Source: Chiloscyllium plagiosum (Eukaryota). From it: a stretch of DNA of 64,000 nucleotides. Of the stretch, positions 1 through 64,000 are shown one piece after another (within the stretch, counting starts at the first letter, position 1; each line of letters begins with the position of its first letter). The translations under genes were made by a program, and so were the position numbers. The stretch is taken from the NCBI RefSeq assembly GCF_004010195.1, contig NC_057718.1, positions 89,992,837 through 90,056,836 of the forward strand, in the 5' to 3' direction. A model generated the notes under the pieces. The model did not search any database. It had not been told where the DNA came from and worked only from the letters and a program-made list of their open reading frames with translations.

Positions 1-1623
1 TCGAGTGAATCCTTAGAAGAGTATAAAGGAAGTAGGAGTATACTTAAGAGGGAAATCGGGAGGGCAAAACGGGGACATGAGATAGCTTTGGCAAATAGAA
101 TTAAGGAGAATCAAAAGGGTTTTTACAAATATATTGAGGACAAAAAGGTAACTAGGGAGAGAATACGGCCCCTCAAAGATTAGCAAGGCGGCCTTTGTGT
201 GGAGCCGCAGAAAACGGGGGAGATACTAAATGAATATTTTGCATCAGTATTTACTGTGGAAAAGGATATGGAAGATATAGACTGTAGGGAAATAGATGGT
301 GACATCTTGCAAAATGTCCAGATTGCAGAGGAGGAACTGCTGGATGTCTTGAAACGGTTAAAATTGGATAAATCCCCAGGACCTGATCAGGTGTACCCGA
401 GAACTCTGTGCGAAGCTAGAGAAGTGATTGCTGGGCCTCTTGCTGAGGCATTTGTATCATCGATAGTCACAGGTGAGGTGCCGGAAGACTGGAGGTTGGC
501 AAATGTGGTGCCACTGTTTAAGAAGTGCGGTAAAGACAAGTCAGGGAACTATAAACCGGTGAGCCTGACCTTGGTGGTGTGCAAGTTGTTGGAGGGAATC
601 CTGAGGGACAGGATGTACATGTATTTGGAAAGGCAAGGACTGATTCAGGATCGTCAACATGGCTTTGTGTGTGGGAAATCATGTCTCACAAACTTAATTG
701 AGTTTTTTGAAGAAGTAACAAAGAAGATTAATGAGGGCAGAGCAGTAGATGTGATCTATATGGACTTGAGTAAGGCGTTTGACAAGGTTCCCCATGGGAG
801 ACTGATTAGCAAGGTTAGAGTTCATGGAATAAAGGGAGAACTAGCCATTTGGATACAGAACTGGCTCGAAGGTAGAAGACAGAGGGTTGTGGTGGAGGGT
901 TATTTTTCAGACTGGAGGCCTGTGACCAGTGGAGTGCCACAAGGATTGGTGCTGGGCCCTCTACTTTTTGTCATTTACATAAATGATTTGGATGCGAGCA
1001 TAAGAGGTACAGTTAGTAAGTTTGCAGATGACACCAAAATTGGAGGTGTAGTGGACAGCAAAGAGGGTTTCCTCAGATTACAACAGGANNNNNNNNNNNN
1101 NNNNNNNNNNNNNNNNNNNNNNNNNNNNNNNNNNNNNNNNNNNNNNNNNNNNNNNNNNNNNNNNNNNNNNNNNNNNNNNNNNNNNNNNNNNNNNNNNNNN
1201 NNNNNNNNNNNNNNNNNNNNNNNNNNNNNNNNNNNNNNNNNNNNNNNNNNNNNNNNNNNNNNNNNNNNNNNNNNNNNNNNNNNNNNNNNNNNNNNNNNNN
1301 NNNNNNNNNNNNNNNNNNNNNNNNNNNNNNNNNNNNNNNNNNNNNNNNNNNNNNNNNNNNNNNNNNNNNNNNNNNNNNNNNNNNNNAAGGGGCAACTTTT
1401 TCACGCAGAGGGTGGTACATGTATGGAATGAGCTGCCAGAGGATGTGGTGGAGGCTGGTACAATTGCAACATTTAAGAGGCATTTGGATGGATATATGAA
1501 TAGGAAGGGTTTGGAGGGATATGGGGCGGGTGCTGGCAGGTGGGACTAGATTGGGTTGGGATATCTGGTCTGCATGGACGGGTTGGACCGAAGGGTCTGT
1601 TTCCATGCTGTACATCTCTGACT
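1..1623 (+). mobile_element. CR1-clade LINE (HER1-like), ORF2 RT region to 3' end, spanning an N gap
   Basis: ORF 199-1431 has KSPGPD, WRLANVVPLFKK, QHGF, DLSKAFDKVPH, GVPQG and KFADDTK motifs; typical 3' tail ...TGCTGTACATCTCTGACT. Confidence 0.95.
1089..1386. other. assembly gap (N run)
   Basis: Run of N inside the CR1 copy. Confidence 1.
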
Positions 1624-2240
1624 CTGAGATAGCCTGGACGTTAACTTGCATCTTATTTCAAGGCAGGTGTAAGGTGCTGTGCTCCAGATGTAATTTGATT
1701 GGTCACACTATTCAGCTTTAAGCAAAGCTTCCTTTATTCTTTCCCCCCAGTTAAAATGCAAACACAGGAAAGAAGAATTGGTATAATCTTATCTCTATTA
1801 GGAAACTTAACAGAGCAATAGATTATTTAACTAATAAACAGCAACTATTCCAAAATAGTAATATATTATAAACGCACTCTTGGCAAACGCAGATTCAGTA
1901 CAACAGATTGTCTCACATGTGATTCTGGCAACAGAATATTTCAGCTAAAATCTGGAGCTAAGAATTCTGGTAGAGAGAGAGAGATGGACAGACACCTTCC
2001 ACTGCCAACTTCCCCTCAACAACTGCTGAAAGCTAAACTAAAACCCAGATTCTGTAGGAGCCTGACTCCACCCATTCATTCTGCTTCTGTTGTTCAAACC
2101 TATTTTTAAAAAAAATCCCAAGGTCCCTCAAGCTATTTACTTTATTGGCTACACGTAGACAGCTCGGCGCCTATGGCTGAAAACCACTCTTCAGAAATGA
2201 AAAGGACAAAATACACCTCTAAAGCCATAGCATCGACACA
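1624..2240 (-). mobile_element. solo-LTR-like element, family A, left part cut off by the CR1 copy
   Basis: Similar to 6638-7263 (TCCAGATGTAAT, GGAAACTTAACAGA, GGACAAAAT..CCTCT..AGCATCG); ends ...GACACA. LTR identity and orientation are inferred. Confidence 0.55.
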
Positions 2241-2823
2241 GTGTACAGCTTTTGTAAAAATGCAGTTATTGAAAAGTTTATTTGCAACTGTCCATATCTA
2301 GAACCACCTTCAAGGCCAATGACAGGTTTTGCAAGAATTCATACAAATAATACAATGGCCCAAATGTTGTCTGAGCTACCTGTGTGTGGTTTTTGTTTTA
2401 AGGCAGGTGCTGGCATGTACCTGTTGAAACTTCCATTTTTGCAGGGTTGTTCTCAACCCAGCTATCATTTCACACTGCAGTCTGTTGAAAATCTGCTGAA
2501 TGAAGGAGATATATGTTTTTGAGAGGTATGTGTGTTTATGATAGCATATAATTTGCTGTAATGAAATCCCAGTTGATGGCTGGAATTGATAATGCTTTGA
2601 AAGAATTGTGCGTCGTGCCTTGAAATTGCCTTTGTCACTCCTTAGTCAAACTATTTAATTATAGTTTCATCTGCATACCAGTTGAATTGCCCTTGTCTCT
2701 TGTATAAGTGATCTCAGCTTGTCAGCACAGTTATTTTCAAATGGAAATTTCATGGCTAGATGCAGTTTAATTATACATGCCAGGTCTTTGCTGATTGCAT
2801 TCATTTTATATTTTCAAAAACAG

Positions 2824-2928
2824 TTCAGACAGAGTCTGGTTCTCCCAATGTGGTGTCTGCAGCTCCCTGTCAAGCTGATCCTAATCAGTACGAAATACAG
2901 TTTGCACGGCTGAAAATCTTCCTTTTTG
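2824..2928 (+). CDS. TAF5L: TAF5-like RNA polymerase II p300/CBP-associated factor subunit, internal coding exon (105 nt, phase 1/1)
   Basis: aaaacag acceptor and gtaagt donor; encodes (V)QTESGSPNVVSAAPCQADPNQYEIQFARLKIFLF, matching vertebrate TAF5L QSESGCANIVSAAPCQAEPQQYEVQFGRLRNFL; phase joins the next exon. Confidence 0.93.
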
Positions 2929-4761
2929 GTAAGTTCAGACAGAAGCAGAATACATTTAGTGATTAAAAATGTTTAGTTTGTATAAAGTGGTTCATGAATT
3001 GAGTTTGTGCATCTTGATCTTTGCATAATAATGTTTCTGAAATTGATAGCTCACATTACAAAACTACAATGTATTTGTCACAATATAATTTTTTCCTTTT
3101 TTAAAAAGTGCAGTAGTTGGAATTTGTCTGTTATCAGAATTAGTTAAAAACCACTTAAGCCATGCCAGGATCAGAAGAAAGATTTTCCATGACACTTGAC
3201 TTAACAGTGCAGTTACACAAATTTAAGCCTCCACCTAAATTCAGAACATAACCACAGGCTTGGGAGACGTGGTATAGCATGGTGGAATGTAGAACTAATA
3301 ATCCAGAGGCCTTTATTAATGATTCAGAGAATTAAATTTGACTTCCATCACAATCAAGAAATTCATTTAATTGAATGAATCTGTTAAAAGCAGTAATGGC
3401 AACTTGGTTGTTGTAAAAGCTCATCTGGTCCTCTAATGTCCTTTCCAGGAAGCATATCTCCTGCCCCCAATCAGTCTAACCTGCACATTACTCTTGATGC
3501 ACAGCAATGTGGCCAACTTTTGTGGTTTGCTCTTAAAAGGTCTAGCAGCCACTTGGTTGTACTCAAGCAGATGGCTTGCCATCACCTTTTAAAGGGTAAT
3601 TTGGATTGGTGATAAATACTGGCCTTGCCAATGACCGAATGAATCTGAAATGAATGTTTACGAACTGCTTTAAGTGACTATGATGCAGGTACTGTATGCG
3701 TAGGAAGTTCACTGTAAGACTGCAGTGTGAGAAGCTCAGAAGACGTCTTCTATTAGCTAATTTAAGATCTAGGTTGAACAAAATTTTGTTCTAAGTGTAC
3801 TCACTTTTGTTCCTTTTAAATCATGCTTTCCTTTTTGAGAGGTGACATCTAGAAAGAGAAAATCACTTCTTTCTATTGAAATTTTAATCTCACAGGTGCC
3901 TTGGGAATGAGAAATACTCTCAGCTGCTCTTAACTCGCTGAACAAACCCACTGTCAGATGCATGTGCACAATGAGTCTAGTTTTACCTGTAATTGGTCTC
4001 ACTATTCACAGTGGTGTGGCTGCGATTGGATGGAAATGGGAAAGCATAGCAATGAAGATAAATGTTCTAACACAGCTGGGAAATGTAGCATTAAATACAG
4101 TGAGACTTTCACAAGATTTGAATAATCTTTTCACTTGCAAAGAATAATTGTATACTTCGTGGCATATGGAGAGTAAATTAGTCTATCCTCCAGAGCTGTG
4201 AGCACTTTAAGCTTTAATTGTTGATTTGAGTTCCAGGAAACAGTTCATTTTGACTAACTTCATTGAATGCAGAAAATGGTATTTGTTCAATCACTCCAAT
4301 TCTCTCAGGTAAAAGTTGCTCAAGAAAGTATCCAAGATATAGGGACTTCTGTTGTTACTGCTTATTCTGTTCTAAGTTACCATATGCCAATTTAATGAAT
4401 TTACTAATCAGCGTTAGCCTGAATATGACAATTTAGCATTTTCCAACATTTTAGAGATAACAGGATGCTGCCAACCCGTGTTTCTCCTAAATTGGGTGCA
4501 ATCACACCGTGCTTGTTCCAGATTAAGTCTCTCGCATGTTCAGCTCTGCAAATAATGTGAAAAGTAGTGTTTGAAAAGAAAAGTGGCTGCCTATAAGAAT
4601 GAAATGAGCTTTGGTGTTGTTTCTGATACTTGCCATAATGGAGCCAGGCTTTGCCTTTCATCCATCCAGGAAACCTCTGCAATTCAGTATTGGTTCACCA
4701 GAAATTAATCTTGCCAGTCGGGGGGGGAAACTCACCTTTTCTTTTGATCAGAAGTAAAGCA

Positions 4762-5452
4762 TATTACAAAACTGGCTAAACCCTCCTGCTGGATTTTAAC
4801 CAGCAACACAAAAAAAAAATTCCGTGCAGTAATCTGTGAAAATTTGAGGCCAAGAACTAGTAAAAATAAAAGTAACAACTTTTATTTCTTAAACATAACA
4901 GAGAATAATTAGCTAACAACTATTTACAACTCCTTCCTCTAACCTATCTTTTACTTTCCCTTCTATATTACTAGTCCAGTAAAGCCCCCGATTAAGATTT
5001 ACCAAAATTCAACTTTTCAAAAACTAGTCAGATATCAAATCTTCTTTTTTCTTCTTCGGGATTTCTGTTTCACAGGTCACTAATCGATAAAAGTACCTTT
5101 TAAGAGAGTTATTCTCCAGGCAGTCTGCAGATGTCATTGGCTTGGCAGTTCTCCTCCAACTGTTCAGGTTTTCCCAGTCTTCTACCCCCCCCAAAGCATC
5201 GGATTGTGCCATTGGCTTTTAAGATTGTTAGTATACTAAATTCAAACTTGATTGGAGTTTGGTATTTTTGGGATATAACTTAAACTGATTAGCTGAATTT
5301 GAATTTGTTTCCATCGTCTCCAGGCAGCCCAGCTAATCTAGCTTTCAACCAAATGTTACACTGTTAGCTTATTCAGAACACTTCATGCTGTGTCAGGTAG
5401 TTCCACTACCTTTTAACCTCTCTTAAAGGTACAGTGCACCCACATTTTCATA
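4762..5452 (-). mobile_element. solo-LTR-like element, family B
   Basis: 5155-5365 is the reverse complement of 13930-14135, which carries a TATAAG; TTTATT on + (AATAAA on -); degenerate termini. Confidence 0.45.
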
Positions 5453-5559
5453 AAATGGTGTCTGCACAAGAGAAAATCATTCATCCAGCCAATTCCTTGC
5501 CAGCTGTCTGCAAAAACACTTTTGCAAGTCCCACCTAATTTCAGTTTTTTCCAATTAGC

Positions 5560-7700
5560 CCTACAATGTTTTTGGCTTTAAATACTTATCCTATTCCTTT
5601 CTGAAAGTCTCTACCGAATATGTCTCCACTGCACACTCAGCTGTGCATTCCAGATTTAAACACTTGCTGCTTTAAAATCATATTGCCTTTGATTCTTTTG
5701 CTATTTACTTTAACTCTATGTCCTCTGGTCCTTGACCCTTCCATCAGTGGAAATAGTTGCACGTTGTCTACTCTATCTAGACCCCTCTTGGTTTTGATCA
5801 CCACCACGTATAATCTCCTCTCAACATTCTCTTTGCTAAGGGCAATATCCTTAGTTTCTCCACCTTGTCCATGCAACTGCAATTCCTCATCCTTGGAGCC
5901 ATTGTTGTAAATGTTTCTACACTCTTTATAAAACCTTCACATGCTTCATAAGACATAGTCCCGAGAATTGGGCACAGTGCTCACATGAGACCAAATCAGG
6001 TTTTAAAGAAGTTCAGCTTTGTTGCATTTGTTCGTTGTGCCAGCCTTTTTAAAAAAAAAGTCAGCAATCTATGACTTTTTTTCAACCTGTCCTGTCACTT
6101 TCGATGGTCGACCCCCCCCCCCCCCCCAACCCGGTCACTCTCGCTTTCTTTCTCTGATCCTTTTAGAATTATACCTTTTATTTCCCATTATCTCTGCTCA
6201 TTCTGTCCATCAAAATGTCTCATCTTGTACTTCTCTGCATCCAATTGCATTGGTCAACCATCTGCCTGTTCCACCAATGTGTATGTCCAATTGAAGTTTA
6301 TTGTTCTCTTCCTCACCCTTAACAGTGCTTTCAAAAGTTGTGCCCTCTGTTAATTCTAAAACTGCACCCTGCGTACCCATGTCGAGGTCTTTTAGGTAGA
6401 TCAAGAAAAGCAGTGGTGCAAATGCCAACCCTGGGGCACACTATTATTTACCTGTTCAAGTCTCACTATTATGAAACCCAATCAAGTTAGGTAAGTATGT
6501 TCTTCCTAGAACAAATCTATGCTTGCTTTCTTTAATGCACTCTTGTTCAAGTGATGACTGAATTTGTCTAGGGTTATTATTTCTAGAACCTTTCCCAATA
6601 CAGAGGTTAAAATGACGAGTAGTTGCTGGGTTTGGGCTGTTATGGACTGGACCAGACCAGACCTCCTCAGAATATTCTTAGAAGGTAGCCAAGACCCTAA
6701 CTTTTTCTTATTTTAAAGGCAAATGGGAAGGGTCTGTTCCAGATGTAATGTGACTGCTCAGATTACTTGACATTAGGCAAAACAATTTAATTAAATCCTG
6801 TAGTTCGAATACAACCAAAGAAAGAGCAATTTAAAATAGCTCAACAGATTGGAAACTTAACAGAATAATATATACAGCAACTATTACTAATTAACTGTTC
6901 CAACATAGTAATATACCTTTAATGCACCCCTTGACAAAAAAAAGGAAAATTCAGACACCGATTCTCTCTCACATTTCTCCAGTCCAGCAGGGAAAATCAT
7001 TAAGAGAAAATTCAGAGAGAGTCGTATTTACTGAAGCTGCCAACTGTGTTGAGACCCCGAAGCTTCTGATGCTATTGGAAAAACCAAAATCCAGAAATCC
7101 TTGTCTGTGAGAACTGGCCACACCCATTCAGGCTGTTCAACAAAATCCCAAAACCTCCCAAGGTGTTTCCACTACCCCAGACTGCTCAGCACCTCTGCTT
7201 TACAACCGCTTTCCAAAAAGAAACTGGACAAAATGACCTCTTAAAAATTACAGCATCGTCAGAATACATGTATTTTTTTTGAACATAGGTATGACATTTG
7301 CCACTGTTTAGGTCTCTGACACCAACCCTGTATCTGGAAAGGAGTGGTGGATTATGGCTAATTTCTTTACAATTTCCACCTTTACTTCCTTCAGCATTTT
7401 AGCCAATTTAAATTGTAAGTACAGCCAACTTTTCTAGCAACTCTTTTTTTATTAATTTCTAAGCCAGCTATTACCCAGTTACCTTCTCTTTCTCAATGAC
7501 TTGGACAAAATCTCTTTCCTTTCCTCAGCCATTGTCTTTGCTTCCCTGTGTAGGTCCCTTCTAGGACTAATCAATCGCATCCTACCTCTCTTACCCTTTG
7601 TCTGTTTATATGCTGAGAGAAAACTTTTATGTTAGTTGTCAGTCTCCTGTCATACACTCTCATTTATTTTTATTTGCACTTTCCCTCTGAACTTTCTATA
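5560..7700 (-). mobile_element. old fragmented CR1 LINE (antisense), interrupted by an LTR-like element
   Basis: Minus ORFs 5637-5882 (GLDRVD..LFP..EGSRTRGHRVKV) and 6210-6428 (PLLFLIYLKDLD) are CR1 ORF2-like. Confidence 0.75.
6638..7263 (-). mobile_element. solo-LTR-like element, family A, about 625 bp
   Basis: Begins TGTTATGG and ends CATCGTCAGA (degenerate TG..CA); homologous to 1624-2240; CR1 sequence resumes on both sides. Confidence 0.6.
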
Positions 7701-7899
7701 TTCAAGTTGGTTAACACAATCTGAGAGCTGTCATATGCACTTTTTTTCTATTGTATATTATCCTGTATCTCCATCACCCATCATGTTCTGGATTTGGTTT
7801 ACTCTACTTTTCACCCTTGTGGGAATTTACCTCAACTGTGCTGACTCTCCAGCCATGTATTCATTTGTTGTACTCTTCAGTTCTATACTTTCTTGTGCC

Positions 7900-8344
7900 A
7901 GTAATACAAAAGGCACATTAACACCTCTTCTTCCTCAGGCGGCTCAGGAAATTTGGCATGTCCATAAGGACCCTCACCAGCCTTTACAGATTCACCATTG
8001 AGAGCATACTGTCTGGGTGCATAGTGGCCTTGTATGGCAATTGCTCTGCCCAGGACCATAAGAAACTACAGAAGGTGGTGGGCACAGCCCACACTATCAT
8101 GGAAGCCAACCTTCCATCCATGGACTCCATCTACACAGCTCACTGCCACGGAAAGGCTGCCGACCTCATCAAAAATCCACTTTACCGCGTAATACTTTCC
8201 TCCGACCTCTTCCGTCAGGCAGAAGATGCATAAGCCTGAATGCACGCACCAGCAGGCTCAGGAACAGCTTCTTTCCAGCTATTATTAGACTGATGATTGG
8301 GCACTCTAGCCTCAATAAGCAATGTAACATGTATCCCTCTGTCC
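7900..8344 (+). mobile_element. Rex1/Babar-like LINE 3' fragment; its tail continues at 10505-10608
   Basis: ORF 7958-8233 (LYRFTIESILSGCIVALYGNCSAQDHKKLQKVV) is the typical Rex1 RT C-terminus. Confidence 0.75.
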
Positions 8345-9597
8345 TATGTAAAAACAAGTACGACTTGAGATTGCCTCATTGGGTACTTGTATGAAATATT
8401 AGAAGCAATTAATGAAGAGAGAGAGGGAGTAGTAGGGGATTTAGTAGCCGTTTGAAGTGGATTGATCTGCAGGCCTGGATGAGATTTATCCCAGGCTGTT
8501 GAAGGAAGCAAGACAGGAGATACCAGAGGCTCGAACAGTCGTTTTCAAATTCTCTTTGGCTGTAGGTCAAAGGACTGGAAGACTGCTAACATTCCCCCGT
8601 TATTAAAAAGGGAGGAAGGCACAGACCAGGAAACAAAAGGTCATTCAGTTTAACCTCGTTGATTTGATTTATTTATTGTCACATGTACATAAAGTGAAAA
8701 GCTTTGTTTCCGAACGGTACAGGCAGATCATAGTAAGCAAGGGCATGTAGATCACAGGGTGGGAAAGAAAGTTTAGACAGTGGCATGCAGGTTACGTTGC
8801 ACAGAGCGTGTGCTGGGCAAGTTCAACATTAACAAGATCAGCATTATTTGACGTTAGAGGGTCCATTCATCAGTCTAATAATGGCCAGGAAGAAGCTGTT
8901 TCTGAACCTGCTGGTGCATGTGTTGAAGCTTTTACCTGACTGAAGAGGTTAGCAGAGAGTATTACTGGGGTGGGATGGGTTTTTGATGTTGGCAGCCTTT
9001 CCACGCCAATGAGCATTTAAATGGAGTCCATGGGTGATGAGGAAGTTACTAGAGAGAATTCTGAGGATAGAATATACCTGCACATAGAGACATGGATTGT
9101 TTAGGGGTAGCATTGACTTGTTAGGGAAGGTCATGTTTGTCAAATTTGTTTGAAACTTTTACAGAAGTAACCAGGAATTCTGATGAGGGTGATATATTTT
9201 AGCAAGGCTTTTGATAAGGTCACTCATGGTCGACAGGTCAAAAAGGTAAGAGCCCACTGGATCTGAGACAAAGTGGCAAGTCGGATCCAAAATTGGCCAA
9301 GAGGCAGGAAACGGAGACTGATCGAGGGATATTTCTGTGACTGGGAGCCTGTTTAGTAGGGTTCCACAGGACTTGGTGCTGGGATGTTTAGTGTTTATGA
9401 TGTTCATTAATGATGTGGACTTGAATGTAGGGAATATGATCAAGAGGTTTGAGGATGACATGAAGATTTAGGATGGTAAATGGGAGAGGTTAGCCATAAA
9501 CTGCAGGATGTTATCAGAAGGCTTGTCAGCTGGACAGAGTAGTGACAGATGGAATTCAACCTGAATAATTATTGGTTATGTACATGGGAAGGTGAAG
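8345..9597 (+). mobile_element. degenerate CR1 ORF2 fragment containing an antisense Rex1-like 3' end (about 8660-9040)
   Basis: CR1-like motifs (CCTGGATGAGATTTATCCCAGG, AGCAAGGCTTTTGATAAGGT, GAGGATGACATGAAG); the inner piece is the reverse complement of the Rex1 tail. Confidence 0.75.
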
Positions 9598-10504
9598 ATT
9601 AACATAGAAACATAGAAGATAGGAGCAGATTGAGGCCTTTCAGCCCTTTGAGCTTGCTCCACCGTTCATCATGATCATGGCTGATCATCCAACTCAATAG
9701 CCTAAGCCTGCTTTCTCCCCATAAACTTTGATCCCATTCGCCCCCAAGTGCTATATCTAGCCGCTTCTTGAATACATTCAATGTTTCAATGTCAACTACC
9801 TCTTGTGGTAATGAATTCCACAGGCTCACCACTCTTTGGGTGAAGAAATGTCTCCTCATCTCTGTCCTAAGTGGCTTACCCCAAATCCTCAGACTGTGAC
9901 CCCAGGTTCTGGATGCACCCAACATCGGGAACATCACCCCTGATGTTCTATCTAACCTGTCTCGTCCTGTTAGAATTTCATGTCTCTGAGATTCTCCCCT
10001 TATTTGTCTGAACTCCAGTGAAAGCAATCCTAAGCTAGTTAATCGCTCCTCATACGTCTGGGAAATCTTTGCTGTACTCCTTGCGCAAGAGCAAACCTCC
10101 TCAGAAAAAGAGACCAAAACTGCACACAATATTCTAGGTGTGGCCTTACCAAGGCCCTGCACAACTGCACCAACACATCCCTGCTCACCATTCGCTGCGT
10201 TTATCACTGCTGCACCTACATGCTTACCTTCAGCATCTGGTGCACAAGGACACCCAGGTCCCGCTGCATACTGCCCTCTCCCAATTTACAGCCATTCAGT
10301 AGTAACTTGCTGCCTTGGTTTTGCTTCCAAAGTGTATAATCTCATTTATCTGCCATTGATTTTTGCACTCACCCCAACCTGTCCAGATCTTGCTGAAGGA
10401 TCTCCGCATCCTCATCATGGTTCACCCTCCCACCCAACTGGGTATCATCTGCAAACCTTGAGATGTTACATTTTTGTTCCTTCATCCAAATCATTAATAT
10501 ATCT
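9598..10504 (-). mobile_element. CR1 LINE 3' portion (antisense)
   Basis: Minus ORF 9599-10207 (EMRRHFFTQRVVSLWNSLPQEVV...FKKRLD); tail repeat AACATAGAAACATAG. Confidence 0.9.
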
Positions 10505-10695
10505 TGTCCAAGTCTTTTGATCTATACATCCTGGCTTACTATGATCTGTTTGTACTAAAGCTTCTCACTGTACTTCAGTACACGTGACAATAAATAAATC
10601 AATCAAATTACTACCTTCTGAATATTGGGAAAGGTGTATTCTAACAAGTGCTGAAAGTGTAATTACTCACATCCGTGTCTTGTTTCTGGTTCTAG

Positions 10696-11420
10696 ATACC
10701 GACTCAAAGTACAGCCAAGAAGTGAAACAATTGCTCTATCCTTTATTTGTCTACCTCCACCTTGATATGGTTCACAGTGGTCTGAAGAGTGCAGCCGATA
10801 GTTTCTACAGTCGCTTTCATGGGATGTTCCTACAAAGTACGGACCAGAAGGACATCATGGAACAGCTCCGGACTACTCTGAATAGTCAGGACATTTATTC
10901 AAACTCCAAGCTGCGAAGCCTGACCGAAAATAAATATGTTCTTAGCCTTACTGAAGAAAGTTACAACTATCTCCTCCGCTACCTCCAGAGTGACAACAAT
11001 AGTGCTTTGTGCAAGGTTCTGGCCTCTCGTGTTCAGCTGGATGTGCAGTGTTCTCCACAGACAGGCTATCAGCTGTATAATGCCGGGACGCTATCTCGCA
11101 CCGAGGGGGTGGGCCTGGAGCCCTCTGAGCTACCCTCTACTATGTTGCAGAATGAAGCTGCGCTGGACATGTTGCAGGACAGCATAAAACGGGTAAAAGA
11201 TGGGCCTCCCTCCCTCACAACCATTTGTTTCTATGCTTTCCACAACACGGACCAGCTGCTCAATACTGCGGAAATTTCGCCGAACAATAAACTGCTCAGT
11301 GCTGGCTTTGATAACTCTTGCATCAAACTCTGGAGCTTGAGGGCGAAGAAACTCAAATATGGCCCACAGCAAGTGGACGTCTCTCGGATCAACCTCGCCT
11401 GTGACATCCTGGATGATGAG
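10696..11420 (+). CDS. TAF5L: TAF5L large internal coding exon (725 nt; NTD2 domain and first WD40 repeat)
   Basis: ttctggttctag acceptor and gtacaa donor; LLYPLFVYLHL..FYSRFHGMFLQ..IKRVKDGPPSLTTICFYAF..GFDNSCIKLWSLR matches TAF5L. Confidence 0.97.
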
Positions 11421-12452
11421 GTACAAAAGTGTTTCTGCTACCTGGGTTTTATGCTCATTGGCTAAATCCAGCAGTTAGTATCAAGTTGGACAGGTCTGTT
11501 GTTTAATACTTGGTCACTGGACAGATCTAAGAATTCAATTTTCATTTAATTTTGTTCTCCTGGAGTTCAACCCTTTTAACTCGTTCGTGTTCACAATAGA
11601 ACAAAGAAGCAACCATCTTACCATGCAGTCAGTAAGATGCATGAGGTGAATCACTCAAAGGACTCGCATGCGGGTTGCATTTCATGTTTCCAAGTCCGAC
11701 TACTTTGTTTAACATGAATTTCAAGAGGTTTAAAATATTTAGGGATTACTATTGCTGATGTTGAGGCTCCGATTTAATTGATGCAATCAATACCACAACC
11801 GGGTCTCCACTGACAGACCTTTTAACCTTTTCTTCCACATGTAATAATTTTACTTCAGCTGCAGTCAATTCAACATGGTTCTGTGTTGTAAAATACATAG
11901 TACGTTGGCCGGTGATCCACTCTGTGTGGATCTTAACACTATGCATTCAAGCTAGAAGGTCTCCATCACTCCTAACTCACTGACTTGGATAAAGGCACTG
12001 CGAGTTGTGATGGATTGGATTGAGGACATGCCGAGTGGATACTTTTTGTGTATACCATAGTTGGAAATGGGCCCGTTTTACTTGCTTGTCGTCCTGCACT
12101 TGTTCTGTAATCTGACTCTTATTTTTCCCTTTGCCAACAGTGCTTTCCAATGGTCCTTCCTTTGTCTATTTTTTCTTGGGTATTATTTAAGAAAAAATGT
12201 CTCCAAGTGTAGGCAGCTAAATTATCCCATGGCAAGTGTATGAAAAAGGCAGCTTGCAGAATGTGGAACCGACCCACTTTACAACATTCCTCTTTCACAT
12301 ACTTCAGTTCTGTCATCTTCCCAGCATTCCCTTATCTAACAGAGTCCTTCCCCTGTTTCCCTTAAACCTGGCTCACAGAGGAAATAAAGTTTGGCAATCC
12401 TACATTATGACCCCAAAGTTTGGCTTTGTTGACTCTTTTGATAACCCTTTGA

Positions 12453-13090
12453 AAAGTGAATAATCTCATTTATCTGCCATTGATTTTCCCAATCACCCCA
12501 ACCTGTCCAGATCATGCTGAAGGATCTCCGCATCCTCGTCATGGTTCACCCTCCCACCCAACTGGGTATCATCTGCAAACCTTGAGATGTCACATTTTGT
12601 TCCTTCATCCAAATCATTAATATATCTTGTGAATAGCTGGGATCCTAGTACCGATCTCTGTGGTACCCCACTAGTTACTGCCTGCCAATTTGAAAAGGGC
12701 CCATTAATTCCTACTGTCTGCCAACCAGTTTTCTTTCCATCCCATGCGCTGTAATCTTGCATAAAAATCTCTAATGCGCGATTTTGCCAAACACTCAAAG
12801 TCCAAATATACCACATCGACTGTCTCCTCTTGTCAACTCTACGAGTTACATCTTCATAGAATTCCAATAGATTTGTCAAGCGTGACTTCTCCTTCATAAA
12901 TCCATGCTGACTCTATCTGATCCTGCCACTGCTTTCTAAATGGCTATAAAGTCCTTGATAATGGATTTGAGAATTTTCCCCAATACTGATGTTCGGCTTA
13001 CTGTTTTATAATTCCCTGTTTTCTCTTCAGCTCCCATTTTGAATATTAGAGTGACTTTAGCTACCCTGCAATCTGCAGGGACTATTCCAT
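12453..13090 (-). mobile_element. CR1 LINE RT region (antisense), continuation of 9598-10504
   Basis: Minus ORF 12493-12897 (SGVPQRSVLGSQLF..INDLDEG..FADDTQLGG). Confidence 0.9.
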
Positions 13091-13600
13091 ATATAGATCA
13101 TACTATGAATGGTAAGACTCTGGAAAGTACTGAAGATCAGAGAGACCTTGGTGTGTACACCAACAGATCTCTAAATATAGCAGGCCAAGTGGATAAGGTG
13201 GTTAACAACATCATTTCGGATCCTTGCTGAGTACTAATGGAGGCATAGAACACAAGAGCAGGGAGGTTATGCAGGAGCTGTATTAACTGTTGGCAAGGCC
13301 ATGTCTGGAGTACTGCGTGTAGTTATGGCCACCGCATTAGAGAGACAATGTGATTGCACTAGAAAGGGGTGCACAGAAAAGTTGCCAGGATGCAGCCTGG
13401 GCTGGAGGGTCTGAGCTATGAGGAAAGATTGGACAGGTTTGGGGTTGTTTTCCTTAGGGCAGCAAAAGTTGTGAGGTTTATAAGATGATGAGGGGCATTG
13501 ATATCATGGATAGGATGCACTTTTTTCTTTCTTAGGGTCAATAAGTAGTGTTATGAAGATGTGGGTGTACTGTATCTTTAAGAAAGTTGAAAGGTAGCAG
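13091..13600 (+). mobile_element. degenerate CR1 fragment continuing the copy at 8345-9597
   Basis: MNGKTLESTEDQRDLGV segment, which follows the QMEFN segment ending near 9597 in CR1 ORF2. Confidence 0.75.
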
Positions 13601-13608
13601 AACTACTT

Positions 13609-13907
13609 GACAGCATGGTGGCTCAGTGGTTAGCACTGCTGCCTCACAGCGCCAAGGACCCAGATTCGATTCCAGCCTCTGGAGAATGTGCAAACTCCAC
13701 ATAGACATTCTCCCCGTCGTCTGCGTGGGTTTCCTCCCACAGTCCAAAGATGTGCAGGTCAGATGGATTGGCCAGGCTAAATTGCCCATAGTGTTAGGTG
13801 CATTAGTCAGAGGGAAATGGGTCTTGGTGGGTTACTCTTCAGAGGGTCAGTGTGGACTTGTTGGGCCAAAGGGCCTGTTTCCACACTGTAGGAAATCTAA
13901 TCTAATC
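13609..13907 (+). mobile_element. HE1-type tRNA-derived V-SINE
   Basis: A box GGTGGCTCAGTGG, B-box-like ATTCGATTCC, core GCTAAATTGCCC, CR1-shared tail and (TAATC)n. Confidence 0.9.
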
Positions 13908-13929
13908 ACCAAGTGTTCTGAACAAGATA

Positions 13930-14135
13930 TAATGTAACCTTTTGGTCCAGCAGCTAGTGTAGCTGGTTGCCAGGAATCAAAAACAAACTTGAATTAGGCA
14001 AATCAGTTTAAATTATACACCAAAGAATGCGAACCTCCAATCAAGTTTGCATTTAGTATATTGACAATATTAAAAGCAAATGACACAATCCGATGCTTTG
14101 GGGGTATAAGACCGGGGAAAATTGAACAGTTGTTG
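13930..14135 (+). mobile_element. fragment of LTR-like family B
   Basis: Inverted homology to 5155-5365. Confidence 0.5.
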
Positions 14136-16888
14136 CTGCTTTAAATTAAGCAGGAGGGTTTCCCCCGTGACGTAACATTAGGGGGTATAGATTTATAAGG
14201 TAGATGTTGCAGGAAAGTTAACATCATTTGCCTGGAAGCCATTTTCCTGATTCGGCTGAGAGTTCCATTTTGTGTCCCCAGCCAGAACTTTGCTGGTTCT
14301 GCATTCCTTACTATAAGGTAATGTGAAAGGTTGTCTTTATCTTCCTTCTCAAGATAGTGTCTCCTCCCTTTGCTGAATGATCAGCACAGGCTGTAGAACC
14401 AGTCAAGTTGACATAGACTTTCCAATTAGTCCCCCTTCCTTCTCTAGTTATTGCCTCTTCACAATCATTCAGCCAATTAGGGATATCTCCGCTTAGTGTT
14501 AGCAATCCGTGTAACTAGAGCAGGTGGTAATACCACTTGATCTGTCCACTTGTGGAATGCATAATAGTGCTTTAGTTTTGAACTTAATGACTAACCTCTA
14601 ATTTAGTACCACCTTGTAAGCAGCCAAACTGTGGAATTAATGGTCAGATCCAAGCTGTTTTCTCTATATAATTCTGTAGTACTCTGATGTACTTCGGGAT
14701 AACACCGAGCCATAATTAGGACGGTGAATTCCCCATCATATATTGTGTAATAAACTAATCAGTCCGCAAGGTCCGAGTCTCGAGAGCTTTCTCCAACAGT
14801 AGAAGACTAAGAGGAGAGCAGAGATTATTTTTATTTTACTTGTAATGTGATAGCAGACTGGAACACTACCCATAAAGGATGTTTGAGTCAGAAATCTCAT
14901 CGTATTTCAGCATTATTTATAAGTTCACTTCCATTACCATAGCCTTCAGAGGCATGGGCCAAAGGTTAGAAAATAGGGTAGTTATAGTTAGATATTTATT
15001 GACTGGCACTGATGTTATGGGTGAAATGGCCATCTATTGTGCTGTACATGTTTGAGTCTACGTAGCCTAATCTTATGCCATGCGTTTTATTCATTCGTGG
15101 AATATGAGTTTCCTTGGCATTTAATGCCCATCCCAAATTATTTTTGAAAAGGTGCTGGTCAGCTACCACCTTGAACTGTTACAATCCATATGGCTGTATT
15201 TGCACCCACACTGCTAGGCAGAGAGTTCAGGATTTTGGCCCAATGACCAGATATTTCCATTTCTGGCTGACATTTGATGATAGAGGGAAGCTTGGAGACA
15301 ACGCTTTTCCCATCCACCCATTAGCTTTTGGTCGAGGGTTGAGAGGTGTCTTTCTCAGTTGCTACAGTGCATCTGGTAAAAGGTACACTCTTCAGCTACA
15401 CTCTGCCGACAGTAAACTAAGTAGTGGGCGAACAGCCAGGCTGCTTTGTGCTAGGATTCCAGTCTCTGGCCTGTAGATTTGAGGTCACCAGTGTGGTTTA
15501 TGTACCAGGCAGCAGAGTGGCTAGGAGTCTTTAATCTGAATATTAAGTGGAACAAGTCAGCTTTATTCTGGAGTCACAGCAGAGTTTGATGATTTACATA
15601 TGTTTGAGAATTGACTCCAAATGAGTACAGGAGGTGAAGGGACAAGATGACTTCATTTTCTTGTTGAGTCATCCTCCATTTTCTGATGGAGTTGACCAGG
15701 GCAAGAGATAAATCTGCTCAAGATTCTATAAATTCCTTCACAAAGCCGAAGACATACCATGACCTGGTGGGCCCTGTGGCTACTTATCAATAGTGACCAC
15801 TTAATGGGATATGTGCTGATGTGGATTTACAGCTCATTGACCAGAGAGTTTGTTATTTACTGATTAAGAGGCTAATGGCTGCTCTAGGGTTGCCTAGAGT
15901 TTTAACAACTTCCAAACAAAGATCTTTATATGGACTGGATTCCCTTTTCATTGCTTCTCAGCAGTCAAGACTTGTACGGAGCTGATAACTCTGCTGAAGT
16001 TATCTATCAGATTTTCTGTGAAAACATGCAGAATGCAGGGTTAACATATACACTAGGATATGGAAATTCAATTCTAATATTTCTTTTGAAATGATCTTGG
16101 GTCGGTATTTTTTTGGTGAGAATAATTTCCTTTCCTCCCCTTCTCCACTGGTGCTTCCTGACATGCTGCATATCTACAATATTTTGTCTGTGTTGCAAAT
16201 TTCCCATGCTTGCATTATTTGCAGCTGTAGAATCCACTGGTAAAAATATGAAACCACTGCGGTTAGCTCTCTTCAAGATCATGGCTTTGGTGAGAAAAGC
16301 AGCATAAGTTGGGGCAAGTGTGCCGAAATTGTGCTTTTGTCTCCGAAAAATCGATGCGTAATTGTATGATTTTAACATCAGTGGGTTACCAAGTGTGTTA
16401 ACTTTTTATAATTGAGGCATAATACAAATTGTGTTTACTCTGTTGCATTTTATACACTCTGCCCTTACGTGGTGACGTCTGGGTATGTTCCATCACCTTC
16501 TGGCATGAGTGTTCTGTTATAAACCATGTCTTCTTGCGCAGTTCGCCCACAGCTATTACTCCCTTCATCCTTTTAATTCTCCAAGGTTTGAATCCTAAGT
16601 ACAGGTTAGTCCCCTACCATTTTGTGGAGGTTGGTACAGAGGAGAGAAGAATGATAATATCTTAGTTATATTTTAAAATACGCACTTACTAGTTGTGGAA
16701 GTGTTGAATAGATTTATTTGAATCGATTGATGAATTAATGTAATGTCACCTTTACCTTGGCTGCAAACAATCTGGCCTCCATAGCTGGGGACTTGCTATT
16801 ACCACTCTGTAGTTGGTACTTTCAGTGGCTCCCTGTTCCATGGAATGCACCATCTGTGTCTTCAGGTATTTGCTCCCTGACGTATGAA

Positions 16889-17440
16889 GCATTTTTACAG
16901 AGGACAGGGTGGGAAGAGGTGTAATCTAGGTAGCTGTGGGAGTCAGTCGGTTTATAGTATACGTCCGTGTTGAGTCGGTCGTCCGAGATAGAGATGGAGA
17001 GGTCGTCTCAGACTCCTCCCTCCCCTTCCTAGACCTCTCCATCTCTATCTCGGACGACCGACTCAACACGGACGCATACTATAAACCGACTGACTCCCAC
17101 AGCTACCTAGATTACACCTCCTCCCACTCTGCCCCCTGTAAAAACGCCATCCCATATTCCCAATTCCTTCGCCTTCGCCGCATCTGCTCCCAGGAGGACC
17201 AATTCCAATGCCGAACAACCCAGATGGCCTCCTTCAAAGACCGCAATTTCTCCTCAGACGTGGTTGACGATGCTCTCCACGCATCTCCTCCGCCCTTGAA
17301 CCCCGCCCCTCCAATCGCCACCAGGACAGAACCCCACTAGTCCTCACCTACCACCCCACCAACCTCCATATACATCGTATCATCCGTCGTCATTTCCGCC
17401 ACCTCCAAACAGACTCCACCACCAGGGATATATTTCCCTC
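16889..17440 (+). mobile_element. Penelope-like element fragment with an inverted 5' duplication
   Basis: SLPFLDL..LNTDAYYKPTDSHSYLDYTSSH..CKNAIPYSQFLRLRRICS is the PLE RT thumb/linker; 16889-17004 is the reverse complement of 17032-17147. Confidence 0.85.
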
Positions 17441-17944
17441 GAGAACTTCCTGTAACTGAGCTGTGATGACAAGAACATTATTTGAGCTGGAAATGTTCTC
17501 CTTTTGGTCGTGAACATACTAATAAAGAGTTTGTTCAGAACAGGATGTTTGCTATTGCTGTTTATGAAAGGAAACTGCTGTAATGTGCTTAGTCTGTCTA
17601 TGGCACTGTGGGAATCATAAACTGATGTATTGGAAAACTGCGACTTCATGCCAACAAATTTCTATGAGTTGATTTCATGAGATGGGAAATGATGGAAAAA
17701 TAAGCCTCAACTTTAGAGGAAGCTTCTTCATACCTTCTTAACATCGTAGTTAAAGGAAGGAATCAGTGAATTCAATCCATAGGAGTTGGAGGCTGAAATT
17801 TTCCATTTTTTCTAAATTCCGAAATGTCTCACATGATCTGAACTGAAAAGAAATGAAAGCAAGAACAATCTTCTATTAGATGTCTCCTGCTGTTCTTGAC
17901 ATCATGAACCATTTTTTTTTTAGTCTGGCACAGGGTTGTGGTGT

Positions 17945-18293
17945 AAAATTATGTCCCAATACATGTGTGAATCATAATGTAACACATGTATTGGGCCAAG
18001 CAGTGGAATGTGGTGAAACGGTTAAAAATTATGTCCCAATACATGTGTGAATCATAATGTAACACATGTATTGGGCCAAGCAGTGGAATGTGGTGAAACG
18101 GTTAAAAATTATGTCCCAATACATGTGTGAATCATAATGTAACACATGTATTGGGCCAAGCAGTGGAATGTGGTGAAACGGTTAAAAATTATGTCCCAAT
18201 ACATGTGTGAATCATAATGTAACACATGTATTGGGCCAAGCAGTGGAATGTGGTGAAACGGTTAAAAATTATGTCCCAATACATGTGTGAATC
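17945..18293. repeat. perfect 80-bp tandem repeat, about 4.4 copies, with a 14-bp hairpin per unit
   Basis: ATGTCCCAAT recurs at 17951, 18031, 18111, 18191 and 18271; CCCAATACATGTGT pairs with ACACATGTATTGGG. Confidence 0.97.
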
Positions 18294-18694
18294 TAACCGG
18301 AATGGAGGTGTTGCTTAGTCCCGTGTGAATCTTCTTATCTGTATGTAACCAGAATGGAATGTGTTTTTTAGCCTTGCTCTGCTGTTCACATGAATGTTTA
18401 TATCTGGAAAAGAGTATATCAGCTGGAGAAGTCTCCAGTTCGGTAGAGTCTGCTCCGGGGTTGTGTTTAACCGCCGAGCGTGGGTTGTTGGCAACCGCTC
18501 TACGAGAACTGACGGCTCCCAGTTCCGGTAACATGTAGAGTGAGTATAAGCCAGACCCGATGTAAGTATGAGACCTGGTTGTGGCGACGCTGCGGGGAAT
18601 AAAATGCTCATATTCTAGCAGACTCGCCTCTTGGTCGTTTGTTCTGTGTCAGACTACTCTCCTACGAACCTGACCTTGAGAATTTTTTAAAACA
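18249..18694 (+). mobile_element. possible young LTR-like element
   Basis: CpG-rich patch starting TGTGG, with TATAAG near 18545 and AATAAA at 18598-18603; no target-site duplication found. Confidence 0.3.
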
Positions 18695-18971
18695 CTTAGG
18701 AAAGGCACTTGTGTATGTCATGTTCTGAATGCTCATTTAGTGTACACGAGATCAAAAACAGAGGACAGTATAAGTGTGTGTGACCCTTACATCAGGCTAA
18801 TTTTGCTATCATGCTGTCAAGAGCAGTGTGAGATGTGTAAAACTCTTTAGAGGAGCATATTTGAAGAGAACATCTTTGCTGCTTGCTTACACACTTTATT
18901 GAAATTTACTGTTAATTATATCATTATATCAATGTTATTCATTGCTTTTGCAATTTTTTTCCCAAATGCAG

Positions 18972-19763
18972 GTGGAAGATGATGTGGGCAGTGAAATGAA
19001 AATACTACGAGGACACTGTGGGCCTGTGTATGCTACCAAGTTCCTCTCTGATAATTCAGGACTTCTGTCTTGTTCAGAAGACACAACAGTCCGATACTGG
19101 GATTTGTGCAGTTTCAAGAACACTGGTTTGTATCAAGGACATGTTTATCCCATCTGGGACATCGATATTAGTCCCTTGAGCCTTTACTTTGTGACTGGAT
19201 CACATGATCGGACAGCAAGACTTTGGGCACTTGACAGAACATACCCTCTACGCATTTACGCAGGCCACCTAGCAGATGTAGACTGTGTTAAGTTCCATCC
19301 AAATTCTAATTACATAGCCACAGGCTCAATAGATAAAACTGTGCGGCTCTGGAGTACGCAGCAAGGGAATACTGTCCGTCTCTTCACAGGACATCGGGGA
19401 CCTGTGTTGGCATTAGCTTTCTCTCCTAATGGAAAGTACTTGGCCTCAGCAGGTGAAGATCAGCGACTAAAGTTGTGGGACCTTGCATCAGGTACTTTAT
19501 TCAAAGAACTGAGAGGGCATACTGACAATATAACTAATCTTGCATTTAGTCCCGACAGCAGTTTGATAGTTTCTGCATCTGTGGATAATTCGGTCCGTGT
19601 GTGGGATATTTATAACACTTATTCAAATTCACTGGTGGATGGTTCCTCCAGTGAGCTGGTGGGTGTATACATGGGACCTACCAGCAACCTTTTGAGTGTG
19701 CAGTTCATGGCCTGCAATCTGGTCTTGGTTACTGGTGTTGCACAAGAGAAAAAGGAACAATAA
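18972..19763 (+). CDS. TAF5L: TAF5L last coding exon (WD40 repeats) with TAA stop
   Basis: Polypyrimidine tract and atgcag acceptor; [44 protein letters not shown] matches the TAF5L C-terminus. Confidence 0.98.
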
Positions 19764-20566
19764 GTGGACAAGAACAATTCCTTCTGTTTAATTAGAAGCA
19801 CCTAGATAAGTAAGCTGTAAGAGGACCAGATGTGTCTTGAATGTACCTGGCCAGCTTGCTGTGGAAAGACGTTTTGAGATTATACCTCACTGGCTTGCTT
19901 TGATCACACCTTGCAGCTAAATACACCATCTGTTGCACAATCTTCCCTGTAGTTCCATAGGAATGAGTGATCCTATGATTGGCACTGGGACTGATGTTGG
20001 TGGTTCTTCCCTTGCCGAGCCTTGGACATCTGTTTGTTGCTCCATTCGCAGTGCTGTGCAAATTCACGAATTGCAGAGGTTCTGGTCAGCATGTGAGGTT
20101 AAGACACATGCCTGCACCTCTCGTGTTGCCATTACATTCAGAATGTCAGCCAGAAATTGTTCTGATGTTAGCTGCCATTTGTCCAGCTGTAAAATGAATT
20201 ATACCACTTGTACACAGTCAGCCAAAAGGTGACTGGAATGTTTTTGCTGTAATTTATTTAGCCTGATCTTGGGTTGGCAGAACAAACAAAATCCTGGTTG
20301 AAATTTAAGTTCTTCTGTTACACTGGCCCAGATGTTTAATTCTTCAATTTTCTGGCAAATACATTTGTATGGCAGAAATTGATTATGTTTCATCTGTAAA
20401 GTGGTGTACTCAATATCATGAAAGGAATGTGAGGATTTGAAAAGTACATCAAGATGCAGCCACAAGCCTTTGGAACACAATGTGAACCTTCAGCTTTCGG
20501 TCTCCTGAAAAGCGTTCAGTATACATTTTTGTTAAACTGCATATTAAACTCTGTTTCACACAATCA

Positions 20567-20692
20567 AATAAATCTGGTTCCTGCTCTCCAAATCCAATTT
20601 GTAGTTTCTGAATGCAATATCAATTGCTAGTTTTTTTTTTAAACCAGTGATCAAGATGTTGTGTTTGGAAGTAACACTGAAATTAAAATAAA
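20567..20692 (+). terminator. candidate TAF5L polyadenylation signals
   Basis: AATAAA at 20567-20572 and ATTAAA/AATAAA at 20682-20692, followed by U/GU-rich sequence, about 0.8-0.9 kb after the stop. Confidence 0.6.
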
Positions 20693-20779
20693 CTTTCATT
20701 TGTATCATTGTATATTTACCCATGTGGCTTTGACATGTTTATCAACACAAACAGAATCTTCAAGTAAAGTTGCGTATGA

Positions 20780-22900
20780 ATAGGAGTAGGCCATTTGGGC
20801 CCCTTGAGCCTGCTTAACAAGGTAATGGTGATTTGATTATTCCACATTTGCCTGCCTTGAAGAAGTTTTCTTCCTCTCTTTACAAGAATTTCCAGGAGTC
20901 CCTCTCCCACTGCAACTGATTTTGCTGCTCTGATGCTGCCTGAATTGCTGTGCTCTTCCAGCACCACTAATCCAAAATCTCCAGCATCTGCAGTCATTGT
21001 TTTTACCTATTCCACATTCCTGCTGACTTAGAGTAAACTTTCATCCCCTTGATAATCAAGAATCTATCTACCTCTGTTTTGTTTATATTGAAATGCTGCT
21101 TCTACTGTCTTTTTTTTTAAGAGCATCCTTTGTGAGAGAGCGTTTTGCTTTGTCTTTGTCCTAAATGGGAGGCCCCTTATTTTGAAACAATGACCTCAAG
21201 AGGAAACATGATCCCACAGGCACCCTGTCAAGATCTCTCAGGATCCATGTAGGTTTCCACTTCTTTGAATACAAAAGCAACCTGCCCTACCTTTCCTCAG
21301 GACTGCTCATCCTTCAGCTCTTTATCAATTCTAACTTTTCTGAACTGCTGGGAGACTGATACTGCACACATACTCTGATTGCTGTGTATAACTGAAGCAT
21401 TACATCCATTTGTGTTCCATTCCCCATAGCAATAAATGATAACATTCTACCAGCTCTCCTAATTGCCTGCATATTCACCTTTTGTGATTTGTAAACAAGA
21501 GCACCCAGATTACTCTGCATCTGAGTTCTGCAGTCTCTCACTATTTAAATAATATTTCTTTTTATTCTCCCTGCCAGATCTTTATCCACTCACTTATCCT
21601 ATTGAGTATCCTTCTGTCCCCTTCACAACTTACTTTTCTGCCTATCTCAGTGTCAGCAGCATCAATATCTTTGATCCTTTTATCAGAGCCATTTATGTAA
21701 ACTGTAAAAGATTGAAGCCTCGGAACCAATCCCTCTGGCACACCACTCGTTCCATCTTGCCAACCAGAAAATGGCCCCTTGACCTGTGTTGTTCCTGTTA
21801 GCTAACCAATGTGCAATGAGCTTTTGTTTTCCACAGTGACATGTGATGTGGAACCCTTAGGGCCTTCTGGAAATTTTAAGGACAGTATATCCAGCAGCTC
21901 CCCTTTATCTACAGCATGTTGCTATTTCAAAAATCTCCATTAAATCAATTGAATCTGATTTTTCCATTTCACAAAACCATGTTGACTCTGATTACTGTGA
22001 ATTTTTTTAAAGAGCGTTTCTAGAAAATGTTTCACAGTTTCTAATGTGTTCCCTGTTACAGATGTTAAGCAAATTGGCCTGCAGTTTCCTGCTTTCAGTC
22101 TGTCTCCCTTTTTGATTAGAGGTGTTACATTAGCAATTTTCAAATTTATGGGGCTTTCTCCAAATCAAGTGGATATTGGCAAATTGAAACTAATTTACCA
22201 AATATCACGGTAGCCAGTTCCTTTAAGACTACAGGATGATACCTGGGGTTTTGTCAGCCCACTGCTCCAACAATTCACTTAGTGCCATTTAACTGGTGAT
22301 TATAATTTTCTTATTCCATCCTCCCTCTCAGTTCATGATTTACAGCTTTTTCTGGGATGTTACTTGAATTCTGTATAGTCAAGATTGATGCAAAATACCT
22401 GTCTAATTCATCTACTATCTCCGTTTCTCCCTTATTAAATCCCTCGGCTCACTTTTTATTAGCTCTATTTAGCTTTTTCTTTTAAAAAAGACGGCTATAA
22501 AATGTCTTCCAGATTTTATACTTGTAGATAGCATTCTCTCTATTCTAATTTTTCTCTCCTTATTAATATTTTAAGCACTTGCTGTTTTTATATTTTGCCC
22601 AGTCTTCTGACTTGCCAGCCATTTTCGTGCACTTACATGACTGCTCTTAAGTTTGATTCTGTCTAACATATTTAGTAAACCGCAGATGGGGTGGGTCCTT
22701 TGAATATTTTTTTGTTTTGGCATGTGTCTATTCTGCATGTTATGTAATTACCTTAAATATCTGCTTTTGTACCTTTTATTGACCTATCTCTTAAAATATT
22801 TTATCTAGCTGTGCTTTCTTGCCCTCCCCGTCAGTGCCTTTATTTCAGTTTAAAATACTGGTGTTGGATCTTCTTTTATCTTTGCGAGTGTTGACTAATT
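20780..22900 (-). mobile_element. old CR1 LINE remnant (antisense)
   Basis: Minus ORFs 21314-21541 and 21940-22143 (KIANVTPLIKKGDR..GNCRPICLTS..SQHGFVK). Confidence 0.8.
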
Positions 22901-25900
22901 GGATGCTGGTGTGCAGATATCTTAAAGTTGTCGATTGTTCCCTCACTATTGTCTTCCTGCTATAAGTTCAATTTTTTTTTAAAGTGGAGGTACCAGGAGA
23001 AAGGTGAATTCCACTTTTCCATTCGTGGTAGTACTGTGATGGTGTCGCTATGTAATCATAGCCTTAGGTGTTTATGAGGGAGACAGTGGTAGAGTCATAG
23101 CGAGTGGAATTTGAACTTAATTTATACATTTGCCATTGAAAGTCAGTCATGATTGAGACTAAGAAACTGGCAAATTGTTGTAGGGAAAGAAATCTGTCAT
23201 CTTTTCCTGGTGTGGCCTACGTGTCATTCCAGACCTGTAATAGTATGATTGGTGGTAGTAGTAGCTAAAATGGCTTAGCAATTCACTTGGTTCAAGGACA
23301 GTTATAATGGGCTACAAATGCGAACAATGATGCATCCCCTGAAAGAATAAAGAACATAGTTTATATCTAAATATTGGATTTCTGGATGGGCAAAGTTGAT
23401 GGGAGATGTATAGAGATTAAAGTTTTGTTGATGGTCTGTCAGGTCTAAGAAACATCTCAAAGCATGTGTAACCTGAATTAAATAGCATGCATAAGAAATT
23501 GCACCAAAATTACTTTGAAGGGTTCTTATTAAGTAACCTAACGTGTTTGCTTTAGTGAGCATCTTTTGGAAATCCAAGTACATTACTGGTTTCCTATATC
23601 CTGCTTGTTACCTCTTCAAAAAATGCTAATAAACCTGTAGGCTATGATTTCCCCTTCGTGAAACGACGCTGACTGTACTTGATTTATATGATGAATTTCT
23701 AAATGATCTGCTATTACATCTACTTAACTCAAAGCCTATTTAATTTTAATTATTAGCCTACTTTTCCTTGTGTGAAATGAAAATTAAGTTCGGTTTTAAT
23801 TAAGTTGCTGTTTTCATAAATGCTGCTAGATAGAGTTTTATTGTACAAAATGTAACTGCAAATTGAGCAGTAACACCAAGCAGTGAAAGTAATCTGTCAA
23901 TATTACCTCTTTTGTCAGTTTGAATGGATCTGTCTACGTGGGCTAAAACCATCGATTTACAATTTATTACACTTAAAAAAAAAAAAAGTAGTCTGGAAAA
24001 ATGCAGTGCTAGTAGTTAAAGTCATCGAGCTGGTGTTAAAAGAGAGTGTGCTGGTTATACTGTCCACCAGCATCTGTGGGGAGAGCAAAGAGCAAGCATT
24101 TCAGGTCCATGACTATTCTATTTAAAGGTTAAAGAGTTGAACTGTCTGCATCTGGAATACTCTGCACAGTATTGATTGATCCCCTTTATTTAGAAAACTT
24201 GGAAGCACTTTATTGGACTAATACCGGGAGTAGTGGAGTTGATTTCTCAAGGAAATTTTCAACACACTGTTATCCCCTGCAGTTTTAAAGGATAAGAGAT
24301 TAATTGAATGAACCATGCGAGATCCTGGGGCGAATCGACAGGGTAGACATAGAGACAATGTCTCCTGAATGGGAGAATCTGGATCGAGAGGTCACTACTG
24401 TTTAAAAATCAGGGGTAGCTCATTTAAATCTGATAAGATGACATTTTTTCTGAGGCATATTAGACTTTGGAACACTCTTCCTGAAAAGCAGAGTCCTTGA
24501 GTATTTACAAATTAGAGGTAGGTACGTTCTTGTTAAGTAAGGGGGTTATCAGAGGTAGGTAGGAATGTGCGTTTGAAGTTACAGTCACATCAGGCCTGAC
24601 CTTATTGAGTGGCATAGCAGACTGGAGGGTATAAGTGGCCTACTCCTGATTGAAATGTTCATGCTTTGACCCTGTTTCTCTTCCAGCAGATGCTGCAAGA
24701 AATCTTTCAACTTTGGTTTTTGGTTTTGTTTGGATATTCAGCACCTGAACTATTTTAAGATCTTGCAAGGGGCAGTTGGACGTTGTCATGATGTAGGAAA
24801 TGCCAGTGGCCAGTTCGCACAGAGCCAGTTCCCACAAACAACAAAGTGGTGCTAGTCAGAATATATTATTTGTGATGTGGTTTGAAGGATTCATTCACTG
24901 GCTGTCCCTCGCAGATGAGGATGACTCTTCCACATTCATGGTGAGCCAGTACGTGGCTGTACAGACCGATGGGGGCTACCGTAGGCTCTGTTATACTTGG
25001 GGCAGAAGGTGTTCTTGGGAAGGGGTGGACGGGCATTGGTGTGGAAGCACACTCTGTTACCTGTTCTTGCCTGGTTTCTGTTTTCTCCCAATGGGCAAGT
25101 CTCGAGGTGCTCAATGTCTTCCCAAATGCTGCTCCTTTTGAAGAATAAATATTGGCTGACACACCAAAGATAACTGTCCTTATCATCATCCATGTAGTGC
25201 CACAGTGTGTACAGGGGACCCGGGTTTTAAATCTCATCCAAAAGACGCAGTCTTTGAGATTAAAAATATGTAATTGTGAGGATTAAGCCTGAGATAATTA
25301 TCCTTTTTTGCATTGGATTGTCACCAGCAATATCAATTTCACTGTGTGGATAAATTCCTAATAGCATCTTGAGCAAATGTTACTCACGTCTCTGCATTAG
25401 GTTTTGAGGTCACAACCCATTCCAGAGACCAGAACAAATAATCTGGGCACGAACATGGGAGTGCTGCAGTGTCTAAGATTGCAGACCTGATATTTCGAGG
25501 AGAGATGAATGTGAGTTCCTCTGGCGCTATTTGAAACAAGTCAGGATGTTATCACCAATGTCTTGGTCCAACTTTATCTGATATACTGGCACCTAAATGT
25601 GGATTATCTTATTGTTTATACCTTTTTTTGTGTATAGGAGTATGCTGTGTGCAAATTGGCTGCCGTGTTAGCTTCTACAGTGACTGTAGAATTTGCTGTG
25701 AAAAACTGCGACTTCCTGAGATTTGTGAAAAGGTCTGTATATGCACAATTATTTCTTTCAAGCCATTCCCAACAACAACAGTCTCATCTTGGCAAGGTAT
25801 TTTAAAACCAGTTCTGCCAATTCTCACAAGCTGTCTTTGTCAAGAACAGCCTATGTCCACTTCTGTGTAAAAGGTACATTACTTAATTCATTCTTCAGAT

Positions 25901-28359
25901 AAGGATGCTGCAGGCAAGATGAAAATTTATTGCACACCCCTTGTTGCCTTGAGAGGTGATAATTTATCTGTGCGGTTTCTTGAGTCATTTCAGACAGCAG
26001 TTAAGAATCAGCCACTTTGTAATGGGATTAAAGTGCACATCATGGGCCAGACAGATGCAGGGCTCCTGGTTCATTTCTCTACAAGATATTGGTAAACCGA
26101 GAAGATTTTCACAAAATACCAACAGCTTGAAGTTCACATTTAGAATATACCAGTGTTTTATTAAGTTTTTTAAAAAAAAAAATCATGGTCTACTATGATT
26201 CTCATAGGGGACCTGTAAACCTAAATAGCCAAATTTACTGAGTAACCCACAAATGGAAAAAATTACCATCAAGATTTCACCTTTTTTTTTACACCAGCAT
26301 AAATTAAGTATTAAGTAATATATGGGTGACATTTCAAACAAAACGGTAAATTTTACTTTGTCGTTGATATCATAATGTGTCTTATGTAACTTGCAGTAAC
26401 TGCTAGCGGAAAAGTAAATTGGTTTTGTGCTTGGAGTGGCTTTTATTGTCGAGAACAAAGAGCTCCTGAGCTACTGGAGGCCTGAAGGCTTCTCTATCTT
26501 GGTCATAGCCCCAAGCTGCTCAGCTGCCTGAGAATCACTCCTAACTCTCGGCAGGCAGAGAAGGCCTTTGTCATTGATAACTCGTATCCAGTCTACAGAC
26601 CAATCAACTGCTTGTCGATCGCTGAATCTCTATTTGTACACTGTCTCAGTTGGCTCCAGCTCAACTCAAACTACACTTCAACCGCTGCACTTATGGGCAC
26701 AGTGCTTGTAATGAGTGGCAGGTTACCTGCATTTTTAAAAATTGCAGTAATCCTTCCTTCTGGCAGCTCTTGGTTTTTGAAACAATTCTTCTCCCTCCAG
26801 CAACAATTAAAAATTGAGAAAAATATAAAGATGGGATCCTTACAACTGGTGGATATATTGCATCTGAGGTTTCCTAGACTTGGAGAATACCAATAAGGCA
26901 CACATTTAGAAGCTCTCAGGTGACACAAGTCCTAATAGGAACTCCAATTTCTAACAGTCACAGTCTGGCTGTTTGTTCTATACTCTTGGCTCTCTTCCTT
27001 GCCTATGGTATTTGTGTGGCTTTTAGCATTCCATTCAGCTTAGCCACGCATCCCATCTCCAAAAGCTTATGGAATTCTTTTATCCTTACCAAACAGGAAG
27101 TTGAGAGTTCTGCGTGCTCCCAACACCTTGCTGCAATTTAGTAACTGTGCCCTGTTGCAACACTTTCTTTTTTTCTGGGTCGAATCGCCCTGTGCCTCCA
27201 ATGTGCTTGGTGCCTGTTGTTCCCCTTTGTGTCTAACCATACAACTTTCCTCTGAATTTCCTATTGGTCATACTTCCAAGTCATGGGTTGCTAGGTCATG
27301 TGCACCAATATTTCTTAATATCTAATTACAATTGATCTCTCAATGTAAATTCCTATGTTCTTTTTAAAATATCCTTAAATTTAGATTTCACAGAGGTTAA
27401 AAAAAATGAATTTTCCTTATTGTATTGTTTCTACATCAAGGGTTGTTACAATTCAAATTTGTTAAACATACAGTGGGACTTTTAACTCCATTATTTTCTT
27501 TTTAATCCAGGTTCCTGGTTATTAGTCCAGTAACAACCACTAATGCTTCTACCTAGACAATTATTCCTTTTGTTCTTGTAAAAGGAAGTTTCCTAGATAT
27601 TGTTAGCTTCTACCATATTTCTCTGCATTGACAGTCTGAATCTATAAATTAACAATATTTCAAATCGCTGATGGAAACATACACTCGTCTGTCCTCAGAC
27701 CTGTGTAAGCCCCTATTTGAAAGCAATACTATTATTGTCCATTTCTCATTCCTTTTCAGAAATATTAATGCTTATAGCAGGATATCCTGTTATTTCCAGG
27801 CTTTGCAATCATTCCCCATTGTTCTGATCTGCTCTGATCATTAAGAAGCAGGGAAGGATGGTGTTATCTTGGTAACATCATAACAACTGCATTCTCTATC
27901 GCAACCGACTGCTTTTCTGAGTTTAAAACCTCAAATTAGAGAAATCTCTTGAAGTATCACTAACATTTCAGTTACTCTCGTTAATGGTGTATGACTTTTC
28001 TGTGAGTTAGAATTTTCAGAAGTGACCACCTCCTCTTTCTTGGTTTTTGTCAAACGTAGGAAACGTGAATGTAGAACAGGAACTTAGCCACATACACAAG
28101 GGTGTGACCTAATGTGGTAGACAAAAGCAAGTGGTATGATCTAAGGTTGACTGCTGTAAATGGTTGGAGTTCAGAAGGCAAAGAAATTAAAATGGAACAA
28201 GGTCCTGCCCCTGCTCATTGCCCAAGGGTGCCCTACCCTGGCCAGAATGATGTTTGACTATTTGATGATGGTCTTCCATAACCAAAGCATCTGTTGAGTA
28301 ATGGTTTCCGGTAAAGTCCTGGAGGCATAACAAAAATAAATTGTAAAATATGAGTTGAA

Positions 28360-28686
28360 GCTAAATAACAGGGATAGGATAAATAGGTAAGGTATTTTCC
28401 CTGCGGTGGGGGTGTCCAGAACTACAGGGCATAGGTTTATGGTGAGGGGGAAAAATTTTGAAGGGGCAACATTTTTACACAGAGGGTGGTACGTGTCAGA
28501 GGAAGTGGTGGAGGCTGGTGCAATTACAGCATTTAAAAGGCATCTGGATGGGTATATGAAAAAGAAGGGTTTGGAGGGATATGAGCCAAGTGCTGGCAAA
28601 TGGAAGTAGATTAGGTTAGGATATCTGGTCGGCATGGATGAGTTGGACTGAAAGGTCTGTTTCCAAGCTGTACACTTCTATGACTG
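28360..28686 (+). mobile_element. CR1 3' end fragment
   Basis: EEVVEAGAITAFKRHLDGYM followed by the 3' UTR. Confidence 0.9.
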
Positions 28687-30609
28687 AGTTAGAAGGATGG
28701 CTTACGTAGGTACAAGTAGTGGTGGTAGGCCATTTGGCCATTCAAGTTTGTTCCATCACTCAATATGATGATGGTACATCCTCTATTTTAATCCTGCAGT
28801 CCTGCATTCTCTCCATACTCTCGGTTGCTTTCAGTATCTAAATATTTATCAAGCCTTTTCCTGACATAGCAACGTGGCCTCCATAACCTTCTGTGGTAGA
28901 GAATTCTACAGGTTGACCATCTTGAGTGAAAAAATGCTTCCTCTTCCCAGTCCTCAATGGCCTAGCTTATTCTGAGACTCTCAACCAGCAGCAAACATTA
29001 TCTCTGCATCTCGTCTGTCCAGCCCTGTTAGAAGTTTTCATCTTTCAATCAGACCCTATCACATTCTTCTCAACTGTAACGAATACAGTCAACACAGCAA
29101 AAGAGTTGATGTTTCAAGCATTTGCTCTTCATCAGACATTCCTGATGAAGAACTGATACTCAAAACTCTGATTCCCCTGCTCCTCGGATGCTGCCTGACT
29201 GGCTGTGTTTTTCTAGCACCACACTTTTTGACTGATCTCTAGTAGCTGCAGTCCTCACTTTCTCTCTGTAATGAATACAGGCCCAGTAAAACTAATCTTT
29301 TCTGATATCAGAAAACTGATATCACAGTTCTGCCATCCCAGTATCAGTCTAGTGGTCCTCTGCTGCACTCCCTCTTATGGCCAGTATACCCTTTTTTTTA
29401 AGTAAAGGCAAATCAAGCTGCAAAATGACCTACCTTTTACTTGTCTCCTTCTACTGAGACAATCCCTGCAGAAATCCTCCTTGTTTATAGTTGGATTTTG
29501 ATCAGCACAATGCATTTTTTTATCCCATTCTTTTGTATTACTGTATTCAACGTTAATTATAGAAAATCTCCATTAAGTCACCATGAGCCAGCACACAGTG
29601 GAGATTTGCAACAAATTGCAGCTTCTTCAAATCATGTTCCTGTGTCGTGTTCTAGTGCCAAACCGATCAGAGGATTATCATGATCCAGGTCTTAATTTAA
29701 AATCCAGCACTTTGAATATCACTCTCAATCATGTATACTTTAATCTGCCTGTTCAGATGTGCTTTGACACCCCTCTGGAGCAGGTGGAACTTGTACCTAA
29801 ATCTCCTGGCCCAGGGGTAGGGACACTACAACAAGAGCACATGAAGAATTGTTACTAGGTGTTTTTAATCAATTTGTTCAGAAATGTTGTGGTGTATCTC
29901 CTGGAGGTAACACATGGGATTTGAACCCAGGCCTCCTGGTTCTGAGTTAGGGACACCACCACTGCACCAATAAAGTCCTGATACATTCAAATCATATCCT
30001 GTCTTCAACAGTTTTCAAATTCATTGAACTCGTCTAATTATTCCAAATTCAATGTAGCAGAGGATCAGTGCTGTATGACTTTATAGTGAGGATCTACAAG
30101 CTTACTAATCCCAGTATCAATGAGGCTTGGATTATCAAATCTCTCCTCACCAAATTCATTATTTCCTTTGTTAATTTCTTTTACCAATTGCTGTTAACCA
30201 GAGTTTATCCATTTGATTGAAAAGCAACAAGCTTTTCACTTGGGCTGGGGAGTAATGTTATTGTGTTTGGAGGCAGGGAGGGTACTTAGGGTGGTATGCA
30301 AGTTCCCCACTGCCTTTCTGTCTCCTCCAGATATGGAGGACATCCCCCAGCCTCTGCACCAGTTGAGGCCCTGAAGAGGCTGCTGATGGTCAGGCAGCTC
30401 TTGACGGTTGATTGTCCATTCCCCAATCCAGAAAAGGCCCACCAAAGGCCATTTACTACCAGCAGGAGGCACTGTAGGTTCTCTCACCAGTTCTCCAGAC
30501 AGCAGGTGGACCTTCATAAGGTAGCTCGCTTCTCACAAACAAATTGGCTACAGCTATTTCAGCCGCCAGTACATTGAAAGCTCAGCAAACGGTTGGCAGG
30601 GTCATAGCC

Positions 30610-30706
30610 TGCTCCTTCGTCCTGATGAAGGAGCAGTGCTCCGAAAGCAAGTGCTTCCAAATAAACCTGTTGGACTATAACCTGGTGTTGTGTGATTTTT
30701 AACTTT
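30610..30706 (+). ncRNA. Penelope-associated minimal hammerhead ribozyme motif, probably inactive, within a PLE 3' end
   Basis: CTGATGA-A-GGAGC-AGT-GCTCC-GAAA-GCAA-GTG; the U expected before the cleavage site is an A. Confidence 0.55.
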
Positions 30707-32136
30707 GCATTTATGTAAAACCCTTCAAGTCATTGTAAAACTCTTTATGGCACTGAGACATAGTCTGGGCACTGTTTAGAATTTTAAAAAAAATTCAGTG
30801 TCATATACTTTAATTGTAATAAAGTCACAACACGGTCTAATTTGGTTGTAGTTTGATGTAGGCAGATTATTTGAGCCTTTTTTAATTAGACATACATTCC
30901 GGGTTGACCTGTGTCATTACTTGCTCCTCTCGCCTGATCCAGGTGTTATACAGGCTATGCCTTTTTGCTTATGTCTTGCCTCAAGTCAATGATTGCCCTC
31001 CTCACCTAATAAGAGTCTTATTTTCCTGTGTTCTCTGCAAATCAATGAGATTTGATCAGTATAGGATTGACACCAATGGCAGATTGAGTACAATGACTAG
31101 AATTAGCCAGCATAAACTGAGCTTCTTTGGTCAATCATATTATTGTCAACTCATCAAATCTGCCTCTTTCCCTACAGATCTATGAAGATTTCCTTGTAGT
31201 GTCTATACTGCTACATTCAATAATAACTTTGTATGTTACTATTACACTGCCCCCTCAGCCAGTACATTTATCGATAACTCACTGTCTTTAAAGATTTCCC
31301 TTCTGCTCATCAATCAGATTAAACCAGTTTCCTCTCGCTATTGATCCGCCTGTCCCTACCTGCTGTCTTCATTACACACACCAGTATTAAATCACCCCTT
31401 AGATTTCTCTGCTCCAAGAGTTATCCGCATTTTATTTACCCCCGTGTCCTTACTAAAATCACTCGTCCCTGGTACCATTCTAATAAATCTCTGCATCTTC
31501 TCCCATGCTTTGATATTGTTCCTAAGCTGTGATGTCCTGAGCATTAATCTGTGTTTATAGATTCACAGAATTGTTTTAGTGCAGAAGGAGGCCATTCAGC
31601 CCATTGTGCCTGCACTGGTACTGTGTGAAACGTCTGAAACCGAACCTTCCAGCTCAGCGAGCAAACCTACATTCAGCACCTCAACCTGAGCTACAAATCT
31701 TCTCAAGACTCACAAACTGGTACTATCTCCTGGTCCCAATCTCCTGCTCCCACCCCATATTCCTGCACACCATAAGTAACCTTCCAATGAATGCCTCAAT
31801 TGAATCTGTCTCAGCAACATTTCCACACAGTGCATACCATAGGCTTGTAACTTAGTGCGATTTTTTTTTTCCTCACGTCACCCTTGCTTCTTTTGAATGT
31901 CACTTTAAATCTCTGCCTGTCATTCTTGTACTTTAAACAAATAGGAACAGCTTCGGCCTAACGACTTCTTTCGGCCTGCTCGTGATTTTGAAAACCTCGA
32001 TCAAATCTCAAACTTGAATAGAATCCGACCAGCTGCTGGTGTATCATTGCCATAGAAACACTCCGTTCAGTCAAGTCAATGTTTACAATGTTTGTAGGCC
32101 TGAGTTCACTTTAATGATAGTGTTTCTACATTCACT

Positions 32137-32440
32137 GGCACAGTAGCTCAGCGGTTAGCACTGCTGCCTCACAGCACCAGGGACCCAGGTTCAATTCCAG
32201 CCTCCGGCGACTGTCTGTGTGGAGTTTGCACATTCTCCCCATGTCTGCTTGGGTTTGCTCCAGTTTCCTCCCACTGTCCAAAGATGTGCAGGTCAGGTGA
32301 ATTGGCCATGCTAAATTGCCCAGAGTATTAGGTGCATTAATCAGAGGGAAATGGGGTCTGGGTGGGTTACTCTTCGGAAGGTCGGTGTAGACTTGTTAGG
32401 CCGAAGGGCCTGTTTCCACACTGTAGGGAATCTAATCTAA
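32137..32440 (+). mobile_element. HE1-type V-SINE
   Basis: A/B boxes (GGTTCAATTCC), GCTAAATTGCCC core, CR1-like tail. Confidence 0.92.
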
Positions 32441-35400
32441 AACAATGTTCAAAGATGTGTATTTTGTATTTACTTTATACTGAGAAGAACTATAATGCTG
32501 AACTTTTACCGTATCTCTTTATTTTTCTACTTTTTAATTTCTGATTTTGAGTCTAGGTACCTTGTACCTAAGATGGTACTGTGAATGGTGACATTGTACA
32601 CTTTTCCATGTATCCCTGTACTTAAGTATACATGACAATAAAACCAAATGCTAATTCCACAGAGAAGGAAGCCAGCATCTTCTTCAATAGTTGATGAGAT
32701 GACTCTCCCTTCACTGCAATCCTGAAGCTCAATGATATCAGAGATTGCACCCATCAGGGATTGGCTGATATCTGTAAGGAACAGGGGCTTCTCCTAATTG
32801 GATTCGATGAAACCAATGGACGGTGACTCTAATGAAGTAAAACATGAATTTACATAGTGCCTTTCACAATCTCTGGATATTCCAAAGCTATACCATTTTT
32901 TAAAGCAAGGACACTATGGATTTTTGTTTTTAATTTCAAAATATTCTTTATTCATGTAAATGAACTTTATAGTCACAAAAATAGTTTGGTTCTGTACAGT
33001 AGCATATCAAAGAAACAAACAGAGCAATTTTTAATATGTTTGAAATCAACTCATCAAGCCATCTTTGAGGACTTGTGTGTACCCAGGTATCTCTGTTCCT
33101 GCTCCCTCTTTATTGTTTAATTTATGTTGCCTCTCTTAAGTCACCAATCCAAAATAATTCAGCAGTATTTTGAACTCTGTAGTGGTTACTGGATTAAACA
33201 ATCTGTGACCAGACCTATTTGTGACAGCGACAGATTGCATCTTACCTCTTGCAATTTTAAAATTAAAAAATTTGTAGCCTGCACATGCAGCCAATGGAAT
33301 TATTTTAATCTGCTGGTATTATCGCAGTTTCAATTAAATATAGGGAGGCTGGATAGAAAGCTCCCTGTGGAGGGGGAGAACAGGTATTAAAATACAGCTG
33401 CAGTTCTCAGGGATTAATTTAGAAAATTGACAGCTGTTGCAAATTCAGGAGAAAGCCAAGAGCTGCAAAACTCCTGCAGTTATGTTAAGAGTCTAGGTGT
33501 TGCCAAACCTTGTGTTGCCTTGTTACCAGGACTTGTCGGGTTTTTGGATACATGTCAGATTCTACTAGGAGCAAACAACCCTGTGGTTTACCTGGTTCAA
33601 GCCTTTCAGTTATCCTCAGAAAGCCTGAGTGTTTTCTGATGGTCCAATCAACCATAGCTCAGTGGGGAAATGACTGGTCTGTGTATGTAAGAATCTGGTA
33701 TATTCTCTGTGGTTCAATTGCACTTTCAACCCTTTCTATCCCTCTGTTCATCCACCTTTTAGTCCTCTATCCTTGATCCATCTAGCCGCCTTTAGTTCAC
33801 TGATGAGCATTTAGCCATTAAGCCTGGCAGATGGGCTGATTTAGCCATTAAGCCTAGTGAGTTTTGAGAAGATTTGTAGCTCAGGTTGAGGTTCTGGATG
33901 TAGGTTTGCTCGTTGAGCTGAAAGGCTAGCAGATGACCTGCTTTCTCCCAATGCATAGAGTACGCAGCCACCATCTTTGAGTCCCAGGGTTAAACCTCTG
34001 GCTAATCTTAGGAAACGCCAATATTTCACTCTGATCAATCATGCTGTCAACCCATTCTGAAACTGGCGAAGAATAAAGTACAGAAGGAACCAGTTTGGTA
34101 CTACCTGTTTTTGTTGCTTATCCAATTAGTCCCACTCCCCTACAAGTCTACATCTAAATCTCTTTTGAAAGTTGTCATTGAATTGGCTTCACCACCTTTT
34201 CCAAAAGTATAAGCCAGATCTTAATTCACATAATGACAGACTGGACAGCAAAAGTCTGACTTGAAATCCCTATTAACAGGCTTCAGCAAACATCTTTAAG
34301 AACAGTAACAGAAATACAGGAAATAGCAAGTGATTGCATTTTCAAAGTAGGTGTTTATAAAATGTATGTCATCTGCAGAAGGAGAAGTTGGATCAGGCTT
34401 TAAAATTTCCCGGAGTAAAGGCAAATATATGTCCATCCATAAACATGCGTAACACAGGGATAGTCATGAAGGTTATACTCAAGGATAATAGAGACAAAAG
34501 AAGGAGTTTTGAAATAACACTATAAGAAATAGGAGTAGGCAGTTCAGCTCTTTGATCTTGCTCTGTCATTCAATAGGATCATGGTCCAACATTTCTCATG
34601 TCCACTTTGCTGCCCTTTCCCTGTAGCCCTTCATTTCCTGACTGATCAAGATATGATCTATTTCAGCCTTAAACATATGCAAGGACTCTACTGCCACAGA
34701 GACTCGAAGGCAAGGAATTCCAGAGACTCTCATCCCTCTGGGAGAAGAAATTCCTCTGAACTCACCTGTCACATTTGAAAGCATGGATACACAATTATGT
34801 TCCTATGGAACATGAGTGCCCATAAATCATTGCCTTGTAATTTATTGTAATGTTACACATGGTATGGATTGTAGATTCTCAGAGACCTTGCAGCCCGTTG
34901 AGTCTGCATTGGCTCTTTTGAAGATGAACCTTGTTAATCCCATTCACTTTTGCTCCTTTCTATATTCTGAAAATATTTCCTTTTCAAGTATTTCCCAAAG
35001 CCCTGCTAAAGGCTCTATTGAATCTGCATCTAGCTTCCCATCAGGTAATGCACTCTAAATTTAGTTCCTTGTTGCATAATCAAACTTTTCCTCATGTCTC
35101 CTTTGGTTCTTTTATCAACTGTTTTAATCTGTGACCTCCAATGATTGACCCCTCAGTTATTAGAAACAGATACTCTTTTATTGACCCAATCTCCATCCTT
35201 CGTGATGTTGAACATATCTATCCCATCTCTTTTTTTATTCACTCATGGGATGTGGGCATCTGGCCAGCATTGTTTTTGTTGCCTGACCCTAATTGCCCTT
35301 GAGAAGGTGCTGGTGAACTGCTTTCTTGACCCGCTACAGTCCACCTGATGTAGGTTGACTCACAATACTCTTAGGGAGAGAATTCCGGGATTTTGACCCG

Positions 35401-35633
35401 GCGACAGTGAAGGGACAGCGATATATTTCCAAGTCAGGATAGTGAGTGGCTTGGAGGGGAACTTATCCATGGTGGTGTTCCCATGTATCTGCTGCCCTTT
35501 TCCTTCTAGATGGAAGCGGTCATGGGTTTGTCGAAGGATCTTTGTTGAATTTCTGCAGTGGATGGTACATACTGTTGTTGCTAAGCATTGGAGGTGGAGG
35601 GAGTAGATGCTTATGGAAGTGGTACCAATCAAA

Positions 35634-36755
35634 TTTAAAAATTATTAAATTAAAAGGACACATGGCAGATGAGATTCAGTGCAAAAGAAAAAAAAATGAG
35701 ATAATAATATTTTGGTAGGAAACCTTAGATGTACATCATTATAAAGAGGATGCAAGGACAGTGAGAGACCTTGGGAGTGATTGTACTCCTAATCTCTGCA
35801 GTTGGCTGGATAGATTAACAGAGCAATTCTAGGTTTTATGAAGAGTTACATGGAAAAAAACTGGGAAGTTGTGCAGAACTTTACAAAACACGGGTTAAGG
35901 CCCAAGCTAGAATTTTATATCTAACTCTGGTTGCCACTGGACGGCACGGTGGCACAGTGGTTAGCACTGCTGCCTCGCAGCGCCAGAGACCCGGGTTCAA
36001 TTCCCGCCTCAGGCGACTGACTGTGTGGAGTTTGCACGTTCTCCCCGTGTCTGCGTGGGTTTCCTCCGGGTGCTCCGGTTTCCTCCCACAGTCCAAAGAT
36101 GTGCTGGTCAGGTGAATTGGCCATGCTAAATTGCCCGTAGTGTTAGGTAAGGGGTAAATGTAGGGATATGGGTGGGTTACGCTTCGGCGGGTCGGTGTGG
36201 ACTTGTTGGGCCGAAGGGCCTGTTTCCACACTGTAAAGTAATCTAATCTAATCTAATCAAACCGGCTACTTTATCCTGAATGGTGTCAAGCTTGTTGAGT
36301 GTTATTGGAGCTGCCCCCCATCCAGCCATCTCTGCCTACCTTTCTCTGTTTATGGAGAATAATCCCGGGGTCTATACACACAATTCATCCCTTGAAATCA
36401 TTAGAAGAGATTTATTCGAGAGATTTATTCTTTCCAGAGTTTAGACATCCTCCCAGTGGCAACCAGAGTTAGATATAAAATTCTAGCTTGGGCCTTAACC
36501 CGTGTTTTGTAAAGTTCTGCACAACTTCCCAGTTTTTTTCCATGTAACTCTTCATAAAACCTAGAATTGCTCTGTTAATCTATCCAGCCAACTGCAGAGA
36601 TTAGGAGTACAATCACTCCCAAGGTCTCTCACTGTCCTTGCATCCTCTTTATAATGATGTACATCTAAGGTTTCCTACCAAAATATTATCTCATTTTTTT
36701 TCTTTTGCACTGAATCTCATCTGCCATGTGTCCTTTTAATTTAATAATTTTTAAA
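35634..36755. repeat. long inverted repeat with arms 35634-35940 and 36453-36755
   Basis: Arms are reverse complements; the only difference seen is a 3-nt indel in an (ATA)n run. Confidence 0.95.
35941..36259 (+). mobile_element. young full-length HE1-type V-SINE
   Basis: GGTGGCACAGTGG A box, GGTTCAATTCC B box, intact CpGs, (TAATC)n tail. Confidence 0.95.
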
Positions 36756-37229
36756 AATGTTTTCAACCTTGTTGCAAACTTTGACTTTACATACTGCTGT
36801 GGTGATGAAGTCTGGTGCAGAGGGCTGTTAATTCAGGTCATTGAATAAGGGAGTAATGTGGACAGGGTCAGGGGCCCTTGTTGGCCGAGGGAGGGATCTC
36901 AACACCAAGGAATGAGAATCCGGGGCTTTTCTCTTCCAGTGTCTGCTCCACTCATTTCTGCTTTGATCCAATTAAAGAGTGGCATGATTGGGTTGCTCTA
37001 CACAGGAGTCGAATACAGATATAGAAGGCCATTCAGCACCGTGAGCTGTCAAATTGGAACCGGAGGAGGCCATACAGCATCTCCAGTTGTTGCTTAGGAG
37101 TAGAGGGCCATTCAGCCCAATTAGCAAATAAATCGGAGGCCATTCAGCCTTTTACACAGGAAAGGGGTAAGTTGTTGCTAGCTTTCAGCCCTGGAATCCA
37201 CGATACAAATACAGGTTGCACAAAGGAGA

Positions 37230-37573
37230 CACAGAATCCCTACAGTATGTAAGCAGGCCATTCAGCCCATTGTGTCCATAGTGACCCTCCGGAGAGCATC
37301 CCACCCAGACTCACCCCTCTTCCATATCACTGTAACCTTGCATTTCTCAGGCTAACCTGTACATCCCTGGACACTGGGCAATTTAGCATGGCCAATCCAC
37401 CCAACCTGCACATCTTTGGAGTGTGGGAGGAAACTGGAGCATCCGGAGGAAACCCGTGCAGACAAGGGGAGAATGTGCAAACTCCACACAGACAGTCACC
37501 CGAGGCTGGAATTGTACCCAGGTCCTTGGTGCTATGAGGCAGCAATGCTAACCACTGAGGCACCATGCTGCCC
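37230..37573 (-). mobile_element. HE1-type V-SINE (antisense)
   Basis: GGGCAATTTAGC core and reverse-complement A/B boxes. Confidence 0.88.
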
Positions 37574-37744
37574 AAAAATAAGAAAATGGCATGGAAAATA
37601 AGGTTTTGGTTTGGAAAGGAAATAAATAATGAAGCAATTAATTCCACAAATGCAGCAAATCTTTACTGGGGAAAATGTAATCATGGACAACAGGTGATTT
37701 ATAAATGAAATTTGTTGGCCTTTTGTTGGGAAATACAACCCTCA

Positions 37745-39280
37745 ACAAAAACAGAAATTGTTGGAAGAACTCTGAGGTCTCATAGCGTCTGTGGGGAGGA
37801 AGCAGAGTTAATGTTTCAAATCCATTTTCTCTGCATTAGAACTGGAAATAGCTAGGACAAACTGGTATTTGTGCTGAAGCCCAAGTGGTGGGCAAGGGCT
37901 GGGGAAGGGAGAGGTAAGCAGATGGATGGAGATGAAGACCAGAGAGAAAGATATGAAAGGGATAGGTTGGCAAGGAGATAATGGATAGCACATGAGGACA
38001 GAAGAAAAGCAGAATAAGAAATAGTAAGAGCAACGAGTGAGAAAGTGGATATGCTATGCTGAAGGCAATCTATATAGTATGAAAAACAAAAACAGAAATT
38101 GCTGGGAAAATTCAGTAGGTCTGGCAGCATCTGTGGAGCAAAAGCAAGATTAACATTTCAAGTCTAGTGACCCTTCTTCAGAATTGATTGTAGCTAGGAG
38201 AAGATTGGTATATATATATATTCAAGAAAGGATGGGAGGAGGGGGTCAAAGATAAAGGATAGGTAGACATGGAGCCCAGAGAGAGAGAAACACAATTAGA
38301 CAAAGGAACGGGTAAAGGACAGTCTGATAAAATGAATAGCTGCTAACAAAGACTATCATGGACTGACAATGGGTTGTGTGTGGAAGCAGGCCATGTGATG
38401 GCAAGGCCTAGTTGGTGGAAGTTGAGGTAAGGACATGGGCGAAGGTGCTCAAGCCCTGAAATTGTTGAATTCGACTTTGAGTCCAGGAGGCTGTAGAGTT
38501 TCCAGGCAGAAAATGAGGTGTTCGTAGAATCCCTTCAGCGTGGAAACAGGCCTTTCAGCTCAACAAATCCACACCGATCCTCCAAAGAGTGATCTACCCA
38601 GACCCATTCCTCTACCCTATTATCCTATATTTACCACTGACTAATGCACCTAACTTACACATCCCTGAAAACTACAGGCAATTTAACACGACTAATTCAC
38701 CTGACCTGCACATCTTTTGGATGCTGGGTGGAAACCGGAGCACCTGGAGGAAACACACGCAGACATGGGGAGAATGTGCAAATCCCACACAGACTGTCAC
38801 CCAAGGCTGGGGAAGGGACTGTGAATGGAGTCGGGGGTGGGAAGGGAGGTTATGTGAAATTGGAGAGCCCAATGTTGAGTCTGCCAGTTTTGGGGGGGGG
38901 GGGGGTTGTGTGGGGCGGTGATGATGCTGAAGGCTGCCCAGATAGATGAGGTGTTGTTCCTCCAATTTGGGGCTTGGTGGCAATGGAGGAGGCCAAGATG
39001 GTCATATTGGAGAGGGAATGGGAAGGGGAATTAAAATGGACGGTGACTGTGACGGGGGGCACTGCAGGCCCAGCTGAGACGCTCGGGGAAACATGCCAAG
39101 TTTACATTTGGTCTCCCCCCATGTAGGGAAGACCCCTGCAGCAAGCCTGTGATGGAGATGTCGGCCAGGGAACGGGATGGCGTGTTGAAATGGCAGGCGA
39201 CAGCCTATGACCCTATAATAGGAAGCTCAGGGTCACTTTTACAGATAAAAGGTAGGTGTTTTGCAAAGCAGTCACCAAGC
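37745..39280 (-). mobile_element. Penelope-like element fragments (antisense) with a nested HE1 SINE (about 38525-38810)
   Basis: Minus-strand KLEEQHLIYLGSLQ resembles the PLE GIY-YIG C-terminus; PLE-type 3' ends at 37745-37830 and 38085-38185. Confidence 0.65.
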
Positions 39281-39424
39281 CTTCACCATATCAAAAAGAC
39301 GGGGCTAAACAGGTTGTTCTGCAAGCATGGATTCGACAGATCGAATGACCTCCTCCAAGGTTGCATCACTGCAAAACTTTACAAAATGCGTTTGGTTTGC
39401 TTTGCAAATTCCACCTTAAGTCGT

Positions 39425-39722
39425 GATTTGGAGATGCCGGTGTTGGACTGGTTAAAAATCACACAACACCAGATTATTGTCCAACAGGTTTAATTGGAAG
39501 CTTTCGGAGCACTGCTCCTTCATTAGGTGGTTGTGGAGTATAATAGTGCTTCCAATTAAACCTGTTGGACTATTACCTGGTGTTGTGATTTTTAATTTTG
39601 TCCACCTTAAATGTTGAAAAATGTGTTGCTCCTGCTCCTTGGATGCTGCCTGACCTGCTGCGCTTTTTCAGCATCACATTTTTAAGCTCTAATCTCCAGC
39701 ATCTGCAGTCCTCACTTTCTCC
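39425..39722. mobile_element. tail-to-tail Penelope-like 3' ends
   Basis: ACAACACCAG..GTCCAACAGGTTTAATTGGAAGC is inverted against GCTTCCAATTAAACCTGTTGGAC..CTGGTGTTGT; degenerate hammerhead core on the minus strand at 39499-39528. Confidence 0.65.
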
Positions 39723-39744
39723 CACCTTAAATGTTCACCAGGAG

Positions 39745-39965
39745 ACAGGGAGGGGGCGCTGCTGCGGGAGGACCGGGCGGGAGGGGGCGCTGCTGCAGAA
39801 GGGTCGGGCAGCAGGGGGCGCTGCTGCGGGAGGACCGGGGCAGGAGGGGGCGCTGCTGCCGGAGGACCGGGCGGGAGGGGGCGCTGCTGCAGGCGGATCG
39901 GGCAGGAGGTGGCGCTGCTGCCGGAGGTCCGGGCTGAAGACGAGGGAGGGCGCTGTTACTGCTGC
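39745..39965. repeat. GC-rich minisatellite, unit about 31 bp, with a CTCF-like core
   Basis: About 7 units of GGAGGGGGCGCTGCTGC..GGAGGACCGG. Confidence 0.9.
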
Positions 39966-40213
39966 ACGGGCAGAGTGTCGGCGTCACCCGCAAATTAAAT
40001 GAGGCAGCGCTTCCTGAAATAATAATATTTCCAATTGGAATCTGATTATCCGTGAGAGGGAAACCGAGATCGTTCATTCGACGGTATTGCCTCGAAATAA
40101 ATCGAGGTAGGAGAGTGCCCCGAAGGGAAGAAGAGGCAGGATCTGGGAGAGTGTAGGCGGGGACCGTTCGGTAAAGGGGAGGGTCTGTGTCCGAATCCCA
40201 GGGGTGGGAATCA

Positions 40214-40440
40214 GCCGGTGTCCAAGGGCGGGGCGGAGCCTGTGTCCAATGGGCGGGGCGGAGCCTGTGTCCAAGGGGCGGGGCGAAGCCGGTGTCCAAG
40301 GAGCGGAGCCGGTATCCAAGGGGCGGGGCGAAGCCGGTGTCCAAGGGGCGGGGCGGAGCTGATGTCCAAGGGGCGGGGCGGAGCTGATGTCCAAGGGGCG
40401 GGACCTTTTGCCAGGACGGATACCGGAAGGGGCGGGGCCG
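40214..40440. repeat. minisatellite, unit about 25 bp, built of Sp1 GC boxes
   Basis: About 8 units of GAGCC(GG/TG)TGTCCAAGGGGCGGGGCG. Confidence 0.9.
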
Positions 40441-40492
40441 AGTCTGTGCTCGGGGTCACATGCGACCAGCCTGTGTTTGTTTGGGCCGCAGG

Positions 40493-40643
40493 ATGCAGCT
40501 GAAGGAGATTGTTCGCTGGAATGTCCGCGTGTCCCTTCTTTATGCCATTGGCATCTGGACCATGCTCGGCACCTATGGCTTCTTCCACCTGAAGAAGAAG
40601 CGGGAGCTGGCAGCGATCGAGAACAGCACCCAGGACTCGGCAG
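40493..40643 (+). CDS. SMIM26: small integral membrane protein 26, exon 1
   Basis: MQLKEIVRWNVRVSLLYAIGIWTMLGTYGFFHL resembles human MYRNEFTAWYRRMSVVYGIGTWSVLGSLLYY; donor CAG|GTAAGG, phase 1; DTD1 lies downstream as in mammals. Confidence 0.9.
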
Positions 40644-40645
40644 GT

Positions 40646-41146
40646 AAGGGCAAAGGTCACAACCTCCCACCCCGTGAAGGGCAAAGGTCACATCCTCCCA
40701 CCCCGTGAAGGGCAAAGGTCACATCTTCCCAACCCGTGAAGGGCAAAGGTCACATCCTCCCACCCCGTGAAGGGCAAAGGTCACATCCTCCTACCCCATG
40801 AAGGGCAAAGGTCACATCCTCACACCCCATGAAGGGTAAAGGTCTCATCCTCCCACCCTGTGAAGGGCAAAGGTCACAACCTCCTAACCCCGTAAAGGGC
40901 AAAGGTCACATCCTTCTATCCCCATGAAGGGCAAAGATCACATCCTCCCACCCCTGTGAAGGGCAAAGGTCACGTCCTCCCATCCTGTGAAAGCCAAAGG
41001 TCACAGCCTCCCACCCCGTGCAGGGAAAAGGTCATCCTCCCACCCTGTGCACAGCAAAGGTCAGTTTGTGCAGGGCAAAGGTCATTCCCTCCCACTCCGT
41101 GGAGGGTAAAGGTTACCTCCCCACCCCATGCAGGGTAAAGGTCACT
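40646..41146. repeat. 30-32-bp minisatellite, 17 units, filling most of the SMIM26 intron
   Basis: Unit GAAGGGCAAAGGTCACATCCTCCCACCCCGT. Confidence 0.95.
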
Positions 41147-41267
41147 GGCTGGCTGCTACCTTCCCCCCCATTGTAGGAAAAAGGTGACGGATGAAGGCCC
41201 TGATATGTTTTAGCATTGTTGGCCTTGCTTTTACATTAAATAAAGGTTAACTTTGTTTTTTTTTCAG

Positions 41268-41437
41268 CAGTCACTTACCAAGAGGAGATCAGTTTGGAAC
41301 CTCAAAAACAAGTTACCAAAGAATTTGTGGAGACAAAAGTTGTTGCAAAGGAAGGTTTTGTTCCCTTTTCATTCAGAATCTACAAATATGGGAAATCTCT
41401 CTTTGGTGTTTCATCTGATACTTCAATAGAGAAGTAG
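41268..41437 (+). CDS. SMIM26: SMIM26 exon 2 with TAG stop (protein about 106 aa)
   Basis: Poly-T tract and CAGCAG acceptor; EFVETKVVAKEGFVPFSFRIYKYGKS resembles human FYVETVVTYKEDFVPNTEKILNYWKS; in frame with exon 1. Confidence 0.9.
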
Positions 41438-42491
41438 AGTTCAGAACAATAACTAACGCAGGTGATACTGCTAGGGAGTTCATGCTTCAGTTTTCTTATG
41501 GACAATGAGGATTTCTCTACGTGCCCCCAATTTGTACAGTTGCTTTGGATGGTGTAGACTGTGCTTAAGTGCCTAGTGTCTATGATCTATTGAGCCTCAT
41601 TTGATCTATTATTTTGAAGACTATGTATCAGTTTCTAATGGACAGTGTCTGTACATCTACATTTTTTGCACAGTGGGACATCAGTAGCATTTTGAGAGAA
41701 TTCAGCTATTTTTAAATTATGGGGGAAATTTGTTTCCAAACAACTGAAGGCTTTACCATGCCACATTTTTGTACTTACATAGTCAACTCCAGAATACTTT
41801 TTTGCATGTGCAAACACATTGTTTCTTCTTCCTTTCTTCCACAACTGCTCTGGAATCAATCAACAGGTTGGAGTGGCTGATATGATTGATCCTCTTTATC
41901 CAGCCGGCTTTAGCTTTTCAAAAATGTGGTTATATTCTGGAAAGTGAACTGGTGAAGGATTGTGCTGGATCAAATCTTTCCTCAAACGTACCTTTTATTT
42001 ACAGAGTGAAAAATCTACAATCTCCGAACACAAGCACACACCGCTTCAATAAGTCTCTTTATATGTGTTCAAGTGAAACTCCATTTTAAAACCACTGATG
42101 GGGTAAAATTGACAATGAAGACCCAATCTAGAAGTAGGTTTAATGCATTATTTTCATGACTTGAGTTATGTATTATACAAATTCATTGTCACTATTTACA
42201 TGCATGTTTTGTGTTGGACATATGAATCAGCAGGTTGGGAGCAGATTAAAACTAAACTGATGTATTTTACTGCCATTGTAGTGAACCTTCACTTTGAAAG
42301 AAGGATTGATATGATTATTGTGACTTTGCAAGATGCATGGGAATTTTAAATGATTGCTGTTCATTAATTTAGGACTGTATAAAACTAACCCTGTTCCAGG
42401 AGTTTGAAGATTCACCATTGGGTTTAGATTCCACCTGATTGGGAATGAGACTTGATCTGATTATGTATTAGTTGTGTTGATATTGTTAACT

Positions 42492-42497
42492 AATAAA
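42492..42497 (+). terminator. candidate SMIM26 polyadenylation signal
   Basis: AATAAA about 1 kb after the stop. Confidence 0.35.
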
Positions 42498-43217
42498 ATT
42501 GGAGTGATACTAAATTTGAAATGACAAGACAATCACTTACAATCTGTTCATTTGTTAATGATACAACAGGTAGGAATTGGATGTGAAATTATGCCTCTGA
42601 AGGCTCCTCAAATACCTGGATTGCAGCAATTAATTTTGCAATAGTTTCTATTTTGTGCTTTGATTCGTGCAATGGCTGAAGTTGTGAAGGGACCACAAGC
42701 TGTTTGCTCTCTGTGGCTCACCTTGTGTGGACAATAGGCACTGAAATTTCCCATTGTGCTGACCAGCCCTTCAAGTTATATTGAGAGTCTGCCCATGTGG
42801 ATGTAAAGCTGGAGAAATCTGAGGATCTTGGGGCACAGTGGAAGTGTCCCTACCTCTGAGCCAGGAGGTCTGCATTGAAGGCTCACCTCACATGGTTATG
42901 TGTCATAACAGGTTCAGACAGGTTTTTTTTATTTATGGAGGGCTTTGGCGAGGCAAGAGAGAAACACCCCAGTTACTGGGGCTGGATTTGATCTGTGAGC
43001 TTTTCTGCTTTGAAGTTATGAGCATTAGAATTAGAAGCTTATGTAGACCACTCAGCTCCTTAATCCTGCTGTGCAATGCATTAATATTGTTGCTAATCTG
43101 ATTACTCCATATTCCTGCCTACCCCTGTTAATCCTCCATCACCAACTCATCAAGGATAACCTGCTTCTGCCTTAAAAATATTCAAAGATTCTGCCCACGC
43201 CATCTTTTGAGGAAGAG

Positions 43218-43735
43218 GCCGCCTTTGGAATACCATGTGCAGTTCTGGTCGCTGTGCTATAGGAAGGACATTAATAAATTGGAGAGGCTGCAGGAAAGAT
43301 TTACAAGGATGTTACTGGGACTGGAGGGTTTGAGTTATAAGGATAGGCTGGGACTCTTTTCACTGGAATGTAGAAGGCTGAGGGGTGACCTTACAGAGGT
43401 TTATAAAATCATGAGGGGCATTGATAATGTGAATAGCATTGGTCTTTTCCCCAGGGTGGGGGGAGTTCAAAACAAAGGCATTTTTTAAGTTGAGAGGAGA
43501 AGGATTTGAGGAGCATTTTTTTTCCACGCAGAGGATGGTTCATATATGTAACGAACTGCCAGAGGAACTGGTGGATGCAGGTACCATTGCAACATGTAAA
43601 AGACATTTGGACAGGTACATGAATAGGAAAGGTTTAGAGGGACATGGGCCAAATGCTGGACTGATTTGGTTTGGGAAATTTGGTCAGTGCAGATGTATTG
43701 GACCAAAGGGTCTGTTTCCATGCTTTATGACTGTA
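43218..43735 (+). mobile_element. CR1 3' fragment
   Basis: LEYHVQFWS..YRKDINKLERLQERFTRML..RRLRGDL. Confidence 0.92.
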
Positions 43736-46700
43736 TGCCCATATAAGAGAGTCCCAAAAACTCAACCCTTTATGAGAAAAAAAAATCTTAACATAAGTTT
43801 TCAGATGAAAACTATTATAAAAAGCCAAAAGCAAGATCTAGGAGTTATTTTGTACTTTGAGTGTTTTAGGAAACATTTTTGATGCGGGGTGCAATAATTC
43901 AGCAGCTATGTTACGCTGAAAATATGGTTAGACCAACCATGATGAAATATAGAGCTTTTCAGATCTAAAACCATTTACTTTCCAGTTGTGTATGATTTGA
44001 CCACACTGTTCACAAACCACCTTAGTGTGGCCCCTGTGACTTCTGGATTGTGTTGCTGTTGTGCACCCAGCTGGATACAGATACCCACTCGATATGGGAC
44101 AGAGCTATCAAATGTTAACCAGGCAGGTACAAATGGCCCTTGAGGGAAAATACTGAATATCTGAGATGGAGACACATACCGAATATTATGGGCGTTAGAA
44201 ATCAGAAAAACAAGAAATATGCAAAAGATGAAGTATCTCTCAGCACCTGTGGAGAGGCAATAGTGCTTTTTATAGTTTTGACAAGATTCACCTATTTTTA
44301 CACTTCATTCCATTGCTATAGAGGCCAACATGGTGTCTTACAGCGTGGGAACAGACCCGTTGGTCCAAGCTGACAATGTTCCCAAACTAAACTAGTCCCA
44401 CCTTCCTGTGCTTGGTCCACATCCCTCCAAACATTTCCTCTTCATGAGGAAAATGTCCACATGCCTTCCCCATTGCCTGCTGAAACATTGTTAGTCTTTT
44501 GTGACATCTGATGCTCAGATGTTTCGGTTGAATGATCTTTTGTTGGGACTGGGAAAAGTTAAAGTGCAAATTATGGTTAAAGCAAGTGGACGGATGTATT
44601 GAGATAAAGAAACAAAAGATCTGTGACGGTGTGCAAGACTGAGGGATTCAAGGATGGAAGACTGGCTGATGCAGGGCTAAAGGGACAGTTGATGGGAATG
44701 GTGTAGAGACAGAACAGCTAAACATTGGGCAGCTGAGAGCAACAGTGAAGTAAAGCCAAAACTTGCAAAGGGAAAGGCAGCAGAATAGAGATTAAGGTGT
44801 CAGGTTGATGAACTCTCATTTCAGTTCCCAAACTGTTAACAGCCAAATCAAGAGAAAACTGCTGTTCCCTGAGCTTGTGTTGATTAGTATGAGAGCAAGA
44901 TGGAGGATCACAATGACAGGCAGCTGGAAGCTTGGGACTATGTTTGCTGACTGAGTGAAGGTCCTTTACAAAGTAGTCTCTTAATCGGTTTTTGGTCCCC
45001 AGTGTAAAGGGAAAAGCAAAGAGAATACAGCTGTAAGGATCATATCCTTTTTAGTTTTTTTTTATTTTGGATTGTGACAATGGGTGTGGGGCGGGAAGGG
45101 ATGGGAAGAGAAAAGAGACCACTGTAAACCAAGCATTGAGAGAGGAGCTTCTGCACTATTTAAAACCAGTTACTGGAACTCATTGTGAGTGGTGTTGACA
45201 CTGTTGCTCTGTTCAGGCACTGAGGGAAGATGTCGTAAAATGCCCCAGCAATGGGAGCATGTGTGCAGAGTGAGCTTTGCCCAGAGACAGATTGGTTTGA
45301 GTAATTACAGCAAGCAGGGTGTGATGAGATTTAGTGAAAGTAGTTATGCAAGTCAGTGCGCCTGTTGTGAATGTTCATGAAAGCCAAGCCCCAGAAACAG
45401 AGACAAGAAAATTGAGGACGAATTACAGTGAGACCATTTGAAGCTGAGAACATTGTGAATATTGGAAGCAATGTTGATTAAACTGCTTGGTGTGAGTGCA
45501 GAAAGTGACACAATAAACTCATCAATTTACTGGCGGAGAAAAAGAGGAGGGGACTGTTTGGATGTTTGAGTAATTGGGATTTGTCATTGAAGCCAGGAAT
45601 CACGGCATTGCAACGACTGTCTTGTGGGCTCCTGGGTAAGTACACAGCTTGTGTGTGAGCAATATGGAGGCCGAAGGTCTCCAAACTGCAAGAGACAGCA
45701 TCGCTCCTTTTCCCGCGGTGAAGTTACCTAAATCTGAAAGGAAGCCTAGCTCTTCTCTCCCACCATTTGCTGTAGGCCCTGTTTCCATGCTGAACAACTC
45801 TATGGCTGTATAAGCTATCGCCTCTCCGCTGTGAAACTGAGCAATTAGTATGTCAACCTCCCCATCCCCTGTCTTCAGCAAAGAACACAGGAACTAGGAG
45901 TAAGAGTAGGCCGTCTGTCCCCTCGAGCCTGCTCCGTCATTCAATAAAATCATGGCTGATCTTTTTTTGTGGACTCAGCTCCACTTACCCACGCTTTCAC
46001 CATATCGCTTAATTCCTTTACTGTTCAAAAATCTATCTATCTTTACCTTAAAAACATACACTTCGCTGGGCAGGGAATTCCACAGATTCACAATCCTTTG
46101 GGTGAAGAACTGCCTCCTCAGCTCAGTCCTAAATCTGCTCCCCACCCCCATTTTGAGGCTATGCCTCTTAGTTCACCCGTCAGTGGAAAACAACCTCCCT
46201 GCTTCTATCTGATCTATTCCCTTCATAATTGTATATATTTTTGTCATCATAACTCACCCCCTCCTCATTCTTCTAAATTCCAATGAGTATAGTCCCAGTC
46301 TCCTCGATCTCTCATCAGAACTGAAAGCACTTGGATACGAAGATTGGAAATCAGAGGATTTGGAAGAAACAAGAGGGCCATCTCTTTGAATCCTGTGGAT
46401 TAAGGCGTTTTCTTTAATTTTTTTTCCCCACCCATAATATCCATGCATGTTTGTTGTCTGTGAGGGAGTTTAAGAAGTGGGTAGAGTTTTGGTTGATTGC
46501 GTTTTATGTTGAAAATTCATATATTTGATTGCCCATGGTGATATATTTGGAATATGTGGAAGTTCACGTTAAGTTTAGGAAACCAGACTAGTGTTTTCTG
46601 CTAACCCGAATCCATATGACAGATTAATTAGAGTATTTTGATCAAAGGTTTCATTTTTGTGATAACTTCAGAGTGAAACTTGAGTAATAGCACACCTTCC

Positions 46701-46955
46701 CAAGTTGCTCTTGGTAGAGTATTATTATGTAGAAAGAAGCACAAATAAATTGTAGTGTATTTGGGGTCTGAGGCATTGAGGTGGTAAGGGATATTGCTTA
46801 CACCTCCTAGGCTTGCATGTAAAGTTGCCATTGGGAGTGAATGGGACAATTGAAGAGTGAGCCAGGGTATCCCAGAGGGGATGGAGGAGAAAGTGAGGAC
46901 TGCAGATGCTGGAGATCAGAGCTGAAAATGTGTTGCTGGAAACAAGGAGCAGGAG

Positions 46956-46991
46956 AATCGACGTTTCGGGCATGAGCCCTTCTTCAGGAAT
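46956..46991 (-). ncRNA. minimal type I hammerhead ribozyme motif in a PLE 3' end
   Basis: Minus strand reads ATTC-CTGAAGA-A-GGG-CTCATG-CCC-GAAA-CGTC-GATT: core intact, short stems I and II, palindromic ACGT. Confidence 0.6.
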
Positions 46992-48493
46992 GAGGAAAGT
47001 GTGTCCCAGAGGGGATGGTCCATTTGGAATGATGAAAGGGGAAGGGAGGATGTGTTTGGTGGTGACAGATTGCTGGAGCTTTAAACGAATTAGGTAATGA
47101 ATATGGAGGCTGGAGGGTTAGGTGAAGTGAAAATGTGAGTAACAAGATTATGGTTTTGGTAGGGAGAGGAAAGGGGTTGAGGGATGTGGTGGTGGGCAGG
47201 TAGAGGAATGTAGACCGTGGAAGACCCTTGTCAATCAGTGTCCTTGATTGAGAAAAAAGGATAAATCAGATACGGTGGATTACACTATCTGAACAGGAAC
47301 AACATTATGGTTTTGGTAGGGAGAGGAAAGGGTTTGAGGGATGTGGTGGTGGGCAGGTAGAGGAATGTAGACCGTGGACGACCTTGTCAGCAGGAACAGA
47401 AATGGAATAAGAAACTGGGAGAGTGAAATCACAGCAAGCAGGGTGTGAAGAGATTGAGTGAAAATAGTTGCAGAAGTCAGTGGGCCTGTTGTGAATATTC
47501 ATGGAAGCCGACCCCCAAAAATGGAGACAAGAAAATTGAGGAAGAGTTACAGTGAGGCCATTTGAAGCTGAGAATAGTGTGAATATTGGAAGCAACGTTG
47601 ATTAAACTACTCAGTATGAGTGCATAAAGTGACACAATAAACTCATCAGTTTGTTGGGGGGAAGGGGGATAAAAGAGGAGGGGGCTGGAAAAGAAAAGGA
47701 ATGCTTCCCACATCCCACAGAAAGGCAAGCATAGTTAGGATTGATGTGGGTTCGCACAGTACAGCTTTTGAGCTGTTGCTTGTTTAGCACTCCAAATGCT
47801 TTTCTAAAAACTGATGCGTTGAATGAACACATTCTAAGGAAAATAACTTTGCTATAATGAAAGCGTGTATTAAGTGTGGGGCTAATTCCTGACCTCTAAT
47901 TTTTATCTTATGTACCTGTGTAAAAGTGAAATTTTTGAGTCAAGCTTTTAAGGCCAAAAGTTACTTTTACACAGGTGATGTTTTTGAGACATTGATCTTG
48001 GGCTGGCCCATAGAAATCTGACACAATGGAATAAAGTAAGACAACAGAAAATTCTCTGACATTTATTTATTTTACAACAATATATTCCATCCGACACAAT
48101 TTAAACTTTTCTTCGGTGCAAACATTGTGCTGAGCAGAGAGGGGATCAGAATGGGTATAATCCAATGCATGCAATCTCAACATCAGACTCTCATGAGGGT
48201 TCTCTTGACTGCATGTGTCTTGCTGTAGTCCTAAATCCTCTTTTGGTGACCATCTCACTGCTCAATAAGTCCCAAGGATCCTCTGGCAATGAATTAAGTT
48301 CCATCGTCACATTTTCAGCCAAACCTTCCGCTCTCCGGATAGTGGGAGACTGGACAAACAACCTGAGATGCATGCTGGGAGCCCATGGAAGTCCTTTGGT
48401 GGAATTTCGAGTGAAGGCCAACACTGAAACAAGTGCTTACTCAAACCTCACAGAAATTAGTGAAGGGTCTTGTTGCATCATACAAAATTAGTA

Positions 48494-48971
48494 CAGTACA
48501 ACCTCGATTATCCGAACATCAGTTATCCAAATTTCGGATTATCCGAACAAGATCTCAAGGTCCCGTAAAAACGGCATTAGGCAACTCAGCGTTCAGTAAT
48601 CAGTTAAACGGCACTATGGTGTGCATTGCCAGATAACCGAGAAATGATCGATGACCAGCGCTCATAAATTACAGTTGAGAGTGTGGTGCTGGAAAAGCAC
48701 AGCAGGTCAGGCTGCAGCAGAAGAGCAGGAGAATCAACGTTTCGGGCAAAAGCTCTTCAGGAACTTATGCCTGGAACGTTGATTCTCCTGCTCCTCCTGC
48801 CTGACCAGCAGCACCACACTTCTCGACTCTGATCTCTAGCATCTGCAGTCCTCCATTTCTACTCATAGATTACCGCTTGTTTATGATCAGGTCAGATCAG
48901 TCATCCGAGCAATCAGTTATCCGAACAAAATACTCCCCGTCCACCTTGTTCGGATAATCAAGGTGGTCCTG
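48494..48971. mobile_element. Tigger/pogo-like non-autonomous element with TA target-site duplication
   Basis: 25-bp terminal inverted repeats CAGTACAACCTCGATTATCCGAACA / TGTTCGGATAATCAAGGTGGTCCTG (3 mismatches), with TA on both sides. Confidence 0.88.
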
Positions 48972-49283
48972 TAAACTCATTGCTAAACCCGGAAATGTTC
49001 ACAACATCGGTGAGTCACTGATCCTGCCTCCATTGTCCATATTAATACCTGATGTCATGAATTTGAGTGCCAAAGAAGCAGTTCAGGCAACTCCTTTGAG
49101 TAATTCTACTGTTGCCAGAAGAATCAATGAGATGGCACGGGACAAGTGGGAACAATATTCCAATGAAGAATATAATTGCTCGTGAAACTGATGGTGCCGC
49201 TCCTATGGTTGGTCGTCACAGACGATTCATTGCCCACTGAAAAAGAGTTATACCTTCTGTCTTTGCTATTCATTGCATCATTT

Positions 49284-49796
49284 GGAAAGATGTTGTGAAA
49301 CTTGAAAGGGTTCAGAAATGATTTACAAGGATGTTGCCAGGGTTGGAGGATCTGAGCTACAGGGAGAGGCTGAACAGGCTGGGACTGTTTTCCCTGGAGT
49401 GTCGGAGGCTGAGGGGAGACCTTAAAGAGGTTTACAAAATTATGAGGGGCATGGATAGGATAAATAGACAAAGTGTTTTCCCTGGGTTTGGGGAGTCCAG
49501 AACTAGAGGGCATAGGTTTAGGGTGAGAGGGGAAAGATATAAAAGAGATCTAAGGGGCAACTTTTTCACGCAGAGGGTGATACGTGTATGGAATGAGCAA
49601 CCAGAGGGTGTGGTGGAGGCTGGTACAATTGCAACATTTAAGAGGCATTTGGATGGGTATATGAATATGAAGGGTTTGGAGGGATATGGGTCAGGTGCTG
49701 GCAGGTGGGACTAGATTGGGTTGGGATATCTGGTCGGCATGGACAGGTTGGACCGAAGGGTCTGTTTCCATGCTGTACATCTCTATGACTCTATGA
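49284..49796 (+). mobile_element. young 5'-truncated CR1 inserted in the hAT transposase
   Basis: Intact ORF2 C-terminus 49331-49714; (CTATGACT)n tail. Confidence 0.95.
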
Positions 49797-50979
49797 GTGC
49801 ACCTAGTAGCTAAAAACATAGGAGGATGTCTCAATCTTTCGCTTTCAGTTGTCATTAAAAACTGTAAACTTCATCAAATTCTATGCCCTTCAGGATCATC
49901 TTTTCCAGCAGCTGTGTGAAGAAAATGATGAATAATTCCGGATGCTGTTGTCGCTGTATACCAAGGGGAGGTGGCTTTCCAAGGGAAACTGTCTTAAACG
50001 TTTTGTTACACTCTGGGACACCATAGTGTCTGATAAAGAGCATGGAGAAAGACCCGTTGATGCTAAGGTTATCTTCAGAAACTTTACTTGTTAAACAAGA
50101 CCTTATAGGGCAAAAGCAGTAACCTCATAGATTGTAAGGAAGCCATTGTTTCTTTCCTTAAGAAACTCGAAATCTATTGGCACAACATGGAATGTCGAAA
50201 CTTTTTACCATTTCCAAACCTGAAGACAACCGCAGAGGCACTGAAGGCCAATGACCTTACTGTTTATGTGAAACATCTAAAGCATATACAAAAGGATATA
50301 CAAGAAAGATTTAATGACCTCTTAAACCTTAGTATCCTGGGTTGGATTTTGAATCCCTTTGAAGTACACCCCACCCAGGTTGAGGCAGGAATTCCAGAGA
50401 GGTTGATTGATCTTCAGAGCGATATAACTGCATGTCGTCAGTTCAGTCAGCTTCAAAAAGATTTTTCGATCAAGGGTGATCTGCCGAATAAATTTACAAC
50501 ACTGTGGGGAAAAGCCCAAATATTTTTTATTGCCTTTCCCTCAACATATTTGGTTGCAAGGTAGTTACCGTGACAAAATCCAGGAACACAATTGATATTG
50601 CAACAAGAGGTGTGACCTCTGACTGTCATTGTCTAATTTGGAGCCCGATATCATGCAATGTGCAGAAAAACACCAGGCTCAAGGACTGCATTAGGCCTGA
50701 TAGATGTTTAATTTCATACAGTTTTTTTAAAGTTTTGTCCAGTATGTTGGAATGTTCAAGTTTTCTTGGTATTCAGTAATAAATGATTTTTTTTGTCTAT
50801 CTGTTCGTGTTGTTTCCCTGTTTGAAAGGGGGGGCCCTGGAACCTGAGAAGAGCTCCTGGGGGGACCATGGCCGAAATATGGTTGAGGATCACCGCATCA
50901 AGACATTCAAAATGGCAAAAACAAATGATCGTCAAGAGAACATTTTAAAAAAATGACTAAAAAGCTAAGTAAAAAGCTA

Positions 50980-53890
50980 ACTAAGGTAGAAGCCTGTGCT
51001 ATTGAGGGCAAGTTATTGACATGGCTGGGAAATTGGTTGAGTGGCAGATAACAGAAAGTAGGGGTAATGGGTAGGTACTCAAATTCACAGGATGTGACCA
51101 ATGGTGTCCCACAAGGATCTATGTTAGGGCCTCAATTATTCACATTATTTATTAACTTCCTGGATAATGGCATAGAAAGTCATATTTTCAAATTTGATGA
51201 TGAAACAATGTTAGGTAGTTTTGAAGACAGTGTAGATAATATCGTAAAGATACAAAGGGACATTGATAGACCAGGTGAATGGGCAAAACTGTGGCAGATG
51301 GAGTTGAATGTAAGCAAGTGGGAGGTTATTCATTTTGGACCAATAAAGGATGGATCAGGATACGTTCTATGTATCCTGTACGAAGTATGAAGTTAAATAC
51401 AGTGAATGTCCAAAGAGACTTGGGGGTTCAAGAGTATGGACCTTTAAAATGCTACAAACAGATGCAGAAAGTAATCAAAAAGGCTAATGGAATGTTGCCT
51501 CTTATGTCGAGAAAATTGAAGTATAAGGATGCAGAAGTTATGTTGCAGTTGGAATCCACTTGGGAGTATTTTAAGCAGACCTGGGCACTATACCTTAGGA
51601 AGGATACACTGGTCTTGGAGAGAGTACAATGCAGATTTACAAGAATGGTACCCGGACCTCAGGGGTTAAGTTAAACGGGGAAATTAGGTCTGTTTTCTGT
51701 TGAAATTAGATATTAAAGGATGACCTGATTGAAGTTTTCAAGATATTAACAGGAGAAGATGGGCTGGATAAAGAAAAACTATTTCCACAGGTTGTGGATT
51801 CCAGAACTCGGGAGCATTGTCTGAGAATTAGGGCCAAACCATTCCTGAGAGGTGTTAGGAAGTAATTCTACACACAAAGGGTGCTAGGGCTTTGGAACTC
51901 TCACAAATGGCAGCTGATGCTAGATCAATTGTTAATTTTAAATCTGAACTTTTTTTTGTTAAGGTGAAGTATTAAGGGTTTGGAGTTAGACCACAAATCC
52001 ATTATGATCTCATTGAATAGTGTAACAGGCTGGAGGAGCAGAATGGCCTACTCCTGTTCCTTCAGGAGGAAATCGATCACGAAAGTAAATTGGTAAGAAA
52101 TGTGAAAACAGCAAAACCTTCTGTGGGAATATAAAAAGAAAGGGTGTAGCTGAAGTGAGTGTGATGGAGGATGTAGTAAAGGGAAATTGATAAAGGGGAG
52201 CGGAGAAATGGCAGATAATTTAAATCAATACATCATATTTTATGGTGGTGGATACTATAAACCATCCCAAAGATAAGCAAGGTGCTAATGGGAGGAAAGA
52301 TCTCGTAACAGTCTCTATCACAAGGGACAAAGTATTTGACAAACTAATAATCTAAAGATGTGCAGGCTTGGTGGATTAGCCATGCTAAATTGTCTGGTGC
52401 ATTAGTCAGGGGAAATGTAGTGAAATAAGGGAATGGATCAGTGTGGGTTACTCTTTGGAGGGTTGGTGTGGTCCTGCTGGGCTGAAGGCCACACTGCAGG
52501 AATTCTAATAGGAGTATAGGCAGGCAACTCACCAGGACCTGATGATCTGCATTCAATTTTTTTTTAAATTAAGTTGCTGCAGAAATCGTGTTGGCATTGG
52601 CTGAAATATTCCAGAACTCACTGGATTCTGGGAGGGTTCCATCAGTTTTGAAAACAATGTGATGTCCCCTTGTTCAAGATGGGAGGGAAACAGGAAAAAT
52701 GTCAGAATCTATTATTAAGGAAGAAATTGCAGGGCATTTAGAAAATAAGTCAAGATGATTTTGTGAAAGGGAAATCATGTTCGACAAGCTTTGCTTGAGT
52801 TCTCTAAGTTCTACATAACAAGGAGAACTGATAAAATGGAACTGGTAGGTATAGATAATTTGGATTTCCAAACAGCATTTGAAAAGGTGCCACATAAAAG
52901 TCTTGCATGAGGCAGGAACTCACAGTGTTGGGGGTAATGTATTAGCACAGAGTGTGGTTTGGTTAACACACAGAAGACAAAGAGTTGGGATTAATGATCT
53001 ATTTTCAGGTTGGAAAGATGTAATGATGGAATGCCAAAATGATCAGTCTGAGCATTTTGATTAATCACCCTCTGTGTTAATAACTTGGAGGAGTGGAAGA
53101 GTATAAAGTGTCCAAATTCAGTGACAATACTGTCATGAGGATAGAGAGGATATAGAAATCTGCAAGGTGGCAAAGACAGGTTGAATGAGTGGGCAAAGGT
53201 TGGCAGGTGGAGTTCGGTGAAGTCAAGTGTGAGGTTGGAAGAATCAAAATGGCAATACTCCAAAAAAATTGTAGCAAGAGGGATTTGGGTTCCTGTTCAT
53301 GAAACACAAATTGTGAGGATGCAGGAACCACATATAATTAAGAAGGCAAATGGAATTTTGGCCTTTATTGTTAAGCGGTTTGCGTTTAAAAATAGGGTAG
53401 TCTTGCTACAACTGTACAGGGTGTTGGGGAATCCCCCTCTGGAGTAGTGTGTATAGTTTTTGTCTCTGTATTTGAGAAAGGATATACTGGCACTGAAGGC
53501 TGTTCAAAAGAGATTCCCTCGGCTTCTTCAGGACTTATCAGGAAAAATTAAAGACAAAAAAAACTGCAGATGCTGGAATCCAAGGTAGCCAAGCAGGAGG
53601 CTGGGGGAACACAGCAAGCCAGGCAATATCAGGAGGTGGAGAAGTCAACGTTTCGGTTGTAACCCTTCCTCAGGACCTGAAACATTAAATTCTTCATCTC
53701 CTGATGCTGCCTGGCTTGCCGTGTTCTCCCAGCCTCTGACTTATTAAGAATGGCTAAACAGGTTAAGCCTTTATTGATTAGGTTTTAGAAGAATGAGGGA
53801 TAATCTTATTGAAGCATACAAAGTTCTGAGGGAGTTTTACGGGTATATGTTGAGATGATGTTTCCTCTACTATGGTAATCTCAAACTATG
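50980..53890 (+). mobile_element. two successive degenerate CR1 remnants with SINE and PLE inserts
   Basis: GVPQGSMLGPQLF, FKFDDET, KKANGILAFI; PLE palindrome at about 53560-53742; SINE piece at about 52356-52510. Confidence 0.8.
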
Positions 53891-53907
53891 GAAAGTTAAA
53901 TCTGAAA

Positions 53908-54955
53908 TAGAGTCAAACAGCACAGAAACAGACCCTTTGGTGCAACCAGTCCATGCCGACCATGATCCCAAACTAAACTCGTCCCATTTGCCAGTGCTTG
54001 TCCCATATCACTCCAAACCTTTCCTATTCATGAAGTTATCCAAATGTCTTTTAACATTGTAACTGTACTTGCATCCACCACTTCCTCCGGCAGTTCATTC
54101 CACACATGAACCACTCTCGTGTAAAAAAAGTTATTTCTTGTGTCCTTTTTAAATCTTTCTCCTTTCATTTTAAAAATATAGCCCCTAGATTTGAACTCCC
54201 CAACTTTAGGGAAAAGGTCATTTTCATTCACCTTATCTACGCCCCTCATGATTTTATAAAACTCTATAATGTCATCCCTCAACTTCCTGCACTTCAATGA
54301 CAAAAGTTCCAGCCTTCCTAGTCCATTTTTATATCACAAGCCCTCCATTCCCAGCAACATCCTGGTAAATCTCTTCTGAACCCCCTCCAGTTTATTAATA
54401 TCCTTCCAATAACAGAGACCAGAACTGGACACAGTATTCCAGAACAGGCCTCACTAACATCCTGTACAATCTCAACATGATGCCCCAACTCCTGTACTCA
54501 AAGATCTGCGCAAGTGTGCTAAATGCCTTCTGAACCATCCTGTCTACATGTGACACAAACTTCAAAGAATTATGTACCTGAACCTCTAGGTCTCTCTATT
54601 CTCGAACACTACCCGGGGCCCAACCATTAACTGTATGAGCCCTGCCCTTGTTTGTATTAACAAAATGCAGCACCTTGCATTTATCCAAGTTAAACTCCTC
54701 AACTCATTGATTCAATTGCTCAAGACGCTCATAGATAACCATCTTCACTGTCCACTACATCACTAATTTTGGTGTCATCTGCAAACTTACTAACCATGCC
54801 TCCTATACAATCATTTGTGTAAATGACAAACAAGGGTGGACCCAGTATCGATTCCTGTGGAACACCGTTGGTGTTCCAGTCTGAGAAACAACCCTCCACC
54901 ACGCCCCTCTGTCTCCGATCATAAAGCCAATTCTGTGTCCAATTCACAAGCTCAT
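53908..54955 (-). mobile_element. CR1 3' portion (antisense)
   Basis: Minus ORFs 54028-54303 and 54729-55088 (SKFADDTKI). Confidence 0.9.
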
Positions 54956-56264
54956 GATAGATTAGAAAGATCGAACCACAAAGCTTTTTACCTGTGAAAC
55001 CAGAAGACAGAACTGCAGCTAAGTCATAACAAATGAAAACAGGAGATACATCAGAGATCTGTTGTAGCATGATTCCAGTTACTTTCAAACTTCAATGGCA
55101 GATATACTGTGAAAACATTTCATTGGAAACAACTTTGATAGTCAATTTGGAAATGTATGTGTAAGTATATAAGGTGTGGTAAGAGTAGGAAATAAGTGTA
55201 GCAAAAAAGAAAATCTAAACATAAATGCTTATTGATTCAGGAGTGTCAGTGTAGAACAGTACATAATTAATTTCAAATGCCCCAATTCCTGTTTTGCTAT
55301 TTATTCATTGGATGTGGGCATCTCTGGCTGGGCCAACCTTTATTGCCTATTCCTCGATGCATCCCTTGAGTGAATAAAGAAACAATGCGGGAATTTTGAT
55401 TCCACATGAGCTAGTATCTGCCCAGTGTATTTTACAATTGCATATTGAATTTGCTGCCTGCAGACCTTCCTTGAAGTCAGCAATATAACTACAATTTGCA
55501 TGTGTACAGACATAAAGTAATGCTATGACTCTTTGACTCTATAGTATTGCAAAGTAACGCAGAATGAAAAATAAAATCAGCTGGTTCTACAATTTAATGT
55601 AAGCAACAGCCAAGTACCTTTGAGCATCTCATCTCTAAACATTGCAATTATGGCTTCAACTTTAGAAGCTGCAAATACTTATTAATTGTTTACTTGAATT
55701 GTGAAGAAACACAGTATTAGCATTCAATCAGTATCTTGACAAATAATGTTTTCCAATTCCAACAAAACCAAACAAGTTATTTCACTGGTTTATGGATTCT
55801 TGCAATTGAACTATCAAACAAGAGTTACTGCTCCTGATATGAACATCTGTCATCGTAATGATTTTATAGTACAGTTGAAGGTGTGCAAGGTGAATGCAAA
55901 TTTCTTTCATTTAGAGATAAGGTTGGAGGCACTGAGGGAGGAACTTACAGGTAAGGAGTTCAGGTGATAGAGATAGATCTATGAGAATTTTGGAATATAT
56001 GTGGAAAGACAGCAGTTGTTTCAAGGGTCTCAGATGTAAAGGCGAGATGTTCTTTGCATTTCGTTAAAAATCACACAAAACTGGTTATAGTCCAACAGGT
56101 TTAATTGGAAGCACTAGCTTTCCCAGTGCTGCATCAGGTGGTTGTGGAGAAGACCAAAAGACACAGAATTTACAGCAAAAGGCATTTAGTGAACCAGATG
56201 GGGCTTCCCCCAAAGCAATCACCTCATGGCCACTATTAGACTTTAATAACGCATGTTTCTCATG

Positions 56265-57766
56265 CGTATGTGAGAAACATGAGAATGACGAGAACGAGGG
56301 TAGGTCCGATCAAGGACAGTAGTGGGAGACTGTGTATTGAGTCGGAAGAGATAGGAGAGGTCTTGAATGAGTACTTTTCTTCAGTATTTACAAATGAGAG
56401 GAACCGTATTATTGAAGAGGAGAGTGTGAAACGGACTGGTAAGCGAAGAGGAGATACTTGTTAGGAAGGAAGATGTGTTGGGCATTTTGAAAAACTTGAG
56501 GATAGACAAGTCCCCCGGGCCTGACGGGATATATCCTAGGATTATGTGGGAAGCAAGAGAGGAAATGGCAGAGCCGTTGGCAATGATCTTTTCGTCTTCA
56601 CTGTCAACGGGGGTGGTACCAGGGGACTAGAGAGTNNNNNNNNNNNNNNNNNNNNNNNNNNNNNNNNNNNNNNNNNNNNNNNNNNNNNNNNNNNNNNNNN
56701 NNNNNNNNNNNNNNNNNNNNNNNNNNNNNNNNNNNNNNNNNNNNNNNNNNNNNNNNNNNNNNNNNNNNNNNNNNNNNNNNNNNNNNNNNNNNNNNNNNNN
56801 NNNNNNNNNNNNNNNNNNNNNNNNNNNNNNNNNNNNNNNNNNNNNNNNNNNNNNNNNNNNNNNNNNNNNNNNNNNNNNNNNNNNNNNNNNNNNNNNNNNN
56901 NNNNNNNNNNNNNNNNNNNNNNNNNNNNNNNNNNNNNNNNNNNNNNNNNNNNNNNNNNNNNNNNNNNNNNNNNNNNNNNNNNNNNNNNNNNNNNNNNNNN
57001 NNNNNNNNNNNNNNNNNNNNNNNNNNNNNNNNNNNNNNNNNNNNNNNNNNNNNNNNNNNNNNNNNNNNNNNNNNNNNNNNNNNNNNNNNNNNNNNNNNNN
57101 NNNNNNNNNNNNNNNNNNNNNTCAATATCTTTGAAAGTTGCCACTCAGGTGGATAGAGCTTGTAAGAAGGCCTATGGTGTATTAGCGTTCATTAGCAGAG
57201 GGATTGAATTCAAGAGTCGTGAAGTGATGTTGCAGCTGTACAGGACTTTGGTTAGGTCACATTTGGAGTACTGTGTGCAGTTCTGTTCGCCTTATTTTAG
57301 GAAAGATGTGGAAGCTTTGGAGAGGGTGCAGAGAAGATTTACCAGGATGTTGCCTGGAATGGAGAATAGGTCGTACGAGGATAGGTTGAGAGTGCTAGGC
57401 CTTTTCTCGTTGGAACGGCAAAGGATGAGGGGTGACTTGATAGAGGTTTATAAGATGATCAGAGGAATAGATAGAGTAGACAGTCAGAAACTTTTTCCCT
57501 GGGTGCAACAGAGTGTTACAAGGGGACATAAATTTAAGGTGAAGGTTGGAAGGTATAGTGGAGATGTCAGGGGTGGGTTCTTTACCCAGAGAGTGGTGGG
57601 GGCATGGAATGCGCTGCCTGTGGGAGTGGTAGAGTCAGAATCATTGATGACTTTTAAGCGGCAATTGGATAGGTACATGGATGGGTGCTTAAGCTAGGAC
57701 AAATGTTCGGCACAACATCATGGGCCGAAGGGCCTGTTCTGTGCTGTATTGTTCTATGTTCTATGT
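56265..57766 (+). mobile_element. young CR1 LINE spanning an N gap
   Basis: GEVLNEYFSSVFT before the gap, open ORF2 C-terminus after it, (TTCTATG)n tail. Confidence 0.95.
56636..57121. other. assembly gap (N run)
   Basis: Run of N. Confidence 1.
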
Positions 57767-58529
57767 TTAATTCCAGATGTTTATTGAAATCAAAGTGCAC
57801 CATCCACCATAATGGGATTTGAATCCAGGTCCCCAGCACATTACCTACATCAATAGCCCAGCAACAATACCACTGGGCCATCACCTCCCCTTTCTGTAAA
57901 GGAAAATAAAACTGGGAATGTCTTTACTTTTTTTCAGTTTGTTTTGGGGGTAACAGTAATATGTGGATTAGGGATGTGCCTGATGTGAAGAAATTTCTTC
58001 TCTGGGAAGGTAGTGACTATCTGGATTTCTGTACGCGTTGTGGAGGCTAGCTCACCAAAAGTTATTTAAAGAGGAGGGAGACAGATTGCTTTGAAATATC
58101 AAGGATACCGTTCGAAAATTCTGAACCATTGAAGTCTGGGAGGAGCTGGCACAGATGGGGAGTTGAGGCCTGGGACAGATGAGCCATGATCTTATAGAAT
58201 GGATTGAGGGGTACTCCTTGCTCCAATTCCTTTTGCTCTGTAAACATCCTTGCTCTTGTAGGTACATGTAGAAGGTGAGAGAGAGAGATAGACAGAGAGA
58301 GGTGAGCCCCTGCTCCAGTATATCCCTGGGTTAATATTTGGTTAAATTGCCCTCTTAAGTGTGCAGCTCTGCTTCTGTCCTGTAGGGGAATCACTGCGTT
58401 GCCTTTGAACAGTCTATTCCCCTCTCTGTCTGCCTGTGACTGCATCAAGACAGATATATTTATATATATATATAAATATAAAAACCTCCGGCTTCTAGTT
58501 ACCGCCTGGAAACACTCTTGTTGAACACC

Positions 58530-58572
58530 ATGAAGGCCATTATTCAGAGAGTGGCTAAGGCTAGTGTCACAG
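58530..58572 (+). CDS. DTD1: D-aminoacyl-tRNA deacylase 1, first coding exon (43 nt)
   Basis: CACCATG Kozak context; MKAIIQRVAKASVT(V) matches the DTD1 N-terminus MKAVVQRVTRASVTV; donor AG|GTCAGT, phase 1; lies downstream of SMIM26. Too short to appear in the ORF track. Confidence 0.9.
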
Positions 58573-60489
58573 GTCAGTCTGCATTCGTGTGACTTTTATT
58601 TGGGGAGTAGAGGGAGGTGGCGGCGAGTGGGGTTTTGTTTTTGTGTGTATGTGTGTGTGTTAGCATTATTAATTCATAGGGTGCTGTCACAAAGCAGAGG
58701 CCGGGTCCGGGTGCTGGGAGCTGGGAGGTGGATTCGGAATGGTCCGCTGTGGGTTACACTGAAGCGTTACATAGTAGCAACTGCACAAAGCAGACAGCTC
58801 CGCTACATGTCAAGCGCAGCGATGTCCCTTCCGCGTTCGAGAGGGAGAGCCTCTGTCTCTTCCGGCTGAGCCTGTATTTACAAACTGCAGCCTACACACC
58901 CACATACACACACAGAGGGAGAGAAACAGACACCTTATGTCTGGCACCTATTGTTCATCAGCATCAGCTCCAACAACACACTCTCACAGCCCCTCTCTCT
59001 CCAACAACACACTCTCAGACAGCACAGCCCCTCTCTCGCTGTATGATCAGAAACGTGCTCCTTTAGCAATCATGGATGCATTTATATTCATTTCCCCACT
59101 CTGCCTGTTTCAGGGATGTTACTGCACACCACCTCCAGGATTTGGACCCAGGTCTTTTCCAGCACCACTCTTATCTAGACTCTCCTCGGTCAGAGACAGG
59201 GGACATTACCACTGCACCTACTTCTACGGTTGAATGGGGATATCTGCTTTCCAGTAGCACCTTCCCTCCCCGCCCCCCCCCCCCCCCAAACAAATTGGGG
59301 TGTGCGACAAGCTTTTCCAGACATTTTTTCTTAATATCTTGACCCATCCCACTCTGCTCTCCTCAGACATTATCAGATGAACCACAGCCAACACCTCACC
59401 CACATTTTAGTTTTCAGTCGCTGGAATTTATTTGGAAAAAATTAGCCACGTTGAGTCAGAAGAAAATGATCAGTGACAAAATTTCCAGGAAACAGTACTC
59501 AAGGCCTTTGGGTGGGGGTGTAGGGGCGGAAAACAAAGAGACTTGCATTTGTATAGCCACCTCTCATGCCCACAGGGTGTCCCAATGCTCCCTGCGGCCA
59601 GTGAGGCACTTTTGCGACAGAGTCACTGTTGTAATGTAGCAAACGTGGCAGTCAGTTTGGGCACTGCAAGCTCCCACAGACAGCGGAATGGTACACTGTC
59701 CTGGCTGGCACCCACTTTGGCTATCCGAGTTGGTTCTGTTTTCATCTCATGGCATTTAGAAAACAGAGGTTGATAGTTCACACTGTCTAGACTGCCAGTG
59801 TGTACACAAGACAATTTGTGGGATCAAACCTTCCTCTGTTGGTGTGTGTGTGTATATAACAATAAGAATGACATGATTTTAAATCAAGATGCAGTATGGG
59901 CCGGGCGTTGGCAGGTGGGACTAGATTGGGTTGGGATATCTGGTTGGCATGGACAGGTTAGAGCGAAGGGTCTGTTTCCGTGCTGTACATCTCTATGACT
60001 CTATCTGAAGGATTTAAATACAAAGCATGATATTGACCTTTATGGTGAATGAGAAATCTTGTCCTTAATAAGATTCCGCCCTTGAGGTTATTTGGTCTAC
60101 AATGTAGATTTTACTGGACTGTTGGGATTTCGTGACAATCAAAGTACTCTGGATGCTGGAAATCTGAAATAAAATGTGACAGGTCTGGAGAGATGAACTG
60201 AGTTGAATTTTCGAATTGACCATGATACATTCAGAACTGAGATGTCACCACCTCACCACTCTTTGCAGTGTCTGGTGTCAATCAGTTATTGGTCTTGCTG
60301 GGGATGAAGGCGTCCTGGTGAAAGAGAGATCCTGTGAGCGAGGTGGTAATGAGGGTGAGGTTTGTGGTCATGGGATTGCTGGTGATGTTTGGGTCTAGTG
60401 CATTAACCAGAGGAAGAGTTACAAAACATGACGATGAGGAATCTGGATGTTTTCCCAATTGGTTGCACTGGAGATGCTCTTAACTATAG

Positions 60490-60725
60490 AACTACGAGAG
60501 TGCAGAAGCAGACAGTTTTACCCATTGAGTCCACACCAACCCTCCGAAGACCACCCCACCTAGACCCACCCCCTCTTCCCTATAACCTTGCATTTCTAAT
60601 TCACCTAGACTGCACATCCTTGGAACTGTATGCAGTTTAGCATGGCCCATCTACCTAACCTGCACATCCTTCGATTGTGGGAGGAAACTGGAGCACCCAG
60701 AGGAAACCCACGCAGTCGCGGGGAG
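60490..60725 (-). mobile_element. HE1-type SINE fragment (antisense)
   Basis: TTTAGCATGGCC..CCTGCACATC..GGGAGGAAACTGGAGCACC. Confidence 0.8.
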
Positions 60726-61441
60726 TGCTTTTTCCCTCCCATATTTTCTAATTGAGATGAAACTTGAACCCTAGCCTCCTACTTCAGAGGTAGGGACATT
60801 ACCACTGCACCACTTGCACCCCTTTGATGGGGATAAGAAGTTAGAACAATGCAAGTTGGGATAAGTGCATATTTCAAAGGGAAAGAGGAGCAAGAGTGTG
60901 AAAGATTTATTGCTACACAAGAGGTCATCACGGATGGGAGTCTTGCAAATATGAAAACGGTGCCAATGTTGTAACTTACTGAAGTTCCAGGATTTCTTTA
61001 TGCTCATGCCTTATCTATGATGACAGATGTGAATTGAGAACAGGGATGAAATTGATCAGTGACAACTTGAATGCAAACTGTAAATCTAATTTTGCTAATG
61101 GTGTAGTCAACTTGGCCACAACATATTGTTATGCTGTTATAAGATAATGTGATGATAATACAATCCACTTAATTGACATTTATGCCGTAATGATTTACAC
61201 TGTAGTAATCATCTGAATTTTTAATACACCACTCAATTTTTAGTTTGATGATATGAACCATGCTGAGGTGTTAATACAATTCTGAATTGTGGACCTTGAT
61301 ATACAAACTCATAGCTTTGTCTTTCACATCAGTTATGGCCTGAGTTGATCTTGAAGCAATATTATTTGTCCTTCCCATCAATTCATAGTTGGGGCTCCCT
61401 CTGTACGGCATCATTCAGTCAAATGTGCTTGTGTTGGTGAT

Positions 61442-61474
61442 CTGAAGAAGGGCTTATACCCGAAACGTCGATTC
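61442..61474 (+). ncRNA. minimal hammerhead ribozyme motif heading a PLE 3' end (to about 61566)
   Basis: CTGAAGA-A-GGG-CTTATA-CCC-GAAA-CGTC-GATTC; stem I is weak. Confidence 0.55.
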
Positions 61475-62764
61475 TCCTGTTCCCTGGATGCTGCCTGACC
61501 TGCTGCGCTTTTCCAGCAACACATTTTCAGCTCTGATCTCCAGCATCTGCAGTCCTCACTTTCTCCATCCCGATTTGAAAGATATGTCCAGTTAAAGCAT
61601 TAGCGGCATCGTGGTAATGTTGTCACTAATCCAGAGACCAGGATTAATGTTCTGGAGATGAGCTGAAAATCCCAATGCAGTAACTGGGGGTGGGGTTCAA
61701 TTCGGTCAGTTAATAATTCTGAAATAAATTGATAGTGATCTTATTTACAGTGATCACAGATCAACCAGATTATTATTAGCAATGGACCTGGTTCACTCAT
61801 TTCCTCCCTTCAGGGAGGGAAATGTGCCTTTCTTACCTGGTCTGGCCTATACGTGACTCCATACTGACAGCAGTATGCTGACCCTTCAGTTGCCCTTTGA
61901 AATGGTCTACCAAGTCACTCGGTCCTAGGCAAACCACCTTTCCCTACTCATGGACAGTCAGGGAGGGACAGTAAATACCAGCAACACTCGCGCTCTGACC
62001 GAGACAAATTTTTAAAATGTTCCATTTGTCGGTTCTTTTCCCTGTTTCCCTAAACCACCAACAACACTTCCTCTTCAAGTACTTACACCTCTTGGAAGTT
62101 ATTATTGAATCAGCTCCCTCCCATTCTTTTATACTGGGCACCCAGGTCATTAGAAATCTGCATATTCCACCCATTCCTCCGAAAACAATCTGTGTGTCAC
62201 TGTGGGCTCTTTTGCCAAGCTCTTTCAGTCTGTGTCATCTTCCATACCTACTCTATCAAAATCCTTCATGACTCTGAACATCTTTCTCAACACTCCCTTC
62301 AATGTTCTGTGCCGTATGGACAGACAATGCCAGCTACTTCAGTCTCTCCACATAATTGAAAGCCTCCCCATAGTGTCACAGGGTGGTACAGCACAGAAAC
62401 AGAACTTTTGGTCCAACTGGTCCATACTGACCTAAATTAATCTAGTCCCATTTGCCAGCATTTGGCCCATATCCTTCCTATTCATACCGCCCAGGCCTGG
62501 GTACCATTCCAGTAAACCTTGCCCATCCTCTCCAAGATGTTGATACCCTTTGGAGTGTAGTTCTTATTCACCCTTTTACAGGACGTGGGTGTCGCTGGTA
62601 AGGCAAGGCCGGTGTTTGTTACAATCCATCGTTGCCCTGAAATTGGACTGACTTACCAGACCATTTTGGAGGGCTGTTAAGAACCAGCACATTGTTGAGG
62701 ACCTACAGTCACACTGAGGCCAGACCTGGGGTAAAGGCAGCAGGTCTTTCTCCCTAAAGGAGAG

Positions 62765-63950
62765 GAGAGTCTTACAGCATGGAAACAGACCCTTCGATCC
62801 AACCAGCCCATGCCGACCATGTTCCCGAACTAAACTAGTCTCACCCGCCTGCGTTTTGGCCACATCCCTCCAAACCTTTCCTATCCTTGTACTTATCCAA
62901 ATGTCTTTTAAACGTTGTAACTGTATCTGGATCCATTACTTCTCCTGGAGGCTTATTCCACATACAAAACACTTTGTGTAAAAATGTTGCCCTTCAAATC
63001 TTTCTCCTCTCACCTTAAAAATAGGTCCCCTAGTTTTTAACTCCCCATCCCAGGGAAAAGACACCTGCCATTCACCTTCTTTATATCCCTCAGGATTTTA
63101 TAAACCTCTAGAAGGTCACCCCTCAACCACCTACACTCCAGTTAAAGAAGTCCCAGCCGATCACCTTCTCCCTGTAATGCAAACCTTCCATTCCAGCAAC
63201 AGCCTGGTAAATCTGTTCTGAACCCTCTCCACCTTGGTAACCTTCTTCCTATTACAGGGTGATCAGAACAGCACAGAGGTCTCACCAATGTCCTGTCCAA
63301 CCTTAACATGATGTCTCAACACCTATACTCAAAGGTCTGAGCATTGAAGGCAAGCATTGTCCCATCTGACTGTGACACAAATTTCAAAGCATTATGTACC
63401 TGAACCTCTAGGCATCTCATTTCTATAACACCACCCGAGGCCCTACTTTTAATTAGAGTCATAGAGACAGAGAAATAGATCCTTCAGTCCAACTCGTCCA
63501 TGCTGACCAGATATCCTAAATTAAACTAATCCCATTTGCCAGCATTTGGCCCATATCCCTCTAAACCCTTCCTATTCATATACCCATCCAGATACCTTTT
63601 AAATGCTGTAATTGTACCAGCCTCCACCACTTCCTCTGGCAGCTCATTCCACACACGTACCACCCTCTACGTGAAAAAGTTGCCCCTTAGGTCCCTTTTA
63701 TATCTTTCCCCTCTCACTCTAAACCTATGCCCTCTAGTTCTGGACTCACCTACCCCAAGGAAAATACCTTGTCTAGTTACCCTATCTATGCTCCTCATGA
63801 TTTTATAAACCTCTATAATGTCACCCCTCAGCCTCCGATGTTCCAGGGAAAACAGCCGCAGCCTATTCATCCTCTCCCTGTAGCTTGTTTTACCAAATAC
63901 AATACCTCACATTTATCCAAATTAAACTCCATCTGTCCAGAAATCATCCC
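62765..63950 (-). mobile_element. two nested CR1 3' fragments (antisense)
   Basis: Minus ORF 63667-63870 (RRLRGDIIEVYKIM..SRTRGHRFRV); a second 3' end starts near 63456. Confidence 0.9.
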
Positions 63951-64000
63951 CAATATACCAGCTACAGTCTAATCAGTATTTCTAATATATATTTATAATA

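What the first reader, a model, noticed from the sequence alone, without database searches (positions are those of the whole stretch)
39745..41146. Promoter built from three unrelated motif-bearing minisatellites (CTCF-like, Sp1, DR1)
Seen: within 1.4 kb, three separate VNTRs with unrelated units bracket SMIM26 exon 1, in the order insulator-like, core-promoter-like, enhancer-like. No comparable minisatellite cluster occurs elsewhere in the window. Inference: either factor-bound open chromatin promotes local tandem amplification of bound sites, or selection retains tunable modules. Either would be an unusual promoter architecture.
Basis: partly seen in the sequence, partly recalled or inferred. 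Interest (0 to 1): 0.7.

Follow-up and report, generated by a model that had tools for sequence, protein, structure and literature searches.

The report
Three minisatellites in shark SMIM26 promoter
Three unrelated short tandem repeats fill two-thirds of the start region of a bamboo-shark SMIM26-like gene, each copying a word that resembles a transcription-factor site; they likely grew by local duplication inside the gene's CpG island, a kind of repeat already known from human genes, and no regulatory role is shown.

Summary
The three arrays are real: 31 bp x ~7, 25 bp x ~8 and 31 bp x ~17. Their units are unrelated, they are single-locus, and they cluster beyond chance in the window's only clear CpG island. 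The CTCF-like array overlaps the transcript's 5' end, the GC-box array lies inside intron 1, and the DR1 array starts exactly at the intron 2 donor. Against shuffled units the CTCF-like and GC-box matches are modest (P about 0.01 each); only the DR1 (P 0.0004 or less) stands out. Motif columns are slightly better kept among units (combined P 0.05), but another genome's allele breaks two CTCF cores. Copy-number variation and factor binding are not shown. Best reading (0.6): local tandem duplication in the island's non-coding parts, carrying along existing motifs. Selected regulatory modules stay possible (0.25). Motif-bearing promoter and intron minisatellites are known in human. Unchecked earlier notes of this scan report single arrays of this kind at other genes in this genome, none a triple.

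The parts
39410..39737 (.). Two adjacent high-copy insertions, bounded by three copies of the same 9-base word (likely target-site duplications), directly upstream of array 1
   Evidence: Word at 39411, 39602, 39722 (D4); 40-nt inverted arms at 39462-39587 (I1); contig depth 10^5-10^6 in X1 over 39500-39820
39551..40750 (.). CpG island, the only extended one in the window
   Evidence: 500-bp windows with GC >= 0.55 and CpG o/e >= 0.65 start at 39551-40251; one isolated window at 16901 lies in a repeat-like stretch
39745..39960 (+). Array 1: 31-bp unit, 6 full copies plus one degenerate, each with a CTCF-core-like word in one orientation; overlaps the transcript 5' end
   Evidence: Spanned at equal length by X1 contig 39701-40241; RNA-like contigs begin at 39870 (X9) and 39928 (X13)
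39870..40106 (+). Exon 1, non-coding in this window (5' limit is the furthest contig end, not a mapped start site)
   Evidence: Joint 40104/40490, GT..AG, in X9 and X13; gene model P0007 has an N-terminal extension matching this exon's frame
40107..40491 (+). Intron 1 (385 nt), G-run rich
   Evidence: 25 runs of 3 or more G, 65 per kb against 10.5 per kb in the window
40213..40440 (+). Array 2: 25-bp unit, about 8 copies plus degenerate flanks, one or two GC boxes per unit; lies inside intron 1
40492..40643 (+).
   Evidence: 50 of 50 residues identical to the protein named SMIM26-like isoform X1 of Chiloscyllium punctatum; both splice joints
40644..41146 (+). Array 3: 31-bp unit, about 17 copies, with a DR1 nuclear-receptor-type 13-mer; unit 1 begins at the GT of the intron 2 donor; 3' units degenerate
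   Evidence: exact DR1 pattern in 10 of 17 units and 0 times elsewhere in the window
41268..42339 (+). Exon 3: rest of the coding sequence (stop 41435-41437) and 3' UTR; tandem CAGCAG acceptor
   Evidence: shark isoforms of 106 and 105 aa differ by one residue here

Best explanation
The three arrays are real, single-locus minisatellites at the transcript's 5' end, in intron 1 and at the start of intron 2 of a shark SMIM26-like gene, and they likely arose by three independent local tandem duplications of 25-31-base non-coding pieces of the CpG island, each carrying along the factor-like word it already held. Shown: positions, unit independence, single-locus status, confinement to non-coding DNA, sequence polymorphism within arrays, intact CpGs in arrays 1 and 2 and decayed CpGs in distal array 3. 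Inferred: growth by slippage or unequal exchange and homogenisation by conversion in germline-open, GC-skewed DNA; purifying selection stops growth at exon 2 and keeps one good splice donor. The unmethylated GC-box and CTCF-like copies are probably bound to some degree and may help keep the island open, but copy number is probably not finely selected.
For: Units are unrelated and absent elsewhere: X1 depth over the arrays is 2.5-19 against 3.4-10 in unique flank and 10^5-10^6 in the upstream repeats; 12 of 12 window matches to the array 3 unit lie in array 3. Clustering coincides with the only extended CpG island. Arrays spare exon 2 and the 146-nt unique part of exon 1; array 3 begins at the donor GT and 0 of the 16 later units keep GTAAG. 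Turnover: the X1 allele has 9 differences in 363 nt of array 3 against 9 in 1168 nt of flank (Fisher P 0.02). CTCF-like and GC-box matches occur in 1.0% and 0.7% of 5000 dinucleotide shuffles of the unit, unremarkable once many G-rich motifs are allowed. Two of 3 X1 substitutions in array 1 hit the CTCF-like GGC core. Junction CpG in array 3 is intact in 4 of the first 4 junctions and 3 of the last 12; CpG o/e 0.79, 0.84, 0.32, 0.15 along the arrays. Human VNTRs are enriched in CpG islands, 1-kb upstream regions and TFBS clusters (10.1101/2020.11.03.367367, passages).
Against: All three arrays carry a textbook word. The DR1 is hard to get by chance (0-2 of 5000 shuffles) and shares 13 bases with the APOC3 HNF4 oligo (PMC2374721 table). 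Motif columns are better kept than other columns in all three arrays (combined P 0.049 for full motifs; 0.009 for post-hoc cores). The X1 variants rest on one contig at depth 4.35, which the tool flags as possibly erroneous. No shared structural trigger was found: G4 propensity is high in arrays 1 and 2 but not 3, and folding z-scores are -1.56, +3.95 and +0.88. There is no genome-wide baseline for how often shark CpG islands hold several arrays (no genome held).
Confidence: 0.6

Rival explanations
1. Selected homotypic regulatory modules. CTCF copies at the island edge shield it from the repeat-dense upstream DNA, Sp/KLF copies in intron 1 keep it unmethylated and active, and DR1 copies in intron 2 give an HNF4/PPAR/RXR-type boost; copy number tunes expression.
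For: Array 1 abuts two high-copy insertions; all its CTCF-like words point one way and 3 of 8 scored sites fit a recalled 15-base CTCF consensus exactly. DR1 P 0.0004 or less. Motif columns better kept. Precedent for functional motif clusters in tandem repeats, with motif class conserved while units differ (PMC13373173, passages), and for CTCF sites scaling with repeat size (10.1101/2022.03.17.484784, passages).
Against: No single array shows significant motif conservation (P 0.07-0.42). Two CTCF cores are broken in the X1 allele. Distal DR1 units show CpG decay typical of methylated DNA. Expression looks housekeeping-like: 33-67 units in all six bamboo-shark fin stages (PMC7932699 supplement row) and wide in human (PMC8395196). 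Motif scans alone predict CTCF binding poorly (PMC5504073).
Confidence: 0.25
2. Arrays 2 and 3 matter at the RNA level. The G-runs of array 2 act as intronic splicing enhancers for a short GC-rich intron with a weak pyrimidine tract, and array 3 is a donor-adjacent repeat whose copies lost the donor; the DNA motif resemblance is incidental.
For: Array 2 lies in a 385-nt intron with 25 G-runs (65 per kb against 10.5) and a GT-rich acceptor; array 3 starts at the donor. That G-runs enhance splicing is recalled, not from a call.
Against: G-run density follows automatically from a GC-box unit. It does not explain array 1. No splicing test was possible; X22 gave 0 laid reads.
Confidence: 0.1
3. Assembly expansion or artefact.
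For: The assembly has gaps (784 N). No listed contig spans arrays 2 or 3 completely.
Against: Units are 80-85% alike, and 244 of 246, 246 of 258 and 502 of 533 31-mers are distinct. X1 contigs are colinear over all of array 1 and over 40807-41169 of array 3 without gaps inside those arrays. X1 may be the assembly's own sample, so it is not fully independent.
Confidence: 0.04

Closest known systems
Human promoter VNTRs carrying TF sites (XRCC5 Sp1 VNTR, TPMT, SLC6A4, INS, HRAS1; seen as introduction text and reference titles in 10.1101/2020.11.03.367367)
   Same: Minisatellite units in or near a CpG-island promoter that repeat a factor-binding word
   Different: Those have shown copy-number variation and, for several, functional tests; usually one array per promoter. 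Here there are three unrelated arrays and neither variation nor function is shown.
MORC3-restricted tandem repeats with homotypic SPI, AP-1 or SP/KLF motif clusters (IFNB1-MRE; PMC13373173, abstract and passages)
   Same: A tandem repeat as the means of accumulating copies of one motif; intronic location; slippage proposed as origin
   Different: The MRE is a distal repressed enhancer with up to 45-61 motifs and cross-species conservation of motif class. These arrays hold 6-17 units at an active promoter, and conservation is untested.
CTCF-site tandem repeats (HRNR VNTR, passages; Dxz4, search listing and abstract start only)
   Same: Same-orientation CTCF-like words repeated in tandem
   Different: Binding and chromatin folding effects are predicted or shown there; array 1 is 0.2 kb, overlaps a transcript 5' end and only 3 of 8 scored sites fit the consensus exactly.
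Splice-donor minisatellites (human F7 intron 7 type; known to me from earlier scan notes and recall, paper not read here)
   Same: Array 3 begins exactly at an intron's first base and the first donor is the one used
   Different: Later units carry no exon end and no GTAAG, so they are not full decoy donors.

Membership tests
Minisatellite | Head-to-tail copies of a 10-100 bp unit | tested here: met
   Periods 31, 25, 31; 6-17 copies
VNTR | Copy number differs between alleles or individuals | tested here: inconclusive
   X1 contigs are colinear over array 1 and over 40807-41169. One X9 contig (depth 4.5) fits 40987-41118 while its first 94 letters do not continue colinearly, hinting at another unit order; 29 joints were not displayed.
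CpG-island promoter | 500 bp or more with GC >= 0.55 and CpG o/e >= 0.65 | tested here: met
   Windows from 39551 to 40750
CpG-island promoter | Overlaps the transcription start | tested here: inconclusive
   Spliced contigs begin at 39870 and 39928; contigs cannot fix a start site and the raw-read run gave 0 laid reads
CTCF insulator array | Core motif match | tested here: met
   Recalled 15-base consensus: 3 of 8 scored sites exact, 2 with one mismatch, 3 with two; the consensus unit's match is reached by 1% of shuffles
CTCF insulator array | CTCF occupancy and boundary activity | not testable with these tools
   No ChIP or Hi-C access
Sp/KLF proximal promoter element | GC boxes present | tested here: met
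   5 exact 10-mers in array 2, 0 elsewhere in the window
Sp/KLF proximal promoter element | Located at or upstream of the transcription start | tested here: not met
   Array 2 starts 107 nt inside intron 1, at least 340 nt downstream of the furthest transcript 5' end
DR1 nuclear-receptor response element | Two AGGTCA-like half-sites spaced by one base | tested here: met
   10 of 17 units exact for the recalled pattern; 13 bases shared with the APOC3 HNF4 oligo
DR1 nuclear-receptor response element | Receptor binding and enhancer activity | not testable with these tools
   None available
Splice-donor (F7-type) minisatellite | Array begins at the exon/intron junction | tested here: met
   Unit 1 starts at 40644, the donor GT
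Splice-donor (F7-type) minisatellite | Each unit repeats the exon end and donor consensus | tested here: not met
   0 of 16 later units have GTAAG; no exon bases in the unit
Transposon-borne or dispersed repeat | Many similar copies elsewhere in the genome | tested here: not met
   Near single-copy contig depth over the arrays at 88% likeness against 10^5-10^6 over the upstream insertions
Classic hypervariable (chi-like core) minisatellite | Match to the 16-base core listed in PMC9069542 | tested here: not met
   5-7 mismatches, P 0.30-0.85 against shuffles; the chi-like 8-mer is exact only in array 1, P 0.08
SMIM26 gene family | Protein similarity and gene structure | tested here: inconclusive
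   Hits are six shark proteins, five named SMIM26-like; no mammalian hit and no Pfam family. The tandem 3-nt acceptor matches human SMIM26 isoforms. The upstream neighbour is TAF5L-like.

The most novel reading that the evidence does not exclude
In sharks, germline-open CpG-island promoters are birth sites of minisatellites, and factor-bound words preferentially seed or survive the amplification. One possible driver is recombination directed to promoters, since no cartilaginous-fish PRDM9 with the complete domain set was available in PMC5519329. This gene's 5' region would then have been two-thirds rebuilt from three homotypic modules (CTCF boundary at the start site, intronic Sp/KLF block, intronic DR1 enhancer) that work together and tune expression by copy number.
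Probability: 0.15. Interest if true: 0.65.

Novelty: new member of a known kind. Interest (0 to 1): 0.3.

Why it matters
As it stands this is an unusually dense example (three unrelated arrays, 68% of 1.4 kb) of a known phenomenon, in a lineage where promoter repeats have hardly been described. It gives a compact test case for whether tandem repeats amplify bound sites preferentially or merely copy whatever lies in a CpG island. That question can be settled with existing shark genomes plus CTCF ChIP or ATAC data. If motif classes prove conserved across sharks while the units turn over, it would show promoters being rebuilt from repeats under selection.

Tried and rejected
No whole genome is held, so the genome-wide enrichment test and any cross-species DNA comparison were not run.

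Rfam: 0 matches in the window. Pfam: no family for the SMIM26-like exons or proteins.

No RNA holder was listed as such. The raw-read RNA run X22 gave 0 laid reads from about 6% of the run, which is no test. Only 4 of 24 listed runs were laid.

Common origin of the three units: rejected. Transposon origin: rejected by depth. Chi-like minisatellite core: not above shuffles. G-quadruplex as a common driver: fits arrays 1 and 2 (50% and 27% of 25-mers at |G4Hunter| >= 1.2 against 1.7% in the window) but not array 3 (1%). Hairpins as a common driver: no array folds significantly better than shuffles (array 3 folded for its first 297 nt only).

Conservation test: units 14 and 17 of array 3 were dropped as partial. 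Units were cut at the motif, which can bias towards motif conservation. Two 5-base deletions that remove a GC box in array 2 were not counted.

The ATAC-seq passages in PMC7932699 concern mouse limb buds, so they give no shark open-chromatin evidence. Two papers sought by DOI, on shark CTCF ChIP-seq and on the CTCF-DNA structure, were not held. The CTCF, GC-box and DR1 patterns used are therefore recalled consensus strings, not matrices.

Literature searches for a prior description: 1 unrelated paper; 5 papers; 15 of 62 listed; 1 unrelated. None described this promoter by title or abstract start; the library is partial. The scan's own look-ups near this place and in relatives were empty.

Full report
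Observation. Tandem Repeats Finder reports three arrays in the stated interval: 39749-39934 (31 bp, 6.0 copies), 40213-40402 (25 bp, 7.8 copies) and 40646-41063 (31 bp, 13.5 copies; to 41145 and 16.5 copies with laxer settings). Unit-by-unit alignment gives 6 full units plus a degenerate one, about 8 units, and 17 units. The consensus units are no more alike than shuffles (0.60, 0.45, 0.56; P 0.6-1.0). Together they cover 68% of 39745-41146. The window holds one other substantial array (80 bp x 4.4 at 17945-18293). The chance that 3 of 4 random arrays start within 900 bp is 0.0025. The cluster coincides with the only extended CpG island in the window (39551-40750), so the absence of a similar cluster elsewhere is not an informative control.

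The gene. The coding exon at 40493-40643 is identical over 50 of 50 residues to a protein named SMIM26-like isoform X1 of Chiloscyllium punctatum. The last exon differs from it at three residues. The near-length search returned six proteins, all from sharks. The upstream gene has TFIID_NTD2 and WD40 exons, that is TAF5L-like. I laid 4 of 24 listed runs. Contigs of X9 (organism A) and X13 (organism B) each show two GT..AG joints, 40106/40492 and 40643/41268, and begin at 39870 and 39928, each with 22 further letters that were not placed. An older gene model (P0007) has an N-terminal extension that follows the exon 1 frame across the same junction. Array 1 overlaps the transcript's 5' end, array 2 is inside the 385-nt intron 1, and array 3 begins at the first base of intron 2. 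Contigs cannot fix the start site, and the raw-read run X22 gave no laid reads. The tandem CAGCAG acceptor gives 106 and 105 aa shark isoforms, as human SMIM26 has two isoforms differing by 3 nt at its second exon (PMC8395196, passages). A supplement row of PMC7932699 gives SMIM26 values of 33-67 in all six bamboo-shark fin stages.

Are the arrays real and variable? In DNA run X1 one contig (39701-40241) spans array 1 at the same length with 3 substitutions. Another (40807-41169) is colinear with the 3' part of array 3, with 9 substitutions in 363 nt against 9 in 1168 nt of flank (Fisher P 0.02). X1 may be the assembly's own sample. Nearly all 31-mers in the arrays are distinct, which argues against assembly expansion. 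No listed contig spans array 2 or array 3 whole. One low-depth X9 contig fits 40987-41118 but its first 94 letters do not continue colinearly, a tentative hint of another unit order. 'VNTR' is therefore unproven. Depth over the arrays (2.5-19) is near single-copy, against 10^5-10^6 over the two insertions just upstream, so the units are locus-specific and not carried by a transposon.

Are the motifs more than chance? The patterns are recalled consensus strings. Against 5000 circular dinucleotide shuffles of each consensus unit, the CTCF 15-mer (one mismatch) is reached in 1.0%, the 10-base GC box in 0.7% and the DR1 in 0-0.04%. With tens of G-rich motifs to choose from, the first two are unremarkable, and CpG-island promoters are rich in both (established knowledge). 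With a few hundred motif families the DR1 stays at a few to about ten percent (my arithmetic). It shares 13 bases with the APOC3 HNF4 oligo (PMC2374721 table; also listed as a PPAR site in PMC10604751) and occurs 0 times outside the array. Its first bases overlap the splice donor in unit 1, which lowers the surprise a little. Among units, motif columns carry fewer distinct changes than others: 5/15 against 8/16, 2/10 against 5/15 and 7/13 against 19/18 columns, with P 0.33, 0.42 and 0.086. Combined this is 14 against 20.0 expected, P 0.049, or P 0.009 for post-hoc cores. Caveats are the anchoring of units at the motif, two partial units dropped, and two GC-box deletions not counted. Against selection, 2 of the 3 X1 substitutions in array 1 change the GGC of the CTCF-like core, on a single contig of depth 4.35.

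Chromatin clues. CpG o/e is 0.79 in array 1, 0.84 in array 2, 0.32 in proximal and 0.15 in distal array 3. The junction CpG of array 3 is intact in the first 4 of 4 junctions and in 3 of the last 12, replaced by CA or TG. This is the pattern expected if arrays 1 and 2 are unmethylated in the germline and distal array 3 is methylated (inference). None of the 16 later units of array 3 keeps GTAAG, and both RNA-like runs use the first donor. No common structural trigger emerged: G4 propensity, hairpin folding and the chi-like core each fail for at least one array.

Mechanism. The best reading (0.6) is three independent local duplications in the non-coding parts of one CpG island, limited by exon 2 and the splice signals, each copying a word that was already there. 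Some binding is likely where the DNA is unmethylated, but tuning by copy number is not indicated. Selected homotypic modules (0.25) remain open because of the DR1, the conservation trend and the position of array 1 against repeat-dense DNA. An RNA-level role for the intronic arrays (0.1) and artefact (0.04) are less likely.

Comparison with what is known. Human minisatellite VNTRs are enriched in CpG islands, upstream regions and TFBS clusters, and several promoter VNTRs carry factor sites (10.1101/2020.11.03.367367, passages). Tandem repeats with homotypic SPI, AP-1 and SP/KLF clusters act as regulated enhancers, and slippage is proposed as their origin (PMC13373173, passages). Predicted CTCF sites scale with HRNR repeat size (10.1101/2022.03.17.484784, passages). 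The CTCF motif is conserved to lamprey, but motif scans alone predict binding poorly (PMC5504073, passages). Species without functional PRDM9 recombine at promoters and CpG islands, and some cartilaginous fish lack its SSXRD domain (PMC5519329, passages); a link from hotspots to minisatellite turnover is recalled, and bamboo-shark PRDM9 was not examined. Searches showed no description of this promoter. Earlier notes of this scan, unchecked here, report single promoter-proximal arrays elsewhere in the same genome: a CCAAT array near DNAJC27 and donor arrays in GIPC1 and EMILIN1. If right, they make a general tendency of this genome more likely than a special design at this gene. Supplements of the bioRxiv preprints could not be seen and may hold enrichment figures relevant to the baseline.

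Verdict. A real and dense cluster, a corrected gene model, and a new member of a known kind with no function shown. Interest 0.3.

Noticed in passing
window 17945-18293: 80-bp unit x 4.4 copies, 100% identical and AT-rich, between the two large TAF5L-like exons; either very recent or an assembly duplication.
   Followed up: no
window 10545-11465 and 18903-19763 (+): Large exons of a TAF5L-like gene (TFIID_NTD2 and WD40) lie upstream of SMIM26-like. From recall, human SMIM26 has other neighbours, so synteny may differ.
   Followed up: partly
window 41268-41273: Tandem CAGCAG acceptor giving 106 and 105 aa isoforms in sharks; human SMIM26 also has two isoforms differing by 3 nt at the equivalent exon, suggesting a very old alternative acceptor.
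   Followed up: partly
window 39870-40106: Non-coding first exon, whereas human SMIM26 has two exons by RT-PCR. A C. punctatum gene model reads an 18-residue in-frame extension from it, whose start codon is not present in this window; one upstream ATG lies at 39999.
   Followed up: partly
window 39410-39737: Two adjacent high-copy insertions (one with 40-nt inverted arms, one SINE/LINE-end-like) at the same 9-base target word, right against the promoter.
   Followed up: partly
window 58700-59040: Mildly GC/CpG-raised stretch with a small two-copy 31-bp repeat (58968-59037); possibly another promoter or first exon, below CpG-island thresholds.
   Followed up: no
window 39870 and 39928 (contigs of X9 and X13): Both transcript contigs carry exactly 22 unplaced letters beyond their 5' ends. 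If these are library adapters the positions would be true cDNA ends inside array 1; the letters were not displayed.
   Followed up: no

Follow-up and report, generated by a model that had tools for sequence, protein, structure and literature searches.

A 17-unit intronic minisatellite with DR1-type words in a SMIM26-like gene of a bamboo shark, and a tentative account of its origin

The window (the whole stretch of DNA analysed, 64,000 nt of the Chiloscyllium plagiosum contig NC_057718.1) contains a two-exon gene on the forward strand. Coding exon 1 is located at 40493..40643 (50 codons and 1 nt) and its translation is 100% identical over 50 amino acid residues to P0001, a Chiloscyllium punctatum protein annotated as SMIM26-like. 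Coding exon 2 is located at 41268..41437 (to the stop codon, + strand), and 52 of its 55 residues are identical to the same protein. The sole intron of the coding region (40644..41267, +, 624 bp, GT-AG) ends in a tandem CAGCAG acceptor, and a start of exon 2 at 41268 or 41271 gives a product of 106 or 105 amino acid residues, which matches two annotated isoforms. Homologues annotated as SMIM26-like were found in six other shark species, the best Atlas protein clusters for the gene were chordate SMIM26-like, and no Pfam family was matched when both exons were searched. The gene, named as SMIM26 in the earlier note, is therefore supported by similarity as SMIM26-like, a name that comes from the database annotation of its homologues, and human SMIM26 likewise has two exons and an alternative acceptor of 3 nt. 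The human gene has two isoforms that lie 3 nt apart at the start of exon 2 (PMC8395196). The 3-nt isoforms at the CAGCAG acceptor (41265-41270) are apparently common to shark and human SMIM26 and, if shared, would represent a very old conserved NAGNAG. Human SMIM26 has been assigned to the housekeeping class and its mitochondrial localisation has been reported, while a review describes a role in mitochondrial serine and complex I metabolism.

A gene with TFIID_NTD2 and WD40 Pfam matches, which we take to be TAF5L by name (TAF5L-like, 10545-19763, +), lies 21 kb upstream. It contains an 80-bp tandem repeat (17945-18293; 4.4 copies, 100% identical), which has either expanded very recently or is an artefact of the assembly. 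When the 96 minus-strand frames of at least 45 aa between 19.9 and 40.2 kb were searched with Pfam, which misses short exons, one sub-threshold match was obtained and no head-to-head partner gene was found. An open frame at 24869-25282 (-) of 138 codons, without a Pfam match, is possibly an exon of some gene.

The promoter region of the SMIM26-like gene lies in a CpG island (39501..40750; GC 0.59-0.64, CpG o/e 0.65-0.90). The approximate transcription start region was placed at 40454..40470 (+) from the loose 5' ends of RNA reads and contigs at 40468 (three reads of run X21), 40470 (run X16) and 40454 (run X20); the loose letters at these ends are presumably adaptor-like. Two further minisatellites were found in the island. 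Minisatellite A (39749..39934, +) consists of six copies of a 31-bp unit without a DR1, in which the human hypervariable minisatellite core GGGCAGGANG is matched twice; this core is listed together with the C-rich repeat and hotspot words in PMC2408603. Substitutions in its units are uneven, with 2 in a near-invariant block of 16 columns versus 14 in the other 15 columns. This 16-nt block keeps its CpG and shows one internal variant, G to T. We take the block to be CTCF-like (the 3' part of the site), a motif that the G to T variant presumably also fits; since it may itself be a factor site, the block is no clean control for the conservation tests below. Minisatellite B (40213..40402, +; 25-bp unit, 7.8 copies) lies directly upstream of the start region and has what we assume to be a GC-box word in most units and, in one unit, a CCAAT beside the GC box. 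In human, VNTRs were reported to be enriched at CpG islands and within less than 1 kb of genes (PMC8096271).

The third array, minisatellite C (40644..41146, +), consists of 17 tandem units with a consensus of 31 bp and a DR1-type word in each, arranged head to tail and within the 10-60 bp unit range of minisatellites. It occupies 81% of the 624-bp intron, from about +180 to about +680 relative to the 5' ends of the RNA. The 17 units were recovered by anchoring on AAAG[GA]T[CT] (span 40647 to 41146, anchors 40652 to 41137), and the same 17 units were obtained by a periodic-consensus alignment without anchors; TRF reported 40646-41063 with a period of 31, 13.5 copies and 85% matches. The 16 complete units measured 31 bp (n = 10), 32 bp (n = 3), 29 bp (n = 2) and 21 bp (n = 1), and unit 17 consists of the motif only, so that the 30-32 bp first given for the units is right for 13 of the 16 complete ones (31 or 32 bp) but the range is really 21-32 bp. 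The exact 13-mer AGGGCAAAGGTCA occurs in 10 of the 17 units (at 40647, 40678, 40709, 40740, 40771, 40802, 40864, 40896, 40960 and 41072), and AAAGGTCA, which we take to be the NR4A site, is exact in 14. The array described in the earlier note is thus real, with these counts of the two words. When one mismatch at most was allowed, the motif was found at 14 sites in the window (13 in the array and one at 54208) versus 0.13 expected. Units 2-11 are homogeneous (87-100% to the consensus) and units 13-17 are degenerate, the divergence of the distal units from the consensus being 16-23%. No G-quadruplex pattern was found on either strand of the array, and an Rfam search over 39000-43000 gave no matches. 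The CpG o/e over the body of the array is 0.17-0.23 and, by eye, the junction CpG reads CG in 7, CA in 4 and TG in 4 of the 15 full junctions; the low ratio and the loss of junction CpGs suggest that germline methylation has acted at the shore of the island.

The DR1 of unit 1 (AGGGCA-A-AGGTCA; 40647..40659, +), which is unchanged in record 1 of the DNA run X1, begins at intron position +4 and overlaps positions +4..+6 of the splice donor (CAG/GTAAGG, intron from 40644), as had been claimed for the start of the array. The donor consensus is matched at 8 of 9 positions at unit 1 and at 7 or fewer at every other GT; a good donor is present in unit 1 alone, and the donor itself is therefore not repeated. 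Among the 17 units checked, an exon end with a 5' splice site in each unit, as in a donor-amplifying minisatellite, was not found. The reads of four out of 24 matching sequencing runs were compared with 40403-40677 only. In the RNA of three organisms (runs X21, X16 and X20; only 19 reads mapped for X21), the fit ends at 40643 and continues as exon-2 letters, and no RNA depth was observed over 40653-40677. RNA-type data of organisms B and C contained no intron sequence. The exon 1 of organism C differs from the window at 3 of 154 letters versus 16-23% for the distal units from the consensus, which leads to the prediction that bamboo sharks have the array in common. Reads of X21 differ from the window at 40463 (4/4), 40481 (4/8) and 40513 (11/11), sites at which the X1 contig agrees with the window; X21 and X1 are labelled as one organism. 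The sole locus (L001) obtained from 77 metagenome stretches, as shark host DNA, was spurious, without an exon-like match, DR1 or repeat.

The DNA run X1 gave one contig equal to the window over all 275 letters, and X1 may be the source of the window. A second X1 contig (record 3; 373 letters, depth 2.5) holds units 7, 8, 12 and 13 at the window's spacing, with 132 nt from unit 8 to unit 12 as in the window. Before unit 7, it carries a unit that is one letter from unit 1, the window's unit at this place being three letters away, and one letter of unit 12 differs (the window's variant is absent from record 3). These differences suggest either imperfect assembly or an allele whose units are ordered differently. 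The contig of the consensus unit has a depth of 5.7 versus 2.8 in the flank and, given that this is about twice the flank, a large collapsed array is not indicated, although contig depth does not measure copy number.

The motif was scored as the mismatch count to AGGTCAnAGGTCA in place of curated PWMs. Its single mismatch to AGGTCAnAGGTCA falls in the 5' half-site, the 3' half-site is perfect and the spacer is 1 nt, and 10 of the 17 units carry the sequence of a DR1 response element. Shuffling gave an equally good DR1 in 3 units out of 60000, and among circularised 31-mers of the window there was 1 in 20000, a chance of about 1e-4 per unit; any DR, IR or ER element (0-5) as good was obtained in 6 of 4000 window 31-mers. 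Such a match would be rare per array and probably not rare across a multi-gigabase genome and many motif families. The word GGGCAAAGGTCA within it is the core of the ApoC3 probe used in HNF4 gel shifts (PMC6728925) and of an APOC3 PPAR site (PMC10604751). The canonical DR1 assignment accordingly holds strongly by the mismatch scan, by GGGCAAAGGTCA and by the perfect 3' half-site, 12 of the 13 motif letters being equal to the APOC3 HNF4 probe core.

Binding of this DR1 by many receptors in vitro is likely, judging from known sites. As reported in PMC3384313, RXR, COUP-TF2 and HNF4 prefer the good half-site on the 3' side, canonical probes with a 3' AGGTCA favoured COUP-TF2 and RXR, and the HNF4-specific word (H4-SBM) is CAAAGTCCA, in the 3' part. 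The HNF4-specific word was found in 0 of the 17 units. According to PMC3019231 and PMC4014424, TR4 peaks fall for the most part in the first exon or intron of basic-function genes, less than 1 kb from the start, and are enriched in DR1 and ETS words; PMC3019231 also reports a DR1 in fewer than 30% of TR4 peaks, about 150 TR4 sites with a DR1, and ELK4-co-bound TR4 sites without DR1 enrichment. An ETS word (CCGGAA; 40423..40428, +), the motif being that of PMC3019231, lies just upstream of the start region. With a DR1 in the first intron at about +180, a CpG-island housekeeping gene and the ETS word at 40423, TR4/TR2 would be the most fitting reader of the putative DR1 sites. The phasing of the sites on one helical face, proposed from the unit length, proved uninformative: the phase resultant of the 17 sites is 0.51 at 10.5 bp per turn or 0.81 at 10.4, and the neighbouring minisatellite A also has a period of 31 without any DR1.

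The conservation of the motif was analyzed by the substitutions of each unit from the consensus. Changes were found at 11 of 219 positions in the DR1 (13 columns), 3 of 134 in the core and 34 of 282 in the spacer (27 of 250 without the two CpG columns), and the DR1 and the core were each the least-substituted window of their own length (rank 1 of 31). A Fisher P of 0.007 for motif versus spacer was set aside because the cells share ancestry. In a column permutation without the CpG columns, the DR1 gave a P of 0.058-0.075 and the core one of 0.012-0.013; when the edge or truncated units 1, 14 and 17 were removed, the values were 0.066-0.083 and 0.050-0.056, respectively. A neutral duplication-mutation simulation, in which 4623 of 6000 runs with a similar total change count were kept, gave P of 0.16 for the DR1 and 0.10 for the core. 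The units had initially been anchored on the core, which is also the element tested. Selection on the motif is therefore suggestive and not significant. The per-position comparison that the earlier note had called for shows fewer substitutions in the motif (11/219 versus 34/282), but its P of 0.06-0.08 by permutation and 0.16 under neutral duplication leaves the proposed selection on a homotypic array borderline.

The contrast between motif and spacer came mostly from the 4 nt 5' and the 3 nt 3' of the motif, and the pyrimidine tract, with 9 substitutions in 151 positions, varies about as little as the DR1. Within units 12-17, 1 substitution in 34 was counted for the 3' half-site, 1 in 41 for the pyrimidine tract and 7 in 36 for the 5' half-site, and the full DR1 was average (rank 16-17 of 31). 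Length changes fell in the spacer in one alignment; in the other, one 2-nt gap fell ambiguously in the last two columns of the motif. That the core outlasts the spacer in the distal units is thus correct only with respect to the flanks of 3-4 nt and to indels, but the pyrimidine tract is kept equally well.

Taken together, the array is best explained, at a level of confidence just on the favourable side of even, as a minisatellite at the edge of a promoter that passively multiplied a promoter-proximal DR1 seed. A segment at the start of the intron containing one DR1 would have been tandemly duplicated again and again, so that the degenerate units at the 3' end would be the older ones and those close to the donor are still homogeneous. 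The seed DR1 was probably a working site, and we predict binding of its copies by DR1 receptors of broad expression (TR2/TR4, COUP-TF or RXR dimers are the candidates), so that the array would at most tune the output of a housekeeping gene, perhaps with the number of copies. The amplification itself would then be incidental to the instability of repeats at this place and would not reflect the building of an enhancer for liver or lipid signalling. Passive amplification is favoured by the two further minisatellites in the same island together with the enrichment of VNTRs at CpG islands, by the 8 of 15 junction CpGs that are now TG or CA, and by the housekeeping class of human SMIM26. A working seed is favoured by the chance of about 1e-4 per unit, the 3' polarity and rank 1 of 31. 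It is weakened by the P values under neutral duplication (0.16 and 0.10), by the commonness of ETS words at such promoters and the lack of DR1 enrichment at ELK4-co-bound TR4 sites, and by the chance motif arrays expected at genome scale (6/4000 31-mers), and, with a DR1 fraction below 30% and a count of about 150 sites, a given promoter is a priori unlikely to have a real DR1.

The strongest alternative, which we regard as unlikely but deserving of weight, is that the minisatellite is neutral, its DR1 match coincidental and not used by any receptor in vivo. Of the 4623 neutral runs, 16% reproduced the contrast for the DR1 and 10% for the core, the full DR1 ranked only 16-17 of 31 in units 12-17, and the CpG decay suggests germline methylation. 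The near-invariant block of minisatellite A indicates that uneven conservation need not mean DR1 function, and the spacer of the DR1 units resembles the C-rich repeat and hotspot words of PMC2408603. Against coincidence, the per-unit chance is about 1e-4, the array has precisely the position at which such sites act, both the DR1 and the core rank first of 31, and the block of minisatellite A may be a factor site.

A wider version, in which the housekeeping promoter was rebuilt from three minisatellites that multiply CTCF-like, GC-box and DR1 sites and the DR1 array is a selected, copy-number-variable dial through which nuclear receptors would control the mitochondrial microprotein SMIM26, within a genome-wide habit of bamboo sharks of multiplying promoter sites by tandem duplication, is considered doubtful. 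Slightly more doubtful is the selected homotypic enhancer for HNF4, PPAR:RXR or NR4A, which would connect SMIM26 with liver, lipid or stress signalling in proportion to the number of copies. The identity of the word with the APOC3 site core, the retention of AAAGGTCA in 14 of 17 units, the core permutation with all units (P 0.012-0.013), the 33-bp VNTR of TRIB3, in which expression can scale with site number, and the action of SMIM26 in mitochondrial serine and complex I metabolism are all consistent with it. However, leaving out the three edge or truncated units raised the core P to 0.05-0.06 and the simulation put it at 0.10, the anchoring of the units used the tested core, the phasing is not diagnostic, and 3' AGGTCA probes favour COUP-TF2 and RXR. 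The tie to liver and lipid signalling put forward in the earlier note is not upheld, human SMIM26 being housekeeping, CAAAGTCCA being absent, and the array lying at about +180 to +680, where the ubiquitous TR4 binds. A repeat that amplifies splice donors and acts on splicing, or an array that is largely an assembly artefact, is very improbable: the array does begin at the donor and X1 does disagree with the window at two units, but no later unit reproduces the donor, in all three RNA-type runs (3 of 3) the RNA leaves at 40643 for exon 2, so that this reading is already largely refuted as far as the first donor is concerned, and X1 contains units 1, 7, 8, 12 and 13 at the window's spacing, its consensus-unit contig having a depth of 5.7 versus 2.8 in the flank.

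Should receptors bind the copies, the array would be a natural cluster of 17 nuclear-receptor sites made by repeat expansion. If they are not bound, it would be an ordinary minisatellite, and motif-bearing arrays would arise readily at the CpG islands of this genome. Within the open-access literature searched, no title or opening of an abstract described a VNTR with one DR1 per unit or this shark locus, and the exact 13-mer was met only in papers that are unrelated by title.

Among known systems, the array is similar to the TR4/TR2 sites in that its DR1 has an A spacer and lies in the first intron of a housekeeping-type gene, less than 1 kb from the start, with an ETS word nearby; unlike the shark locus, these sites involve no tandem arrays as described in the parts of PMC3019231 and PMC4014424 used here. 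It shares an identical 12-letter core, GGGCAAAGGTCA, with the DR1 of the APOC3 promoter (PMC6728925, PMC10604751), although the latter is a single site with another 5' flank, upstream of an apolipoprotein gene, and the shark copies lie downstream of the start. In architecture, it resembles the 33-bp VNTR of the human TRIB3 promoter, where the number of sites scales expression (PMC7425993): the unit measures about three helical turns, lies near the promoter and carries one factor site per copy. In TRIB3, a single-copy site was multiplied by tandem duplication (PMC7425993), and the same history is proposed for the shark array. The TRIB3 VNTR has 1-5 identical copies of a C/EBP-ATF site that is conserved across mammals, with reporter and eQTL proof (PMC7425993), whereas the shark array has 17 diverged DR1 copies and is intronic. 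At best, by analogy, the shark array may work like the TRIB3 33-bp VNTR and, if bound, would make it easy to test whether a housekeeping gene is retuned when a single promoter site is duplicated in tandem, as with the ATF4 site of TRIB3.
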